The notes under the pieces: generated by a model
What the model was told of the DNA's origin: nothing
The model's database searches: none
Seen by the model: only the letters and a program-made list of their open reading frames with translations
Shown: piece by piece, positions 1 through 64,000 of the stretch
Layout: each line of letters starts with the position of its first letter
Numbering within the stretch: the stretch's first letter is position 1
Position numbers and translations under genes: made by a program
Assembly (NCBI GenBank): GCA_963849895.1
Contig: CAWKIU010000003.1
Location: 206,114 to 270,113, forward strand
Direction of reading: 5' to 3'
From: an uncultured Alphaproteobacteria bacterium
Lineage (GTDB): Bacteria > Pseudomonadota > Alphaproteobacteria > Micropepsales > Micropepsaceae
Length of the DNA stretch: 64,000 nt

Positions 1-204
1 GCCGACGGCTACGATGCGGTATTGGCCGGGTTGGATCATTTGGACGTACGCCCAGATGATCAGGTACTCGCCGGAGAGCCCGTCGGTACGATGTCGAAGT
101 CAAGCCAGCAACCGCGGCTCTATTTCGAACTTCGGCAGAATGGACGGGCAATGAATCCGGCGCCCTTTATCACGGTCGCGTTGAGGAAGGCAAAAAGAAC
201 ATGA
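1..204 (+). CDS. M23 family metallopeptidase / murein hydrolase activator, C-terminal end (5' part outside window)
   Basis: Frame open from nt 1. The tail ...LAGEPVGTMS...PRLYFELRQNGRAMNPAPF resembles the C-terminus of LytM/M23 domains. Stop overlaps the ctpA start (ATGA, 201-204). The order M23-ctpA-yibQ-rppH is common in Alphaproteobacteria. Confidence 0.6.
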   Translation, partial: ADGYDAVLAGLDHLDVRPDDQVLAGEPVGTMSKSSQQPRLYFELRQNGRAMNPAPFITVALRKAKRT

Positions 205-1508
205 AACGCCTCGCTTTTGTCGCTTTAGGCATGGTCATCGGATTTGTTGCCGCGTTTGGGCTTTTGCCCTCGGCACTGGGCGCCAACAACGCGGGGACCT
301 ACGGCCAGCTCAGCCTCTTCAGCGAAGCATTTGAGCGCGTCCGCGCCAATTATGTGCGTCCCGTCCAGGACAGCGAACTGATCGATGCAGCGATTGAGGG
401 GATGGTTTCTCACCTCGATCCGCACTCAAGCTATATGGACACGAAAAGCTTCGCCGATATGCAGATTCAGACCAAAGGCGAATTCGGCGGCGTCGGTATC
501 GAAGTGACGATGGAGGACGGCCTGATCAAGGTCATCTCGCCGATCGACGATACCCCAGCCGCCAAGGCCGGCCTGAAGCCGGGCGACTTCATTGCCGCGA
601 TCGACGGCGGCGCAATTCAAGGTTTGGCGCTCAATGATGCCATAGACAAGATGCGAGGTCCCGCCGGAACAAAGGTGACCCTCACAATCCTGCGCAATGG
701 CGACAAGAAGCCGTTCGACGTCACGCTGATGCGGGCCGTCATTCATGTCGACAGTGTCAAATGGCATCGTGAGGGCGACATCGGCTATATCCGATTGACG
801 GCGTTCAACGAGCAAACGGCCGACGGGCTGGAGCACGCGGTGCGCGATCTCAAGAAGCAAATCGGCCCGTCATTGAAGGGTTATGTGCTAGATTTGCGCA
901 ACAATCCTGGCGGATTGCTCGATCAAGCGATCGAGGTGTCGGACGACTTTCTGAATTCGGGCGAGATTGTTTCCACGCGTGGCCGCCATCCTGACGATAC
1001 GCAGCGCTACGATGCCAAGCCCGGTGACATTACCGATGGAAAGCGGGTGGTGGTGCTGATCAACGGCGGCACCGCTTCGGCCGCCGAAATTGTGGCGGGC
1101 GCCTTGCAGGACTGGAAACGGGCCACGCTGATCGGTATGACTTCGTTCGGCAAGGGATCGGTTCAGACCATCATTCCTCTTGGCGAGGGCGGCGGTGCGC
1201 TACGGCTCACCACTGCGCGCTACTACACACCATCGGGCCGCTCGATCCAGGCCGAAGGCATCACGCCCACAATCGCGGTCGCGCAAGGCTCCGAGGAAGA
1301 CGTGCCGAAGGTCGAACGACCCAGCGAGGCCGATCTTCCAGGGCACCTTGCGCCTGAAGCGGCCGCGGCAAAGGCGAAAAAGCTAGCCGAGAGCGTGATC
1401 CGTCCGGCTGCTGGCAAGAAATACGATGATTTCCAGCTCGCCTACGCTCTAGACGTGTTGCGTGGCAAAATGACAGTCGCGACGGCCAAGAGCGCCGCCG
1501 CTCGTTAA
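201..1508 (+). CDS. ctpA: carboxy-terminal processing protease (S41 family)
   Basis: 435 aa with an N-terminal TM/signal. PDZ segment GLIKVISPIDDTPAAKAGLKPGDFI. S41 motifs DLRNNPGGLL, GGTASAAEIVAGAL, SFGKGSVQT. Confidence 0.9.
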   Translation: MKRLAFVALGMVIGFVAAFGLLPSALGANNAGTYGQLSLFSEAFERVRANYVRPVQDSELIDAAIEGMVSHLDPHSSYMDTKSFADMQIQTKGEFGGVGIEVTMEDGLIKVISPIDDTPAAKAGLKPGDFIAAIDGGAIQGLALNDAIDKMRGPAGTKVTLTILRNGDKKPFDVTLMRAVIHVDSVKWHREGDIGYIRLTAFNEQTADGLEHAVRDLKKQIGPSLKGYVLDLRNNPGGLLDQAIEVSDDFLNSGEIVSTRGRHPDDTQRYDAKPGDITDGKRVVVLINGGTASAAEIVAGALQDWKRATLIGMTSFGKGSVQTIIPLGEGGGALRLTTARYYTPSGRSIQAEGITPTIAVAQGSEEDVPKVERPSEADLPGHLAPEAAAAKAKKLAESVIRPAAGKKYDDFQLAYALDVLRGKMTVATAKSAAAR

Positions 1509-1544
1509 CCTGGGCGTAACCATGATCATCCTTAGCTTGCGGTC

Positions 1545-2669
1545 ATGGTCGTAAGCGGCATTATCGGGGACGAATCCCCGCACGGGGGTGCACGCCGCGG
1601 GCTGCGCCTGCTGGCGTTGGCGTATGTCTTTGTCTTTGCCGCATTGATTGTGCTGGGCGCTACCGTTGCATTTCTGGGCAATCCGCACGCAGGTGGACCA
1701 GTCGTTCGGCTCGATGTAGCGCTTATGCATCCGGCGCGCGCCGCCGTGGTTCATATTCCGCCACCGGCGGCGTCTGCGTCCGCTACTGCCACCGCCTCGG
1801 ACAATGCGGCAGCGCTGCCCGACACCGGGAGCGCGCCCACGGCACCGGAACCTGTCCCTGTCCCGGCAGGGCACGCGCTGGTTCTCGATCCGGCGTTGAT
1901 CGAAAAAACACCGCAAGGCTCGTTGCCGCGCATTGCCGACGATGGCACAACGCCCATGCGTGCATATGCAGCGCCCGCAATTTCTGCCGGCAAACCACGC
2001 ATTGCCATCGTTATCAGCGGCCTCGGCATTAGTGCCAAGGCTACGCAAATGGCATTGGACAAGTTGCCTGCGGGGGTCACGGTCGCCTTTGCGCCTTATG
2101 CCGCGGATGTGCAGCGCTGGGTGACAAACGCGCGCCAACGGGGACACGAAGTGCTCCTCGAAGTACCCATGGAACCTTATGATTTCCCAGACAGCGACCC
2201 GGGTCAGTACACTCTTCGCGCCGGTCAGGGCGAGGAGGCCAACACCCAAAGGCTAGTTTGGGCTTTAACGCGGTTTACGGGCTATACCGGCGTCACCAAC
2301 CTTCTGGGTGGGCGGCTGCTATCAGATCCAGGCGCGCTTGAACCCGTTTTGACCTATCTGACCCGGCGCGGCCTGCTGTTTTACGACAACGGCTCGGCTG
2401 TGCATTCAGTGGCGCCCGATGTCGCGATCCGCGTCGGCGCTCCTTTTGCGCAGGCCAACGAGACGATCGATTCGATCCAGGCGGCGATGGAAATCGACCA
2501 CCATCTTTCCGACCTCGAAACCGTGGCACGCGCCAAGGGCAGCGCCTCCGGATCTGGCTTTCTTTATCCCATCACGATCGAGCGCGTGAATGCCTGGGCC
2601 AAAGGGCTCCAGGGAAGAGGGTTTGTCCTGGTGCCCGTTTCGGCCATAGTGTCCCAGTCCAAACAGTAG
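1545..2669 (+). CDS. divergent polysaccharide deacetylase family protein (YibQ-like)
   Basis: 374 aa, N-terminal TM, Ala/Pro-rich linker. Then IAIVISGLGIS...LPAGVTVAFAPY...GHEVLLEVPMEP, typical of the YibQ/DUF610 family. Start codon not certain. Confidence 0.8.
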   Translation: MVVSGIIGDESPHGGARRGLRLLALAYVFVFAALIVLGATVAFLGNPHAGGPVVRLDVALMHPARAAVVHIPPPAASASATATASDNAAALPDTGSAPTAPEPVPVPAGHALVLDPALIEKTPQGSLPRIADDGTTPMRAYAAPAISAGKPRIAIVISGLGISAKATQMALDKLPAGVTVAFAPYAADVQRWVTNARQRGHEVLLEVPMEPYDFPDSDPGQYTLRAGQGEEANTQRLVWALTRFTGYTGVTNLLGGRLLSDPGALEPVLTYLTRRGLLFYDNGSAVHSVAPDVAIRVGAPFAQANETIDSIQAAMEIDHHLSDLETVARAKGSASGSGFLYPITIERVNAWAKGLQGRGFVLVPVSAIVSQSKQ

Positions 2670-2677
2670 TTACCGCA

Positions 2678-3181
2678 ATGCCGCGATCAGCGCACGACCT
2701 AAAGCACGGCGATCTGCCTTATCGGCCTTGCGTCGGCATCATGCTGATCAATCATGATGGTCTGGTCTTTGTCGGCCGGCGGATCGATCAAACCGTCGAA
2801 GCCTGGCAAATGCCGCAGGGCGGAATGGATGAGGGCGAAACACCGCTCGAAGCAGGCCTGCGCGAGATGAAAGAAGAGATCGGCACGAACAAGGCCGTTC
2901 TTCTGCGCGAATTGGACGAATGGCTCTGCTACGATCTTCCCACGCACCTTCTGGGTGTTGCACTGCACGGCCGCTATCGCGGACAAAGGCAGAAATGGCT
3001 GGCGCTGCGCTTTACCGGCAAAGACCGTGATATCGACATCAAGACACAGGAACCGGAATTCGCGGAATGGAAATGGGCAACGGTGGATGAGCTCGCGCAG
3101 ATCATCGTGCCGTTCAAGCGTAAGATATACACCAAGGTCACCTCAGCCTTTCGCGATCTTGCGATTCCCGTCACGCCTTGA
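2678..3181 (+). CDS. rppH: RNA pyrophosphohydrolase (Nudix)
   Basis: 167 aa with Nudix box GGMDEGETPLEAGLREMKEEIG and a YRPCVGIMLIN N-terminus typical of RppH. Confidence 0.9.
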   Translation: MPRSAHDLKHGDLPYRPCVGIMLINHDGLVFVGRRIDQTVEAWQMPQGGMDEGETPLEAGLREMKEEIGTNKAVLLRELDEWLCYDLPTHLLGVALHGRYRGQRQKWLALRFTGKDRDIDIKTQEPEFAEWKWATVDELAQIIVPFKRKIYTKVTSAFRDLAIPVTP

Positions 3182-3282
3182 GTTGTTCTCACCCACCACC
3201 GTAGCGATCCACCGCGCTCTATGCGGCAGTAGGGCGTTTCATAACTTTATGAATTTCCAACCCGAGACAACTCGTGCCGCCG

Positions 3283-6200
3283 TCAATCGGAAGCTATTTG
3301 ACGGCTCTGCAGATCCTTCATGAAGGCATGCAATGTGTCGATGGAGGCGACCTTGGCGGCCGCATCGCGAAATGCCACGCCGTGCATATCAATGCGCTGC
3401 GTAATGACTGCAAAGGCGCTGGCGTCCGTGCTTGCTTTCATCTTGGCAGCGAAATGGTCGCGAATCCGCTCCAAACTTGTCTCGTCATTGGCAAGCGAAT
3501 AGGCGACGGCGGCGCGCATCGCCGCCTGACGCTCATCGGCCGTAAGCGCCGTGGCATCGCTCCAGCGCGTGCCGAGCGATGCCTCGGCCTCCTGCGCGGC
3601 GACCGCCCAATTGCAGCTCTGCCAATAGATGTCGGATCGCAGACGCACTGTATCGGGCGCCTGGTCAACGGCGATGAGATCGATCGCCTCATTCCACTGC
3701 TTTTCGTCAGCCAGCGCGCGCGCCTCTAAGAGCAGGCGCTGGTGATTGATGTCATCGGGAAGCGTCGAGATTCGTGTCGAACGCAAGGTTTCGATAGCCG
3801 CTTGCGGTTTGTGATCCATGAGCTGAACCATCGCAAGCCTCGCGGCAACCTGAGCCCGCGCAACGCCGTCTAGCCGTTTGGTTACTTGATAGTTGAGCAA
3901 GTCGGCTGCTGGCCCCAGAAGGTCGACCGCAACCAGGCGGTCGGCCATGCGCCGGATCATTTCGTCACCGTCAGGTCCAATCGGCGTCAATTCGATAAAG
4001 TCATAGAAGAGCGCCAGGGCTTCGACGGGGGGCATGGTGTCGGCTTTGCCCTTTAGATAGAGCTCGACAAAGGCCGCGCGCATGTCGTCCTGCGCCTTAC
4101 CCGCCAAGTCTTCATTGGGGAAGTACTGCGATGCAACGCGCAGGGTCTGCAGGCCTTCGCGCCAATGTTTCTGCGCAAAATAAAGCGAGGCGAGCTTGCG
4201 CAGCGTCTTCAGCTCCAGCGTATCCCCGCGCCAGCGAAAGCGCAGTCGTTCCAAGGCATTGATGCCGGTTGACGCTGACATCGTACCGGCAGCGAGCGAA
4301 GCGCTTACGCGATAGTAAATCGCCTCGGCGGCCAGCTGGTCGTTTCCGCTCGTCTCTACCGCCGCGAACAGAGCGTTGGCTTCATGTTGTCTGTTCTCGG
4401 CGGCATAGAGCCGGGCATGGGCCAGTTCGGCCCAAAGCGTTAGCGGTTGCTCCATCTGATGAGGTAGGCGCGCCAGCTGGGCGTCGGCGATCTCCAGACG
4501 CCCAAGCCCCAATGCCGCGACCGCATTGGCGATGCGTACGCGCGCCTGCATATCGGTCGTGTAGCGGCCAAGAACCGGGTCGGCGCGGTCCAGATCAGAA
4601 TGGGCATTCCCCCAATCCTCAAGCGCCGCTTCAATCAAGCCGCGCCACAACGCGGCATGTCGATCAGCATCAAACTGGGTGCCGGCTATGGCATTGTGTG
4701 CGTCGCGAGTGCGTCCCATCATGTAATCGGCTGCCGCTCTCATGGTCTGCAGCTGCATGTCACTCTGCAAGGCGGGATCTGTCGCCTGTATCAGGTTGAT
4801 CAAGCCGAGCGCTTCTGCTGCGAAGCTATTGGCGATATAGAAGCGAGCCAAATTCAAACGGGCGAGATCGGCGTCCACACTTTTCAATCTTGCCGTCGCA
4901 TCTCGCAATCGGCGCTCGGTCGCCAGAAAACTGCCCCCCGAAATCCTGCTCCAACGGGCGAAATCGAGGAAGCACGGGCTGCCATCGCCGCGCCCAGATG
5001 TGCCAGAAGAAGCAAACACGGGCATGGTCGGTGCGGTCAAAGAGAGCCCGCCAGAGCGTGTAATCGTAACGCGCGTTTTGTCGATATCGACGGACAAGTC
5101 GTCGACGAACGGCAACAGCACCATGCCGGACGCGGATTGCAGCGCCGTGAATTCCACGTAACTACGTTCATTCGCTATGTCTCGGCCGGCGGCACCGGGA
5201 ATCACGATCATCTCATCGCCTGCGACGGGATCGACAAGCACGACCTTCTGTTTCGCGCCTGGTAACAACGTCGACAGCGAAGCATGCGTAGGATCGTCTT
5301 GATTGCGCGAAAAGCCTATTGAGATGGCAGGAGAATTCACTTGCGGTGCGATGATGACCTTCAGGTCGGAACCTTCAGCAATGGCCGCGATCTGTTCTGG
5401 CTGCTTAAGCGTAATACGCAGTGTCGCGACGCCATCGCTGGAGGCCGCGTCGACCGCGTCAGGAAAATTCCCAAGTTGGCCTTTGAGCTTTGCGGCATCC
5501 AATGGCGCAGCACCCTCCAAAACAATCCACGCTGTCAATCCGCGCATGAAGACGGCCGACCCATGCCTGCCGGCGCCCGGAAAAATCAAGACAGCACCAT
5601 CGCGGGTGAGTTTGCCGTCTGACGCCTGTGTGTCGGGTGATGGAGGGGCGGCGGCTGTCGTTTGGGTGCCAGACGCCTGCGCGCCCGAAGCGGTTGTCGA
5701 AGGAGCCGTTTCAGATTGCGCTGTTTGCTGCGGCTTGGGGTCGACTGGTGCCGGCTTAGTTGAGGAATTGTGCGGTGCATTCAACTTGGCGGCCGCGTCC
5801 GCAATAGCCTTGGCTTGCGCCATCGTGACAGCGTCGGCTCCTTTACCAGATAACTGCGAGGCAAGTTTCGTCACGGCCGGTTTTGCGACGCCTGGAGGAT
5901 TATAAGCGTCGGCATCCGTTTTCGGTGCCAGAACATCTATGACAATGTGTGTTCCGTCACGAAAATCATGGAAGCCGGAATCGGCATCGGTATCGAGTTC
6001 GACGATCGTTCCCTTATTCTCAATGTGCCAGCCGGCGGTCTTCACCCATGGCGGTGCCTCGCGCTGGATTGCGGTAAAATCCGGCTTCACTTCGGCCTCG
6101 AAGCGAATGGTCAATTTTCCGGCCCCAGGAAAAACGGCATAGGGGACGCTGCGCGGCCAGTCGAACACGATGCGGGTAAAATTGCGATATGCGCCCGAGC

Positions 6201-6705
6201 GCACCTTCAGCGGCGCGAGCTGTGAAACATCGACGGCTTTGGCCGGTGGCGGCGGCGGCGGCGGCGGCAGATCTGGCAGCAAACCCGCATAACTTGCTGG
6301 CGCCAGATCGACCGCGATCTTGTTGGACGATGAACTTGTGTGAATGCGAACCGGCTGGGCCAACGCGAAGCGGTAAGTTCTACCGTCCGCATCGGCGCGC
6401 GCGCTGGCGACATAGGCTGGCAGGGATTGAGCGATGGCAGACGGCGTGATCACGATTTTGCGATCAAAGGAAATCTCAAGTATGGCGCCCGTAAGATGCG
6501 CCTCAATATGAGCCGCCGGCTGCAGCGAGAAAAGCAGCCGAGCATATCCGCTCGCCGTTGTCGCCGTGAACGCATCTCCTGCAGCCGCTGCGTGCGAAAC
6601 GAACAGGCACGTGAGCGCAAGCGCTCCCGCGGCGCGGAAATTATGGGTCGTTCGCACAATCGAAGGCATCGTTGAAAGACCTTGCTCTCGCCCCTTTTCG
6701 GGCAC
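3283..6705 (-). CDS. large secreted AMIN-like + TPR repeat protein in the flagellar locus
   Basis: 1140-aa uninterrupted ORF with a signal peptide (ALALTCLFVSHAAAAG). Two AMIN-like segments (YARLLFSL...EISFDRKI; TRIVFDWPRSVPYAVF..LTIRFE). Pro8 tract, Ser/Thr/Pro/Ala linker, then a long helical TPR-like C-terminal half. Last gene of the fliL-fliM-...- string. Confidence 0.75.
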   Translation of the reverse strand: MPEKGREQGLSTMPSIVRTTHNFRAAGALALTCLFVSHAAAAGDAFTATTASGYARLLFSLQPAAHIEAHLTGAILEISFDRKIVITPSAIAQSLPAYVASARADADGRTYRFALAQPVRIHTSSSSNKIAVDLAPASYAGLLPDLPPPPPPPPAKAVDVSQLAPLKVRSGAYRNFTRIVFDWPRSVPYAVFPGAGKLTIRFEAEVKPDFTAIQREAPPWVKTAGWHIENKGTIVELDTDADSGFHDFRDGTHIVIDVLAPKTDADAYNPPGVAKPAVTKLASQLSGKGADAVTMAQAKAIADAAAKLNAPHNSSTKPAPVDPKPQQTAQSETAPSTTASGAQASGTQTTAAAPPSPDTQASDGKLTRDGAVLIFPGAGRHGSAVFMRGLTAWIVLEGAAPLDAAKLKGQLGNFPDAVDAASSDGVATLRITLKQPEQIAAIAEGSDLKVIIAPQVNSPAISIGFSRNQDDPTHASLSTLLPGAKQKVVLVDPVAGDEMIVIPGAAGRDIANERSYVEFTALQSASGMVLLPFVDDLSVDIDKTRVTITRSGGLSLTAPTMPVFASSGTSGRGDGSPCFLDFARWSRISGGSFLATERRLRDATARLKSVDADLARLNLARFYIANSFAAEALGLINLIQATDPALQSDMQLQTMRAAADYMMGRTRDAHNAIAGTQFDADRHAALWRGLIEAALEDWGNAHSDLDRADPVLGRYTTDMQARVRIANAVAALGLGRLEIADAQLARLPHQMEQPLTLWAELAHARLYAAENRQHEANALFAAVETSGNDQLAAEAIYYRVSASLAAGTMSASTGINALERLRFRWRGDTLELKTLRKLASLYFAQKHWREGLQTLRVASQYFPNEDLAGKAQDDMRAAFVELYLKGKADTMPPVEALALFYDFIELTPIGPDGDEMIRRMADRLVAVDLLGPAADLLNYQVTKRLDGVARAQVAARLAMVQLMDHKPQAAIETLRSTRISTLPDDINHQRLLLEARALADEKQWNEAIDLIAVDQAPDTVRLRSDIYWQSCNWAVAAQEAEASLGTRWSDATALTADERQAAMRAAVAYSLANDETSLERIRDHFAAKMKASTDASAFAVITQRIDMHGVAFRDAAAKVASIDTLHAFMKDLQSRQIASD

Positions 6706-6721
6706 GCCTGTTTAACCTGCT

Positions 6722-7447
6722 CTAGCCGTGGCTCCCCGCCGCGCCGGTCTGCGGGGATTGCTGCTGCGGCGCCGCCGCAGCCTGTCCTGGGGCCGGTTGT
6801 GTCGCCGCCGCTACGGGTGGAGGCGCAACACTCGGCGCCGCCATCTCCGGCAGCTTTAGGCGGTTTGCGAGATTCACCGTCAGCTTTTGGGCCGCGTCCG
6901 CATTCATGCTCGCGAGAATCGACGCCAGTACGTCCGATTTCATGGCCTGCGCCACGGGAATCAAAACATCGTCGGAAAGGCTGTTGAAGATGCGCGCGGC
7001 GTCCTTTGGCTTCATGGCCGAATATGTCTTCACCAGCGAAGCCATTTGCTTGGTTTGTTCGGCGTCGCGCTGCCCCAAGAGCGATGATATCTCATCCTGC
7101 AACTGCTTGAGCGTCGCAATCTTGCCATCGACGCGGTTTTCGGCGGCGGCAAGTACATTGGTGCGCATGGCGAGATCGGCTTCGCGCGCATCAAGTTCTG
7201 CGCGGCGTTTCGACAGGCTTGTGAGTACATCCACTTCCGCGGCGCTTGATGTTTCGCCGTCATCCTCCACGACATCCTTGGGTGCGGGCGCGGTATCTTG
7301 CGCCAGGGCAGCTTCGCCACCCTTCGGGCTTGCTTGTTCCTGCGCCCAGGCGGCGCGCACTAAGCCTTCGCCTCGAAGGCCAAGCAAAATGCCGCCAACC
7401 GCGATAACGGCAGGTAGCAACCGAATATGTCTCAGTATGGGATTCAT
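6722..7447 (-). CDS. MotE-family / MgtE-N-like flagellar motility protein
   Basis: 241 aa, N-terminal TM, coiled coil. C-terminal KTYSAMKPKDAARIFNSLSDDVLIPVAQAMKSDVLASILASMNADAAQKLT resembles the MgtE-N/FliG-like repeat of MotE family proteins. Start overlaps the upstream gene stop by 4 nt. Confidence 0.65.
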   Translation of the reverse strand: MNPILRHIRLLPAVIAVGGILLGLRGEGLVRAAWAQEQASPKGGEAALAQDTAPAPKDVVEDDGETSSAAEVDVLTSLSKRRAELDAREADLAMRTNVLAAAENRVDGKIATLKQLQDEISSLLGQRDAEQTKQMASLVKTYSAMKPKDAARIFNSLSDDVLIPVAQAMKSDVLASILASMNADAAQKLTVNLANRLKLPEMAAPSVAPPPVAAATQPAPGQAAAAPQQQSPQTGAAGSHG

Positions 7448-7836
7448 CTTACGGCCTTCAGAGCATCGAGACGGTGCATCACGCTGCCAGAAGGCAGCGG
7501 CGCGGTGTTCCGCGCGGAAATTGGCGTAACCGCGCGATCGAAGCGCTCGGCAATGCGTTCGCCCGAAGTGGTCAGCAGCGACAGTTCGTCGGCCAAGGCG
7601 CGGGCCCGTTTGAGACGGTCGTCCAAAGTGTCCGCAGCGCCAGAAGCGGCTGCCTTCAGGGCACGCAAGGAAGCGCCGGCCCCCGCAATCGCCGCATTAA
7701 GGTTTCCGATCATGGTTCGCAGGCCTTCTTGACCCTTGCGAACCGCCGCCAACCGTCTTTCCAAAACAATGCAGTAGACAAGCGTCGCCGCCAGAAGACC
7801 GGTCAGGGCCATTTCGAGTGCGAATGCGAGTGTCAT
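7444..7836 (-). CDS. small membrane-anchored coiled-coil protein (DUF6468-like), flagellar locus
   Basis: 130 aa with an N-terminal TM (LTGLLAATLVYCIVL) followed by an Ala-rich helix. Coupled to fliM upstream and motE-like downstream. Function inferred only from context. Confidence 0.55.
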   Translation of the reverse strand: MTLAFALEMALTGLLAATLVYCIVLERRLAAVRKGQEGLRTMIGNLNAAIAGAGASLRALKAAASGAADTLDDRLKRARALADELSLLTTSGERIAERFDRAVTPISARNTAPLPSGSVMHRLDALKAVR

Positions 7837-7848
7837 TGTCTTTTCCCC

Positions 7849-8943
7849 TCAAAGTGCTCGTGATGCGTCGGTGCGCTCGATGGCTTCTTCGACGCGCACG
7901 GCGACGGCCGACCCGGCCCGCCCCATGCGACCGCGCAGGAGCGGCACGCCACGGCAGCGCAGCTCGATCTTGGAGTCGGGATTGGCATTGAGCATCACGG
8001 TCTGGCCGACTTCCAGGTTCATGATCTTGTTAAGCGGCATGATCTGTTCGTCCAGGATCGCATCGATGTCGACCTTGGTGGACCACAGCTCGGTGGCCAA
8101 GTGGCTCTCCCAAATGGAATCGCGCCCAAACTTCTCGCCCATGAATTGTTGCAGAAGGAGCTTGCGAATGGGCTCGAGAGTCGCATAGGGCAAGAGAAGT
8201 TCCGTGCGACCGCCACGGTCTTCCATATCGATTCGCAGTTTGACCAGAATCGCGGCGTTCGCAGGGCGCGCTATTGCGGCAAAACGCGGGTTCGTCTCCA
8301 GCCGATCGAGTTGGAAATTGACCGGTGCCAGCGGCTCGAACGCCTGACACATGTCCTGAAGGATCACTTCGATCATGCGCTGAACAAGCGTGCGTTCGAT
8401 GGTGGTATAGGGCCTGCCCTCGATGCGCATGGCGGAAGAACCGCGCCGGCCACCCAGGAGAACGTCTACGATGGAGTAGATCAGGTTGGAATCCACCGTG
8501 AACAGGCCGTAATTGTCCAATTGCTCGGCGTGAAATACCGCCAAAATCGCTGGCAGCGGGATCGAGTTGAGGTAATCGCCGAACCGGATGGAGGTGATGT
8601 TGTCCAAGCTCACCTCAACATTGTCCGACGTAAAATTGCGCAAACTCGTCGTCATCAACCGCACCAGCCGGTCGAAGACGATTTCGAGCATCGGCAGCCG
8701 CTCATAGGACACGAGCGCCGAATTGATAATGGCTCGGACGCCGGATTTATCTTGCAACTGGTCGTTGTTGACGTCGAAGCCAAGAAGTGAGTCGATTTCG
8801 TCCTGATTCAAAATGCGCTCGGCGGCTCCGCCGACACCTTTTGCGTTTGCTTCATCGCCGGATGCGTCTATTGCCTCCGCGGTTGGTGCCTCAACCGCAG
8901 GCTGGTCGGCGGCGGGTTCGATATTATTGGGTTCGTCGGCCAT
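7849..8943 (-). CDS. fliM: flagellar motor switch protein FliM
   Basis: 364 aa. N-terminal LNQDEIDSLLGF (CheY-P binding-type motif), FliM middle domain, C-terminal SpoA-like LNLEVGQTVMLN...IELRCRGVPLLRGRMG. Confidence 0.9.
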   Translation of the reverse strand: MADEPNNIEPAADQPAVEAPTAEAIDASGDEANAKGVGGAAERILNQDEIDSLLGFDVNNDQLQDKSGVRAIINSALVSYERLPMLEIVFDRLVRLMTTSLRNFTSDNVEVSLDNITSIRFGDYLNSIPLPAILAVFHAEQLDNYGLFTVDSNLIYSIVDVLLGGRRGSSAMRIEGRPYTTIERTLVQRMIEVILQDMCQAFEPLAPVNFQLDRLETNPRFAAIARPANAAILVKLRIDMEDRGGRTELLLPYATLEPIRKLLLQQFMGEKFGRDSIWESHLATELWSTKVDIDAILDEQIMPLNKIMNLEVGQTVMLNANPDSKIELRCRGVPLLRGRMGRAGSAVAVRVEEAIERTDASRAL

Positions 8944-8959
8944 CTGTTTTTTCGCAATC

Positions 8960-9523
8960 CTATTGAACGATCATTTCTTTGAGGAGAACGTCCCGGACGC
9001 GGTAGGGCGCGGCGGCGACGTTGATCCGGCGCAACAATTCTTCCTTCAGCCGCACGACACCGGCCGAACCTTTGATATCGTCGACGCGCAATTCGCGCAG
9101 ATATCCCTGAAACTGATCGACGATGCGCGGCATCAATGCCTGCAATCCCACCTTTTCGTCGGCGGTATCGAGTTCCAACGCCACGGAAAGCTTGAGGTAG
9201 GCCGGCGTGCCGTCGGCGGTCTGGATGTTCACGATCAGATCGGGCACGTCGTAATAAGCAACCTGAGGCGGTGTAATCGGCAGAGCGGGGGCACTGGCCA
9301 TCTTGGACTGTTCGCTGTTCGTGGAGCCGCTGAAGACGAAGAAATAGAGACCGGCGCCAACAGCGAGCAGCAAAACCAGCGCGCCGCCACCCGCAATCAT
9401 CAGGAGCTTCTTGTTGCCAAGGAGTTTCTTAACAAAACCTTGCTTGGGCGCTGCTTCCTGCCCGTCGTTTGCCCCGTCGCCCGCGTCATCGACATCGGGC
9501 GCCTGCTTTTCCTTGCTCGCCAT
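8960..9523 (-). CDS. fliL: flagellar basal body-associated protein FliL
   Basis: 187 aa, single TM (LLMIAGGGALVLLLAVGAGLYFFVF). C-terminal YLKLSVALEL...LMPRIVDQFQGYLRELRVDD typical of FliL. Directly upstream of fliM. Confidence 0.85.
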   Translation of the reverse strand: MASKEKQAPDVDDAGDGANDGQEAAPKQGFVKKLLGNKKLLMIAGGGALVLLLAVGAGLYFFVFSGSTNSEQSKMASAPALPITPPQVAYYDVPDLIVNIQTADGTPAYLKLSVALELDTADEKVGLQALMPRIVDQFQGYLRELRVDDIKGSAGVVRLKEELLRRINVAAAPYRVRDVLLKEMIVQ

Positions 9524-9687
9524 CGCCGTCTACCCCGAAAAACCTTCAGCGACGTTATGCCGACGTGGTTAAGGACTGGTTCAAATTTTGCCGCCAATTG
9601 CAGGCAAGACCAGGCTTCGCTCGGCAAGCTTTGCCGCCACCAGCCCGTCAACCCGCGTAAAGGCTGCAAATTGGCCGCGACTGCGCA

Positions 9688-9703
9688 TGGCATGCCCCCT
9701 GCA
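9688..9703 (+). promoter_or_regulatory. candidate sigma-54 (-24/-12) promoter for flgFGAH
   Basis: TGGCATgccccCTGCA against consensus TGGCAC-N5-TTGCA (GG and GC correctly spaced). Lies 41 nt upstream of the flgF ATG at 9744. Confidence 0.4.
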
Positions 9704-9743
9704 CCATGTGGGCCTGGCGAGGACCAGAAAGGATCCGTGCCCC

Positions 9744-10481
9744 ATGGATAACACGCTACTAGTCAGCCTCTCTCAGCAGCTTGCGGCCTATCGCTCGATG
9801 GACGTGATCGCAAACAATATTGCGAACCTGTCGACGCCGGCCTTCAAGCGCGAAACCGCGACTTTCGAGCAATTTGTGCAACAGGTGCAGCCGTCGGAAG
9901 GCCAGACCGGCCCGCAAAACGTGAGTTTCGTCAAGGATACCGGGGTCGTGCGCGATCTCAACGAAGGTCGGCTGGACCCGACGGGCGCCCCCTTCGACCT
10001 CGCCATCACTGGCAAGGGCTATTTCGTCGTGCAGACTGCCAATGGTGAACGCTATACGCGCAACGGCCATCTCATGCTCAACGCCGACGGCGAGATTGTC
10101 ACCGGCGACGGCGATCCGGTCGTTGGGGACGGAGGACCTATCACCATCACGGCCGATGATGGAGATATCCACATTGCTGCCGATGGAACGGTCAGCGGCA
10201 AGCAGGGCCAGATCGGCAAGCTGCGCCTGGTGAGCTTTGCCAATGAACGCTCACTGACGAAAGAGGGCGCAAGCCTCTACGCCACCGATCAGAGCCCTAC
10301 AGCCGCGGACGACGCCAAGATCACGCAAGGCATGCTGGAGGCGTCCAATGTGGAGCCGGTCATCGAGATTTCGCACATGATCGATGTCATGCGCGCCTAT
10401 CAGGCGACGGCCAGCCTTACCCAAAGCCAAGAAGACCTCAAGCTTAAAGCAATCGACAAGCTCGGCAGCACACCGCAATAA
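9744..10481 (+). CDS. flgF: flagellar basal-body rod protein FlgF
   Basis: MDNTLLVSLSQQLAAYRSMDVIANNIANLSTPAFKRE is a typical rod-protein N-terminus. C-terminal MLEASNVEPVIEISHMIDVMRAYQA. The ORF track start at 9588 adds 52 non-homologous residues. Confidence 0.85.
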   Translation: MDNTLLVSLSQQLAAYRSMDVIANNIANLSTPAFKRETATFEQFVQQVQPSEGQTGPQNVSFVKDTGVVRDLNEGRLDPTGAPFDLAITGKGYFVVQTANGERYTRNGHLMLNADGEIVTGDGDPVVGDGGPITITADDGDIHIAADGTVSGKQGQIGKLRLVSFANERSLTKEGASLYATDQSPTAADDAKITQGMLEASNVEPVIEISHMIDVMRAYQATASLTQSQEDLKLKAIDKLGSTPQ

Positions 10482-10493
10482 GGAAACGTATAT

Positions 10494-11285
10494 ATGCGCG
10501 CCCTCAGTATAGCAGCGACCGGAATGCTCGCCCAGCAAACCAATGTCGAGGTAATCGCAAACAATCTCGCGAACATGAACACGACGGGGTATAAGGAGCA
10601 GCGTGCCGAGTTTCAGGATCTGCTCTACCAGAACATCGAGCAGGCTGGTGCCCAATCTTCGGATTCCGGCACCATCGTGCCCTCGGGCATCCAGCTCGGC
10701 GCCGGTGTGCGCACGGCGGCGGTCTATCGTGCCACCGGCCAAGGAGATCTGCAGACCACGTCCAATCCCTATGATGTCGCGGTCAATGGCCCTGGTTATT
10801 TCCGCATCCAGATGCCGGACGGCACAGACGCCTATACGCGGGCGGGCAATTTTGCGCTGTCGCCGGAAGGTCAGATTGTCACCCAGCAAGGTTATGTTGT
10901 CGCCCCTGGCGTTGCTATTCCAACCACGGCGACAGCCGTTACGATAAACGCGCAGGGACAGGTCCAGGCCACAGTCCCCGGACAGACCGCGCCGCAGACC
11001 GTAGGTCAACTTGAATTAACGCGCTTTCCTAATGATTCTGGCCTTCAGGCTCAGGGCAGCAATCTGTTCACGGAGACCGCTTCTTCGGGCGCGCCGCAAT
11101 CGGGCGTTCCCGGTTCCACGGGCTATGGAACGATCCAACAGGGCTTCCTCGAAACGTCGAACGTCAATGCGGTTGAGGAGATCACCTCACTGATCACCGC
11201 GCAGCGCGCCTATGAGATGAATTCGAAGGTCATAACTGCCGCCGACGAGATGTTGTCGGAGACAGCCAAGCTTGGAGGAGCATGA
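10494..11285 (+). CDS. flgG: flagellar basal-body rod protein FlgG
   Basis: 263 aa. MRALSIAATGMLAQQTNVEVIANNLANMNTTGYK...FLETSNVNAVEEITSLITAQRAYEMNSKVI. Confidence 0.93.
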   Translation: MRALSIAATGMLAQQTNVEVIANNLANMNTTGYKEQRAEFQDLLYQNIEQAGAQSSDSGTIVPSGIQLGAGVRTAAVYRATGQGDLQTTSNPYDVAVNGPGYFRIQMPDGTDAYTRAGNFALSPEGQIVTQQGYVVAPGVAIPTTATAVTINAQGQVQATVPGQTAPQTVGQLELTRFPNDSGLQAQGSNLFTETASSGAPQSGVPGSTGYGTIQQGFLETSNVNAVEEITSLITAQRAYEMNSKVITAADEMLSETAKLGGA

Positions 11286-11770
11286 TGTTGCGCTGTGCCA
11301 TCTTCATCTGTGCATTGCTGTTGTCTTCGCCTGCGCTGGCGAATACAGGCCTGCGCATCGTGGTTCCTGCACGCGACATTGCACGCGGCGCCACAATCCA
11401 ATCTGCGGATCTTACATTCCAGATGGTCGGCGACAATGTGCTGTCCGGTACTGTGACCTCTATGGACGATATCATCGGCATGCAGGCACGCCGCGTTCTC
11501 CATGCCGGTGAAAGCGTGCGCGTTGAAGATGTGCGCCGGCCGACCCTTGTCGTCAAAGGATCCACAGTCACCATGACCTTCGAGGCTCCTGGAATCACTC
11601 TGACCGCTGTCGGGCGCGCCATGAGCGAAGGGGGATTGGGCGAAACCGTGACTGTTCAGAACCCTGCTTCATTCCGGCAAATCAGCGCTATCGTGATTGG
11701 GCCAGGCTTGGTGCGTGCTCAGGACACCGGCGCAACGCTTAGCCCACGCATCGCAAGCATTCGACCGTAA
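11282..11770 (+). CDS. flgA: flagellar P-ring formation chaperone FlgA
   Basis: 162 aa, signal peptide, SAF-type segment ARDIARGATIQSADL and C-terminal GETVTVQNPASFRQISAIV. ATGA overlap with flgG. Confidence 0.8.
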   Translation: MMLRCAIFICALLLSSPALANTGLRIVVPARDIARGATIQSADLTFQMVGDNVLSGTVTSMDDIIGMQARRVLHAGESVRVEDVRRPTLVVKGSTVTMTFEAPGITLTAVGRAMSEGGLGETVTVQNPASFRQISAIVIGPGLVRAQDTGATLSPRIASIRP

Positions 11771-11785
11771 CGAGGATATCCGCTG

Positions 11786-12514
11786 ATGATCACCCATCCC
11801 TTTAAGACCATTCTCGCCTTGAGCGCGGCCGGATTGCTCGCGAGTTGCAGCAGCTATCAGCGCCTCTCAGAGCTTGGTACCGATCCCAAACTTGCGCCGA
11901 TTTCCAATCCCGCGGCCAAGCAGCCGGTGTCTCTGCCGATGCCCCAGCCGCCGGCCGAACCGGGCGGCGCGAATTCGCTCTGGCAGCCCGGCGCCCGCAG
12001 CTTTTTTCACGATCCGCGCGCCAGTCGCATTGGCGACATCCTGACCGTCAACATCTCTGTGGCCGATGCCGCGAAGATATCCAACACGACAAGCCGTTCA
12101 CGTACCAACTCCGACGCCGCAAACCTGACGAATTTCTTTGGCTTGGAAAAGTCCCTACCGACGTCGATGGATCCGGCAAATTTGGTGAATATGGGGTCCG
12201 ACACTTCGAATGTCGGCGCCGGTTCTGTGGACCGCTCCGAATCCATCAATCTTACACTCGCCGCGCTCGTTACCCAAGTTTTGCCCAACGGCAATATGGT
12301 GATCGGCGGTCACCAGCAGGTGCGCGTGAACGGCGAACTGCGCGACCTACAAGTCTCGGGTATTGTACGCACCGAAGATATCACCAGCACCAATACGGTC
12401 GATTTGACCCAAATCGCCGAAGCACGCATTTCCTACGGCGGGCGCGGAACGGTCAGCGACGTTCAGCAGCCGCGGATCGGCAGTCAACTCTTCGACATTC
12501 TGATGCCATGGTAA
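11786..12514 (+). CDS. flgH: flagellar L-ring lipoprotein FlgH
   Basis: 242 aa, lipobox LLASC. RASRIGDILTVNI...LAALVTQVLPNGNMVIGGHQQVRVNGE...VSGIVRTEDI. Confidence 0.9.
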   Translation: MITHPFKTILALSAAGLLASCSSYQRLSELGTDPKLAPISNPAAKQPVSLPMPQPPAEPGGANSLWQPGARSFFHDPRASRIGDILTVNISVADAAKISNTTSRSRTNSDAANLTNFFGLEKSLPTSMDPANLVNMGSDTSNVGAGSVDRSESINLTLAALVTQVLPNGNMVIGGHQQVRVNGELRDLQVSGIVRTEDITSTNTVDLTQIAEARISYGGRGTVSDVQQPRIGSQLFDILMPW

Positions 12515-12559
12515 GATATCGGCCAATAGCGACTGAAGCGGGCCACGAAAGGCTCTGAT

Positions 12560-12988
12560 CTAATCGTCCCGATAGACTTTTTCGCGGCGCTCGTGGCGCT
12601 CCTGCGCCTCGATCGACAGCGTGGCGATGGGCCGCGCATCGAGTCGCTTTAGGGAAATCGGCTCCCCCGTTTCTTCGCAAAATCCATAGGATCCGTCTTC
12701 GATCCTGCGCAGCGCAGCATCAATCTTGGCAATCAGCTTGCGCTGGCGGTCTCGGGTTCTAAGTTCGAGCTGACGCTCTGCTTCCGTGGAAGCACGGTCC
12801 GCCAGATCGGCATGAGGGACGGTCTCCGCCTGCAGATTCTGGATCGTCTCGCGGCTCTCACGCAAAATCTCTTCTTTCCAAGCCAGCAGTTTGCGGCGGA
12901 AATATTCGCGCTGTTTCTCGTTCATAAAGAGTTCGCTTTCCGACGGCTTGTAGCCGGGCGGAAGTTGGATCCCCATGCGTACTCCCAT
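12560..12988 (-). CDS. dksA: RNA polymerase-binding transcription factor DksA
   Basis: 142 aa. FMNEKQREYFRRKLLAWKEEIL...PHADLADRASTEAERQLELRTRDRQRKLI (coiled coil with the DxxDxA tip) and C-terminal YGFCEETGEPISLKRLDARPIATLSIEAQE. Confidence 0.9.
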   Translation of the reverse strand: MGVRMGIQLPPGYKPSESELFMNEKQREYFRRKLLAWKEEILRESRETIQNLQAETVPHADLADRASTEAERQLELRTRDRQRKLIAKIDAALRRIEDGSYGFCEETGEPISLKRLDARPIATLSIEAQERHERREKVYRDD

Positions 12989-13382
12989 GCAAGGTGGGCA
13001 GGTTAATGGGCCGGGGTTATAGCGGCGTCCAGGGCGCGCAGCAATCGGAAATCCAAGACGGTGTTAAGACGAAGAATTTCGGTTCGCCAATAGGTTAAGT
13101 CATCCGGGTGCTCGGGCATCAAAGTTTACGTCCCGGATCGGTCGCTAAATCCCCTTATGATCGCAGCAAAGAATGCGCAAGTACGGCCCACGGCCAAGAG
13201 CAGGCTACAAGCTGGTCTGGCGGAACGACCCGGCGGGCCGCCCACGCGACAGCCAAAATTCACCGCTATTATACGCCAAATCGGCAATAATCGGGATATT
13301 GCGGGGGTGGACAGGGGGGGTGCGATGTCCTATATCCGCCCACCCTTCGCGAGGCCAAAAAGCCGCGCAATCGGAACGATGA

Positions 13383-13459
<77 letters not shown>

Positions 13460-13464
13460 GTATT

Positions 13465-13500
13465 CAGCGCAGGGCCGTTTTTTTTGCGGGCCCTGCGCTG
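13465..13500 (+). terminator. 12-bp perfect hairpin after tRNA-fMet
   Basis: CAGCGCAGGGCC-gttttttttgcg-GGCCCTGCGCTG. The T8 run sits in the loop rather than the tail, so it is atypical as an intrinsic terminator. Confidence 0.45.
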
Positions 13501-13593
13501 CTACATCGTCGGGTCTGCAGATTACGACGTATCAACGCAAATTCGACCTCATTGCGCCTATATTAGGCACAGCGCCGCCGATATCCTAAAGAC

Positions 13594-16500
13594 ATGTCCA
13601 ACAAACCTATCTTTTTCGACGAAACGGGCAAACGCGCCGCTCGCCTTTCCGCGCTTGGCTGGGGCGTTGCAGTCCTGAGCACGCTGCTGGGTATCGCATT
13701 CGTCGTGAGCATATTGGCCACGCATCGCGTGATCGGTCCCCAGCTTCCCATTCGGATGACCGCGAATAACCAATTGGTGCGCAAAGCCGTGGACCCGGCC
13801 CTGCTCAAATCGGCGGCGCGCCTTGCCGCCGAAGCACGCAAACGTCAGAAGTTGGTGCGCGCTTGGCAGTTCAAGAGCACGCACGGTACCCCATCGCGCA
13901 AACTGGCCACCGCTCTTCGTCCGCTGCCACAACGGCCTTTGGCGATCGGCTTCTATGTGAATTGGGACGATACGAGCTACCCAGCACTGAAGCGCGCGCT
14001 ACCCAAGCTCGATTGGGTTCTGCCAAGTTGGCTGTCCCTCGAAGGACCTAACTTGACGCTCAAAAGGACGCTGGACGACAAGGCGTTGACGCTCGTGCGC
14101 GAAACCCGCCCGGGCGTCCCTATACTTCCGGTAATCCAGAACGAGGCGAATAACGACTGGAACGGTCCAGGCCTGCAAGAACTACTCGCCGATTCGGGGC
14201 GCCGTGCTGCGCTGGAGCATGAAATCGTTGCATTTCTCGCGACAAATAAGCTTCAGGGCATTGTTGTGGACTTCGAGGAAGTGCCGCAGGGCGCTTACGC
14301 CGACCTTGGCACCTTTCTCAGTGAACTCTCCGCAACCTTTGCCCCACATGGTTGGATCGTCGTTCAAGCTGCGCCCTATGATGACGACAGCTGGCCCTAT
14401 GTACGCTTTGCCAAGGTCATCGATTACACGATGCTGATGGCTTATGACGAACATGACGAGGGTGGCGCGTCGGGTGCAATCGCTGGCGAACAATGGTTCG
14501 AGACGACGCTCGACAAGCGAATGAAAGAGTTGGCGCCCAACCACACGATCATCGCGATTGGAAACTACGCTTATGACTGGCACGGTGAGAAGACCGCCGA
14601 CGAGCTGAGTTTCCAAGATGCAGCGGTTGCGGCGCGCGATTCCGAGGCGGAAGTCGATTTCGATCCCGACACCAACAACCCACATTTTTCCTATATCGAA
14701 AACAACGACGTCAAACACGACATCTGGTTTCTGGATGGCGTGACGGCTTACAACCAAATTCACGCAGCGGATATCTTCCGGCCTGCCGGCTATGCCTTGT
14801 GGAGGCTGGGCAGCGAGGACCCATCAATCTGGTCTGTTCTCGGGCGGCGCTACGACGCCTCCGCCCCGGCGGATTTGAAAATAATTCCAACCAACGAAGA
14901 TGTTGACTTCGAAGGGGAAGGCGAAATTCTGCGGGTCGAAGCCGAACCAACGCCCGGCGCGCGCACATTCGACGTCGATGCACAGACCGGCGATATCGAC
15001 GACGAAACATTTACGAAGCTACCGACAACCTACGTAATCCGCCGTGTGGGGGCGGTACCACATACGCTCGCTCTGACCTTCGACGACGGACCGGATCCGC
15101 AGTGGACGCCACAAATCCTCAACATATTGAGAGAGAAGAACGTCAAGGCGACATTCTTCATCATTGGCGCCAATGCGGAAGCGCACCCCGGTCTGGTTCA
15201 ACGGATTCTTGCGGAAGGCCATGAGATCGGCAACCACACTTTTACGCACCCTAATCTGGCTGAGACTTCCATCGAAGCCGACAAGGTAGAACTGAATGCG
15301 ACGCAACGGCTATTCGAAGCCCTGACAGGTCGTTCGATGCGCATGTTTCGACCGCCCTATCTGGGCGACGCGGAACCTTCCAACAAGGATGAAATCGTTC
15401 CGGTCCAGATCGCACAGGACCTCGGCTACATTACGATCGGTGTACACGTTGACCCGCTTGACTGGCAGTCGCCGACCCCCGAGCAAATGCTTCAGCGCGT
15501 GCTCAGCGCGGTCAATGACCCAAATCCCGATTTTCGCGGCAATATAATTCTATTGCACGATTCCGGCGGTGACCGATCGCATACCGTAGCCGTGCTGCCA
15601 GGACTGATCGACGCGTTACGCGCGCGGGGCTACCACTTTGTGCTGGTGTCGCGGCTTGCGGGGCTCACGCGCGACCAAGCGATGCCGCGGCTTGCGCCAA
15701 GCGCGTTGCTCTATGCCGACCGGCTGGTGTTCCTCACTTTAAGCTGGATTGGCTGCGCACTGTATTACTGCTTTCTGGCAGCGATCGTCCTTGGGATAGC
15801 ACGACTAATTATGCTGTGTGGTCTGAGCCTGTGGAACTATCGCAGAGCCACCGCCGGCGAGAGGCAGCCCCATTCGGCAGTCCATATTCCCGTTTCCGTC
15901 ATCATCCCCGCTTACAACGAAGCTAAAGTTATCGTATCGACCGTTGCGCGCATTCTCAGCAGCGAATACCGCGATTTGGAAGTCATAGTTGTGGACGACG
16001 GTTCGCGCGACAAGACAGCCGATTTGGTGCGCGAACACTTTGGCGACAACGCAAAGGTGATCCTCGTCAGCGTGCCGAATGGTGGAAAGGCCAAGGCCCT
16101 AAACGTCGGGCTTGCCCGCGCAAAGGGTGACGTGGTCGTCGCGTTGGATGCCGATACCGAATTCGAACCGCAGACGATTTCGCGCTTGGTGCGGTGGTTC
16201 ACCGATGCCGAAATGGGGGCGGTCGCGGGAAACGCAAAAGTCGGCAACCGTGTCAACATGATCACGCGCTGGCAGGCGCTCGAATATATCGTGGCGCAGA
16301 ACCTCGAACGGCGGGCCCTTGCGGCACTTGATACGCTCACCGTCGTTCCTGGCGCTGTTGGTGCGTGGCGGCGTTCCGCGCTCGCCACGATTGGCGGTTT
16401 TCCAAGCGATACGCTGGCAGAAGATCAAGATCTAACAATTGCCTTGCAGCGCGCGGGGTTCAAGGTGCGCTTCGATGCGTCTGCCATTGCATGGACAGAG

Positions 16501-17004
16501 GCGCCTGCCACCCTTCGCGGGCTCGCCAAACAGCGGTTTCGCTGGGCGTTTGGGACGTTACAATGTCTTTGGAAATATCGTGACGTCACATTCAATCCGC
16601 GCTGCGGGGCGCTTGGATTGATCGCGCTGCCTCAAGTTTGGCTGTTCCAAATTGTGCTGACGGCGCTCGCGCCCATCGCCGATTTGCTGCTGATTTGGCA
16701 ATTGCTGACCCAATGGATCGCCTATGTCCAACATGGCGCGGAATTCTCCAACGACAGCTTAATTACAGTTCTTATCTATTATTGCGTCTTCATGGTGGTT
16801 GATCTGGCGGCCGCCACGTTCGGATTTTTGATGGAGAGACGCGAGAATTGGAGCCTCTTATGGTGGCTCATGCTGCAACGCTTCGGCTATCGCCAGTTGA
16901 TGTATTACGTGGTGGTGCGCTCAATTGCGTCGGCGCTGCGCGGCGCGCTTGTAAGTTGGGGCAAACTAGAACGCGCCGGAACGGTGAAGCCGCGACACAC
17001 TTGA
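13594..17004 (+). CDS. tri-domain exopolysaccharide enzyme: GH18-like + CE4 polysaccharide deacetylase + processive family-2 glycosyltransferase
   Basis: 1136 aa, N-terminal TM. GH18-like region with GIVVDFEE (14257-14280). NodB/CE4 motifs TFDDGP (15076-), HEIGNHTFTHP, RPPYLG, IILLHD. GT2 motifs VIIPAYNE, VDDGSRDKT, LDADT, GAVGAWRR, QRFRW (16531-16545), followed by C-terminal TM helices. Confidence 0.85.
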   Translation: MSNKPIFFDETGKRAARLSALGWGVAVLSTLLGIAFVVSILATHRVIGPQLPIRMTANNQLVRKAVDPALLKSAARLAAEARKRQKLVRAWQFKSTHGTPSRKLATALRPLPQRPLAIGFYVNWDDTSYPALKRALPKLDWVLPSWLSLEGPNLTLKRTLDDKALTLVRETRPGVPILPVIQNEANNDWNGPGLQELLADSGRRAALEHEIVAFLATNKLQGIVVDFEEVPQGAYADLGTFLSELSATFAPHGWIVVQAAPYDDDSWPYVRFAKVIDYTMLMAYDEHDEGGASGAIAGEQWFETTLDKRMKELAPNHTIIAIGNYAYDWHGEKTADELSFQDAAVAARDSEAEVDFDPDTNNPHFSYIENNDVKHDIWFLDGVTAYNQIHAADIFRPAGYALWRLGSEDPSIWSVLGRRYDASAPADLKIIPTNEDVDFEGEGEILRVEAEPTPGARTFDVDAQTGDIDDETFTKLPTTYVIRRVGAVPHTLALTFDDGPDPQWTPQILNILREKNVKATFFIIGANAEAHPGLVQRILAEGHEIGNHTFTHPNLAETSIEADKVELNATQRLFEALTGRSMRMFRPPYLGDAEPSNKDEIVPVQIAQDLGYITIGVHVDPLDWQSPTPEQMLQRVLSAVNDPNPDFRGNIILLHDSGGDRSHTVAVLPGLIDALRARGYHFVLVSRLAGLTRDQAMPRLAPSALLYADRLVFLTLSWIGCALYYCFLAAIVLGIARLIMLCGLSLWNYRRATAGERQPHSAVHIPVSVIIPAYNEAKVIVSTVARILSSEYRDLEVIVVDDGSRDKTADLVREHFGDNAKVILVSVPNGGKAKALNVGLARAKGDVVVALDADTEFEPQTISRLVRWFTDAEMGAVAGNAKVGNRVNMITRWQALEYIVAQNLERRALAALDTLTVVPGAVGAWRRSALATIGGFPSDTLAEDQDLTIALQRAGFKVRFDASAIAWTEAPATLRGLAKQRFRWAFGTLQCLWKYRDVTFNPRCGALGLIALPQVWLFQIVLTALAPIADLLLIWQLLTQWIAYVQHGAEFSNDSLITVLIYYCVFMVVDLAAATFGFLMERRENWSLLWWLMLQRFGYRQLMYYVVVRSIASALRGALVSWGKLERAGTVKPRHT

Positions 17005-17008
17005 GTCC

Positions 17009-18415
17009 TCAGCGTGGTACATAGAACGCGCCGTAATCATCCGTGTGATCGAGCCGATAGGCCTTTGCCACGGCGTTATGTACGTTTTCACCCAATGAAT
17101 ATGGCGAATCGGGATCGAATTGAATGACGGCAAAATGCCGTGTCGCAATCATCGAAGAGAGCGGGATGTCGCTGCGGTCACCGGTCTCGAATTCTTCGCC
17201 GACATTGAAGGCGTCAACGGACGCAGGCTTGCCGGCCCAGTAGCAAATAGAAAGCATCTCGCACAACACCGGTCCCTTGCGGTCCTGAAGGAACGCAATA
17301 TCGCGTTGCGCGAGCTGCGCTTCAGATCGCATCGGGTGGAGCAAGGAGGACAAATTTTGCTCATCGTCGCCAGGGCTCAAACCACCGGCAAGAATAAGCG
17401 GCGCGACAAAGGCCCCGGCCGCAACGGCACTGCGCCAACCGCCAGAGTGCCGGTTAAGGAACAGGGCAATCCCGAGCGACAACGCGATGTCGGCGTCGAA
17501 GAGGACATTTGCATCGACACCCGCGCCACCCAAGAATAACGCGCCAAATCCAATGCCGATCGCGCTGGCAAACACGCACAGGCGTACATATTTGTCATTC
17601 CAATGCGACCATGCGAGAGCGGCCAAGCCGGTGAGTGGAATAAGGCCCCAATACAACCAGTTCAGGAGTCCGTTCCACAGATCTTCCAGAGCATAGGTCC
17701 GCGGCGAATTGAGCTGTGAAAACAGACTCGTCCCATAAACGAAGCGGAATAATACAAGACCGATAAGTAAGAACATAGAGGCGAACGCAGCGAGACGCAC
17801 GGCGCTGCGCCGATCATAGACGGCCAGCCAGACAAACATCGCCGTCCCCAATACGATGACGTTGTGTTTGATGAACACAGCTAGAACAAAGAGCAGGCTC
17901 GCGGCGCATACCCGCGACATGGATCGTGGCTCTCGCAACAATATCAGCAAGCCGACAATTGCAACGGCATGTGCGAGCATTTGAGGGTCATCCATCCCCA
18001 CATAGTCCGTGAACGTGAGCATGCCGCCGACGAAACAAAGGGCGGCGAACATTGCCTCGGCTCGCTCGCAGTTTATTCGCATCGACGCTGCAAAAATCCC
18101 GAAAGCGACAACACCAAGGGAGAGAAGAGAAATGATCCGACCGGCGACGATGTAATCGCCGATGCTTTTTCCCAGCGCGCCCACAATGTAGAACGACAGG
18201 GGCGGATAATTGTTGACCAAATAGCTTTCCGGTCCAGGATACAGAGGCAACCTCGACATCGCTGCCACGGCATGATACGCGTTCCAACCCTCATTGGGAT
18301 CGAGCGGCACATGAAGGCCGACGACGGCAATGGAGCGCCACAGGCCAACGCCACAGAATAGCGCCATGCAAAGCACGGCGATCTCCAGAAATTGCGCTGC
18401 GCGAAGACGGTTCAT
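17009..18415 (-). CDS. polytopic membrane protein, GT-C-like (function unknown)
   Basis: Start taken at MNRLRAAQFLEIAVLCMALF (18415), giving an ATGA overlap with the upstream gene. More than 10 predicted TM helices, NNYPPLSFYIVGALG-type loop, soluble C-terminal ~90 aa. The longer 513-aa ORF-track version is unlikely. Confidence 0.65.
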   Translation of the reverse strand: MNRLRAAQFLEIAVLCMALFCGVGLWRSIAVVGLHVPLDPNEGWNAYHAVAAMSRLPLYPGPESYLVNNYPPLSFYIVGALGKSIGDYIVAGRIISLLSLGVVAFGIFAASMRINCERAEAMFAALCFVGGMLTFTDYVGMDDPQMLAHAVAIVGLLILLREPRSMSRVCAASLLFVLAVFIKHNVIVLGTAMFVWLAVYDRRSAVRLAAFASMFLLIGLVLFRFVYGTSLFSQLNSPRTYALEDLWNGLLNWLYWGLIPLTGLAALAWSHWNDKYVRLCVFASAIGIGFGALFLGGAGVDANVLFDADIALSLGIALFLNRHSGGWRSAVAAGAFVAPLILAGGLSPGDDEQNLSSLLHPMRSEAQLAQRDIAFLQDRKGPVLCEMLSICYWAGKPASVDAFNVGEEFETGDRSDIPLSSMIATRHFAVIQFDPDSPYSLGENVHNAVAKAYRLDHTDDYGAFYVPR

Positions 18416-19989
18416 TGCCTTTTGCAGGCACCGGTGGGCGCAATATCGTAGAGGGAAAAGAAACTTCCCGCATGGCGCAACGTCAGGAAATTCGGAACTT
18501 CGCTCGGCACGCCATCTCCATGGATGATCACAGCCTCGTCGAAGTGACACTGGAAAAATTTGAGGTAGGGAAAGACCTCGTCGATGTCGGGATCATCTTC
18601 GGCGCGGCCGGCCGCAAGATCTGCAAGCTCGGACAGGTCGGGGGGCGATCCTTGCGCGGCACTGGCGGCAGCAAGCTTATCATAGGGTGGATTTAGCTGA
18701 ACGATATGCTGTCCCTTTGTCGTGAACATCAATGGAGAGAACCCGCCGCGATCGATGATCGCGAATTCCGCCATATGCCAGTAAGGCTGGTCCGCTTCTT
18801 CGTCCATTGCGTCGGAATCCAGCACAGTAACGAGTTTGACGTTCCTGGGAAGTTCGCGAAGCGCGGCGCGAAATTCGCTATATTGCCGATCATAATCGTG
18901 CCAATTGTCCGCAAGAATGAATGCCGTCCAGCCGAGCGCGCACACCAATATGCAGCCGAAAACGGCCGACAGGCGAGCGTCGAGACGCAAATCCACGGAG
19001 GCAAACATCATGGCGCCCAATACAGCCGGCAGGCGAAGATGTACGCCCCATCCCCCAAGTGCCCACTCCGGGGAAATCAGCGTGAAAAGGGCAAGTATGA
19101 CGACGAGGAGTTTCATCAACGGATGGACGTGCAGCTTGCCGTAAACGAGACCGGTCATCCATGCGATCGCCAGCCCGCCCATCAAAAGGTAAGCCGGCTC
19201 GCCAAAGTAATACTGAATTGCCGCTCCAACCCGGTCATCGATTGTGTTGTCGAAGTTGAACGCAAATTGCCCGCTGTCAATGCCCGCAGGCCTCAGGATT
19301 GCGAAGGCAAGTACTGCGGGCAGAAATATCAAACCGACGGGTAGAGCCCGTCGAGCCAGCGCTTTTGAAAAATGGCTGGGGCTCTCCCAAGCACGCGAGA
19401 TTTCGAAACAGCCGATCATGAGCGCCAGAAGGGCGCAGGCGAACAAATGGCTCACGTAAAGAATGCAGACCATGACCGCAAAACCCGCAAGGGCAAGAGG
19501 TCCCCGCTTGCCGTCCGTTGCAATCCATACCGCAAATATCAGGAAACATAGGCCGGTCGCAAAATAGTAATTGAAAAAGCCCCAAGTGAAATTCGCGTTG
19601 TAGGCGAAGAATGCTCCGGCAAGCGGTGCGAGTCCGAACCTGCCGTATAAGGCACGCTGAATCGCCACAGGGCCTAGCACCCACAGGGAGATACCCACGC
19701 TCAAGAAGAGCTTGGCTGCCGCCTCCAGGGACATGAGTTTCGCCAGGAGCGGTACGAGCAGTTCTGAAGCGAGGTTTGGAACCAGTGTCCAGTGAACAAA
19801 ATAGAAGCGCGACGCCGCCTGCGCGCCGCCGAAAATTAGGTAAAAGCTAGCGAGATGCGCGGGGTAATCGGGCATTCCAGGCGACTGCACACACCACAGC
19901 GGTACGATCAGCAACGCCGTCGCAAGCCCAAGTGCCGCTATTGGCCAGTAACGCCCCCAAGACAATGTTATCACAGACCTGTTTTCCAC
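18412..19989 (-). CDS. polytopic membrane protein with C-terminal soluble domain (function unknown)
   Basis: 525 aa with many TM helices in the N-terminal ~370 aa. Translationally coupled to the downstream membrane protein. Confidence 0.65.
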   Translation of the reverse strand: MENRSVITLSWGRYWPIAALGLATALLIVPLWCVQSPGMPDYPAHLASFYLIFGGAQAASRFYFVHWTLVPNLASELLVPLLAKLMSLEAAAKLFLSVGISLWVLGPVAIQRALYGRFGLAPLAGAFFAYNANFTWGFFNYYFATGLCFLIFAVWIATDGKRGPLALAGFAVMVCILYVSHLFACALLALMIGCFEISRAWESPSHFSKALARRALPVGLIFLPAVLAFAILRPAGIDSGQFAFNFDNTIDDRVGAAIQYYFGEPAYLLMGGLAIAWMTGLVYGKLHVHPLMKLLVVILALFTLISPEWALGGWGVHLRLPAVLGAMMFASVDLRLDARLSAVFGCILVCALGWTAFILADNWHDYDRQYSEFRAALRELPRNVKLVTVLDSDAMDEEADQPYWHMAEFAIIDRGGFSPLMFTTKGQHIVQLNPPYDKLAAASAAQGSPPDLSELADLAAGRAEDDPDIDEVFPYLKFFQCHFDEAVIIHGDGVPSEVPNFLTLRHAGSFFSLYDIAPTGACKRQ

Positions 19990-20124
19990 CTCTGTCTAAG
20001 TTTCCCGTAAGCTAATGCTCTTTGCGCAGGCGATCCAGCAGACGGATCGGCACAGCAGCGTCCCGCCGAAGGAGAGCCATATGGAGATAATGAGAACATG
20101 CCCGACTGAAGATCGGTAAGATGC

Positions 20125-21294
20125 TTAAGCGTTGACCAGCTCAATCTGCACGACATCGGTACGCTTGGCACGGAATGCTGCCGCGCAAATGCCCAGATAG
20201 TATTCCCAGTTGCGCAAGAAACGTTCGTCATAGCCGAGCGCCAATATCTCTTGGCCCCGGGCGCGCATGCGCTCGGACCATTGGCGTAAGGTCTTCGCGT
20301 AGTCCATTCCAAACGAAAACTGATCTACCGCCTTCAGGCCCGCCCGCTCCGCCTCTTCGCGAAAGCGCTGCAGCGAGGGAAGCATCCCGCCCGGAAACAC
20401 GTAATGACGAATGAAATCGCTTTGCACGCGATACTTGGCGAAAAGCTCGTCACGCACGGTGATGGTTTGGATAACTGCGCGCCCGCCGCGCTTTAGCCGT
20501 TCGGCAACGGTGCGGAAATATCGCGGCCAATATTGTTCTCCGACGGCCTCGAACATCTCGATGGAAACGATCATATCGAACAGTCCGCGCGCTTTGCGAT
20601 AGTCCTCAAGCAGGATGTCCGCCGCGCCTTTGAGCCTTGCAGTGGCGAAGCCAAATTGGGACGGAGAAAGCGTCAGGCCCGTAAGACGGTGGCCATGCGC
20701 GACAGCGCGTTCCGCGAAGCCGCCCCAGCCGCATCCGATTTCAAGCACGGAGGAGTGCGGTTTGAGGAATTTGTCCAAGATGCGCTCGTATTTGTTGCGC
20801 TGGGCATCCTCGAGTGCCTCGGAGCCCTTGTTGAAAATGGCGGATGAATAGGTCATGCTTTTGTCGAGCCAAAGCGCATAAAATTCATTTCCAACGTCGT
20901 AATGGGCTTCGATGTTCCGCTTGCTCCCGCCGAGACTATTGCGCCGGACAAATCGATCCTGGATCATCATGGCCAATCGCGCCAGTGCGCTGCCCTGCGC
21001 GTATCTTTCGAATACATCCATATTCAGCAAGAGCAGCGTGACAAGATTTTCGACGTCGTCCGTATCCCATGCCCCCGCGACATAATCCTCACCCAGGGCA
21101 ATGTCGCCGCGCATTGCCACATGTCGCAGCACACTCCAGTCATGGAGAGAAAAGCACGCCGTCGGACCGGGATGGCGCCCTTGTGCGGTGAAGGTCTCGC
21201 CGTTTGGCGCTATGAAATGGAGGGTGCCGAATTCGAGCCGCGACAGCACCTCGCGCCAGCGCGCCTCGATCAGAGTGTCTGCAAGACGTGTCAT
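20125..21294 (-). CDS. cfa: cyclopropane-fatty-acyl-phospholipid synthase family SAM methyltransferase
   Basis: 389 aa. HYDVGNEFYALWLDKSMTYSSAIF, SAM motif VLEIGCGWGGFA, IEMFEAVGEQYWPRYF, FPGGMLPS. Confidence 0.85.
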   Translation of the reverse strand: MTRLADTLIEARWREVLSRLEFGTLHFIAPNGETFTAQGRHPGPTACFSLHDWSVLRHVAMRGDIALGEDYVAGAWDTDDVENLVTLLLLNMDVFERYAQGSALARLAMMIQDRFVRRNSLGGSKRNIEAHYDVGNEFYALWLDKSMTYSSAIFNKGSEALEDAQRNKYERILDKFLKPHSSVLEIGCGWGGFAERAVAHGHRLTGLTLSPSQFGFATARLKGAADILLEDYRKARGLFDMIVSIEMFEAVGEQYWPRYFRTVAERLKRGGRAVIQTITVRDELFAKYRVQSDFIRHYVFPGGMLPSLQRFREEAERAGLKAVDQFSFGMDYAKTLRQWSERMRARGQEILALGYDERFLRNWEYYLGICAAAFRAKRTDVVQIELVNA

Positions 21295-21620
21295 ATCGCC
21301 CCCTTTATTGGGCCGTCGAGAAACCGGATCAGGTTGACCTCAATGATAGATCAATTCGGGCAGCCGGCAGCAATCGATTTTTGGCCAAGCCGACCAAATT
21401 TCCAGTTCGCCTCTATTCTGTAACACATTGATAAGATAGAGTAATGTTCACCTTAGAGGTTCGGTGCGGCCGGGCGTCTCTTGACGCAAAGGGCGAGGTG
21501 CGCTCTCCAGGGCCGCGCGATGCACAATTCGAACACGGCGGTTCGCCATCGGATTGCGCAAGACGACAAGGGTCTGAAACGCGGTCCGGCACAATTCTGC
21601 GGATCGACGCTTAGAGAGTA

Positions 21621-22754
21621 ATGTATCCCATGACGCTTCCCGCGATTGAACCCCGCGCCGCCGCCAAAGCGGGCGATGTGCAGCTCTCCGTCATCATCCC
21701 GACCTACAAGGAGCGGGGAAATGTCGCTGAGTTGATTGCCAGACTCGAACGCGCATTGCATGGCGTTTCTTGGGAAGCAGTCTTCGTTGACGACAATTCG
21801 CCCGATGGCACGACCGATGCTGTCAAAGCCATCGCCTGGGTCGACCCGCGCATCCGCTGCATCCGCCGGGTGGGGCGGCGGGGCCTCGCCGGGGCCTGCA
21901 TCGAAGGCATGTTGTCGTCGAGCGCCCCCTTTGTCGCGGTGATGGATGCCGATCTTCAGCATGACGAACGCGTCTTGCCTGCGATGTTGACGAAGCTCCA
22001 ATCCGGCCACGTCGATCTGGTGGCGGCGACGCGATACAGTGAAGGCGGCAGCGCGCAATCCTTCAGCGAAAACCGCGGCGCAATCAGCCACTTTGCTACG
22101 CGACTCGCCCAGCGCGCGCTTGGTACGACGCTCAGCGATCCGATGAGCGGCTTCTTCATGATGCGCCGCGATGCGTTTGATGCGATGGCGGCGCGCCTGT
22201 CGCCCGTCGGGTTCAAGATTCTGCTGGATATCGCCACCGCAAGCGAAGGATTGCGTATTGCCGAACAACCCTACGAATTCGGCGCGCGCAGCGAAGGCGA
22301 CAGCAAGTTCAACGTGCAGATTGGGTTGGAATTCCTCGGCCTTTTGCTCGCCAAACTTACCAACGGTCTTGTCGATCCGCGGTTCATTTTCTTTGCCTTG
22401 GTCGGCGCGATCGGTATTGCGATCAATCTCGGCACGCTGAATGTTGCACTCCTGGTTTGGCCGGCGTCCTTCACGCTGGCAAAAAGCATCGCTACCTTCG
22501 TCGCAACCTCCAGCAACTTTTTGCTCAATAACTCCCTGACCTATCGCGACCGGCGTCTGCGCGGACTGGGTATGCTGCGCGGATTTATCGGCTTTTGCCT
22601 GATCGGCAGTGTCGGCGCGCTCACCGATATTGGACTGGCCTACCAGCTCTATGCCGACCATGAGATGTGGTGGGTTGCCGGTCTCGCCGGCGCGGTTATG
22701 AGCGTTCTTTGGAATTATGCGATGTCGAGCATGTTCATCTGGCGTACGCGATGA
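21621..22754 (+). CDS. polyprenyl-phosphate glycosyltransferase (GT2, DPM1/ArnC-like) fused to a GtrA-like membrane domain
   Basis: 377 aa. LSVIIPTYKERGN...VFVDDNSPDGT...VMDADLQHDE. The C-terminal 4-TM segment (FALVGAIGIAINLG...NYAMSSMFIW) is GtrA-like. Confidence 0.85.
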   Translation: MYPMTLPAIEPRAAAKAGDVQLSVIIPTYKERGNVAELIARLERALHGVSWEAVFVDDNSPDGTTDAVKAIAWVDPRIRCIRRVGRRGLAGACIEGMLSSSAPFVAVMDADLQHDERVLPAMLTKLQSGHVDLVAATRYSEGGSAQSFSENRGAISHFATRLAQRALGTTLSDPMSGFFMMRRDAFDAMAARLSPVGFKILLDIATASEGLRIAEQPYEFGARSEGDSKFNVQIGLEFLGLLLAKLTNGLVDPRFIFFALVGAIGIAINLGTLNVALLVWPASFTLAKSIATFVATSSNFLLNNSLTYRDRRLRGLGMLRGFIGFCLIGSVGALTDIGLAYQLYADHEMWWVAGLAGAVMSVLWNYAMSSMFIWRTR

Positions 22755-24214
22755 AGCGAGACGCCGGGTTTCTCGCGGCGCTCGTGGTCCTTTGCGCGCT
22801 GCGCCTGCTGGCGGGCGCGCTGCTGCCGCTTTCTTCCGACGAAGCTTATTACTGGCTTTGGTCGCGCCACCTCGCGGCGGGCTATTTTGATCACCCCCCG
22901 GCCATCGCGTTCCTCATTCGCGCAGGCACGCTGATATTCGGCGATACGCCATTCGGCGTGCGCGCGGGCGCCATTGCTTTGTCTTTCGTGACCAGTTGGT
23001 TCGTGTGGCGCCTGGGCGCGATTCTGGGGCGCGACGAGAAAGTGGGCGCGCTCGCATGTCTCTTTTTCAATCTCACCTTGATGGCAAGCGTCGAAATGCT
23101 GGCCGCGACGCCCGATGCGCCGTCCATCGCTACCTCGGCGGTTTTCTGTTGGGCCTTGGCGAAACTCGCCGAGAGCAAAGATGGGCGTTGGTGGATCGTT
23201 GCCGGCTTTGCGGCGGGGCTCGGGTTGCTGTCAAAATACTCCGCGTTTTTTTTGGGCGCAGGCGCAGTTCTCTGGCTGGTCGCCAGCCCGCCAATGCGCC
23301 GTTGGCTCGCCTCGCCCTGGCCCTATTTGGGCGCGGCGCTAGCATTTGTCTTATTCGCACCAAATCTGTGGTGGAACGCCTGCCATGGCTGGGCGACGTT
23401 CGGCTTCCAATTGGCGCGCGTGGAGAGCGGACACTTCACGTTGCGCTATTTGTTTGAGTTTCTTGGCGCGCAAGCCGCTCTTGCCTCGCCCTTCATCCTC
23501 ATTCTGGGGTGCGTCGGCCTGAGCGCAGCAACGGTCGCGCGCCGCGAAAACCTTGCACTGGTCGCCGCCATCCTGTGGCCATCGATACTCTATTTCTCCT
23601 GGCATTCCTTGCATGACCGGGTGCAAGGCAATTGGCCGTGCTTTCTTTACCCAATGTTGTGCGTCGCCGCCGCGCTGGCGTTGCACAGGACCGATTGGAC
23701 AGGCTGGCGCGCTATTATCGTGCGCTGGTCCGCACGTATTGCCGTTCCGTTCGCGGCGGCGTTGCTCTTGGGTGGATACGCTCAGGCCCTGATCGGTGTC
23801 GTGCCGATGGGCCGCAAGGATCCCGTAGCACGTCTGCTCGCGACGGGCCTGCCCAAGGTCGCGGATGCGTTGGACCAGTTGCGCAGCGCTCAGCATGCCA
23901 CGGCTATATTGACGACCGACTACGCGTCGGCGGCATGGTTTTCCTTTTACGCGCCGGGCCATCCCCCCATCGTCGATATCGGGGAGGATTATCGCTGGCC
24001 CGATGCGCCCAAGCCGGACGCGAGACTGATGGCCCCCCCCGCACTCTATATATGCGAAACGCGCCGCAACCGCCGCGACCTGGTGGAAGCCCATTTCACG
24101 CAGGTTGTTGAAATTGCCCGCATCGACCGCAAGCAAGTAGGCATCGCGATCGCTCACTATGTCGTTTATCGCGTCAGCGGGCCAAAGGGTACCCCAGTCG
24201 GCCGCATGCCGTAA
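22751..24214 (+). CDS. ArnT/PMT-like glycosyltransferase (GT39/GT83-type, GT-C fold)
   Basis: Start at MKRDAGFLAALVVL (ATGA overlap with the GT2 gene). SSDEAYYWLWSRHLAAGYFDHPPAIAFLI motif, about 11 TM helices, soluble C-terminus. Confidence 0.8.
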   Translation: MKRDAGFLAALVVLCALRLLAGALLPLSSDEAYYWLWSRHLAAGYFDHPPAIAFLIRAGTLIFGDTPFGVRAGAIALSFVTSWFVWRLGAILGRDEKVGALACLFFNLTLMASVEMLAATPDAPSIATSAVFCWALAKLAESKDGRWWIVAGFAAGLGLLSKYSAFFLGAGAVLWLVASPPMRRWLASPWPYLGAALAFVLFAPNLWWNACHGWATFGFQLARVESGHFTLRYLFEFLGAQAALASPFILILGCVGLSAATVARRENLALVAAILWPSILYFSWHSLHDRVQGNWPCFLYPMLCVAAALALHRTDWTGWRAIIVRWSARIAVPFAAALLLGGYAQALIGVVPMGRKDPVARLLATGLPKVADALDQLRSAQHATAILTTDYASAAWFSFYAPGHPPIVDIGEDYRWPDAPKPDARLMAPPALYICETRRNRRDLVEAHFTQVVEIARIDRKQVGIAIAHYVVYRVSGPKGTPVGRMP

Positions 24215-24277
24215 GACGAATTGCAACGCGCGCGCTCGGGGACATAAACTCGGGCCGAAAAACGAGAGACACAGCAC

Positions 24278-25681
24278 ATGGCCGATCAATTCGACGCCGT
24301 CATTATTGGAGGCGGCCCCGGCGGCTACAATGCCGCCATCAGGCTCGGTCAGCTCGGCCTGAAGACGGCTTGTATCGACAAGCGCGGTCGCTTCGGCGGC
24401 ACCTGCCTCAATATCGGCTGCATACCGTCCAAAGCATTGCTGCATGCCTCCGAGCGTTTCGAAGAAGCACGCAAGGATTTTGCCAAGCTCGGCATTAAAG
24501 CGGAAGTGACCCTCGATCTTCCCGCGATGATGGCGCACAAGGACAAGGTGGTGAGCGAACTCACCAAAGGCGTTGAGTTTCTGCTCAAGAAGAACAAATC
24601 CGAAGCTGTCGTCGGCGAGGCGCGGATCGCGGCTCCCGGTAAGGTCGAGGTCAAGGGCGCGGATGGCGCGCTGCGCACGCTTGAGACCAAGAACATCATC
24701 ATTGCCACCGGTTCGGACGTGGCCATGCTGCCGGGTGTCACAGTCGACGAGGAACGGATCGTATCCTCCACCGGCGCGCTGGCGTTGAAGCAAGTTCCCA
24801 AGCGGCTCTTGGTCGTCGGCGGCGGCTATATCGGTCTTGAACTCGGTTCGGTCTGGCGCAGGCTGGGCAGCGAGGTTCTGGTTGTGGAGTTCCTTGACCG
24901 CATCACGCCGAGCCTTGATGGTGAAATCGGCAAACAATTCCAGCGCATTCTGCAAAAGCAAGGCATGAAGTTCCAACTCTCCACAAAGGTCGTCGGTGTC
25001 GAGAAGACGGGCAGCGCCTTGCGTGTCTCGCTGGAGCCGGCGGCAGGCGGCGAGCAACAGATCGTCGAAACCGATGTCATGCTCGTCTCAATCGGGAGGC
25101 GGCCGTATACCGATTCCCTTGGCCTCGACAAGGTCGGGGTCACGCTCGATTCGCGTGGACGCGTGGTGAGCGACACGCATTTCAAGACCAATATCGGCGG
25201 CATCTGGGCAATCGGCGATTGCCGCGAGGGCCCTATGCTTGCCCATAAAGCGGAGGACGAAGCCGTTGCCTGTGCCGAGCGCATTGCGGGGCGCGCCGGT
25301 CATGTGAATTACGATGCGATCCCCGCCGTCGTGTACACCGCGCCGGAAGTCGCCTCGGTCGGAAAGACCGAGGAAGAATTGAAGGCGGCGGGAACCCAAT
25401 ACAAGATCGGCAAGTTTCCCTTCAGCGCCAATGCGCGCGCGAAAACCATCGCGGCAACGGAGGGATTTACGAAAATACTTGCCGACGCCAAGACGGACCG
25501 CGTGCTTGGCGTGCACATCCTTGGGCCGGACGCCGGTAACATGATTTCGGAGGCCGCTCTCGCGATTGAATTCGGCGCTTCGTCGGAAGATATCGCGCGC
25601 ACCTCTCATCCCCATCCCACGCTCTCGGAAGCCGTGCGTCAGGCGGCGATGGGTGTGGAAGGATGGACGATGCAGATGTGA
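24278..25681 (+). CDS. lpd: dihydrolipoyl dehydrogenase
   Basis: 467 aa. IIGGGPGGYNAAIRLGQLG, redox-active GGTCLNIGCIPSKALL, C-terminal HPHPTLSEA. Confidence 0.93.
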   Translation: MADQFDAVIIGGGPGGYNAAIRLGQLGLKTACIDKRGRFGGTCLNIGCIPSKALLHASERFEEARKDFAKLGIKAEVTLDLPAMMAHKDKVVSELTKGVEFLLKKNKSEAVVGEARIAAPGKVEVKGADGALRTLETKNIIIATGSDVAMLPGVTVDEERIVSSTGALALKQVPKRLLVVGGGYIGLELGSVWRRLGSEVLVVEFLDRITPSLDGEIGKQFQRILQKQGMKFQLSTKVVGVEKTGSALRVSLEPAAGGEQQIVETDVMLVSIGRRPYTDSLGLDKVGVTLDSRGRVVSDTHFKTNIGGIWAIGDCREGPMLAHKAEDEAVACAERIAGRAGHVNYDAIPAVVYTAPEVASVGKTEEELKAAGTQYKIGKFPFSANARAKTIAATEGFTKILADAKTDRVLGVHILGPDAGNMISEAALAIEFGASSEDIARTSHPHPTLSEAVRQAAMGVEGWTMQM

Positions 25682-25759
25682 GGCCTGGGGATGATTAGGC
25701 CCAATTCCTTCAACACGCCTTCAGTTAGAAATCGTGAGAAAAGTTAGACAGAGCGCCGT

Positions 25760-26506
25760 TCACAGCGCACTGCGCGTCACGAGCACCTTTTGATAAAAGC
25801 CCCCAAAAAAGGACTCGCGTTCAACCTCGGCAACCGCGCCCGAAGGCGGCAACCAATCGGCGATTTCATTACGCCACAGATCGAGCGCAAACGGTTCGAG
25901 CACGGCGAGCAATGGGCGCCAAATATAGAAGAGCGGATTCCAGCGATAGGGCCGCGCAAAGTCGACGATCAGAATCTTTCCGCCGGGCCTGACCACGCGA
26001 AGCGCCTCGCTCAGCGTTTTGACGCGCTGGTCTTTGGGCTGCTCGTGCAACAGGAAGAAAAGCAGAACCCGGTCATAACTTTCGCTCGGCAAATTCAGGT
26101 CGGTTGAATCCATGTGCAACAGACGGGCCGTCGCTCGCGTGGGCAGTTTCCACTTCAAATTCTTCAGTTGAATCGGCAAGACGTCGATTACATCGAGCTT
26201 GCCTTTCCCGGCGACAACGCTTCGCGCCAAACGGCTCGTCAAATCGCCATAGACACACGAGATCTGCAGAACATTTGCGGCCGGCAAATCCTCGAACTCC
26301 GCTAGCGCGGCCTCGCGCAATCGCACATAGTTGCCCAGCAGGATAAGGTTGATGAGCCAGGGACGATCGAAAAATTGTACCGCCTTGGGGTGAATATAGG
26401 CCCACCAATAGTGACGGCGCAGATATTCCGGAATGCGAACGGCACTCGATGGCTTGGCCGGCCCCGGCAATGGTGCCGTGGCGATCTCATTCAAATTATC
26501 CAACAT
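25760..26506 (-). CDS. class I methyltransferase-fold protein with degenerate SAM motif I; RquA-like (rhodoquinone biosynthesis) candidate
   Basis: 249 aa from MLDNLNEIA (alternative start at 26548). IPEYLRRHYWWAYIHPKAVQFFDRPWLINLILLGNY. Motif I position reads VLQISCVYGDL instead of VLDxGCGxG. The rest is UbiE/UbiG-like (DRVLLFFLLHEQP, VRPGGKILIVDF). Confidence 0.6.
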   Translation of the reverse strand: MLDNLNEIATAPLPGPAKPSSAVRIPEYLRRHYWWAYIHPKAVQFFDRPWLINLILLGNYVRLREAALAEFEDLPAANVLQISCVYGDLTSRLARSVVAGKGKLDVIDVLPIQLKNLKWKLPTRATARLLHMDSTDLNLPSESYDRVLLFFLLHEQPKDQRVKTLSEALRVVRPGGKILIVDFARPYRWNPLFYIWRPLLAVLEPFALDLWRNEIADWLPPSGAVAEVERESFFGGFYQKVLVTRSAL

Positions 26507-26671
26507 GCGCCCTTGATTGATTTTCAGAAGATTGCCCCGCAGGCACATATTTGCGCCGTTGCCGTACCATGGGCAATGCGACCCAGTTGCCGTTAACCGA
26601 CAAGGATTGTCGCGCGGCGTCAGGCATTATTCTTGCCCTATGGTGAAAAGTCGCAGGCACTTCGCACAGGA

Positions 26672-28300
26672 TCACGCAGAAACCGGGCCGGCTTGCAAGA
26701 CGTCCGCACCCACATGGGCCTCGAATTTCTCGAAATTCTTGGCGAACATCGAAACGAGTTTGCGCGCTTGCGCATCGTATGCCGCTTTGTCGCTCCAGGT
26801 ATCGCGCGGGTCAAGAATTCTTGAATCGACGCCGTGCACGGCCGTCGGCACCAAGAAGCGAAAATAGGGATCGACACGCATTTCGTTGCCGGCCAGCGTG
26901 CCGTCCAGGGCGGCCGACAGAAGCGCGCGCGTCGTCTTGATGGGCATGCGCTTTCCCGTTCCAAACGGACCGCCCGTCCAGCCGGTGTTCACCAGCCAGC
27001 AATCGGCGTGATGCTGGCCGATCAACTCGCGCAGCAGCTTGCCGTATTCGCAAGGATGACGCGGCATGAAGGGCGCGCCGAAGCAAGTCGAAAAAGTCGG
27101 TTCCGGTTCCGCGCCCAACCCCTTCTCCGTTCCGGCGACCTTGGCGGTGAAGCCGGAGAGGAAATGATACATGGCCTGCGACGGCGTCAATTTGGCGATC
27201 GGCGGCAGCACACCGAAAGCGTCCGCCGTCAGCATGATGACATTCTTGGGATGATTTGCGGTGCCGGTCTTCGATGCATTTGGGATGAATTCGATCGGAT
27301 AAGCCGCACGGGTATTCTCGGTAAATTCTTCGCTGTCGAGATCGAGCGTGCGCGTCTTGGGATGCATGGCGACGTTTTCAAGCACCGTGCCGAATCGTTC
27401 CGTCGCGGCGTGAATTTCCGGTTCGGCTTCGGCCGATAGTCGGATCACCTTGGCATAGCAGCCGCCCTCGAAATTGAAGACGCCATTTTCACTCCAGCCA
27501 TGTTCGTCGTCGCCCACCAGCGTGCGCGTCGCCACCGCGGAAAGCGTCGTCTTGCCGGTGCCCGAAAGCCCGAAGAAGATCGCTGCATCGCCGCCGCTTC
27601 CCACATTTGCCGAACAATGCATCGGCATGACGTGTTTGGGCGGCAGCAGATAATTGAGGATCGTGAAGACGGATTTCTTGATCTCTCCGGCATAAGACGT
27701 CCCGCCGATCAGCACGAGCTTTTTCGTGAAATCGAGGGCGATGACCGTGCCGGTGGCCGTGCCGTGAAGCGCGGGATCGGCGGTGAAACCCGGCAGATCG
27801 ATGATGGTGAACTGCGGCACGAAATCAGCCTGCTCATCCGCTGTCGGCTGAAGCAGGAGGTTCTGTATGAACAAAGAATGCCAAGCAAGCTCCGTCACCA
27901 CGCGAACGGGCAGGCGATAACCGACATCAGCGCCGCCAAAGAGGTCTTGCACGAACAACTCGCGCCCTTCGGCATAGGACATCATGTCCTTGAACAAGGC
28001 ATCGAAATGGGACGGCGACATCGCCTTGTTGTTGTCCCACCACACGCGCGGCGTGCTCGCCGCGTCTTTCACGATGAATTTGTCGGACGGGGAACGTCCG
28101 GTATGCTGCCCGGTGAGAGCGACCAGTGGACCGTTTTTGGCGACGTGACCTTCGCCGCGCTGGATGGCTTCTTCATAAAGCTGGGCGACGGTCAGATTCC
28201 AGTAGGTATTTCGTAGATTGCGGAAGCCGTGCTGCTCCAACCCTGACGAAGCGCAATGGCTGTCGCCAGTATTCGGTTTGGTCTCGAGACTTCTTTGCAT
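26672..28300 (-). CDS. pckA: phosphoenolpyruvate carboxykinase (ATP)
   Basis: 542 aa. [10 protein letters not shown], kinase-1a [27 protein letters not shown]. Confidence 0.93.
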
Positions 28301-28453
28301 TGTCCGGTCAGGTTGATTTTTCTCGCAAGTATCACCCCGTACCTTGCCGGCAGTAAGTGCATGAAGTGACGCAGAGGCGCCGGCTCAACGGTGCGGCGGT
28401 TTGGCCCTAAGCATCGGAAAAAGCCCAAACTTCAGTCATACCGCCAGTCGGCT

Positions 28454-29959
28454 TTAAACGGCCCAACCTCTATTGAGGGCGTAGAAGACCTCGTTGGAGC
28501 GGAGCTCTTTGTGGAAGTCGCGGACTTTGGTGTCCTGGTCGATGAGGAGGAACTCGATATCGGCCATGACGGCGAAGTCTTCGAGCATCTCGGAGGTGAC
28601 GCCTTGGCTGAAGGCGGTGTGATGGGCGCCGCCCGCATAGATCCAAGCCGCGCAAGAGGTCTCCAGCGAAGGACGCGGCTTCCACACGGCCTGGGCCACC
28701 GGCAGCTTGGGCATCGGCTGGGGCGGGGCGATGACATCCACCTCGCTGGTCAGAAGCCGGAAGCGATTGCCCATGTCGATCAGCGTCGAGGCCGTGGCCA
28801 GCCCCGGCGGGGTGTTGAACACCAAGCGGGCCGGATCCATCTTGCCGCCGATCCCCAGGGGATGAACCTGCAGCGCGGGCTTGCGATCCGCGATGGAGGG
28901 ACAAACCTCCAGCATATGGGCCCCCAGCACGCACTGGCCCGCCGGGTCCAGGTGATAGGTGTAATCTTCCATGAAGGACGAGCCGCCCTTCAGACCGCTC
29001 GCCATGACCTTCACCGCGCGCAGCAGCGCCGCCGTCTTCCAGTCGCCCTCCGCGCCGAAGCCATAGCCCTCGGCCATCAGCCGCTGCACCGCCAGGCCTG
29101 GCAATTGCTCCAGACCGTGTAAATCCTCGAAGGTCGTGGTGAAGCCCTTGAAGCCGCCTTCCACCAGGAAGGCGCGCATCCCCGCCTCGATACGGGCCGC
29201 CTCGCGCACAAACTTGTGCCGGCTGCCGGTCTTGCGCAGGTCCGAGGTCACCTCGTAGAGGTCCTCATACGCCTCCACCAGATGGTCGATCTCTTTCTCG
29301 CCGACCGCGTTCACCCGGTCCACCAGATCGCCAACCCCGTAGCCGTTCACCGCATAGCCGAACTTGAACTGGGCCGAGACCTTGTCGCCCTCGGTCACCG
29401 CCACTTCGCGCATATTGTCGCCAAAGCGGGCGAACTTGGCCCCCTGCCAATCCGCCCAGCCCGCCGCCGCCCGCGCCCAGGCGCCAAGCTGCTGCTGCAC
29501 CGAGGCTTCGCGCCAATGGCCAACCACCACTTTGCGGTTCAGCCGCAGCCGGCTCCAGATGAAGCCGTGTTCGCGGTCGCCATGCGCCGCCTGGTTCAGG
29601 TTCATGAAATCCATGTCGATGCTGGACCATGGAATGTCGCGATTGTACTGGGTGTGCAGATGCGCCACGGGCTTGCGCAGCTGTTTCAGCCCGTTGATCC
29701 ACATCTTCGACGGCGAAAACGTGTGGCACCACAGCACAAGGCCGATACAGCCGGGCGCATTGTTGGCCGAAAGCATCAGTTCGGTAATCGAATCGGGCGA
29801 CACCAGAACCGGCTTGAACACCACCCGTACCGGCAGCGCCTCGTTCAGCGCGCCCGCGATCTCGCCCGAATCCCGCGCCACCTGCTTGAGCGTCTCGGGC
29901 CCGTACAAATGCTGGCTGCCCGTGACAAACCATACTTCAAGCGTCTTCAAATCACTCAT
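28454..29959 (-). CDS. araA: L-arabinose isomerase
   Basis: 501 aa. [22 protein letters not shown]-terminus, [32 protein letters not shown]. Full-length AraA layout. Confidence 0.9.
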
Positions 29960-30590
29960 GGCGCTAAGCTCTTCCCTTGCTTCCTAGCCACCACCTTACC
30001 CCCCTTCACCCATAACCTCAATAATCAGACAAATACCGGCAACGCCCCGCGAGCCCGATTTTGTTTTGGTCCAGAAACTCGCTGTCCGGTAAACGAACGC
30101 TCTGCGTTCTGTGCGGCGGTGCGTAAATCCCGCGCGACGGGTTGGCGGGCGGCGGCGCGCAAATAAAGATGGTGGGCGCGACAGGATAAAACTGCGAACT
30201 GGGTTGTTATAGTCGGCCGGGAGACGGGGCCAAGCCGAACGAGAGCAGGTCGAGTGCTGTGTCTCACAAGACAGCGGCCTTGACTGCGCGCGCGAGTTCG
30301 CGGGGAATGGCCGCCCCTCCAATTGGAGACGTTCGCGCAAGCGGTTGGAGGGCAGAATTGCGCCATTTGCTGCCCTTCGTCGTCGCGCAAGTGCTTCGTC
30401 AAATCACCAAATGAGCGGATATCCACGATGACGCCCTGACGCCTAATCCCATCAAAGTTAACCGCAAACTATGACGCCAAAATCCGATGGGTGCCGTTGC
30501 GGCGACAAACCCAGTCTGCTGCAGCACCGGTAGCGCAATCCTGCCGAAGCAGGTATAGGAATACGTCAGACGCGACAGATTGCGGGCTCA

Positions 30591-30980
30591 ATGAGGACTG
30601 CCGCGATAGGAGTTTCAGTGGTTCGGCGCCAAAACTCCGGCTGGCGCTACTTCACCTGGATTCTGCTGGTTGCCTTCTCGCTGCAGTCCTACGTCACCCA
30701 GACCCATATCCACATCGCGCCACAATCGATCAACCACGCGACCGACGGCAAGCTTCTCGCGAGCACGCCCGCTCACAACAATTCCCCGGCCGAGGACGGC
30801 ACCAATGCCTGCCCCTTGTGCCAGGCGGTCGCCAATGCCGGTGCGTTCTTCGTGCCGGCCGCGCCAGTCCTTTTGCCGCCTGTCCTATGGGCCAAATCCA
30901 TCGCACTGCCAGCTTTGGCAGACGTGGTTGGTGGCGCCACCGCGCACGGCTGGCATAGTCGCGCGCCTCCACAGCTCTGA
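30591..30980 (+). CDS. DUF2946-like small membrane protein (HxH ... CPLC motifs)
   Basis: 129 aa, TM (WRYFTWILLVAFSL), QTHIHI and CPLCQAV motifs. Located upstream of the metal RND operon. Start codon uncertain. Confidence 0.55.
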   Translation: MRTAAIGVSVVRRQNSGWRYFTWILLVAFSLQSYVTQTHIHIAPQSINHATDGKLLASTPAHNNSPAEDGTNACPLCQAVANAGAFFVPAAPVLLPPVLWAKSIALPALADVVGGATAHGWHSRAPPQL

Positions 30981-31095
30981 AGCTCAAATTTGAACGCGTG
31001 TGACAGCCACGATTGTGGCATTGCACGCATTGCGCATTGACGGGTTCGCGTGGCCGGCCCGTCGACAGAGCGGTATCTCCTTTTGGAGTCCATCG

Positions 31096-32613
31096 ATGAG
31101 GCAAAGAGTTGAGGCGGTGAAATGCCCATCGGCGCGCCGCGCGCCGCATTTGGTTGCCCCCCTGACCTTGATGCTGCTCGCCGGTTGCGCGGTTGGTCCA
31201 GATTTCAAAAAACCTGCCGCGCCCGACGTGCGCGATTATACCGCCCAGCCATTGTCAACCACAGTCACCAGTAAGAATGTTTCCGGCGGAGAAGCGCAGC
31301 AATTCAACCCGGGCGCAGACATATCGGCAGACTGGTGGACCTTGTTTCATTCCCAGCCTCTCAGCAGCTTGATCGAGCAGGCTCTCGCCGCCAACCCGGA
31401 TCTCAAGGCGGCGCAGGCGGCGTTGTTGGCGGTGCACGAAAATGTTCTGGCCCAGCGCGGTGTCTATCTTCCCAGTATCTCCGCGGGCTTTTCCGCCACA
31501 CGTCAGTCGCAGCCGGCAACGCTGGCGCCTGTGCCGAGTTCGAATGCACTTCAGTACAATCTCTTTACCCCGCAGGTCAGCGTTTCGTATGTACCCGATG
31601 TCTTCGGCCTGAATCGCCGCACGACAGAATCTCTGGAAGCGCAGGAGCAGGTTGTTCGATATCAGATGATCGCGGCTTACAATACACTGACCGCCAATGT
31701 TGTCGTCACGGCGATCCAGCTGGCTTCGGTCGAGGCGCAGATCGAAGCGACCCGCGAACTCATCGCCGCCGATTCCAAGCTGGTCGAAATCCTCGAGTAT
31801 CAACAAGCCAAAGGCTATTCCAGCGGGCTCGATGTTGCCGCGCAGAAATCTCAACTCGCACAGGCAAATGCTCTCTTGCCGCCGCTCCTCAAACAATTCG
31901 CCCAGCTGCAGGACCTTCTTGCCGTCCTCACCGGCCGGTTCCCCAGTCAGGCACCGGTCGAAAAGTTCGAACTTACGAGTTTGCAGCTGCCGCAGGAATT
32001 GCCGGTGAGTTTGCCGTCAAAACTCGTGGCGCAGCGTCCCGACGTTCTCCAGGCCGAGGCGAACCTGCACGCCGCCAGCGCGCAGATCGGGATCGCCGTG
32101 GCGAACCGTTTGCCGAATTTCGAACTGACGGGCAATGCGGGCAGCGCGGCGCTGTTCATCAATCAGCTGTTCACGCCGGGTACGGGTTTCTGGAGCCTGG
32201 GCGCGGCCGTGACGGCGCCAATCTTCCAGGGCGGCACTTTGTTGCATCAGGAGCGCGCCGCGCGCGCGACTTATGATCAGGCTTCCCAGGAATATCGCAG
32301 TACGGTCCTCACGGCATTCCAGAATGTCGCCGACACGCTGACGGCGCTGCAGCAAGACGCCGAGGCCTTGAAAGCGGCTTCCGCCGCCGCGGACGCGGCC
32401 AAGGTGACGCTGGACCTGGCGCAGCGCCAACTGCAGGACGGCTATGCCGGTTATCCCACACTGCTGAATGCGGAACAAAGCTATCAACAAGCCAGGATCA
32501 ATCTCGTGCAGGCTCAAGCTAGTCGTTTTGCAGACACGGCCGCGCTGTTTCAGGCGCTTGGCGGTGGCTGGTGGCATCGCACAGAACTGGCCGGAGACGA
32601 TCATGGGAAATAA
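31096..32613 (+). CDS. efflux transporter outer membrane factor lipoprotein (NodT family)
   Basis: Start at MRQRVEAV; lipobox LLAGC followed by AVGPDFKKPA. Two OEP repeats; C-terminal ALGGGW. Confidence 0.85.
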   Translation: MRQRVEAVKCPSARRAPHLVAPLTLMLLAGCAVGPDFKKPAAPDVRDYTAQPLSTTVTSKNVSGGEAQQFNPGADISADWWTLFHSQPLSSLIEQALAANPDLKAAQAALLAVHENVLAQRGVYLPSISAGFSATRQSQPATLAPVPSSNALQYNLFTPQVSVSYVPDVFGLNRRTTESLEAQEQVVRYQMIAAYNTLTANVVVTAIQLASVEAQIEATRELIAADSKLVEILEYQQAKGYSSGLDVAAQKSQLAQANALLPPLLKQFAQLQDLLAVLTGRFPSQAPVEKFELTSLQLPQELPVSLPSKLVAQRPDVLQAEANLHAASAQIGIAVANRLPNFELTGNAGSAALFINQLFTPGTGFWSLGAAVTAPIFQGGTLLHQERAARATYDQASQEYRSTVLTAFQNVADTLTALQQDAEALKAASAAADAAKVTLDLAQRQLQDGYAGYPTLLNAEQSYQQARINLVQAQASRFADTAALFQALGGGWWHRTELAGDDHGK

Positions 32614-33787
32614 TCATCAATCAGTCATGGCGCCTTGGCGTGAACAAAGTTGGTATCCGCGCGCATTTGCGACGGTCATCGCGGCGCTGGTGGCCATTTC
32701 ACTCGCCGGCTGTTCACCAAAATCAGACGACAGCGCGAAATCATCAGACACGGCCGGCAGCGTCACGCTGACGGCGGCCCAGCGACAGAATATCCATCTC
32801 TATACCGTCGCTGTGTCGAAGTTTCATACGACGATCGAGACCAGTGGCGTCGTCGATTTCGACAACGACCATGCCACGAGCGTGTTGGCGCCATTCTCCG
32901 GTCCGGTGTCGCGCCTCCTCGTTTCCCAAGGCCAGCAGGTCCATAAGGGCGAGCCGCTGGCGGAAGTCGATTCCTCCGACTTCGCCGCTGCGGTCGGCGC
33001 CTACCGCAAAACGCTCGCCGCAGCCCGCGCGGCTCGCCGGCTGGCCGATCTCGACAAGGACCTGTTCCAGCATCAGGGCGTTTCGCGGCGCGAAGAAGAG
33101 CAGGCGAAATCCGATGCCGTCGGCGCCGAGTCCGACAGGGATGCGGCGCTGCAGGCACTCGTCTCGCTCAACGTCGACCCGCAAACGATCAAAGGCATCC
33201 AGGACGGGCGGCCCGTCGCGCGATCCCAGGGCACGATACGCACTCCGATTGCTGGGACCGTGGTGGAGAAACTCATCACGCCCGGTGAAATTCTGACGGC
33301 GGGTACTACGCCATGCTTTACAGTCGCCGATCTTTCGCATGTCTGGGTCATGGCGCAGGTCTTCGGCTCCGATATCGGCTCGGTTTCGCCCGGCGATTCA
33401 GCGGAGATCGAGACTGGCATTTCAAAAAACCTTACCGGCAAGGTGGACAACATTTCGGCCGAAGTGAACCCCGACACACGTTCAGTGTCCGTGCGCGTAA
33501 TCGTCGAGAACCCCGGCGATCTTCTCAAAAAGCAGATGTATGTCCGCGCCCTGATCCACTCCCGTCAAGAAAGTGCTGGACTGCTGGTCCCTGTATCGGC
33601 GGTCTTGCGCGATGATGAGAACCTGCCCTTCGTTTACGTAGCTCGACGCGACGGCAGCTTCGCGCGACAGTCCGTTACTCTGGGTAACCAGACCGAGGAT
33701 CGCTACGACATCACCGCGGGTCTCAAGACCGGCGACAAGGTCGTTACCGACGGCGCCCTTTTCATCCAGTTCATGCAGAACCAATGA
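32603..33787 (+). CDS. efflux RND periplasmic adaptor (CusB/CzcB-like)
   Basis: Start at MGNNHQSV (11-nt overlap with the OMF gene), lipobox SLAGC. Barrel-sandwich/hairpin segments GEPLAEVDSSDFAAAVGAY...IRTPIAGTVVEK. Confidence 0.85.
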   Translation: MGNNHQSVMAPWREQSWYPRAFATVIAALVAISLAGCSPKSDDSAKSSDTAGSVTLTAAQRQNIHLYTVAVSKFHTTIETSGVVDFDNDHATSVLAPFSGPVSRLLVSQGQQVHKGEPLAEVDSSDFAAAVGAYRKTLAAARAARRLADLDKDLFQHQGVSRREEEQAKSDAVGAESDRDAALQALVSLNVDPQTIKGIQDGRPVARSQGTIRTPIAGTVVEKLITPGEILTAGTTPCFTVADLSHVWVMAQVFGSDIGSVSPGDSAEIETGISKNLTGKVDNISAEVNPDTRSVSVRVIVENPGDLLKKQMYVRALIHSRQESAGLLVPVSAVLRDDENLPFVYVARRDGSFARQSVTLGNQTEDRYDITAGLKTGDKVVTDGALFIQFMQNQ

Positions 33788-36700
33788 GCGATCCAGCCAA
33801 CGAGCCCGTGCCGCGGACCGCTTCGATCATGAACCGGATCGTTGCCTCCTCCCTGGGGCAGCGTCTGCTCGTTGTTCTCATCACGCTCGTACTAATCATT
33901 GCCGGGACGCGATCGCTCGATCGCCTGCCGGTGGATGCCTATCCCGATCTCTCTCCGCCTATGGTCGAGATCATCACCCAATGGCCCGGTCACGCCGCCG
34001 AGGAGGTGGAGCGGCTCATCACCGTGCCCATCGAACAGGATATGAACGGCATTCCACGAACCGCCGCGATCCGGTCGATCTCGCTCTATGGATTGTCCGA
34101 TGTCATCCTCACCTTTGACGATGGAACGGACAACTATTTCGCCCGCGAGCAAGTGTTCAATCGGATGTCAGGTCTTGGTTTGCCGGACGGCGTGACGCCT
34201 TCTGTGTCACCGCTCGCCTCGCCTTCGGGCCTTATCTATCGCTACGTGCTGCAGAGTTCCGACCGGTCGCCGATGGAGCTCAAGACCATCGAAGACTGGA
34301 TCGTCGAGCCCCAATACAAATCCGTTCCCGGCGTTGCAGACGATTCGGGGTTCGGCGGTGGGACCATGCAGTACCAAGTGCTGCTCGATCCGACCAGGAT
34401 CGCCGGCGCCGGTTTGTCGGTGGCGCAGGTGGAGAGCGCGCTTGCGGCCAACAACAGCAACGCCGGCGGCGGGTTCTATACGCAAGGTACTCAGTTCTAT
34501 TATGTGCGCGGCAAGGGGCGCCTCAATACGCTGGAAGATATCGGCAATGTTGTGCTGACGGTGCACAACGGCACCCCGGTGTTGGTGAAGGACGTGGGCC
34601 GCGTCGTCATCGGCATTGCGCCGCGTCTGGGCGAGTTCGGATACGAGAAACAGGACGACGCCGTAGAGGGTGTCATCCTGATGCGCACGGGAGAGAAGAC
34701 ACAGGACGTCTTGAAACGGGTTGAGGCGAAGACGGCGGAACTCAACAACAACGTGCTGCCTAAGGACGTTAAGATTCATCCTTTTTACGATCGCAGCGAT
34801 CTGATCGCGCTAACGACACGGGTCGTGACGGATAACTTGTTGCGCGGGGTATTCCTGGTTCTCGTCGTTCTCATTTTCTTTCTCTACGATTTTCGCGCCG
34901 GAATGATCGTCGCGATCACCATTCCGTTGGCCCTGCTATTCGCGTTCGTCTGTCTCGATATCCAGGGTGCCTCCGCCAATCTTCTTTCCATCGGTGCAAT
35001 TGATTTCGGCATTCTGGTGGATGGCGCGGTATTCATGGTCGAGAACATCTTTCGTCAGATCGCGCTGCATCAGGAGCGTCCCCTTGACGTTGTTGCGATC
35101 ATAAAGGAGGCCGCGGCCGAGGTGGACCGCCCATTGTTCTACGCGGTCGCGGTGATCGTGGTCAGCTTCTTGCCGATCTATGTCCTGTCGGGGCCATCCG
35201 GGACGCTGTTCAAGCCGATGGCGGACACCATGGTCTTCGCGTTGGTCGGCTCTCTGATCGTCACGCTCACGCTGCTGCCGGTGCTGTGCTCGTGGTTCAT
35301 GCGCAATGGCGTGCAGGAGCGGCACAACGCGGCGCTCGAAGCCATCAAATCGGCTTACATCAAGGGTCTCGATTATTGTCTTGCCCGTCCCTGGGCGACG
35401 ACTTTTGCATCGGTCGGATTGCTTGTGGGTTCGCTGCTGCTTATACCCAGCATCGGCGCCGAGTTCATGCCGCATCTGGACGAAGGTGCGCTGTGGGTGC
35501 GTGCAACCATGCCTTATACGATTTCCTTCGACGAAGCGGCGAAGGTCGCTCCGAAGGTACGGGATATCCTGCGTTCTTTTCCCCAGGTCACCACAGTCGC
35601 GTCGGAGTTGGGTCGGCCGGACGACGGAACCGATGCCACCGGGTTCTACAACGTCGAATTCTATGTCGGGCTCAAGCCCTATGCGCAATGGACCGGCCCC
35701 TATCGCACCAAGCCGCAGCTGACCAAGGCCATCGACGAAAAGCTCAAGCAGTTTCCCGGAATCGATTTCAACTACACCCAGCCGGCCGAGGACGCGGTGG
35801 ACGAGGCTGAAACGGGGTTGAAGAGCGCGCTCGCCGTCAAGATCTTCGGCTCAGATCTGGATACGCTTCAGCAGAAGGCCAAGGCCATCAAGAAAGTCCT
35901 GGAGAGCGTGCGCGGAATCACGGATGTGACGCTGGTGAAAGAACTCGGGCAGCCTAGCCTCACCATCGACATCGATCGCGCCAAGATCGCGCGCTACGGG
36001 TTGAACGTCGCCGACATCAACGGCCTGATCCAGACCGCCATCGGGGGAGACGTGGCGACCCAAGTGGTGCAGGGCGAAAAGCAGTTCGATCTGGTGGTCC
36101 GTCTCGAACGCCAATTCCGGGATAACGCTGCGAAGATCGGCAACATTCCGGTGCTGACGTCGGGAGGACAGGAAATCCCGCTCAAGGAACTCGCGAATAT
36201 TCAGGTGACGAACGGCGCGTCTCTCATCTATCGGGAGGACAATTCGCGCTATATCGGAGTCCAGTTCTCGGTGGAGGGGCGCGATCTGGCTGACGCGGTC
36301 GGCGATGCCATCCGCAAAGTTGACAGACAGATCACCCTGCCACAAGGCTACCGTTTGGACTGGGGCGGAGAATACACGGAATACACCGCTTCGAGCCAGC
36401 AACTGAGCGTCATTCTTCCGCTCACCCTGGCCCTCATATTTTTTCTTCTCTTTGTGCTCTACAGCAATTTCAAATTTCCATTCATCACACTGCTCGGCGT
36501 ATTGCTGTCGGCACCGGTGGGTGGTCTCTTGGCGCTCTGGATCACGGGCACGCCGTTTTCGGTCAGTTCCGGGGTGGGCTTCCTTGCCCTGTTCGGCGTC
36601 TCCGTGCTGACGGCTGTCGTTTATATATCTTATGTCAACGAGCTTCGCCGCGCCGGCACGCCCGTCGCCGAGGCCATTCGTCAAGGCGCGATCCTGCGGC

Positions 36701-36903
36701 TGCGCCCGATCATGATGACAGCGCTCGTTGCTTCGTTGGGCCTATTGCCCGCGGCGCTGGCTTCTGGCGTCGGCACCGACTCCCAGAAACCGTTCGCGCT
36801 GGTCATTGTCGGCGGGCTGCTCACGCGCCTGGTGATCAGCGTCTTTCTGATGCCGGTCCTTTACGCGCTGGTGGCGCGCTTCGGCGACAGGCTGGAAGTG
36901 TGA
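33784..36903 (+). CDS. CusA/CzcA-family heavy-metal efflux RND permease
   Basis: 1039 aa with 12-TM RND layout. VDAYPDLSPPMVEIITQWPG, GAIDFGILVDGAVFMVENI. ATGA overlap with the adaptor gene. Confidence 0.93.
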   Translation: MSDPANEPVPRTASIMNRIVASSLGQRLLVVLITLVLIIAGTRSLDRLPVDAYPDLSPPMVEIITQWPGHAAEEVERLITVPIEQDMNGIPRTAAIRSISLYGLSDVILTFDDGTDNYFAREQVFNRMSGLGLPDGVTPSVSPLASPSGLIYRYVLQSSDRSPMELKTIEDWIVEPQYKSVPGVADDSGFGGGTMQYQVLLDPTRIAGAGLSVAQVESALAANNSNAGGGFYTQGTQFYYVRGKGRLNTLEDIGNVVLTVHNGTPVLVKDVGRVVIGIAPRLGEFGYEKQDDAVEGVILMRTGEKTQDVLKRVEAKTAELNNNVLPKDVKIHPFYDRSDLIALTTRVVTDNLLRGVFLVLVVLIFFLYDFRAGMIVAITIPLALLFAFVCLDIQGASANLLSIGAIDFGILVDGAVFMVENIFRQIALHQERPLDVVAIIKEAAAEVDRPLFYAVAVIVVSFLPIYVLSGPSGTLFKPMADTMVFALVGSLIVTLTLLPVLCSWFMRNGVQERHNAALEAIKSAYIKGLDYCLARPWATTFASVGLLVGSLLLIPSIGAEFMPHLDEGALWVRATMPYTISFDEAAKVAPKVRDILRSFPQVTTVASELGRPDDGTDATGFYNVEFYVGLKPYAQWTGPYRTKPQLTKAIDEKLKQFPGIDFNYTQPAEDAVDEAETGLKSALAVKIFGSDLDTLQQKAKAIKKVLESVRGITDVTLVKELGQPSLTIDIDRAKIARYGLNVADINGLIQTAIGGDVATQVVQGEKQFDLVVRLERQFRDNAAKIGNIPVLTSGGQEIPLKELANIQVTNGASLIYREDNSRYIGVQFSVEGRDLADAVGDAIRKVDRQITLPQGYRLDWGGEYTEYTASSQQLSVILPLTLALIFFLLFVLYSNFKFPFITLLGVLLSAPVGGLLALWITGTPFSVSSGVGFLALFGVSVLTAVVYISYVNELRRAGTPVAEAIRQGAILRLRPIMMTALVASLGLLPAALASGVGTDSQKPFALVIVGGLLTRLVISVFLMPVLYALVARFGDRLEV

Positions 36904-37140
36904 TCCGTGGCTTTTTCGATGTCCGCAAATTGCGCATCTTCCCCGTAGCGTAGATGGCCGCTTTCAACCCAGACTACCCGTTCAGGATAGGTCCGAAATG
37001 CGCCACAAGTTGCCATTGAGTTATCGCTGATCTGCTCGTAACCATTGTTCTATCGCGCCCATGGCAGGCAATCGGGCCGCATCCGTGGTCCGCATTAATC
37101 GCGGGATAACAATTGTTGAGTTTGCTCTAATGGAAGCCCT

Positions 37141-38166
37141 TTGATGATATCCGACGAGACAGACGTGCTGGGCACTGCTGTGCGCTGGATCGGCGAAGGG
37201 CGAAAAGTCGTGCTGGGCACGGTGGTGAAGACGTGGGGCTCCGCGCCGCGCTTGGCCGGAGGACAGATCGCGGTGCGCGACGACGGCGCCTTTGCCGGTT
37301 CAGTGTCAGGCGGCTGCGTCGAAGGCGCGGTGATCGAGCAGGCCTTGGCCGCGATGCAAGACGGCAAGGTGCGCAGGCTCGCGTTCGGGGTGACAGACGC
37401 AGAAGCGTGGTCGGTCGGCCTGGCTTGCGGCGGGCAGATCGAGATATTCGTCGAGCCGCTAACCGGCACCAAGGCGCACGAATCGCTTCTAGCGCTGAAC
37501 CGCGCGCACCTTGAATTTCGAAGCATCGTGCGCGCCGTCGATCTGGCGACCGGCGAAAATCGCGTCATTGAGCCCGGTTTGAATTCCTCGCCGTTGGGCT
37601 CTGCCGCGGACAAGGCCATCGACAGCGATCTAAGCGGCATCGTCGAGATCGGCGGCCGCCAATGGTTTCTGGCGGTTTCGAATCCGCCGGTCGATCTGGT
37701 CATTGTCGGCGCCGTGCATATCGCGCAGATATTGGCGAAGATGGCCTCGCTCACGGGCTACCGCGTCCGCGTGATCGACCCGCGCCAGTCCTACGCCACG
37801 GAACTGCGGTTTCCCGGCGTCACTCTTTGCCATGAATGGCCGGATGAGGCGCTGGCCGGCATTCCGCTTGGCTCTCGCAGCGCCCTCGTCACCTTGACGC
37901 ATGACCCCAAGCTCGACGATCCCGCACTCGCCGCGGCGCTCGATTCCAAAGCCTTCTATATCGGGGCGTTGGGTTCGCGAAGAACGCATGGCGCACGGCT
38001 CGCGCGCCTCAAGGAGCGTGGCTATTCCCACACAGCGCTAGCGCGCATCCACGGACCGGTCGGGCTTGCGATCGGGGCGGTAACACCGGAGGAAATCGCC
38101 TTGTCCATCATCGCCCACATCACTCAGCGCCTTCGCGTGCGGCCGACCGAAGGCCGCGGGCCTTGA
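37141..38166 (+). CDS. xdhC: XdhC/CoxI-family molybdoenzyme maturation protein
   Basis: 341 aa. GSAPRLAGGQIAVRDDGAFAGSVSGGCVE, Rossmann part LVIVGAVHIAQILAKMA, IGALGSRRTHGARL. Confidence 0.85.
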   Translation: MMISDETDVLGTAVRWIGEGRKVVLGTVVKTWGSAPRLAGGQIAVRDDGAFAGSVSGGCVEGAVIEQALAAMQDGKVRRLAFGVTDAEAWSVGLACGGQIEIFVEPLTGTKAHESLLALNRAHLEFRSIVRAVDLATGENRVIEPGLNSSPLGSAADKAIDSDLSGIVEIGGRQWFLAVSNPPVDLVIVGAVHIAQILAKMASLTGYRVRVIDPRQSYATELRFPGVTLCHEWPDEALAGIPLGSRSALVTLTHDPKLDDPALAAALDSKAFYIGALGSRRTHGARLARLKERGYSHTALARIHGPVGLAIGAVTPEEIALSIIAHITQRLRVRPTEGRGP

Positions 38167-38774
38167 ACGCTCACAGGATCAGCGCGGCCGTTCTGGCGGC
38201 GGGCACCTCGTCGCGCATGGGCGCAGACAAATTGCTGTTGCCGCTCGCGGACAAACCATTAGTCCGTCACGTCGTCGAAGCGGCGTGCGCCAGTTGCGCC
38301 TCGCCGGTCGTTGTCGTCATCGGTCATGCGGGAGCGCGGATCGCGGCAACGCTTGCCGGATTGGACGTCTGCTTCGTGGAGAACAGGGAATTCTCCGGAG
38401 GACTGAGCAGTTCGCTTGTCTGCGGGCTCAAAGCATTGCCGGCAGAGTGCGACGGCACCGCGATCGTCCTTGGTGACATGCCTTTTGTCGCGCCGCAGAT
38501 AGTCGATGACCTGATCGCGGCCTTCGACCCGGCCCGTGGGCGCACTATCTGCGTTCCTACGTTCCAAGGCAGGCGCGGCAATCCAGTGGTCTGGGCGCGG
38601 GAATTTTTTCCGGAGATGCTGGCGCTTAAAGGCGATTCGGGCGCCAAGCGTTTGATGGGAGCGCACGCAGAGCGGGTGTGCGAGGTGGAGGCAGCGGACG
38701 ACGGGGTGCTGGTCGACATCGACACACCCGAGGATCTGGCGGCGTTTGCGTCGCGCCTTGCCAAGCGGCCGTAA
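38163..38774 (+). CDS. MobA-like nucleotidyltransferase (molybdenum cofactor cytidylyltransferase-type)
   Basis: 203 aa. AAVLAAGTSSRMGADKLLLPL, LGDMPFV, GRRGNPVVW. TTGA overlap with xdhC. Confidence 0.75.
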   Translation: MNAHRISAAVLAAGTSSRMGADKLLLPLADKPLVRHVVEAACASCASPVVVVIGHAGARIAATLAGLDVCFVENREFSGGLSSSLVCGLKALPAECDGTAIVLGDMPFVAPQIVDDLIAAFDPARGRTICVPTFQGRRGNPVVWAREFFPEMLALKGDSGAKRLMGAHAERVCEVEAADDGVLVDIDTPEDLAAFASRLAKRP

Positions 38775-38883
38775 CCGGGCTTTTCGGCGGGTCGTGAAAA
38801 TTTGATCCGCCAATCGTTCCTTCCTGCGGTGATTTGTGTATCGTTAGGGGCAACGCCGCAGAGTGCGCCGAAGGAGGGCGGTC

Positions 38884-39372
38884 ATGCGATACAGCCTTCG
38901 CATCAATGGTCAGACCCGTGCGGTCGATGTTGATAGTGACACTCCGCTACTATGGGTGCTGCGCGATGCGGTCGATCTGAAAGGCACGAAATTCGGCTGC
39001 GGCGTGGGCCTTTGCGGCGCCTGCACGGTTCATATTGACGGGGCCGCGGTGCGCTCCTGCCTGACGCCGGTTTCCGCTGTCGGAAAGTCCGCGATCACGA
39101 CCATCGAAGGGATCGGCAATACGCCCGTCGGTGCGCGGTTGCAGAAAGCGTGGCTGGATGTCGATGTCCTGCAATGCGGCTATTGCCAGCCCGGCCAGAT
39201 CATGTCGGCGGCGGCCCTGCTCGCGCGGAACAAAGCGCCGAACGACGCAGATATCGAATCCGCCATGAACGGCAATGTCTGCCGCTGCGGTACCTATCTG
39301 CGCATCCGCGAAGCCGTCAAGCAGGCCGCAAGCGAGCGTTTCGGCGCGGTCTCCGCCAAAAAGAAAGCGTGA
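38884..39372 (+). CDS. (2Fe-2S)-binding small subunit of an aldehyde/isoquinoline oxidoreductase-type molybdoenzyme
   Basis: Start at [10 protein letters not shown] with [21 protein letters not shown] and [11 protein letters not shown]...CRCGTY cluster motifs. Confidence 0.9.
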
Positions 39373-39376
39373 AGCC

Positions 39377-41633
39377 ATGCTGCACGACCGCCCGTCATCA
39401 GCGCTTTTCGAACCGCCGGAACAGTACGCCGTCGCCAACCCGTCGCGCCGCGCGTTCTTGAAGGCGAGCGCGACCGCAGGCGGCGGCCTGCTTCTGAGCT
39501 TTAGTCTGCCCGGTGTCGCCAGAGCGGCGACAGGCGGTTTTGTCAGGCTCAACGCCTATGTGGCGATCGCACCGGACAATATCGTCACAATCGTGGCCAA
39601 GAACCCTGAGATCGGGCAGGGCATCAAGACCATGTTGCCGATGCTGATCGCGGAAGAGCTGGACATCGACTGGAAACAGGTGCGTACGAAACAGGCCGAC
39701 TTTGATCCGTCGCTCTACGAAGGTCAGTTCGCCGGCGGCAGCATGGCCACGCCGCTGAATTGGGAGCCGATGCGCAGGGTCGGCGCGGCGGTGCGCCAGA
39801 TGCTGGTCACGGCGGCGGCGCAGACCTGGAAGGTTCCGCGAGGTGACTGCACGACCGCGTCCGGCGAAGTCCGCCATGCTTCCACGGGACGCACGCTGAG
39901 CTACGGCGCAGTGGCCGCGAAGGCTGCAACGCTGCCCGTTCCCGGTCTGGATAGCGTCAAGCTCAAGGACCCGAAGAGCTACAAGATCATCGGACATTCG
40001 ACGCCGGGGGTCGACAATCCGCGGCTGGTCAAGGGCGAACCGCTGTTCGGCATCGATACCGTCGTGCCGGGGATGCTCTATGCGGTTTTCCAGAAATGCC
40101 CGGTCTTCGGCTGCAAGGTGGCGAGCGCCAACCTCGACGCGATCAGCAAACTGCCCGGCGTGCGCCACGCCTTTATCGTGGAGGGCGGCGCGGGCCAGGC
40201 TTTCATGGCCGAAGGGCGAGATGCAATTGACCGGGCTATTGCCCGGCGTCGCGATTGTCGCGGACAGCTGGTGGCGGGCGGAAAAGGCGCGCCGCCAACT
40301 CAAGGTGAAATGGGACGAAGGCCCGGCGAACGGTGACAGCAGCGCGGGCTTCGCGCGTCAGGCCGCCGAACTCGCGAAGCATTCTCCGGCGCAAACCTTG
40401 CGCAAGGATGGCGATGCGTTGGTGGCACTCAAGGGCGCTTCCAAGGTGGTCGAGGCGGCTTACAGCTATCCGTTTCTCGCGCATGCGACGATGGAGCCGA
40501 TGAACTGCACCGCCGACGTGCGGGGCGACAAGGCGGAACTTTGGGCGCCGAGCCAGAACCCCTCGCCCGGCCGCAAGCTGGTGGCTCAGACGCTCGGGCT
40601 CGACGAAAAGAACATCGTCGTCCACATGACACGTTGCGGCGGCGCCTTCGGCCGGCGCCTGATGAACGACTACATGGTCGAAGCCGCCTGGATTTCTAGA
40701 GTAGCCGGCGCGCCGGTGAAACTTGTCTGGAACCGGACCGACGACATCCAGCACGATTTCTACCGTCCTGCCGGCTGGCATTTCCTGAAAGGTGGGCTGG
40801 ACGCCGACGGCAAGCTCGTCGCCTGGCATCAGCACTTCGTGAGTTTCGGCAAAGACGGAAAGTTCGCGAGCTCGGCGGGCCTGTCGCCACATGCCTATCC
40901 GGCGGGGCGCGTGCCGAACCTGTTCTATGGCGCCAGCATGATGGTTCTCGGCGTGCCGACGGGGCCGTTGCGGGCCCCGGGAGACAACGGCCTGGCCTTC
41001 GTCTTCCAATCCTTTATCGACGAGATGGCCCATGCCGCGGGCAAGGATCCGCTGCAGTTCCAGATTGATCTGCTGGGCAAGCCCGAATTTCTCTGGAACG
41101 ACAGACAGGCGCTGCACACCGGCCGCGCCCGCAGCGTTCTCGAGAAAGTACGCGAAGTTTCGGGTTGGGGCAAACGCTCGCTTCCCCCCAGAACCGGCCT
41201 CGGCGTGGCGTGCCATTATTGTCATTTGGGTTATTTCGCCGAGGTCGTGGAGGTGGCGGTCTCCGATGAGGGACAGGTGAAGGTCAATAAGGTGTGGGCC
41301 GTCGGCGATGTCGGTAGCCAGATCATCAATCCGACCGCCGCTGTGAACATGACACAAGGCGGAGTTCTCGACGGCTTGGGCGAGGCATTGAACCAAGCGA
41401 TCACGATTGAGAAGGGTCGCGTCGTACAGGCGAATCTCGATGGGTTCTCGCCCCTCAGGATGTCGCAGACCGCTCCGGTCGAGGTGCATTTCGTGATCAC
41501 GGACAATCCACCGACCGGATTAGGCGAACCGCCGATGCCGCCAGTTATTCCCGCCCTGTGCAACGCGATCTTCGCCGCAACCGGCAAGCGCATCCGCAGC
41601 CTGCCGGTCGATCCTGCAACTCTGAGAGCCTGA
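39377..41633 (+). pseudogene. molybdopterin-binding large (beta) subunit, IorB-like, interrupted by a +1 frame change near 40,195-40,225
   Basis: Tat signal [20 protein letters not shown]. Homology runs in the 39377 frame to ...[12 protein letters not shown], then continues in the 40080 frame at [32 protein letters not shown]. Together about 750 aa, the normal length for this subunit. Confidence 0.8.
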
Positions 41634-42211
41634 CCGGCTAGATGGTGGCTTCCATCAAGACAGCCGCCGAAACTGGATACGGAACTGCTTCTGCCACGAG
41701 CGAACGTCTCCTAATGGCGTGCGCCGTGACAAGGCGGCGCTTTCTGGTGGGTGAGAGGCCCACCCGGCAACCGCTCCAGCCGGAAGCAATCGGAGCAGTC
41801 ATGGAGGTGACGAAGTGGCTGAAGCCTTCGATTAGCGTGTCACGAATTGGTGACAGCGCGGGTGTGCAGGCCGCAACGCGAGTGAACGCCGAGCAAGCCT
41901 CGAAAAGGACGATGTGCAGGCCGACCCGACTGCCATTTCGGGGAAGGCTGATATGGCTGGGATGAATGAGCGAAGAAGACGCCCAGCTGCTGCACCGGGG
42001 TACTGGCGGCAGCATGTACACAAGGAAAGCGTACGCAACACGGGAAGCCTCAAGGCGTGGTCAGGGATGACCAACTGGACGCCCGTGAGGGATGGGCCAG
42101 GCGCCGTGAGGTGGCGGAGAGGTTCGTAGTACCGCTGAAGCCGGGCAATTCCGGTGGAGGGAAGGGACCTCAGTTTAAGACAAGCGCAAGACGTGGTGAG
42201 GAACCAGGAGA

Positions 42212-43546
42212 TTGGGCAACCTAACAACTCCGAAAAGCGTTCAGAAACTGCAGATGGCGTTACACGCGAAAGCGAAGGCTGAAGCCGGTTATCGCTTCTA
42301 CGCGCTGTACGACAAGATCAGCCGTGAGGACATCCTGGCATACGCCTATGCCCAGTGCCGTTCGAACAAGGGCGCACCGGGCGTGGACGGTCAGGACTTT
42401 GCGGACATCGAGACGTATGGGGTGGAACGGTGGCTTGGCGAACTGGCGCTTGCGCTCAAGGAAAAGACTTACCAACCAGACCCCATCAGAAGAGTGTACA
42501 TCCCAAAGGCCAACGGCAAACTGAGGCCGCTGGGTATCTCGACCGTGAAGGATCGGGTCTGCATGACGGCAGCGATGCTGGTGCTGGAACCGATCATCGA
42601 AGCTGACCTGCCATCGGAACAATACGCCTACCGCGCGGGGCGCAATGCCCAACAAGCGGTGGTCGAGGTGGAAGAGCAGCTGTTCCGTGATCACCCGGAA
42701 GTGGTTGACGCCGACCTCGCGGACTACTTCGGAAGCATCCCCCATAACGAACTCATGCAGTCGTTGGCGCGCCGGATCGTAGATCGGCACGTGCTGCATC
42801 TGATCAAGATGTGGCTGGAATGCCCCGTGGAAGAAACCGACGACAGAGGACGGAAGAAGCGCACGACCGAAGCACGGGACAAGAGACGAGGCATTCCGCA
42901 AGGCTCACCGATCTCACCTCTACTGGCGAATCTTTACATGCGCCGGTTTGTGCTGGGATGGAAGAAACTTGGATTGGAAATCAGCCTCGGCACGCGCATC
43001 GTGAACTATGCGGACGACCTGGTGATCCTGTGCAGAAAGGGCAACGCCGAAGAAGCGCTGCAGCGACTGCGCGAGATCATGGGAAAGCTGAAGTTGACGG
43101 TGAACGAGGAGAAGACACGAATCTGTAGGGTGCCGGAAGGAGAGTTCGACTTTCTGGGCTACACGTTCGGACGGATGTACTCGGCGAGAACCGGCCAGGC
43201 ACGCCTGGGCTACCGGCCCTCGAAGAAAAGCATCAAGCGCATGGTGGAGACCATCCATGCGCTGACAGAACGAACGACGACATGGCAAGAGACCACAGAG
43301 CTGGTAGGCAAGATGAACCGTTCGTTACGCGGCTGGGCGAACTACTTCGACGTAGGGACCGTCAGCAAAGCGTATCGGACCGTCGATAGCTATGCAGCGA
43401 TGCGGTTGCGCCGGTGGTTGCAGTTCAAACGAAAAGTCAGGGGAGGACGCAAGGGTGGGAGCTTTCCACTCTCTCACCTCTACGGGCACTTCGGTCTCGT
43501 ACGCCTGACCAATCGTGGACGCGACATGCCGTGGGCGAAGGCGTGA
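42212..43546 (+). CDS. group II intron reverse transcriptase/maturase
   Basis: 444 aa (TTG start; alternative ATG at 42254). RT motifs [44 protein letters not shown]. Maturase X domain ([10 protein letters not shown]). No HNH/En domain. Confidence 0.9.
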
Positions 43547-43558
43547 GGTTTTATCCGA

Positions 43559-43591
43559 GAGCCGGATGCGGGAGATCTGCCTGTCCGGTTC
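43559..43591 (+). ncRNA. group II intron domain V
   Basis: GAGCCGGATGCGGGAGATCTGCCTGTCCGGTTC. AGC triad, 9-bp lower helix, 2-nt 3' bulge (CT), 4-bp upper helix with a small loop. Confidence 0.65.
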
Positions 43592-44154
43592 GATGAGCGG
43601 GGTGTGGAAACGGAAGCCACGGCTGAACCAGTAAGGCACCGTCAGACGAAAGGGACGGAAACAGATATGTTCAGCCTACCGCAACCGCGCCACACCTCGA
43701 CTCTACGCGAAGCGGAAGTAGGTGACCAGCTGGGAAGGTCCAGATTCCGGGGAAGTGCTGTCGTTCTGAACGGCTCGCTTATTCGCCGTTTCGATGCTCG
43801 GTGGTACGACCGCTATCGGTCCATGTCTTGCCGTTACAGCCGAGTATCGATGGAATAAAAATGCGGCTCATCGCGTAGATGGGTCCACCTTCACTCCAAT
43901 GGGTGGTGGCCGAATCCGAATTCTAATTCAGGTCGCTGCAAATCGATGCTAGAACGACCATCCAAAAAGGTTGAAATGCATTGATATCGATTTTCCCTAA
44001 GCTAGTGCGTAAGGGCCGACGCGGACGGCGAAAGTCTGGCGGCAAGGTCCATGGCATTATGGATGCCGGTATCCGGCTGCTGGCGCAGAAGGACTATTGG
44101 GAAGGGTTGTGGAGATTGTCGTGAACGGCCACGACAGACGCACGGGCGGCTGGC

Positions 44155-44718
44155 GTGATCCGGGCAACATTCAAGCTCTCCACCGTAAAGCCCACCACTT
44201 TCAAACTGCATGAGGACTACCGGGAGGCCGTCACCCAATCCGCCCTTGCGGTTCTTTTTCCGCGTATAAAAAGCGCTTCGGCGGGAGCTATTCGGCTGGG
44301 CATGCAAATCATCCTCGCCACCATCACTGATGCCGTCTTACAGCCCCGCCCTGGTCCGATGGTGGCGGGAAGTAAGCGCATGAAGGACGCTCTGACCCAA
44401 GTGATGCTCGGCAACCTTGCCCGGATCGACGAACTGACCGCCCGGCGCGACGAATGCACCCGGCTTCTTGCAACACTGGAATCCAATGTGCCGGAGTTTC
44501 GGCAGGTGCTTTCCAAGCAACAAGCCGTCAGCATCTCCGACACCTTCAAGCGCAGGCTCCTAGACGCCCCGCCTGCTCTCAAAAAGCGCTACGTCCACGG
44601 GCTGGTCTCAAATATCGTCGTGGACCGCCACAAAGCCGTTATCTCCGGCCCGCCAGCGGCCATAGCCGCCGTCACGGCCCCGGACAGGCTGGGGGAAGTT
44701 CGTACTTTTGGTCGTGAA
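44155..44718 (+). pseudogene. remnant of a recombinase C-terminal region (large serine recombinase-like), runs into the tRNA
   Basis: Coiled-coil-like ...ARIDELTARRDECTRLLATLESN...LKKRYVHGLVSNIVVDRHKAVISGPPAAIAAV. No catalytic N-terminal domain upstream. The reading frame continues antisense through the tRNA (WWARQDSNLRP). Confidence 0.35.
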
Positions 44719-44795
44719 TGGTGGGCCCGGCAGGACTCGAACCTGCGACCTAACCGTTATGAGCGGTCAGCTCTAACCAACTGAGCTACAGGCCC
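44719..44795 (-). tRNA. tRNA-Met(CAT), elongator type (lysidine-modified tRNA-Ile2 cannot be excluded)
   Basis: Reverse complement GGGCCTGTAGCTCAGTTGGTTAGAGCTGACCGCTCATAACGGTTAGGTCGCAGGTTCGAGTCCTGCCGGGCCCACCA folds as a cloverleaf with a paired 1-72 position and CAT anticodon. Confidence 0.85.
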
Positions 44796-44920
44796 CAGGC
44801 CCCTCTATAGTATAAGCGCGCGTGATCGGGAATCGACGCTTTGCCCCATATTCGCCGCTTGCCCGGCGAAGAATGAGCGTGGCCAAGACCGGCCGACGCA
44901 TCAGGGAAAGGACCTGCCAT

Positions 44921-45628
44921 ATGTGGAAACTTCGCCGAATGGCGTTTTGTGCGTTTTTCTCCCTTCTGATGGGACCTCAAGCCTTTGCCGACCAGCCTGC
45001 CCCACGGACCCTGACCATGTCCGGCGAGGGCAGTGCCAAAACCGCCCCAGACGAGGCGAATTTGAGCGCCGGCGTCACCAGCGACGGCAAAACCGCGTTC
45101 GCGGCGCTCGGCGCCAATTCGCGCGCCATGAATGCGGTCTTCTCCACGCTCAAAAAGCTCGGCATCGCCGACAAGGACATTCAGACCTCCAATTTCTCCC
45201 TGTCGCCGCAGTACCAAACCTACAAGCCGGGCACGAGCGGTCCTCAGCGCATCGTCGGCTATGAGGTCTCCAACACGGTGGACGTGACGGTCGAAGACAT
45301 GAGCCGGACCGGCGCGGTGCTCGACGCGCTGGTCTCCTCGGGCTCCAACCAGATCGGCGACATCTCCTTCTCCATTCGCGACACGACGGCATTGCTAGCC
45401 AAGGCGCGCGAGGCTGCCGTGAAAGACGCCATTCTGCGCGCCCACACTTATGCCGATGCGGCGGGGGTGACCTTGGGTCCTATTCTCTCCCTTCAAGAAG
45501 GCGGCGCCGAGCAGCCTCGGCCCATGTACCGTGTCATGGCGATGGCGAACGCTGCTCCGCCGCCGCCCATCGCGGGCGGCGAACAAGCGGTATCGGCCAG
45601 CGTAACGATTACCTGGCAGATTCAGTGA
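44921..45628 (+). CDS. SIMPL (DUF541) domain periplasmic protein
   Basis: Start at MWKLRRMAFCAFFSLLMGPQAFA (signal peptide). TLTMSGEGSAK...YEVSNTVDVTV...AREAAVKDAILRAHTYADAAGVTLGPILSLQEG. Confidence 0.8.
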   Translation: MWKLRRMAFCAFFSLLMGPQAFADQPAPRTLTMSGEGSAKTAPDEANLSAGVTSDGKTAFAALGANSRAMNAVFSTLKKLGIADKDIQTSNFSLSPQYQTYKPGTSGPQRIVGYEVSNTVDVTVEDMSRTGAVLDALVSSGSNQIGDISFSIRDTTALLAKAREAAVKDAILRAHTYADAAGVTLGPILSLQEGGAEQPRPMYRVMAMANAAPPPPIAGGEQAVSASVTITWQIQ

Positions 45629-45766
45629 CGGGGATCCCCGCCACCCAGATGAATTTGTGGTGATATAGCTTAGGTGGTCATTCGACCTTGTCGGTTCAAG
45701 GGGGAAGCGGAAATAATTTTTCGCGCTTGCCCCTTGAACCATTATTTTCCCCCAATGACCGCGGAT

Positions 45767-47638
45767 TTATTTCTCCGCTTCCAGGGCGTCGATTTCGTCC
45801 ATCAAGTGGTTCATGCGCGCGATCAAGGCCTGGTAGGGGGCGGGACTTGCCATATCCAGACCCGCCTTTTTGTAGAGCGTGAACGGGTAGTCCGAACCGC
45901 CCGCTTTCAGCATGGCAATGAAGCGCTCGCGCGCGCCGGGCTCTTTGTTCTCAATCGCATTGGTGAAGGCCGCCGCGCCCGCCATCGAGGTGGCATATTG
46001 ATAGACATAGAAGCCGTAATAGAAGTGCGGGATGAAGGCCCATTCGACGCAATAGCCCGGGTCGATCTTCATCACGCCTTCGGCGTCGCCGTGATAGCGC
46101 TTGAGCAGCCCGCAATAGATGTCGGTCAGCCGCTTGCCCGATAAGGCATTGCCCTTCTCGACCTCTTCGTGAATCGCCAGTTGGAATTCGCCGAACATCG
46201 TTTGGCGGAAGAAGGTGGTGCGGATCAGCTCCAAGCCTTCGCCGAGATAGAACAGCTTCTCTTCCTTCGATTTGGCGTGCGCCACCATATAGTCGTTGAG
46301 CAGCATCTCATTGGAGATGGAGGCCGTCTCGGCGATGAAGGTGGAGTAGTTCGAAGTTTCGTAAGGCTGCGTCTTGTCGTCGAGCAGGGTGTGGATCGCG
46401 TGTCCCCATTCATGCACGAGAGTCGACAGCGATTCGTAGTCGTCGTTGTGATTCAAATGCAGATAGGGATGCACGTCATAGGCCGAACCGTTCATATAGG
46501 CGCCCGACGCCTTGCCTTCGCGCGGCAGCACATCCATCCAGCGCCCTGAAAAGCCCTTCTTCAACATCGCCGTATATTCCGGCCCGTAGACCGAGGTCAC
46601 GTCGAGGCCGATGCGCTCGGAATCGGCGACGGTGAACTTCAGCGGCGTTGTAAGCTTAAACATCGAGGGATAGATGTCGTAATATTGCAGCTCGTCCTGG
46701 ATGCCGAGCAGCTTCTTGCGCAGCTTCAAATAGCGGTGGAAGGTCGGCAGCCCCGCATTGGCCTGCGCCACCAACTGGCGATAGACCGCTTCGGGCATAT
46801 TGTCCGCGAACAGCGCGTCGGAGAGTGCGTTGGGATAGTGGCGCACTTTGGCATCGAATTCCTCACCCAATACCTGTGTGTTGAGCGACGCGCCGAAGGT
46901 TCCTTCATAGGCTTTCCAAGCGCCCCAGAAGGCGTCGAACACTTTCTTGCGGTCGGCGCGAACGGGCGATTGGCGGTACTTGGAATAAGCCGCCTGGTCC
47001 AGGCGCACCTTGGTGCCGTCCGACAGCGTGACGGTCGGGAACGGCAACTCGCCATTGGAAAGCTGCGAGTAGATATTGTCGGGCTGGGCCAGCACATTGC
47101 CCGCCGCCGCCATGACGCCTTCGGCCTGTGCATCCAAGGTGTGGGGCGCGGCGCGCAGCGTGTTGTCCAGCATAAAGCCGAAGCGATGCGCCAGTTCAGG
47201 GGACGCCGCCTCGAAGGCTTTTACCTTGGCGGCGCCGATTGCCAGGATATCCGGCGTCAGCCAGGAGGTTTTTTCGCTGAGCGTGGTGGCCAGCGCTTGG
47301 GCGAGTTGCAGACGCTCCTGATTGGGCGCCACGCGCACATCCTCGTCGGATTTGAGCGAGGCATAAACGAACAGGCGGTCGACGTCCTTATGTGCGTCGC
47401 TGATCGCGCTCAGCGCCTTCAGCATGTCGGCCGCGGATTTGCCGAGCGTGCCCTTGTAGCTCTCCAGCTTGCCCGCACTGACCAAGGCCTTGTCGCGGGC
47501 CGCTGTCCAGGCATCGGGCGAAGTGTAAAGGTCGCTGAGATCCCACATATAGGCGGGATCGACAGGTTTAACCGCGTCGGCGGCGAGTACCGGCGTGGCG
47601 ATCAGCGCCAGCACGGCAATAAGCGCAAATTTCTTCAT
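45767..47638 (-). CDS. M3-family oligoendopeptidase (PepF-like), secreted
   Basis: 623 aa, signal peptide, zinc motif HEWGHAIH with downstream ETASI. Confidence 0.85.
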   Translation of the reverse strand: MKKFALIAVLALIATPVLAADAVKPVDPAYMWDLSDLYTSPDAWTAARDKALVSAGKLESYKGTLGKSAADMLKALSAISDAHKDVDRLFVYASLKSDEDVRVAPNQERLQLAQALATTLSEKTSWLTPDILAIGAAKVKAFEAASPELAHRFGFMLDNTLRAAPHTLDAQAEGVMAAAGNVLAQPDNIYSQLSNGELPFPTVTLSDGTKVRLDQAAYSKYRQSPVRADRKKVFDAFWGAWKAYEGTFGASLNTQVLGEEFDAKVRHYPNALSDALFADNMPEAVYRQLVAQANAGLPTFHRYLKLRKKLLGIQDELQYYDIYPSMFKLTTPLKFTVADSERIGLDVTSVYGPEYTAMLKKGFSGRWMDVLPREGKASGAYMNGSAYDVHPYLHLNHNDDYESLSTLVHEWGHAIHTLLDDKTQPYETSNYSTFIAETASISNEMLLNDYMVAHAKSKEEKLFYLGEGLELIRTTFFRQTMFGEFQLAIHEEVEKGNALSGKRLTDIYCGLLKRYHGDAEGVMKIDPGYCVEWAFIPHFYYGFYVYQYATSMAGAAAFTNAIENKEPGARERFIAMLKAGGSDYPFTLYKKAGLDMASPAPYQALIARMNHLMDEIDALEAEK

Positions 47639-47756
47639 GGTTCCCCCGGGGGTGATCTTTGCGGATATCTTACGCCTGATAGCCCGGCTTGGCGTTCAAC
47701 TTTTCGCGTGCGTGTCCGACGCGGCTGCCGCTAGGATAGCCGCAAAAGGACAGTCT

Positions 47757-48275
47757 ATGAAATCGACTAATTTACTTGCGGCCTTGGCAATCCTGCCGCT
47801 GTTCCTGGCGGGGGCTGAGGGCGCTGCCGCGCCCAAAATCGCCATTGCCACAACCGCCGATCTGCCCATTGTGGACCGCACGCCCTATGACCCGAACGCC
47901 AATGCCGTTGCAGCGGTCGACGCGGCATTTGCGCGCGCCCGCAAGAGCGGCAAGCGCGTGCTGATCGATATGGGCGGCAACTGGTGCGGCGACTGCATCG
48001 TGCTGGCGAATCTGATGCAGCTTCCCGAATTAAAGGGCTTTATGGCGGCGCATTTCGAGATCGTCAGTGTCGATGTCGGCCGCTTCGACAAGAACCTCGA
48101 TATTCCCGCGCGCTTCGGCGCAGTCGACAAGCTGAAAAATGGCGGCGTGCCCGCGATCATCGTCGCCGACGCGAATGGATATTTCGTCAACCGCAACGAC
48201 ATCTCCGCGCTGGAAGACGCCCACCATATGACGCCGCAAGCCATCGCCGATTGGCTGGCGCAATGGGCGAAGTGA
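47757..48275 (+). CDS. thioredoxin-fold protein (WCGDC)
   Basis: Start at MKSTNLLAALAILPLFLAGAEG (signal peptide). VLIDMGGNWCGDCIVL active-site-like CxxC. Confidence 0.7.
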   Translation: MKSTNLLAALAILPLFLAGAEGAAAPKIAIATTADLPIVDRTPYDPNANAVAAVDAAFARARKSGKRVLIDMGGNWCGDCIVLANLMQLPELKGFMAAHFEIVSVDVGRFDKNLDIPARFGAVDKLKNGGVPAIIVADANGYFVNRNDISALEDAHHMTPQAIADWLAQWAK

Positions 48276-48283
48276 TGGCGGCT

Positions 48284-48345
48284 CGTCAAAGGATGGTGGC
48301 CCCGGACCGAGTCGAACGGTCACGTCCCTTTCGGAACTACGGATT
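48284..48345 (-). other. 3' fragment (anticodon stem to CCA) of tRNA-Leu(UAA): att-type island junction
   Basis: Reverse complement CCGGACTTAAAATCCGTAGTTCCGAAAGGGACGTGACCGTTCGACTCGGTCCGGGGCCACCA has the anticodon loop CTTAAAA, a long variable arm, T-arm and acceptor 3' strand. No D-arm or 5' acceptor follows; AT-rich foreign DNA starts instead. Confidence 0.65.
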
Positions 48346-48660
48346 TTAAGTCCGGTGCGTGAAAACATAAGTTATTTATTTAACTTATATTTTTGTCTGT
48401 ACCGTGGGCTAATGTGCTAGGCAATGTGCTAATCAGCACGGTATTTTGCGGCCCCAGCAACGCCCGAAAAACCCTTTATTACTGCGGTTTTCTGCGCTCT
48501 GGCGTTTCTCCAACCCCGTAAAAGGCCTGAAAACGCTGCCTTTGGGCGCTAAGAAGCCTACCGCCCGCGAGCAATTGAGGGTCTAGCACCGGCCCCTTGG
48601 GTCGTCGAGGGGAATTGCAGCGGGCCTATACCTACCCCTTTTTGGGCGGGTTCGGCCCTT

Positions 48661-48824
48661 GCGCTGAACCCCTGCCCGTCGGCGAGACCCGGGGTAGCAA
48701 GGGGAAGGACGAGGGCAGCGAGGGGGATCACCCGTTCTGCACGGAGCGCAGCGAAGGAAGAACGGGGAAACGCTGCCTGAGCCCGAGGTCATCCTTCCGC
48801 GCGCGAGGGGCGGTGCCCCTTAGC
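48661..48824 (+). repeat. about 160-nt conserved non-coding module, copy A (partner at 62765-62926)
   Basis: By-eye alignment is about 80% identical, same orientation. Shared blocks CTGCCCGTCGGCGAGACC, GGGTAGCAAGGGGAAGG, GAGGGGGATCACCCGTTCTG, AGAACGGGGA, CCTTCCGCGCGCG. Conserved 8-bp hairpin CCCGTTCT/AGAACGGG (48731-48766). Confidence 0.7.
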
Positions 48825-49013
48825 GGCCCCGGGTGACCGGAAGGCACTTTTTCAACTTCGAGCACTATAGAGACATTGATCCCTTGAAATTTAGCTTGGC
48901 TCCGCCCCGCAGGCTGCGGCAGAAACATGTAATGTGGCAGCGCTCACTATCCGCGACCGCTGATAGATTGAACACGGGTGGGCACGATCGCGCAGATCAT
49001 CAGAGGGGATTAA

Positions 49014-50144
49014 ATGACAAAGCTAGTTTTGCCTGCCGCGCGGGTGCGCCAGGGTGGCCTCGTATTGTACTCAACCTCAATTAAGGTCAGAGACCTCGTC
49101 ACACCAAATTTCTATAGCGTGGAAACGCTTGATCCGAACAATAAGAACGACAAGGGATTTCAACGCCTATTGAATACCGCTCGCGCGAAGCGGCTCGCCG
49201 ACTACATCGTGAAAGGCCAAGACAGCAAGGACGCCTTTCTTCCCACTTCCGTATTTCTTGCGACGGCAAAAAACATCCCTTTCAACGAGACGAATAACAC
49301 CATCGAAATTGAGACGGGAAGCGTCTGCCCTTTCAGCGTTGTAGACGGCCAACATCGGCTTGAAGGGCTCAAGATGGCTGCCGAAAAAGATAGCAGGGTT
49401 CTGGATTTTGAAGCGCCGGTGAATATAGCCGTAAATCTACCCTTCATCGCGCAGATGTGTCACTTCCTGATAGTCAACACAACTCAAAAGAGCGTCGATA
49501 AATCGGTGGAACAGCGCATCATTGCGAGGCTCACCGAGGCTCTCGATCTGGAAGATTTGCCGAGCCTGCCGAAATGGATTTTGAACACCGTTGAAAAAGG
49601 TGAAGTGGATAAGGCGCTCAAGTATGTCACCTATCTCAACGAAGCGAATAACTCGCCCTGGAATGGCAAAATCCTAATGGCGAACGACGAGTCAGACGAC
49701 ACTACGATTAATCAGCGCTCCTTCGTTAAGGCGATTGTCAAATACGTCCTGACAGCCAACAATCCTCTCGCCGTGGTCGTGAACGATCTGGAAAGGGAGA
49801 AAAAAGTCTTTCTAAATTACTGGAAGGCCATCGCGAATTTGCTCGACGACGGAAACGCGACCGTCCTCTACAAATACAATGGCGTAGAACTCTTTTGCAA
49901 ATTCTCCATCCCGTTCTTCACGAAGTTGCAGGACAAGGGCAGCTTCACTGTCTCGACTATGGAGAGCTTACTCAAATCGTGCTTCGAAAATGTCGAAGGT
50001 GAATATGCCGGAGTTGGGCACCCCGACTGGTGGGCCAAGGGAAGCAACGCGAGCTTCTTGAATGCGGGTGCCATCAATGTGGTATCGCAAGAATTAGCCC
50101 GGGCCCTGCATAAAGTTTCTGCGTCGGCTGCAATAGAAGTATGA
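49014..50144 (+). CDS. DGQHR-domain protein (DndB-like, ParB/Srx-fold)
   Basis: 376 aa, RBS AGAGGGG. VVDGQHRLEGL (DGQHR at 49344-49358) and downstream FLIVNTTQKSVDKS, as in DndB-like/TIGR DGQHR proteins. About 48-50% GC by eye. Confidence 0.85.
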   Translation: MTKLVLPAARVRQGGLVLYSTSIKVRDLVTPNFYSVETLDPNNKNDKGFQRLLNTARAKRLADYIVKGQDSKDAFLPTSVFLATAKNIPFNETNNTIEIETGSVCPFSVVDGQHRLEGLKMAAEKDSRVLDFEAPVNIAVNLPFIAQMCHFLIVNTTQKSVDKSVEQRIIARLTEALDLEDLPSLPKWILNTVEKGEVDKALKYVTYLNEANNSPWNGKILMANDESDDTTINQRSFVKAIVKYVLTANNPLAVVVNDLEREKKVFLNYWKAIANLLDDGNATVLYKYNGVELFCKFSIPFFTKLQDKGSFTVSTMESLLKSCFENVEGEYAGVGHPDWWAKGSNASFLNAGAINVVSQELARALHKVSASAAIEV

Positions 50145-50479
50145 AGCTAAAGGCACTAGTTCCACTTCCGACGCAACGCGAGACGTTTAAGAGAAACCGC
50201 GAACGTTTTGTGCCATCAGCGCCGGGCTGCTACGTCCTGGCGACCTTTGATGGGGATGTTCTGTACATCGGGCTGTCTGTAAATCTGCGGAAGCGCATGA
50301 ACGATCACTTAGACAATCCTCAAAAGACTGGGACTAGCAAGAACGGGAGAGCAGTCTTTTTCTATTGGCTTAAATCATCGGACATCAACAAGATTGAGCG
50401 CACTTGGTTGAACATCCACATTGAGCACGAAGGCGTTTTGCCGATCCTGAACAGCATATTCTCCCCTACTGCGACATAA
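50141..50479 (+). CDS. standalone GIY-YIG nuclease-domain protein
   Basis: 112 aa, ATGA overlap with the DGQHR gene. GCYVLATF..DVLYIGLSVNLRKRMNDH (GIY, YIG, Arg) and IERTWLNIHIEHEGVLPILNS (Glu, Asn). Confidence 0.8.
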   Translation: MKLKALVPLPTQRETFKRNRERFVPSAPGCYVLATFDGDVLYIGLSVNLRKRMNDHLDNPQKTGTSKNGRAVFFYWLKSSDINKIERTWLNIHIEHEGVLPILNSIFSPTAT

Positions 50480-50740
50480 CTGATATAGGGCGCAATTTCC
50501 CTATCATCATTTCGTACGCCTTGCGCATTCTGCCCCCAGCTGCGAGCCGCAGCGAAGCGACTGTTTGGCCAAGTCTTGTTCATGGCAAGAAATCAGCCCC
50601 AGTTGAACTTTGCCGCGTAAGCTCATGCTTTTTTACCCCAAGGTTCAATTCGGTACAAGCATTTCGCCTTCGGCACTTTTGTGTAGCCAAACACGCGCGG
50701 TTCGCTACTATCGTGGAATCACGAACGTGGCGAGGTTTCC

Positions 50741-52600
50741 TTGGACATTGCCGTTAAGTCGCAAGTTTCGTTAGACGCGCGCGCCCTATTGTTGGCTGCC
50801 AACCAATTGCAGGGTGCGAGCGGGTACGCTGCTACTGCAAAAAACATTGTCGATCAGCTCCCTCCCCAAATCGCTCAGTATTTTTCGGCGCCGCTGCGAG
50901 AGTTGGCACGCGCCGACAATATTCTGCTCGCCGCTATCGCGCAGTCGTACTCACGAATGAAATTAGAAGATGCTCTGGCAGAATGTGTGCTTGAGGGTGA
51001 ACACGATCTAACCCTAAAAAATCGAGGGGCAGTTTTTACTCCTTCTTGGCTGGCACATCGCGTTCACCTCCAACGCCGCTGAATGGTGGACGAAGATAAA
51101 CGGCGACAAGCCGCCCAAGCTCATCGCCGACCTAAGTTGCGGCGCTGGAGCGTTTCTTGTCGCATCTACTGACACTTTTGGACGCGCATCGAAAATAGTT
51201 GGCTTTGATATCGACAAGCGTTCAATTGCCTACGCCCATTTAGCTAGTGCTGCTTGCGGCGCTCATTGGAATTTGGAACAAGCGGACGCGCTAAAGCGTT
51301 TTTCGGCACAACCAAATCTATTCAATGGTTCATCAAGCTCGAACGAAACATTTGATCTGATTATCGGCAACCCTCCCTATGTCCGCGCCGCCAATCTCGA
51401 CCCGGCGTATTCAGACTTCTACGAGCACACTATAAATCGACCGCGACGGGTAATTTCGATCTGTCAGTCGCGTTCCTCGAAAGCGCCATTGACCGGCTAA
51501 AAGAAGGGGGCGTCTGCTCATTCATAGTTTCTAGCAAATTCTGCCAATCCTCCTACGGGGCTAGCATTTGCAAGAAGCTTGCATCCGAGGCCCGCGTACT
51601 GAGCGTCGAGTATTTCTCCGATCATCAATTGTTTAAGGGCTACACAACCTATGTGATGGTGCTTACCGTAGCGAAGCTAAAGCCTGCGAAGAGATTTACG
51701 CTTACCACATTTCCATCGGGCCTAACCGCGGGAGCCGATCCGGGACGTGGAGAGAGTGTAACGCTCGACACGGAAAAGCTTCGAGATATTCCTTGGGACT
51801 TTGCTTCTGGCAGCAAACAAGACGTACTTTCGCTGCTGCAATCCAAGGAACATCCACTTCTTACCGACATATTCGGGGGAATTTTCCAAGGTGTCCGGAC
51901 TGGCGCAAATGACGTTTTCGTCTTGGACAAGAATGCGCACGCTTCTATCGAGGCCGATCTGTTGATCCCGTTTGTTACTGGTCGACAGATAGACCGGTTC
52001 GCGATTGATAACTCCGCGTTGAAGCTTATATACCCGTATTCGATAAGCGATTTTGGCGAAGTGCGCTTGCTCGAAGAGAAGTATTGCCGCCTGAAATATC
52101 CGGCGGCGTGAACTCATTTAAACAGCAGCAGACAGGCTTTACGGGAACGAAGCCGAGAAGGCTCTACCGGATAGTACGGATTCAGCCGATCTCAAAACCT
52201 TAGGGGGCATCGTCATTCGCAAGCTGCTTGTCAAGGAAATGATGGCGCAGGTCGAGTTTGCCGCTGACATTCATGGCCGAAATCTCATTTGGGTCAGGAT
52301 ATGCGCTTGATGCGTCGAGGATGTCCGATGACGACCTGCGCTTTGTGGACCAGCAGATGTTAAAATCCGACTATGGAATTTGCCCTCCGCCACGCCGGGA
52401 CGCAACTCCACAGCGGCTGGTTTAGGCTTCTTAAGCACCACCTGAAGCGCGTTCATCTTCCGAAATTGTCTAAGTCTGCGAAGGATGATGCTCTCGAGCT
52501 TGCGGAAAAGTTGCATCGTACAACTAACGTTTCCACTCAAAGGAAGCATTTGGATCGGATGGATGCGCTGGTTAGCGAAATCCTTTGGGCTCACACCTAA
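50741..52600 (+). pseudogene. Eco57I/TaqI-like gamma-class N6-adenine DNA methyltransferase, multiply frameshifted
   Basis: Pieces in three frames: GAVFTPSWLA (50741 frame); KLIADLSCGAGAFL...DLIIGNPPYV (frame open from 51018; NPPY at 51369-51380); GNFDLSVAFLESAIDRLKEGGVCSFIVSSKF...GVRTGANDVFVL...LIYPY (51629 frame); more C-terminal pieces to 52600. Shifts near 51060, 51430, 52108 and beyond. Confidence 0.7.
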
Positions 52601-52785
52601 GCAAAGGGCAGATGATTCCGATTTTAAGGCTAACTGCCACAAGCGCTCGGTGAAGGGTGATGCTTCCGTATTAAAGGAGAGTATTTCCGCCGACACCAAC
52701 TCCGACGCGGAACGATTTGAGCCTGTGAAGCTTGAGCGATTTAACAAGTATCATCGCGAGCGTGCAGACCTGCATCACCATGTAA

Positions 52786-54086
52786 CCTTTAAGGCCAACA
52801 AAAAAAACAGCAATCCATAGATGGTATCCATATACCCAAGGGTACTCGGCTACGCTTGTCGAAATTCTCTTAGCTGAATTGGGGGTATCACGTGGAGATA
52901 CCGTCCTAGACCCATTCTCTGGTAGTGGAACGACAAGTTTAGTTTGCTCACAACGCGGCATAAAGATCCCAATTCAATTCGACATTTCTCCCGCTTATGA
53001 CGTGGGTGGCGCACACAAAAGCTCAACGCCAGAACCTGCCGAGATTGAGAAGGTCATTGGCTCTTTCGACTATAAGAGGGCAACCAAGTTCAAGATCGCA
53101 ACGAAGAAGCCGGAATTGTTCGCGGACTATTTCTCTGAAGCTTATTCGGAAGGTATTCTTCAGCAGCTATTGTCGATCTTCGATTATATACGTGGTTTGC
53201 AAGCTAAAGAGAGCGTGCAGGATATTCTCATGCTTGGCGCAATCGGATTGCTTGAGGAAGTTAGCAATATCCGCAAACACGGTTCTCACTATAGATTTCT
53301 CAACAAGACGGAGAGTGTCGGCATGAGAAAAACTCAACATTCCAGATACACGATAAAGGACAATGTCGGGAGCATTTTGCAACAGCGTCACGCGCAAATG
53401 CTGGAAGACATCAAGGGTTCACCTTCGATATCTCCGAAGGTGCGCACTGATATTCGGACGGGGGACGCCCGCAACATGGCTATTCCGGACAAAAGTGTGA
53501 CAGCCATTATCACCAGCCCACCCTACCTAAATCGAAATAATTATATCGCCCAACAGAAAGCGGAGCTCAGCATACTCGGTCTGGTGAAGGACTATCCTGC
53601 GTATAAGGAGCTGGTCCGGTCCACGTTTCGCTCTCACGTTGAAAGCGCGCTGGACAAAGTAGCTGCAAGCGAATTACCAGAAGTGAGCCTGATTCTGTAA
53701 AAAACCGTTTTACACCGGGCAACAATCCAAAAATCCCCCATATGATCGCCGGATATTTTGCTGACTTAGCACAAACCTTGAAAGAACTCTTTCGGGTATC
53801 GAAGGCCGGCGCGCGTGTCGCGTTTGTGGTAGGCAATACGCATTAGGGGGTCGCGTGGTGATCCCAATCGATCATCTATTGCTAATGCTTGCCGAAAAGG
53901 CGGGATTTCGAGGCGGAGCGTGTTCTCGTTACGCGAATGAAGGGCAATAGCCCGCAGCAAATGCGCATGTACGGAAGAATTCCCGGTGCAAATCGGTCGT
54001 CCTTTTCCGTAAGCCGAATTAAGCACGCCTGCAGTCGAGTTCCTCTCGCAGATATGCAATCAGTGGACTGCCCGCTCGTTTTTTAA
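52786..54086 (+). pseudogene. second SAM-dependent DNA methyltransferase-like gene (motif I DPFSGSGTT, motif IV SPPY), disrupted
   Basis: IHRWYPYTQGYSATLVEILLAELGVSRGDTVLDPFSGSGTT has no in-frame start. It joins the upstream frame only if the A8 run at 52800-52807 changes length. SPPY at 53515-53526. The C-terminal part (..AGYFADLAQTLKELFRVSKAGARVAFVVGNT / VVIPIDHLLLMLAEKAGF / AERVLVTRMKGNSPQQM) is scattered over three frames. Confidence 0.6.
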
Positions 54087-55266
54087 TGAAAGGTCGGCTT
54101 TAAGAAGATCACTGGCGCAAAAGAATTTTTCGTAGCCTGCTAACTCGAGCATGTGCACGTATTTCAACGCCTCTCGCTGCGTGACACCCCAATTCCCGTC
54201 CAGCACGCTTATCCAATGGAATTTCTTGTCTCTCCAAACAAGCTGTCCTCGGTCTGAAAGTTCTGCGGTGTAGAGTAATCCGCGAGCGACCTGTTCCTTG
54301 GTTCGGTTTTGTATCTCTTGCCGTGCTGAGTTCTTCCACCGCCAGATGCTTTGCATTGGATATATACCGGCATTTTTAGGCGATTTGAGTAAAGCACAAA
54401 ATCTTCCGATAGCTTCGTGCGCTTCATGCCCAATTGATGGAGCAACGACAGGAATCTCAACGTCCTTTGCGAGCCCTCCTGGTATTCAAATTTGCCCTCT
54501 TTTAGCAGCAGGTCTACAATCGCTTCGACCGGATTAAAGTAACTCCGAGACATTTCGATTGCTTCCAGCGTAGAAAGAAAGTGGTTCCACTCCGTCGCGC
54601 CTGCATCAAGCGATGCCTGCATACAGTGACGGGCGATCTCATTCTCAATTGCATCGGGTGTCTTCGCGCCTGCAGAAGCGATGAGCGCATCAAGAATTGC
54701 ATAGCGGACCAAGCCAGTCGGTGGTTTGGTTTCGGGCGCGCTAAGTATGCGCTTCTTCCACCCTGCCCGAAGATCAGTCCAAAACTGCGCGTGCTTGAGC
54801 GGTGTCTTTGTTGGTTCGATGCCAATATTCAAAAGGCGTTCGGCGTCATCGTTATTCCACAGAAATAGGATGTCGTCGTAGAAGAATGTGAACGCCTCAA
54901 TGACATAGGGGAGCCAAGCTTCGCGCGTTCCCCCAAGCACCAACGTTGAGCGTAGATCGGGATATGCGTTCTTCAGCAGAGCAATTCGCCAAGCTTTAGT
55001 TGAAGCTTGTTTTCATTGCTGTGGCCCGGTGTATCGGGGTTGGAGTACGTGACAGAGACAATTGCTTGCGGCTTATCCAAAGAGGGATACACACAGTCAG
55101 TCTGTATTCTATATTTGTGCTGGAAATCATAAACGACGCGCCCGCCATCCCAATCCAGAGATTCCCGGACCGTGCGCTCAAGATTGCTCCCATACTTTTG
55201 GACTTCGACCAAGCTGGCGGCTTGATTGGCCCAAGCCTTATCGCTCATATTTTCTCCGGATCGCAC
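54060..55266 (-). pseudogene. restriction-endonuclease-like gene in three frame fragments (function tentative)
   Basis: 55266-54973, 54943-54209 and 54356-54060 read as one protein across two shifts (...NENKLQLKLGELL / LKNAYPDLRSTLVLGGTREAW...; ...VYIQCKASGGGRTQHGK / NRTKEQVARGLLYTAEL...). Convergent with the methyltransferases. Confidence 0.45.
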
Positions 55267-55863
55267 TCGTCATTGATCGAATTTCCGAACTAAACTTTAT
55301 GCAATGAAACGTAAAGTGGTTGCCACTTTTGCCCTATCCCGTCCATAGCGCCGTATCTGGCGGAAGAGGAAGATCCACAAATTGCTGGTTATTTGGGCCA
55401 GCAATGTTCCCGTATATCCCTCCTACGAGGCGAACAATCAAAGCTAAAGACCGTATTGGCGGGGCATTAATTCGCGACGTGCACGCGAAATGCTCTCCTG
55501 AATAGCGGCGGACGACATCAAGATCATAACGAGGGGCCTTCCCTTCCCCATTTCGCGAAATACTGTCGCCAAGTAATCTTGCCGTCGCACGCGGCCTTAT
55601 AATCGATGCGTTGTTCCGCGCACATTCCCGGCCTCGTGGGCGCAAACAATCCCGTCCACGAAACCAGTTCGCGAGCAACGTTACGGATGGCGGGTAGAAC
55701 CGCTGCGCGGGTTTTGAGTATCGCATGACGGAAGATTGCGCGCGTCGTCAAAAGACGGCCAATGTGTCGAAACAGCAATTGCGGCGAAGCTTTGTTCCTT
55801 GGTCGGCGTCGGCTTCCTTCGCCGCTGTCCTTGGGCTAGCGTCGGGGCGACGGCGCGAGCCCC

Positions 55864-57216
55864 CTATCGTTCCCTTTCCCTCCCTCGGTCGCGGTCGCGA
55901 TCTTCTTCCATGCGACGTATGAGATCGCGCAAATAGTCGTCGCCCTTGGACTGGATATTATTGAGATGCTCCCGCGTGAGATTTTGCAAATCTTCGGGCT
56001 TAAGAGTTTTGCCGCCCTCGATGCTGTCGCGAATTCGCTCAAGCGCATCCAGTGCCTTCCGTTGGGCGATGATTTGCTCGATGCGTTCTGCTTGCGGATC
56101 GCGTTTGGGCGGCGGCGCGCTTCCCGCCAAAAAGTCAGCCACGAAGTCCGCGAGCTTTTTCGACGCCGCCCGTAATGCTATTGGCGACGCCTAGTCCGGC
56201 CTCCAAACCTGCTTCAGCCGAATTCACGGGCGAGGGATCGTTTCCGAAGCCCGGCTTGCTCTCTTGCCTAGGTTCGAACGTTTCGGCCTTTGCCTGGTTA
56301 TAATCTTTAGCCGGTTCGCCAGCGGCCCGGTCACGCCGCATCTGTTCGCGTTCGAGCTGGCTTTGCCTGCGGACTTCACTTTGATCGTAAATGCTTTGCG
56401 GCGTATCCTGTTCTCGCGGCGGTGTCGCGCGCTGTTGCTCGCGGGCTTCCTCAACGGAAGGAAGTGCTTCGCGATCTACGTCCGACATGCGCGTGCGCAC
56501 TTCGGCGGTCTTCACGCCGTCAAGTCGGCGCGCCAAACTGTGCGCGTCTCCCGCGCGATCTACCACACAAAAGTCTCGGCGGTCGCCTTTGGCGAGGACG
56601 TATCCCCGCTCTTCAATGGCCGCTTTGAAAGCCGTGCCGAAGTCCGTTGATCGCCAGAACTGGGTTAGCTCCTCTTTCATCGCTTTCGGATCAATGCCGC
56701 TTCTTTCGGCGGCGCGCTTCTCCATAGTTGCTCTGACTGGTTGCGTTCATTGGGAGCTGCAGTTGGCGTGGGTGTGAGCCCGAACCGGGCTTCGAGTTCG
56801 CGCGAGGTGCGTTCGTGGATCAAGTAGTTGCCGCCCATGTCCGCCACTTTCATGGTCTCGACATCGACCCGGTTCCAGACCACATGATAATGTTGACGGC
56901 CTTCCTTGACGTGCTCGATCACGACACGTTGATGACCTTCAAGCCCGAGGTTACGCTCAAGCGTATCGACAGCCTCCTTCCACTGCTCGGGTGTAAGATG
57001 CTCATGGGCGAGAGGATTGATATTGGCTTGATACATGAAATTGCCGTGGGAGCGGCTGCCGCTGGCGACGCCCTGCATTTCGCGCAAGGCACTTGGCAGA
57101 TCGGTGGCCGCCAGTCCTGAAATCTCTTTGACTTCGGCCTTCTCGTTCGTGTCGTCGCGCAAGAGGTGTTTCGACCAGAACCCGACGCTGCCTGCCGGGT
57201 TCCCTTTGATAATCAT
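55864..57216 (-). pseudogene. MobA/VirD2-type (MOBQ-like) relaxase, two frameshifts
   Basis: N-terminal MIIKGNPAG...SHGNFMYQANINP...GRQHYHVVWNRVD (His triad). Continues in another frame (RSGIDPKAMKEEL...GYVLAKGDRRDFCVVD) and again after an A5 run near 56160 (LADFVADFLAGSAPPP...DRDRDRGRERER). Confidence 0.75.
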
Positions 57217-57587
57217 GGCCGTCGGCCAAGGACCAGCATGACGGCATGGGCTGCCAGCCGAACCTCGGCAATGGCTGCTCTCACGTCTTCGAGCACGTCC
57301 TTCCCAATATTGGCGGCGCGGGCGACCTGATTGAGGTTGCTGCCTGCCTTCCCAAGCTGGCCGAGCACCTTTGCCAGGAGCTCCTTTTCCACGGGGGGGC
57401 GCCGGACGCTCCGGGGCGGCAATGCGCTGAGCATTTGCGCCCGACCGTAGGATGACAAAGTGAGCCCCGCCCGGCTGGCGGCCTCCTCGGCCTGAGCGAG
57501 CTCGGCTGGGGTGAGGCGGATCATCGCCAGCTTCGTCCTCTGGCGCTTTTCACTGCCGCTTCCCCTGGGCGGCTTGTCGCTCGTCAC
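57213..57587 (-). CDS. mobC: MobC-family relaxosome accessory protein
   Basis: 124 aa. IRLTPAELAQAEEAASRAGLTLSSYGRAQML...LLAKVLGQLGKAGSNLNQVARAAN. ATGA overlap with the relaxase. Confidence 0.85.
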   Translation of the reverse strand: MTSDKPPRGSGSEKRQRTKLAMIRLTPAELAQAEEAASRAGLTLSSYGRAQMLSALPPRSVRRPPVEKELLAKVLGQLGKAGSNLNQVARAANIGKDVLEDVRAAIAEVRLAAHAVMLVLGRRP

Positions 57588-57861
57588 GGCGGGCCTCCTT
57601 GGCGAAACCCATCGCCGAAAGGGCTGAAACCCAACACATTTTCCTGCGGGGTCAACGGGGCGGAGCCCCTTGCAAGACAGGCGGAGAACCAGCGCGTCCG
57701 GGACGCGCGGTATATCCGCCGCTGGCTTGCCACTATCATTATTCTAACTTTTCTTGACTTAAGACGGCTTAAGTTTGGATCAAATCCAAGATAATTCAAT
57801 TCAAATAAAACGGCCCACCCCCTCTGGAGCCGCCCGAAAAACGTGCTCATACTGAACACGG
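57588..57861. promoter_or_regulatory. candidate oriT / divergent promoter region between mobC and the coupling-protein gene
   Basis: AT-rich patch (57730-57820) with small inverted repeats TTGGAT-caa-ATCCAA and GGGGC-gga-GCCCC. Position upstream of mobC-relaxase is typical for oriT. No nic site recognised. Confidence 0.3.
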
Positions 57862-60005
57862 GTGTGTGCAGGCGGTGTCAAAATGTTGGCACTCGAGTTC
57901 GGGTCGGGCGTTGGGCTGCTGGTCCTGGCGGCGGCCATCCTGTCGCCCCACTGGTTGCCACCCCTCCGGGACGAAGTGCGCAGGGTAGCCGACGATACAA
58001 GGCGGAGCTGGGACGCATTTTGGGCGTCGGTGCCGGGCAGGTGGGCAAAAGCGAAGGCCCGTTGGTACGCGACAAAAGGCAAGCGGCGAACCGCGGCCAT
58101 ACTCGCGTTCCTCTGTGTTCTGGGCGGGGGGTGGCTGCTTTGGGTGAGCCGCTCCGCAGTGGCCATAGACGATACGTCACTCAGCTTTCGGCTGCTCTTT
58201 TTTGGCATAGGCTTGGGCACGATTCTGACCGGAATAGGTACTGCCTTTTACGCCGCCCAGATTATTTCTCTGGTATTGAATGGGTTTCCAGGGCCACGAC
58301 GCCCACTGCCACCGTCCCTGCCCCTTGCCAATCCCATGAACCGCGTCGGCACGGCTTCCCCCCTTGGCGAGGCAAGATTTGCGACGGCGGAGGAAGTGGA
58401 TTCCGCATTGGCCGGGCGCGGCGGGCATTTTGTGCCACCGAAATTCAGGGACTAGGCAATGAGCGATATGGTCGGCCAGGAGCTTCGTTTTGTGTTTCCG
58501 GTCTTGGGCAGCCAAGAGCCGGATGCCATCCGCCTTGGACGTTTCGCGGACAGTGAGCGTCACGCGATCACGAGCCGCATGGGTTATGGCGGCGAGCGTA
58601 ATGTCATCATCTTCGGCCCCAACGGCTCCGGCAAAGGTGTGCGCCTTTTGGTGCCGAACCTTTTGCAAAGCCAAGGCCGCTCGATGTTCGTCGTCGATCC
58701 GAAGGGCGAACTCGCTGCTATCACCGCGCCCTACCGGCGTGAAGTCAGCGATGTCGTAATTATAAACCCGTTCGGCGTTTTTGCCGACCGGCGCGGCTAC
58801 GAGGATTTGAAAAGCACTGGCTACAATCCGCTCGCCAAATTGAATCCTTTGTCGCCCTCCTTCAACCGGCAAGCCGCGCAGCTTGCCGAAGCGTCGTGAC
58901 GGTGAGCGACAGAGACCCGCATTGGGACACTTCGGCGCGCGCACTGCTCGCGGCCATCATCATGTATGTCGTCATGGAAGCGCGGCAACTCCTCACGCCG
59001 GAAATTCAGGCAATGGCGGGAACAGGGGCGCACACGCTCTTTCAAAACAAAACAGTCCCGACTATGGCACGCGTACGGGAGCTTCTGTGTATGGCTTCCG
59101 AGAAACCAAGTGCCGCCAATGATTTCCGGGGCGTCGGTATCCCGGCGCTCGCTCTCGCCATGATGCAAACCAATATTGCGGGGCTTCGCAATAAGGCTTC
59201 GCAGTTCACAAATTGGACCAACGAAATTCAGTCGATTGCCTCGGCGGCCAAGCGCCACACCGAAGCGCTCGACGACGATGAAATCGCGGCGGACTTGTCT
59301 AAGAACGGCTTCCGCATGAGTGAGATGAAGAAAAGGCCCGTTACGGTCTATCTCGTACTTCCTCCGGACCTGATGGAGCGTCACTCGAAGTGGCTGCGCC
59401 TGGTGATTACGGCGGCGCTGCAATCGGTCATGCGACCCCGCGAACCGGGCGAGCCGAAAATGCTCTTCGTGCTCGACGAGTTCGCCGCTCTCGGGCACAT
59501 GGAAATAATCGAGACGGTCTGGGCGCTGGTGCGGGGCTACGGCATTCAGATTCTGCCGGTATTCCAAGACCTCAACCAGCTTCAGGGTATCTATAAGGAG
59601 CGCTCGCAAACCTTCATCGCCCAGGCGGGGGTTGTGACCTCTTTTGCACCCAACGATCTTACCACGGCGAAGTGGATTTCCGACCGCGCCGCGGACACAG
59701 AGCGGATTATCACAAGCGATAGCTTCAGTATCAGTTCCGGAACAAGCAGCGGTTCATCATTCGGGGGGCCATCAGGCCGCACGAGTTCCTCGGGGTCAAA
59801 TTCGGGTTGGTCGAGCTCGACATCGAACCAACCGACGAAAGTGCCCTTCATTCAACCGCACAGTCTGTTCGGGATGCACGAGGGAGCAACGCTAAGCTTT
59901 ATCGCCGGGCTTTCGGACATCGTGCCGGGTTATGCGCCGCCCTATTGGGACATAGATCAGTGCGTAGTCCGTGCGCGTGAAAATCCGTATTATCAGGCAG
60001 CGTGA
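57862..60005 (+). pseudogene. TraG/VirD4-family type IV coupling protein, interrupted by an in-frame TAG (58453-58455) and a frameshift near 58896
   Basis: TM N-terminus. GEARFATAEEV, then stop, then ...NVIIFGPNGSGKGVRLLVPNLLQSQGRSMFVVDPKGE (Walker A), frame change, DPHWDTSARALL...VLDEFAALGH (Walker B). Confidence 0.8.
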
Positions 60006-60145
60006 AATAATTGTCGGCGTTCGGATTGGGTTGATCGCCCGGGCCTCCAAGGGGGATATTCCTTGCAAACCAATACATAGGACGCATACGGACGAATATT
60101 CTATTAGTTGCGCCTGTTGCCGGATATTCTGCCGGCAGAGGCACA

Positions 60146-60505
60146 ATGACGGACACCATATTTGTTGAAGGACAGATTATCGAGGGACGCATTACAGGCA
60201 ACTTGCGCCGCAAGTTGCTCATGGATGCGTATTTTACGTTTGCCGATTTTCTCGTGACAAGGATTGCGACGTTGCCGCGCGAAACCGAGATTCCCATACA
60301 GATCGCGTTTCTCGATAGCCAAAGCGACATCATCAATCCGCCCCGAAATTCCATCGTGCGCGCAACCGTCGACACCAGCCCCTTCGCGAAAGCTCCATTC
60401 TCGGCGACGACCGACACTTTGATGCTGACAGACATCGAATTTGTGGAACGCGGGACTGGCCGGGTCATCAGCCGCATTCCATCCGCGTTGAAGTTTAAGG
60501 ACTAA
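60146..60505 (+). CDS. hypothetical protein
   Basis: 119-aa ORF followed by a strong hairpin. No recognisable motif. Confidence 0.45.
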   Translation: MTDTIFVEGQIIEGRITGNLRRKLLMDAYFTFADFLVTRIATLPRETEIPIQIAFLDSQSDIINPPRNSIVRATVDTSPFAKAPFSATTDTLMLTDIEFVERGTGRVISRIPSALKFKD

Positions 60506-60507
60506 CG

Positions 60508-60533
60508 AGCCGGAGCGGCGAACCGCTCCGGCT
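60508..60533. terminator. 11-bp GC-rich hairpin between convergent ORFs
   Basis: AGCCGGAGCGG-cgaa-CCGCTCCGGCT. No U-tract on either side. Confidence 0.4.
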
Positions 60534-60542
60534 AGGGCTCGC

Positions 60543-60674
60543 TCAAAAGACGCCATAAAGGTCGTGCAGGACTTCAACCAGGATCGCTGCTATCGCGCCC
60601 ATAAGTGCAGCGAAACCATAAACGCGCCAAAGGAACGGCCAGCGTTCCGACTTGAAGATGGACTTAGAATTCAT
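60543..60674 (-). CDS. possible 43-aa membrane peptide
   Basis: MNSKSIFKSERWPFLWRVYGFAALMGAIAAILVEVLHDLYGVF has one hydrophobic helix. Below the ORF-track length cut-off; only compositional support. Confidence 0.3.
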   Translation of the reverse strand: MNSKSIFKSERWPFLWRVYGFAALMGAIAAILVEVLHDLYGVF

Positions 60675-60764
60675 GGCAACCTCATACGAAAGTAGAATTG
60701 ATTCGAGAAGAGAGAAGTTCTCCCCGCCTTGCGGCGGGGAGAATGGCGTACGGCCGTATGCGGC

Positions 60765-60983
60765 TCACTTACCGTCATCGCCTTTTACCGGCTTCGGTTC
60801 GCGAAGGACGATCTCCCCTTCGGGGAGCGGACGGGCCTTGAACTGAAGATTGAAGCCCTTGCCGTCCTTGTGCTGCCACGCTGCGCCGATCTCGCACCAG
60901 ACGGATTTCTCGCCGTCCTTGGTGACGCTGAAGATGCGATAGGCGGGAAGTTTCTTTTCTTCGGTTTTGGTCGTCTTCTTCAT
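60765..60983 (-). CDS. DUF736-domain protein
   Basis: 72 aa from MKKTTKTEEKKLPAYRIFSVTKDGEKSVWCEIGAAWQHKDGKGFNLQFKARPL. This family is common on alphaproteobacterial ICEs and plasmids. Confidence 0.7.
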   Translation of the reverse strand: MKKTTKTEEKKLPAYRIFSVTKDGEKSVWCEIGAAWQHKDGKGFNLQFKARPLPEGEIVLREPKPVKGDDGK

Positions 60984-61317
60984 GTGATGTTCCTTTCGGT
61001 TTTGAAGCCGCGTCAATCGCGGCCTCGATGCGGTTCGTCCGCACGGGCGATCAAGCGGCGCTGTCAAAAGGCCGAAGGCCCTTGCCGTAATGGGTGCGGG
61101 GCCCCTGTTCGGTTTTGATGGCGGCGCGCGCGCGTGCAGAACCACGCATCTTTCGGAGGCCGTTTGCGAGGCTCGTTCTTACCGAAGGGAACATGAGCGA
61201 CGAAACCGGGAGCTTCCCCCTCCGCATCAGGAACGGAAAAGGCAGGCAAAATCCAAAAAGCGGATTGGCTCTTGTCGGGGAGGCAGTAAGGCGCAAGAAA
61301 TCCGGAAGGAGGTTCCG

Positions 61318-61775
61318 ATGAGCGAGGAACGGGTCAAGGAGATACTTGCAGCGGTGAAGCCACTGGCCGTGGAATTCTACCGGCTGACGAAGAAGCCGCT
61401 CGGCGTCACGGGCGAGATCGCGGAGTATGTGGCCGCCGAAAAGCTTGGACTCAAGCTCGTCGAGGCGCGCATGCAGGGGTATGACGCGCTGCGCGGCGAC
61501 GAGCGGATTCAGATCAAGGGCCGGGCATTTAGTAAGACCGCGAAAAAGAGCCAGCGGATTTCGCGCATCAAGTTAGACGCGCCCTGCGATACGGTGCTCT
61601 CGTGCTTCTCGACAATGAAACGCTCGATCCGACCGAAATGTGGGAAGCACCGTACAAATCCGTCTGCGAATGTCTGTCCCGTCCGGGATCGAAGGCAAGG
61701 GCGCGGGGTGCACTTGGCGTACCGGCATTCAAGGCGCTCCCGGACGCTCGCCGCGTATGGCCACCAAACGCCTGA
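61318..61775 (+). pseudogene. small PD-(D/E)xK-like protein, frameshifted near 61590
   Basis: RBS GGAAGGAGG. MSEERVKE...GYDALRGDERIQIKGRAF (D...QxK-type motif). Sense continues in another frame as ALVLLDNETLDPTEMWEAPYKSVCECLSRPGSKARARGALGV, ending at 61775. Confidence 0.5.
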
Positions 61776-61825
61776 TTGAAGAAATCAGAAATGCGGGCTG
61801 CGCCGTGGCGCAGCCCGCGATTTTC

Positions 61826-62728
61826 TCATGCGGCCTCCGCTAATACTTTCGGCTGCAAGCTCGTAAGAAAATCCACGGCGCGCTGTGCATGTGCTGCCGC
61901 CGTGAATATGGCCCGGTTATCGTCTTTGAGAACCTTGATCCACGATGCGATATATTCGGCATGATCGTCGCGCGGTTCCATCGTCAAAGCCAAGTCAGCA
62001 CTTAGGAAGGCAGAGCCCATTTCGGCGACAAGCTCCTCGGCGGCATAACCGGCGTCTCCCCAGCGCTTACGGCCAAACTCGCGGTTGAGCCGCTTTTCAT
62101 GGCGCGTCCAGTGGGTGAGCTCATGCAGGATCGTCGCATAATAGCTTTCAGGATCGCGGAAGCATTCAAAGGGCGGCATCTGAACATGATCGCCTGTCAC
62201 AGAGTAATAAGCCCGGTTGCCTCCGGTGGAGATGGTCGCGCCGGTATTGGTCACGAAGCTTTCAGCGCGGGCGATGCGGCCAGGAACTTCTAGCGGCGGC
62301 TTTGCTGGCGCGTAAAACTGTTCCGGCAATCCATCGATCTGCTCGCAATTGAAAACGGTGTAGGCTTTGAGAAACGGAATCCGCTGCTCGATTTCCTCGC
62401 CGCTGCTCTTGGTATCGGTGCGCTTAATGGCGTCGGCATAGACAACGGGCGATCCGTGCTCGCCTTTCTTGACGTTGCCGCCGCGCTCGGCTGCTTGCTT
62501 ATAGGTCATCCATATCGGGCAAGCGTAACCTTTCGTCGCTTTATCCGTCCAAAGTGTCAGGACGTTGATGCCCTTGTACGCTTCGCCGCTTGCGCGTAAC
62601 GGGCGCGTGATCTTCCCGGCTGCATGTTCTGCGTTCCAAGGCTGGGTCCAAGGCCTGACGCCTTGCTCAAGCGATGCAATGATCTTGCTGGTGATGCGGG
62701 AATAAATATCGGCTTTCGTGCTGGTCAT
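61826..62728 (-). CDS. ardC: ArdC-like antirestriction protein (ssDNA-binding N-domain + HExxH metalloprotease domain)
   Basis: Start at MTSTKADIYSRITSKIIASLEQGVRPWTQPW (RBS AAGGGGAG). HELTHWTRH zinc motif. The 79 extra residues in the ORF track run through the non-coding repeat. Confidence 0.85.
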   Translation of the reverse strand: MTSTKADIYSRITSKIIASLEQGVRPWTQPWNAEHAAGKITRPLRASGEAYKGINVLTLWTDKATKGYACPIWMTYKQAAERGGNVKKGEHGSPVVYADAIKRTDTKSSGEEIEQRIPFLKAYTVFNCEQIDGLPEQFYAPAKPPLEVPGRIARAESFVTNTGATISTGGNRAYYSVTGDHVQMPPFECFRDPESYYATILHELTHWTRHEKRLNREFGRKRWGDAGYAAEELVAEMGSAFLSADLALTMEPRDDHAEYIASWIKVLKDDNRAIFTAAAHAQRAVDFLTSLQPKVLAEAA

Positions 62729-62764
62729 GTTGCTCCCCTTGGGGCTGAGGTTTGCGCAGCAAGT

Positions 62765-62926
62765 GCGCGTGAACCTCTGCCCGTCGGCGAGACCGGGGGT
62801 AGCAAGGGGAAGGGCGAGAAACCCGAGGGGGATCACCCGTTCTGGCAGGAGCGCAGCGACGAAGAACGGGGATACGGGTTTGGAGGCTTGCAAACCCTTC
62901 CGCGCGCGTGGGGCAGAGCCCCTAGC
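62765..62926 (+). repeat. about 160-nt conserved non-coding module, copy B (immediately upstream of ardC on the minus strand)
   Basis: See copy A. Conserved hairpin CCCGTTCT/AGAACGGG at 62836-62870, plus a copy-specific 7-bp hairpin GGGTTTG/CAAACCC. Confidence 0.7.
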
Positions 62927-63242
62927 TCTCTTTTCGCGAGGGATCGTTACCATTGGCCAGGACACCCCGTGGCCTGGGCCGCGCAGCGGCTAGAGCCCGG
63001 CCTGCCAATGGGACATGGCGGGCGCGCCAGAACAATTCAACTCGTAACTCTCAAGTCTCCATCTTCCGATCAGCAAAGAGCGTCCTTCATTCGGCCAACT
63101 TAAGGCAAGCGTCGCCACATATGGCGCAAGTGCAAGCACTCGTCCTCTTCGTTTCCGTCGCAAGCGATGCGTCTCGTCTCCGTTGTCAAAGGGCCTCTGC
63201 AGAAGGCCGCGCTGTTCGCGGTCAAAGCTGATGGAGACCAAG

Positions 63243-63422
63243 ATGAGAGTTATTTCGCTGAATGAATTACTGACGCTGACACGCAGCCAACTGTTCGCTC
63301 TGCATACGCAGATGCTTGCCGTTCTCGCGGATCAGCCTGAAGGCTCTGCCGAGCATGAGTTCATCCTCGGCACTCTTCGCAACGTCCGCGCTGCACTGGC
63401 GAAAAAGCCGCCGTCCCCGTGA
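63243..63422 (+). CDS. small hypothetical protein
   Basis: 59 aa from MRVISLNELLTLTRSQLFAL, RBS GGAGA. No motif recognised. Confidence 0.4.
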   Translation: MRVISLNELLTLTRSQLFALHTQMLAVLADQPEGSAEHEFILGTLRNVRAALAKKPPSP

Positions 63423-63505
63423 GTCCTACGCCGATGCTTCGGATCGCATCCGAAGCATTTCGTTTAGCGTAGTTATGGGCAGAACTTGGGCAACACACAG
63501 GTCAA

Positions 63506-64000
63506 CTATTCCGGATCATCGGCCAGCTTATATCCCTTTTTAGTGAGATAATATTTAAGGATGTAGGCTGACGAAACGGTATAATTAGCGTCTTTTGCAT
63601 CGAGATTTTGAAACCTAGCATCGATCTCGTTCACAAGTTCATCTCGATCTTTGTGAGTAATGATAAGGCGGCTCATATGGCCTTGCCTGTCCGGCGTTTC
63701 GCGAATTAGTGTTGAAAAAACAAGCACGGCCATTGTTAGCAAGTTCTTGTCGAGATAATCCATCTGCGCGCGAAGCTTTGGTAGTTCGGTTGCTGCCCTA
63801 CCGTAATCAACGCCGGGTTTCGGTCCCTCCAAAAACACCTGACAAATCTTTTCAATTTTGGAGTAAAGCTCTCCCTTTTTGACGTAGTAGTTGAGCAATA
63901 GGTTGGGTGTATCCTTCGACGTTCCGGTCAACTTGAAAGTAGCGATCATGTTTGCATCGCCGCTGAATTCCAGTTGTTGAAGCGTAGAATTGTGAATGCA
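63506..64000 (-). CDS. hypothetical protein, low-GC, possibly 5'-truncated by the window edge
   Basis: Frame stays open from 63506 to nt 64000 (first ATG at 63949). Lys/Tyr/Leu-rich, visibly AT-rich compared with its flanks. Confidence 0.5.
   Translation of the reverse strand, partial: CIHNSTLQQLEFSGDANMIATFKLTGTSKDTPNLLLNYYVKKGELYSKIEKICQVFLEGPKPGVDYGRAATELPKLRAQMDYLDKNLLTMAVLVFSTLIRETPDRQGHMSRLIITHKDRDELVNEIDARFQNLDAKDANYTVSSAYILKYYLTKKGYKLADDPE

Follow-up and report, generated by a model that had tools for sequence, protein, structure and literature searches.

A DGQHR-domain protein gene strictly paired with the gene for a predicted stand-alone GIY-YIG nuclease: a candidate mobile module in genetic conflict

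What does a DGQHR-domain protein do when the gene that follows it specifies a nuclease and no dnd, dpd or ssp gene is found among the scanned ORFs of the surrounding island? The question is raised by a locus in a 64,000 nt stretch (the window) of contig CAWKIU010000003.1, from an uncultured alphaproteobacterium of the Micropepsaceae, where a sequence-only reading had picked out two coupled genes as a possible undescribed defence module. Both ORFs are intact and overlap as that reading described, and the features of the locus are as follows.

49014..50144, + strand: gene 1, DGQHR-domain (ParB/DndB-like fold) protein, 376 aa, intact ORF
50141..50479, + strand: gene 2, minimal stand-alone GIY-YIG nuclease (predicted), 112 aa, intact ORF
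50141..50144, + strand: ATGA start/stop overlap of genes 1 and 2 (translational coupling), read from the sequence
49003..49009, + strand: Shine-Dalgarno-like GAGGGGA, 4 nt 5' of the DGQHR start codon, read from the sequence
48290..48352, - strand: 3' 63 nt of a tRNA-Leu(UAA), left island edge, called by ARAGORN with a grafted 5' third

Because of an in-frame TAA at 49011-49013, the DGQHR protein of the window copy cannot extend further at its N-terminus. The pair lies in the decayed remnant of a conjugative element, and the lower GC content noted earlier for this island is evident as a fall from 0.57-0.63 to 0.49-0.52 across 49-55 kb. The TraG gene is split, and the methyltransferase neighbours that had been reported are real but fragmentary (one Eco57I-type, one N6_N4), so the description of the pair as one of the few intact genes of the island was fair. 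The candidate restriction-like neighbour (ORF 54209-54943) has no Pfam match. As the adjoining methyltransferase and 'restriction' genes are not conserved at other loci, they fall outside the module. Integration of the island at a tRNA-Leu gene, also proposed from the sequence, did not hold: no such gene was detected at the island edge by ARAGORN or by Rfam, even at E <= 1, and ARAGORN called a tRNA-Leu(taa) in 48290-48352 only after a synthetic 5' third had been grafted onto the fragment, which is an att-like remnant and not a functional tRNA gene. Nothing was learned from RNA folding of this fragment (z = 0.49).

Gene 1 carries the two motifs reported for it, VVDGQHRLEGL and FLIVNTTQKSV, and scores above the cut-offs of the TIGR03187 DGQHR domain (100.8 bits, cut-off 58.85) and of Pfam DndB PF14072 (56.5 bits, cut-off 29.1). 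The signature residues of its ParB-like N-terminal domain are Q50-R51, D111-G-Q-H-R115 and F151xxxN155, and Q50, R51, D111-R115, F151 and N155 show no variation across 79 unique pairs. A Foldseek search of BFVD with the AF2 model (pLDDT 78) returned 17 matches at E <= 1e-3 (best 3e-9), to DUF262, DndB-family, GmrSD_N and ParB proteins, which supports a ParB/Srx-like fold for the N-terminal domain. Matches of the same model to the PDB were weak only, with a ParB N-domain, SspE and PadC at E 0.2-0.6, and sequence and profile searches found no relative of solved structure, their only matches being to NAA60 at E ~0.1 and considered spurious. The C-terminal domain (residues ~200-376) is helical, with no nuclease motif detected; H336 was considered as a catalytic histidine in this domain and set aside, since the residue varies across homologues.

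About 12-15% of DGQHR homologues have an N-terminal extension, and these extensions form at least 23 unrelated clusters. Some are Mrr_N winged-helix domains (88 bits) and others are DUF7662, while a HARE-HTH identity considered for several was unsupported by Pfam. Homologues of 469-568 aa were also considered as possible DGQHR-GIY-YIG fusions, but all of their extra residues are N-terminal, and every one of the longer proteins has the same C-terminus, ending in IE followed by I or V.

The GIY-YIG core of gene 2 had been read as complete, and this is borne out. The protein scores above the cut-off of Pfam GIY-YIG PF01541 (30.6 bits, cut-off 22.6), and its catalytic set consists of two tyrosines (Y31 of CYV and Y42 of LYIG), R52, H56, the metal-binding E86 and N104; Y42, H56, E86 and N104 are invariant in the 79 unique pairs, and Y31 and R52 have one exception each. 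The Y-Y, Y-R and R-H spacings match those of I-TevI. Outside the core, the N-terminal 27 residues are conserved. The AF2 model (pLDDT 92.8) matched the N-terminal GIY-YIG domain of UvrC (1yd6, E 7e-5) and 2lwf (E 6e-5, probability 1.0) in Foldseek searches, with further matches to Eco29kI and T4 EndoII, and phmmer aligned the protein with 1yd6 at E 5e-4. Sequence and model thus agree in placing gene 2 in the GIY-YIG superfamily, and nuclease activity is predicted. The concern that it might be a housekeeping fragment was examined and did not apply to UvrC or Cho, as it belongs to a stand-alone family of ~112 aa and scores 21-27 bits against models with cut-offs of 285-1038.

The sequence-only reading proposed a survey of homologue neighbourhoods for conserved pairing, and the pairing recurs without exception in these loci. 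The GIY-YIG gene lies immediately 3' of the DGQHR gene in 30/30 genome loci and in each of the 77 loci from metagenomes or viruses that have 250 nt or more of downstream sequence (107/107 overall), and the three megaplasmid loci that were inspected (L127, L128 and L130) have it too. Most of the 107 other loci have a 4 nt overlap (ATGA, GTGA or TTGA). No third gene family is common to more than four of 29 loci within 8 kb on each side, and neither a small ORF upstream nor a non-coding element was seen to be conserved near the pair. The earlier observation that modification genes are missing extends beyond the window, as the flanks of these 29 loci contain no recurrent dnd, dpd or ssp gene. Distances between DGQHR proteins track those between their GIY-YIG partners (Mantel r = 0.85; 0/999 permutations as high), which points to co-evolution of the two proteins. 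Ongoing selection had been surmised from the intact frames, and median dN/dS values of 0.09 (DGQHR) and 0.19 (GIY-YIG) indicate that purifying selection acts on both genes. Taken together, these comparisons of sequence support a self-contained, conserved two-gene module.

At 54-83% identity, the pair is shared by no fewer than five phyla (Acidobacteriota, Planctomycetota, Verrucomicrobiota, Myxococcota and Pseudomonadota), and one homologue is assigned by name to Acidimicrobiales. Across phyla, the DGQHR protein retains 75-85% identity. A pattern scan of 185,579 species representatives detected the pair in 28, a figure that is an underestimate; homologues number roughly 1,800 in all. The GC content of the module is below that of its flanks in 28/29 genome loci, the dip often being limited to the module itself, and the pair spreads horizontally. 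Its carriers are diverse. For example, it is an integron cassette at one locus (L008), a moron in a prophage tail operon, on the opposite strand, at another (L042), and adjoins Type I R-M genes and an integrase at a third (L002). On Sinorhizobium plasmids it is found near WYL, PD-(D/E)XK, UvrD, DEAD-helicase and exonuclease genes, and it is also present on megaplasmids, though rare on plasmids overall. Elsewhere it stands alone, as an insert of ~1.6-2 kb that is low in GC and lacks a recombinase, at housekeeping loci that are unrelated to one another and come from many phyla; in the P0039 lineage, for instance, it lies between zapA and ssrS, amid glycolysis genes and ftsH. The expectation of defence-island enrichment stood only in part: some loci are in defence or mobile settings, but most of the 283 flank ORFs are housekeeping genes (e.g. 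ThiC, GidA, MreB, GatB, RNase E and EPSP synthase), and few of 147 flank ORFs matched a PADLOC model (raw count). The defence-island association of the wider family thus appears weak to modest. Integration next to a tRNA was not seen as a rule across loci. A metagenome scan for a distant 'tier 2' DGQHR clade (A6) mainly recovered the same clade again, the exception being a homologue on a Bacillus thuringiensis plasmid, the partner of which is a membrane protein.

We favour the view that the two genes are an autonomous, horizontally mobile nuclease module of two components with a role in genetic conflict, the probable targets being phages, plasmids or other mobile elements, and we place the probability of this at slightly above one half (about 0.55). 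In its favour are the strict pairing, co-evolution, purifying selection, conserved signature and catalytic residues and horizontal transfer described above, the N-terminal domains added in some homologues, and the nature of the carriers, which are typical of accessory or defence cargo. Counting against it are the weak link to defence islands, a conservation of the DGQHR protein that is unusual for an arms-race protein, the poor fold matches in the PDB, and the absence of the pair from isolated phages together with its rarity on plasmids.

Under this conflict reading, the DGQHR protein would be a ParB-fold NTPase, probably dimeric, whose binding or clamping of DNA depends on a nucleotide, as in DpdB, DndB and SspE, the closest of its relatives to have been characterised. 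Translational coupling may provide the GIY-YIG protein in fixed proportion to it. The GIY-YIG protein itself lacks a DNA-binding domain; the DGQHR protein would recruit it into a complex or license it, and it would cut the DNA chosen by that partner. Since no modification or methyltransferase gene accompanies the pair, self would have to be told from non-self either in a Type IV-like manner, through modified or unusual DNA, or by activation upon infection, and a defence phenotype would be the expected outcome.

An addiction module resembling toxin-antitoxin (TA) systems would explain part of the same evidence. The GIY-YIG protein would be a toxin neutralised by the DGQHR protein encoded upstream and coupled to it, and the pair would be retained because its loss is lethal, with no benefit to the host. 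An upstream regulator, a small downstream nuclease and a 4 nt overlap are the typical order of a TA operon; TA genes abound in integron arrays, and the pair is found both as an integron cassette and as a solitary insertion amid housekeeping genes. Disruptions at three genome loci fit as well: the DGQHR gene of L030 is interrupted by an insertion of ~1.1 kb, and the GIY-YIG genes of L012 and L022 are frameshifted. The first of these also speaks against a toxin, however, as the GIY-YIG ORF of L030 is full length despite its broken partner, a state poorly compatible with an unchecked toxin. The DGQHR protein is, moreover, too elaborate for a simple antitoxin (376 aa, an invariant motif of NTP-binding type, dN/dS 0.01-0.09 and Mrr_N domains in some homologues). 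We regard this alternative as unlikely, and it is only partly distinct from the conflict reading, given that TA and abortive-infection defence overlap.

Less likely still is an accessory role in DNA repair or processing, with a UvrC/Cho-like incision nuclease loaded by a ParB-like clamp and no part in conflict. In both sequence and structure, the GIY-YIG protein is indeed closest to the UvrC and Cho N-terminal domains, and the very high conservation of the DGQHR protein and the housekeeping neighbours at many loci would suit such a function. A repair pair would not be expected to show so patchy and horizontally acquired a distribution (28/185,579 species representatives, though an underestimate), to have a GC content below that of the host in 28/29 genome loci, or to be carried on mobile elements, and there is no linkage to any repair gene.

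Could the cassette instead propagate itself? Breaks made by a ParB-targeted nuclease might lead to the 1.6-2 kb cassette being copied to new sites in the manner of a homing endonuclease. GIY-YIG is a known homing-endonuclease fold, the opposite-strand position within a phage tail operon is a classic site for a free-standing homing gene, and the solitary low-GC cassettes without a recombinase, in unrelated loci of many phyla, are what such an element would leave. No sequence is shared by the flanks of different loci, and hence there is no common target site; neither terminal inverted repeats nor target-site duplications were found around the pair. Direct repeats in L008 and L013 were considered as an insertion signature and rejected, as they proved to be sites resembling attC and a second copy of an integrase 3' end. 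Strong purifying selection over deep divergence is unlike the usual gain and decay cycle of homing genes, some of the movement is accounted for by other carriers (attC sites, integrase islands, prophage and plasmids), and the pair is missing from all 50,697 isolated phage genomes. We consider such an element improbable. An equally long shot is a minimal two-protein system in which a ParB-fold NTP switch, in place of a fused DNA-binding domain or a modification partner, licenses the bare GIY-YIG protein, and in which the same machinery also helps the cassette to settle at new chromosomal sites without a recombinase; machinery of this kind would account for the lone cassettes seen between housekeeping genes across many phyla. 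Least credible is an orphan DndB/DpdB-type regulator or helper working with modification genes elsewhere in the genome: the best named matches are indeed the DpdB, DndB and DGQHR_dnd_1 models, but at 20-60 bits against equivalog cut-offs of 300-450, with no dnd, dpd or ssp gene recurring nearby, an invariable partner that is a nuclease rather than a modification enzyme, and a pair that moves alone between phyla.

How does the pair compare with known systems? The suggestion that no named system has this composition is in line with PADLOC-DB 2.0.0, which holds no model for it, and with literature searches, which found no paper on a DGQHR and GIY-YIG pair in the library covered; it is most likely uncharacterised. 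Only DpdB (1.2e-10) and DndB (2.6e-5) were matched by gene 1 in PADLOC-DB 2.0.0, and gene 2 had no significant match (PDC-S14/UzuA at E >= 0.0016, best PDC-S14). Gene 1 shares with DpdB and DndB the DGQHR domain family (TIGR03187), a similar length (~350-380 aa) and the same plan, an N-terminal ParB-like NTPase domain followed by a helical C-terminal domain without a nuclease motif, and the DpdB model aligns to its residues 2-276. It nevertheless scores far below the equivalog cut-offs (DpdB NF041060, 43 bits against 300; DndB TIGR03233, 20.2 against 328), its constant partner is a nuclease, and no dpdA/dpdC or dndACDE is near any locus, so that, judged by sequence, it is neither DndB nor DpdB. 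The pair also shows that annotations of 'DGQHR/DndB-like' outside dnd and dpd clusters conceal one or more functional families distinct from DndB and DpdB. The ATPase activity of DpdB, a ParB-like dimer, is stimulated by DNA, and its helical C-terminal domain is like the SspE nuclease domain without its nicking motif (PMC10164549), and a DndB-like protein binds both ATP and GTP (bioRxiv 10.1101/2025.10.10.680097).

For gene 2, the closest solved structure and sequence match is the N-terminal GIY-YIG domain of the UvrC/Cho group (1yd6), but only the core aligns, the remaining UvrC/Cho domains are absent, and the protein is horizontally mobile and not housekeeping. It differs from free-standing GIY-YIG homing endonucleases in having neither a DNA-binding domain nor a conserved insertion target. 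The GIY-YIG catalytic domain is also common to SNIPE/PD-lambda-1, in which it serves as a defence effector (bioRxiv 10.1101/2025.11.03.685801), and to Eco29kI and Hpy188I, all of which cut invading DNA. Those enzymes carry their own targeting parts, either a transmembrane segment and DUF4041 or specificity elements, whereas gene 2 is a bare core with the conserved 27-residue N-terminal segment and always accompanies a ParB-like partner.

GmrSD, BrxU and SspE, in which a DUF262 ParB-like NTPase is fused to a DUF1524 HNH nuclease, act in Type IV or phosphorothioate-sensing restriction. Like the pair, they need no cognate methyltransferase and are mobile and found on islands, and the fold search with gene 1 in BFVD recovered DUF262 and GmrSD_N proteins. 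The motif of gene 1 is DGQHR rather than DGQQR, its score against GmrSD_N PF03235 is 13.3 bits (cut-off 33.2), and the pair has no DUF1524/HNH domain by Pfam, the nuclease being a separate GIY-YIG protein of 112 aa. A divided arrangement has a parallel in GmrS and GmrD, which also exist as two separate proteins (PMC4619093). The design may be that of a split GmrSD/BrxU/SspE, a ParB-like NTPase plus a nuclease, with GIY-YIG in place of the fused HNH. The strikingly conserved DGQHR protein, the variable N-terminal additions (Mrr_N, DUF7662 and others) and the integron-cassette and prophage-moron forms should make the pair tractable, and tie it to current questions on how small defence cassettes travel. 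If its role is in defence or conflict, it would be a compact (~1.5 kb) two-gene addition to the class of ParB-fold NTPases that work with a nuclease, differing from the rest of that class in a nuclease of another fold supplied in trans, and would offer a clean system in which to study how a nuclease is gated by a ParB-type nucleotide switch.

Two overlapping CDS, the first cargo of the lower-GC island, form a mobile, selected and conserved module of two genes that is explained by no named system. At the comparative level (pairing, selection and mobility) this central inference of the sequence-only reading is well supported. The coordinates, lengths and ATGA overlap first read for the two genes proved to be right:

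49014-50144, plus strand: gene 1, DGQHR protein, 376 aa (ORF call)
50141-50479, plus strand: gene 2, GIY-YIG protein, 112 aa (ORF call)
50141-50144, plus strand: start/stop overlap ATGA (read from the sequence)

A ribosome-binding site (GAGGGGA) precedes the start codon (ATG) of gene 1 by 4 nt, and a stop codon (TAA) in the same frame lies immediately upstream. Gene 1 scores above the curated threshold of TIGR03187, the DGQHR domain model (100.8 bits, cut-off 58.85), and passes that of Pfam DndB (56.5 bits, cut-off 29.1), while gene 2 passes that of Pfam GIY-YIG (30.6 bits, cut-off 22.6), and the pair belongs to the DGQHR domain family and the GIY-YIG superfamily. Against UvrC and Cho, gene 2 aligns weakly with the N-terminal domain of each (21-27 bits, cut-offs 285-1038); it is a member of neither family, and the idea that it might be a UvrC fragment does not hold.

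A search of 5.8 billion proteins retrieved 1,860 relatives of gene 1 and 294 of gene 2, the latter almost all exactly 112 aa long. The best 120 of the 1,860 are all 75-85% identical, and some come, by their source names, from Planctomycetota, Acidimicrobiales, Bradyrhizobium, Nitrosospira and Sphingobium. A scan of GTDB, with one genome per species, gave 28 loci in Acidobacteriota, Planctomycetota, Verrucomicrobiota, Myxococcota and the Alpha-, Beta- and Gammaproteobacteria, and two others, one of them a duplicate of locus L005, bring the genome loci to 30. The GIY-YIG gene lies immediately 3' of the DGQHR gene in all 30, and its first base is almost always also the third base of the final codon of that gene. 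Metagenomes and IMG/VR supplied 85 further loci, with a GIY-YIG ORF in 77/77 of those having at least 250 nt of downstream sequence, and the same ORF is found at 3/3 megaplasmid loci checked, so the pair is conserved as a unit, as had been proposed. When all ORFs within 8 kb on either side were clustered, no other family was common to more than 4 of 29 loci, and the module therefore consists of exactly two genes. One record, titled Leptospira interrogans (L020), has a flank GC of 0.57-0.62, yet the GC of that genus is about 35%; the contig is probably a contaminant, and Spirochaetota are for this reason left out of the host list.

Across 79 non-identical pairs, the mean amino-acid distance is 0.39 for the DGQHR protein and 0.54 for the GIY-YIG protein. 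The DGQHR signatures (Q50-R51, D111-G-Q-H-R115, F151 and N155) and GIY-YIG residues Y42, H56, E86 and N104 do not vary, and Y31 and R52 have one exception each. The pairwise distances of one protein correlate with those of the other (Mantel r = 0.85; 0/999 permutations as high), and the median dN/dS, taken from pairs with unsaturated dS, is 0.19 for GIY-YIG and 0.09 for DGQHR, whose closest pairs have 0.01-0.07. From these alignments, both proteins look functional and co-evolving. An addiction or TA-type module is a doubtful alternative, and an accessory repair pair is an unlikely one.

About 12-15% of DGQHR homologues are extended in frame at the N-terminus by 70-210 aa (among them L079:1583-3085, L127:7584-9125, P0106 and P0326); the window copy is not, and long forms on Sinorhizobium plasmids are annotated by RefSeq. 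By sequence the extensions form at least 23 clusters with no relation to one another, far more than expected of chance open reading frames. Among them are a clear match to Mrr_N (88 bits), the winged-helix domain through which Mrr Type IV enzymes bind DNA, and one to DUF7662 (48 bits); a third extension matches DUF5655 weakly. A conserved core whose N-terminal domains can be swapped would be in keeping with a conflict system that targets DNA. A Bacillus thuringiensis plasmid (L129:5353-6978) encodes a distant DGQHR protein (27% identity), with no GIY-YIG partner, a gene for a multi-pass membrane protein just before it, and Dcm, DUF3883 and integrase genes nearby. Since this protein pairs with a membrane protein, there are hints that other DGQHR-plus-effector pairs exist, DGQHR proteins being a common chassis with exchangeable effectors.

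In 28/29 genome loci the module is poorer in GC than its flanks, the difference reaching 22 points, and in many the dip is limited to the module and less than 500 bp upstream. Neither sequence common to the flanks of different loci nor terminal repeats at the module ends were found. In a Candidatus Competibacteraceae MAG, the pair is one cassette of about 1.8 kb in an integron-like array (L008:1-4500), bounded by repeated attC-like elements with GCCTAAC...GTTAGGC cores, and at L013 it has an integrase gene on one side and a duplicate of the integrase 3' end on the other. The widespread P0039 lineage carries the pair on its own in the interval from zapA to ssrS, the 6S RNA gene (L032:5466-8454, also L033-L041; Rfam 6S, 62 bits, at 7658-7810 of L032), with a 5-formyltetrahydrofolate cyclo-ligase gene downstream and glycolysis genes and ftsH in the neighbourhood. 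On two prophage-like IMG/VR contigs (L042:1942-12842 and L043), it occupies a moron-like position, encoded on the opposite strand and flanked by the tape-measure gene and the tail-assembly/tail-fibre (distal tail) genes; none of 50,697 isolated phage genomes has it. A homing-like, self-propagating micro-element is improbable, and the pair is not a classical homing endonuclease.

On Sinorhizobium megaplasmids the module sits beside WYL, PD-(D/E)XK, UvrD, DEAD-helicase and exonuclease genes, and in Bradyrhizobium its neighbours are a Type I R-M system and an integrase. Overall, the flanking genes are mainly housekeeping and few match PADLOC models, so the guilt-by-association case for defence is modest, and the defence-island signal of the family is weaker than the window alone indicates.

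In the window, GC falls from 0.57-0.63 to 0.49-0.52 over 49-55 kb, the lower-GC island; apart from the pair, this island is the decayed remnant of a conjugative or mobilisable element. Integration at a tRNA-Leu gene was not borne out: no intact tRNA-Leu gene was found at the island edge, and the 3' fragment present is the sort of remnant that integration of an element leaves at one of its ends.

48290-48352, minus strand: 3' 63 nt of tRNA-Leu(UAA), detected by ARAGORN only after an artificial 5' third was grafted on
within 50741-53700, plus strand: series of short ORFs, the frame changing between them
within 56677-60005, minus strand: MobA/VirD2 relaxase, element remnant
within 56677-60005, minus strand: NikA/MobC protein, element remnant
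57862-58455 and 58896-60005: TraG/VirD4 coupling protein, broken into two ORFs

One of the short plus-strand ORFs has an Eco57I-type N6-adenine methyltransferase motif (IIGNPPY) and a following 273-aa ORF has N6_N4 methyltransferase motifs; both genes are fragments and look like decayed Type IIG/R-M genes. The methyltransferase neighbours are real, if fragmentary; they are not kept beside the pair in other genomes and, the module being exactly two genes, they and the 'restriction-like' genes are incidental. That the pair is an orphan helper of a DNA-modification system is very improbable. Further upstream is an apparently intact group II intron (42212-43685, plus strand), with a reverse-transcriptase/maturase ORF of 444 aa (42212-43546, plus strand) and a domain V/VI match to Rfam Intron_gpII (43557-43685, 41 bits). 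A tRNA-Met(CAT) gene (44719-44795, minus strand) is read through by a 209-aa plus-strand ORF (44155-44784) that by eye resembles a recombinase C-terminal remnant. This region and the intron directly upstream may be a second, older integration site.

The GIY-YIG structure is predicted with confidence (pLDDT 92.8), and its matches include 1yd6, which is the GIY-YIG domain at the N-terminus of UvrC (E 7e-5), the plant GrxS16 GIY-YIG domain, Eco29kI and T4 EndoII. The DGQHR model is moderate (pLDDT 78, pTM 0.51), with weak matches in the PDB, and no solved structure is detectably related to the protein by sequence. Its 17 matches in BFVD (E 3e-9 to 1e-3) are to DUF262, 'DNA-sulfur modification-associated', GmrSD_N and ParB proteins, and therefore confirm, at the level of the model, a ParB/DUF262-class fold. 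Residues 157-195 (window 49482-49598) are among the most conserved segments of the family (Q158, D162, Q167, R172, E180, P183, P186 and W188 are invariant in A3, an alignment of 35 sequences), and despite this have an AlphaFold pLDDT below 50; they may become ordered only on binding a partner, DNA or a second subunit. H336, the sole well-conserved histidine of the C-terminal domain, varies across homologues, so a second nuclease site is not seen.

Gene 1 is neither DndB (20 bits, equivalog cut-off 328) nor DpdB (43 bits, cut-off 300), and lies far below DGQHR_dnd_1 (60 bits, cut-off 450). The PADLOC check proposed earlier returned no matching system in PADLOC-DB 2.0, and no description of a DGQHR plus GIY-YIG pairing was found in full-text searches of openly accessible literature, the nearest remark being one on URI/GIY-YIG nucleases located within Dnd neighbourhoods (PMC10853773). 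The pair is not GmrSD/SspE, of which a split analogue had been suggested. From the precedents of DpdB, DndB-like proteins and GmrSD/BrxU/SspE, we infer that the DGQHR protein would be an NTP-dependent DNA-binding or clamping partner that recruits or licenses the bare GIY-YIG nuclease, made in a fixed ratio to it through translational coupling. Because the module has no modification enzyme, self/non-self discrimination would be Type IV-like or infection-triggered. DpdB, the nearest characterised relative, is a dimeric, DNA-stimulated ATPase with a ParB-like N-terminal domain and a helical C-terminal domain like the SspE nuclease domain, without the nicking motif, and has been modelled as a ring around dsDNA (PMC10164549). 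A DndB-like protein binds ATP and GTP (bioRxiv 10.1101/2025.10.10.680097), and GmrSD, BrxU and SspE have the same fold fused to an HNH nuclease (PMC4619093). As a class, the pair is another form of the known design of ParB-fold NTPase plus nuclease.
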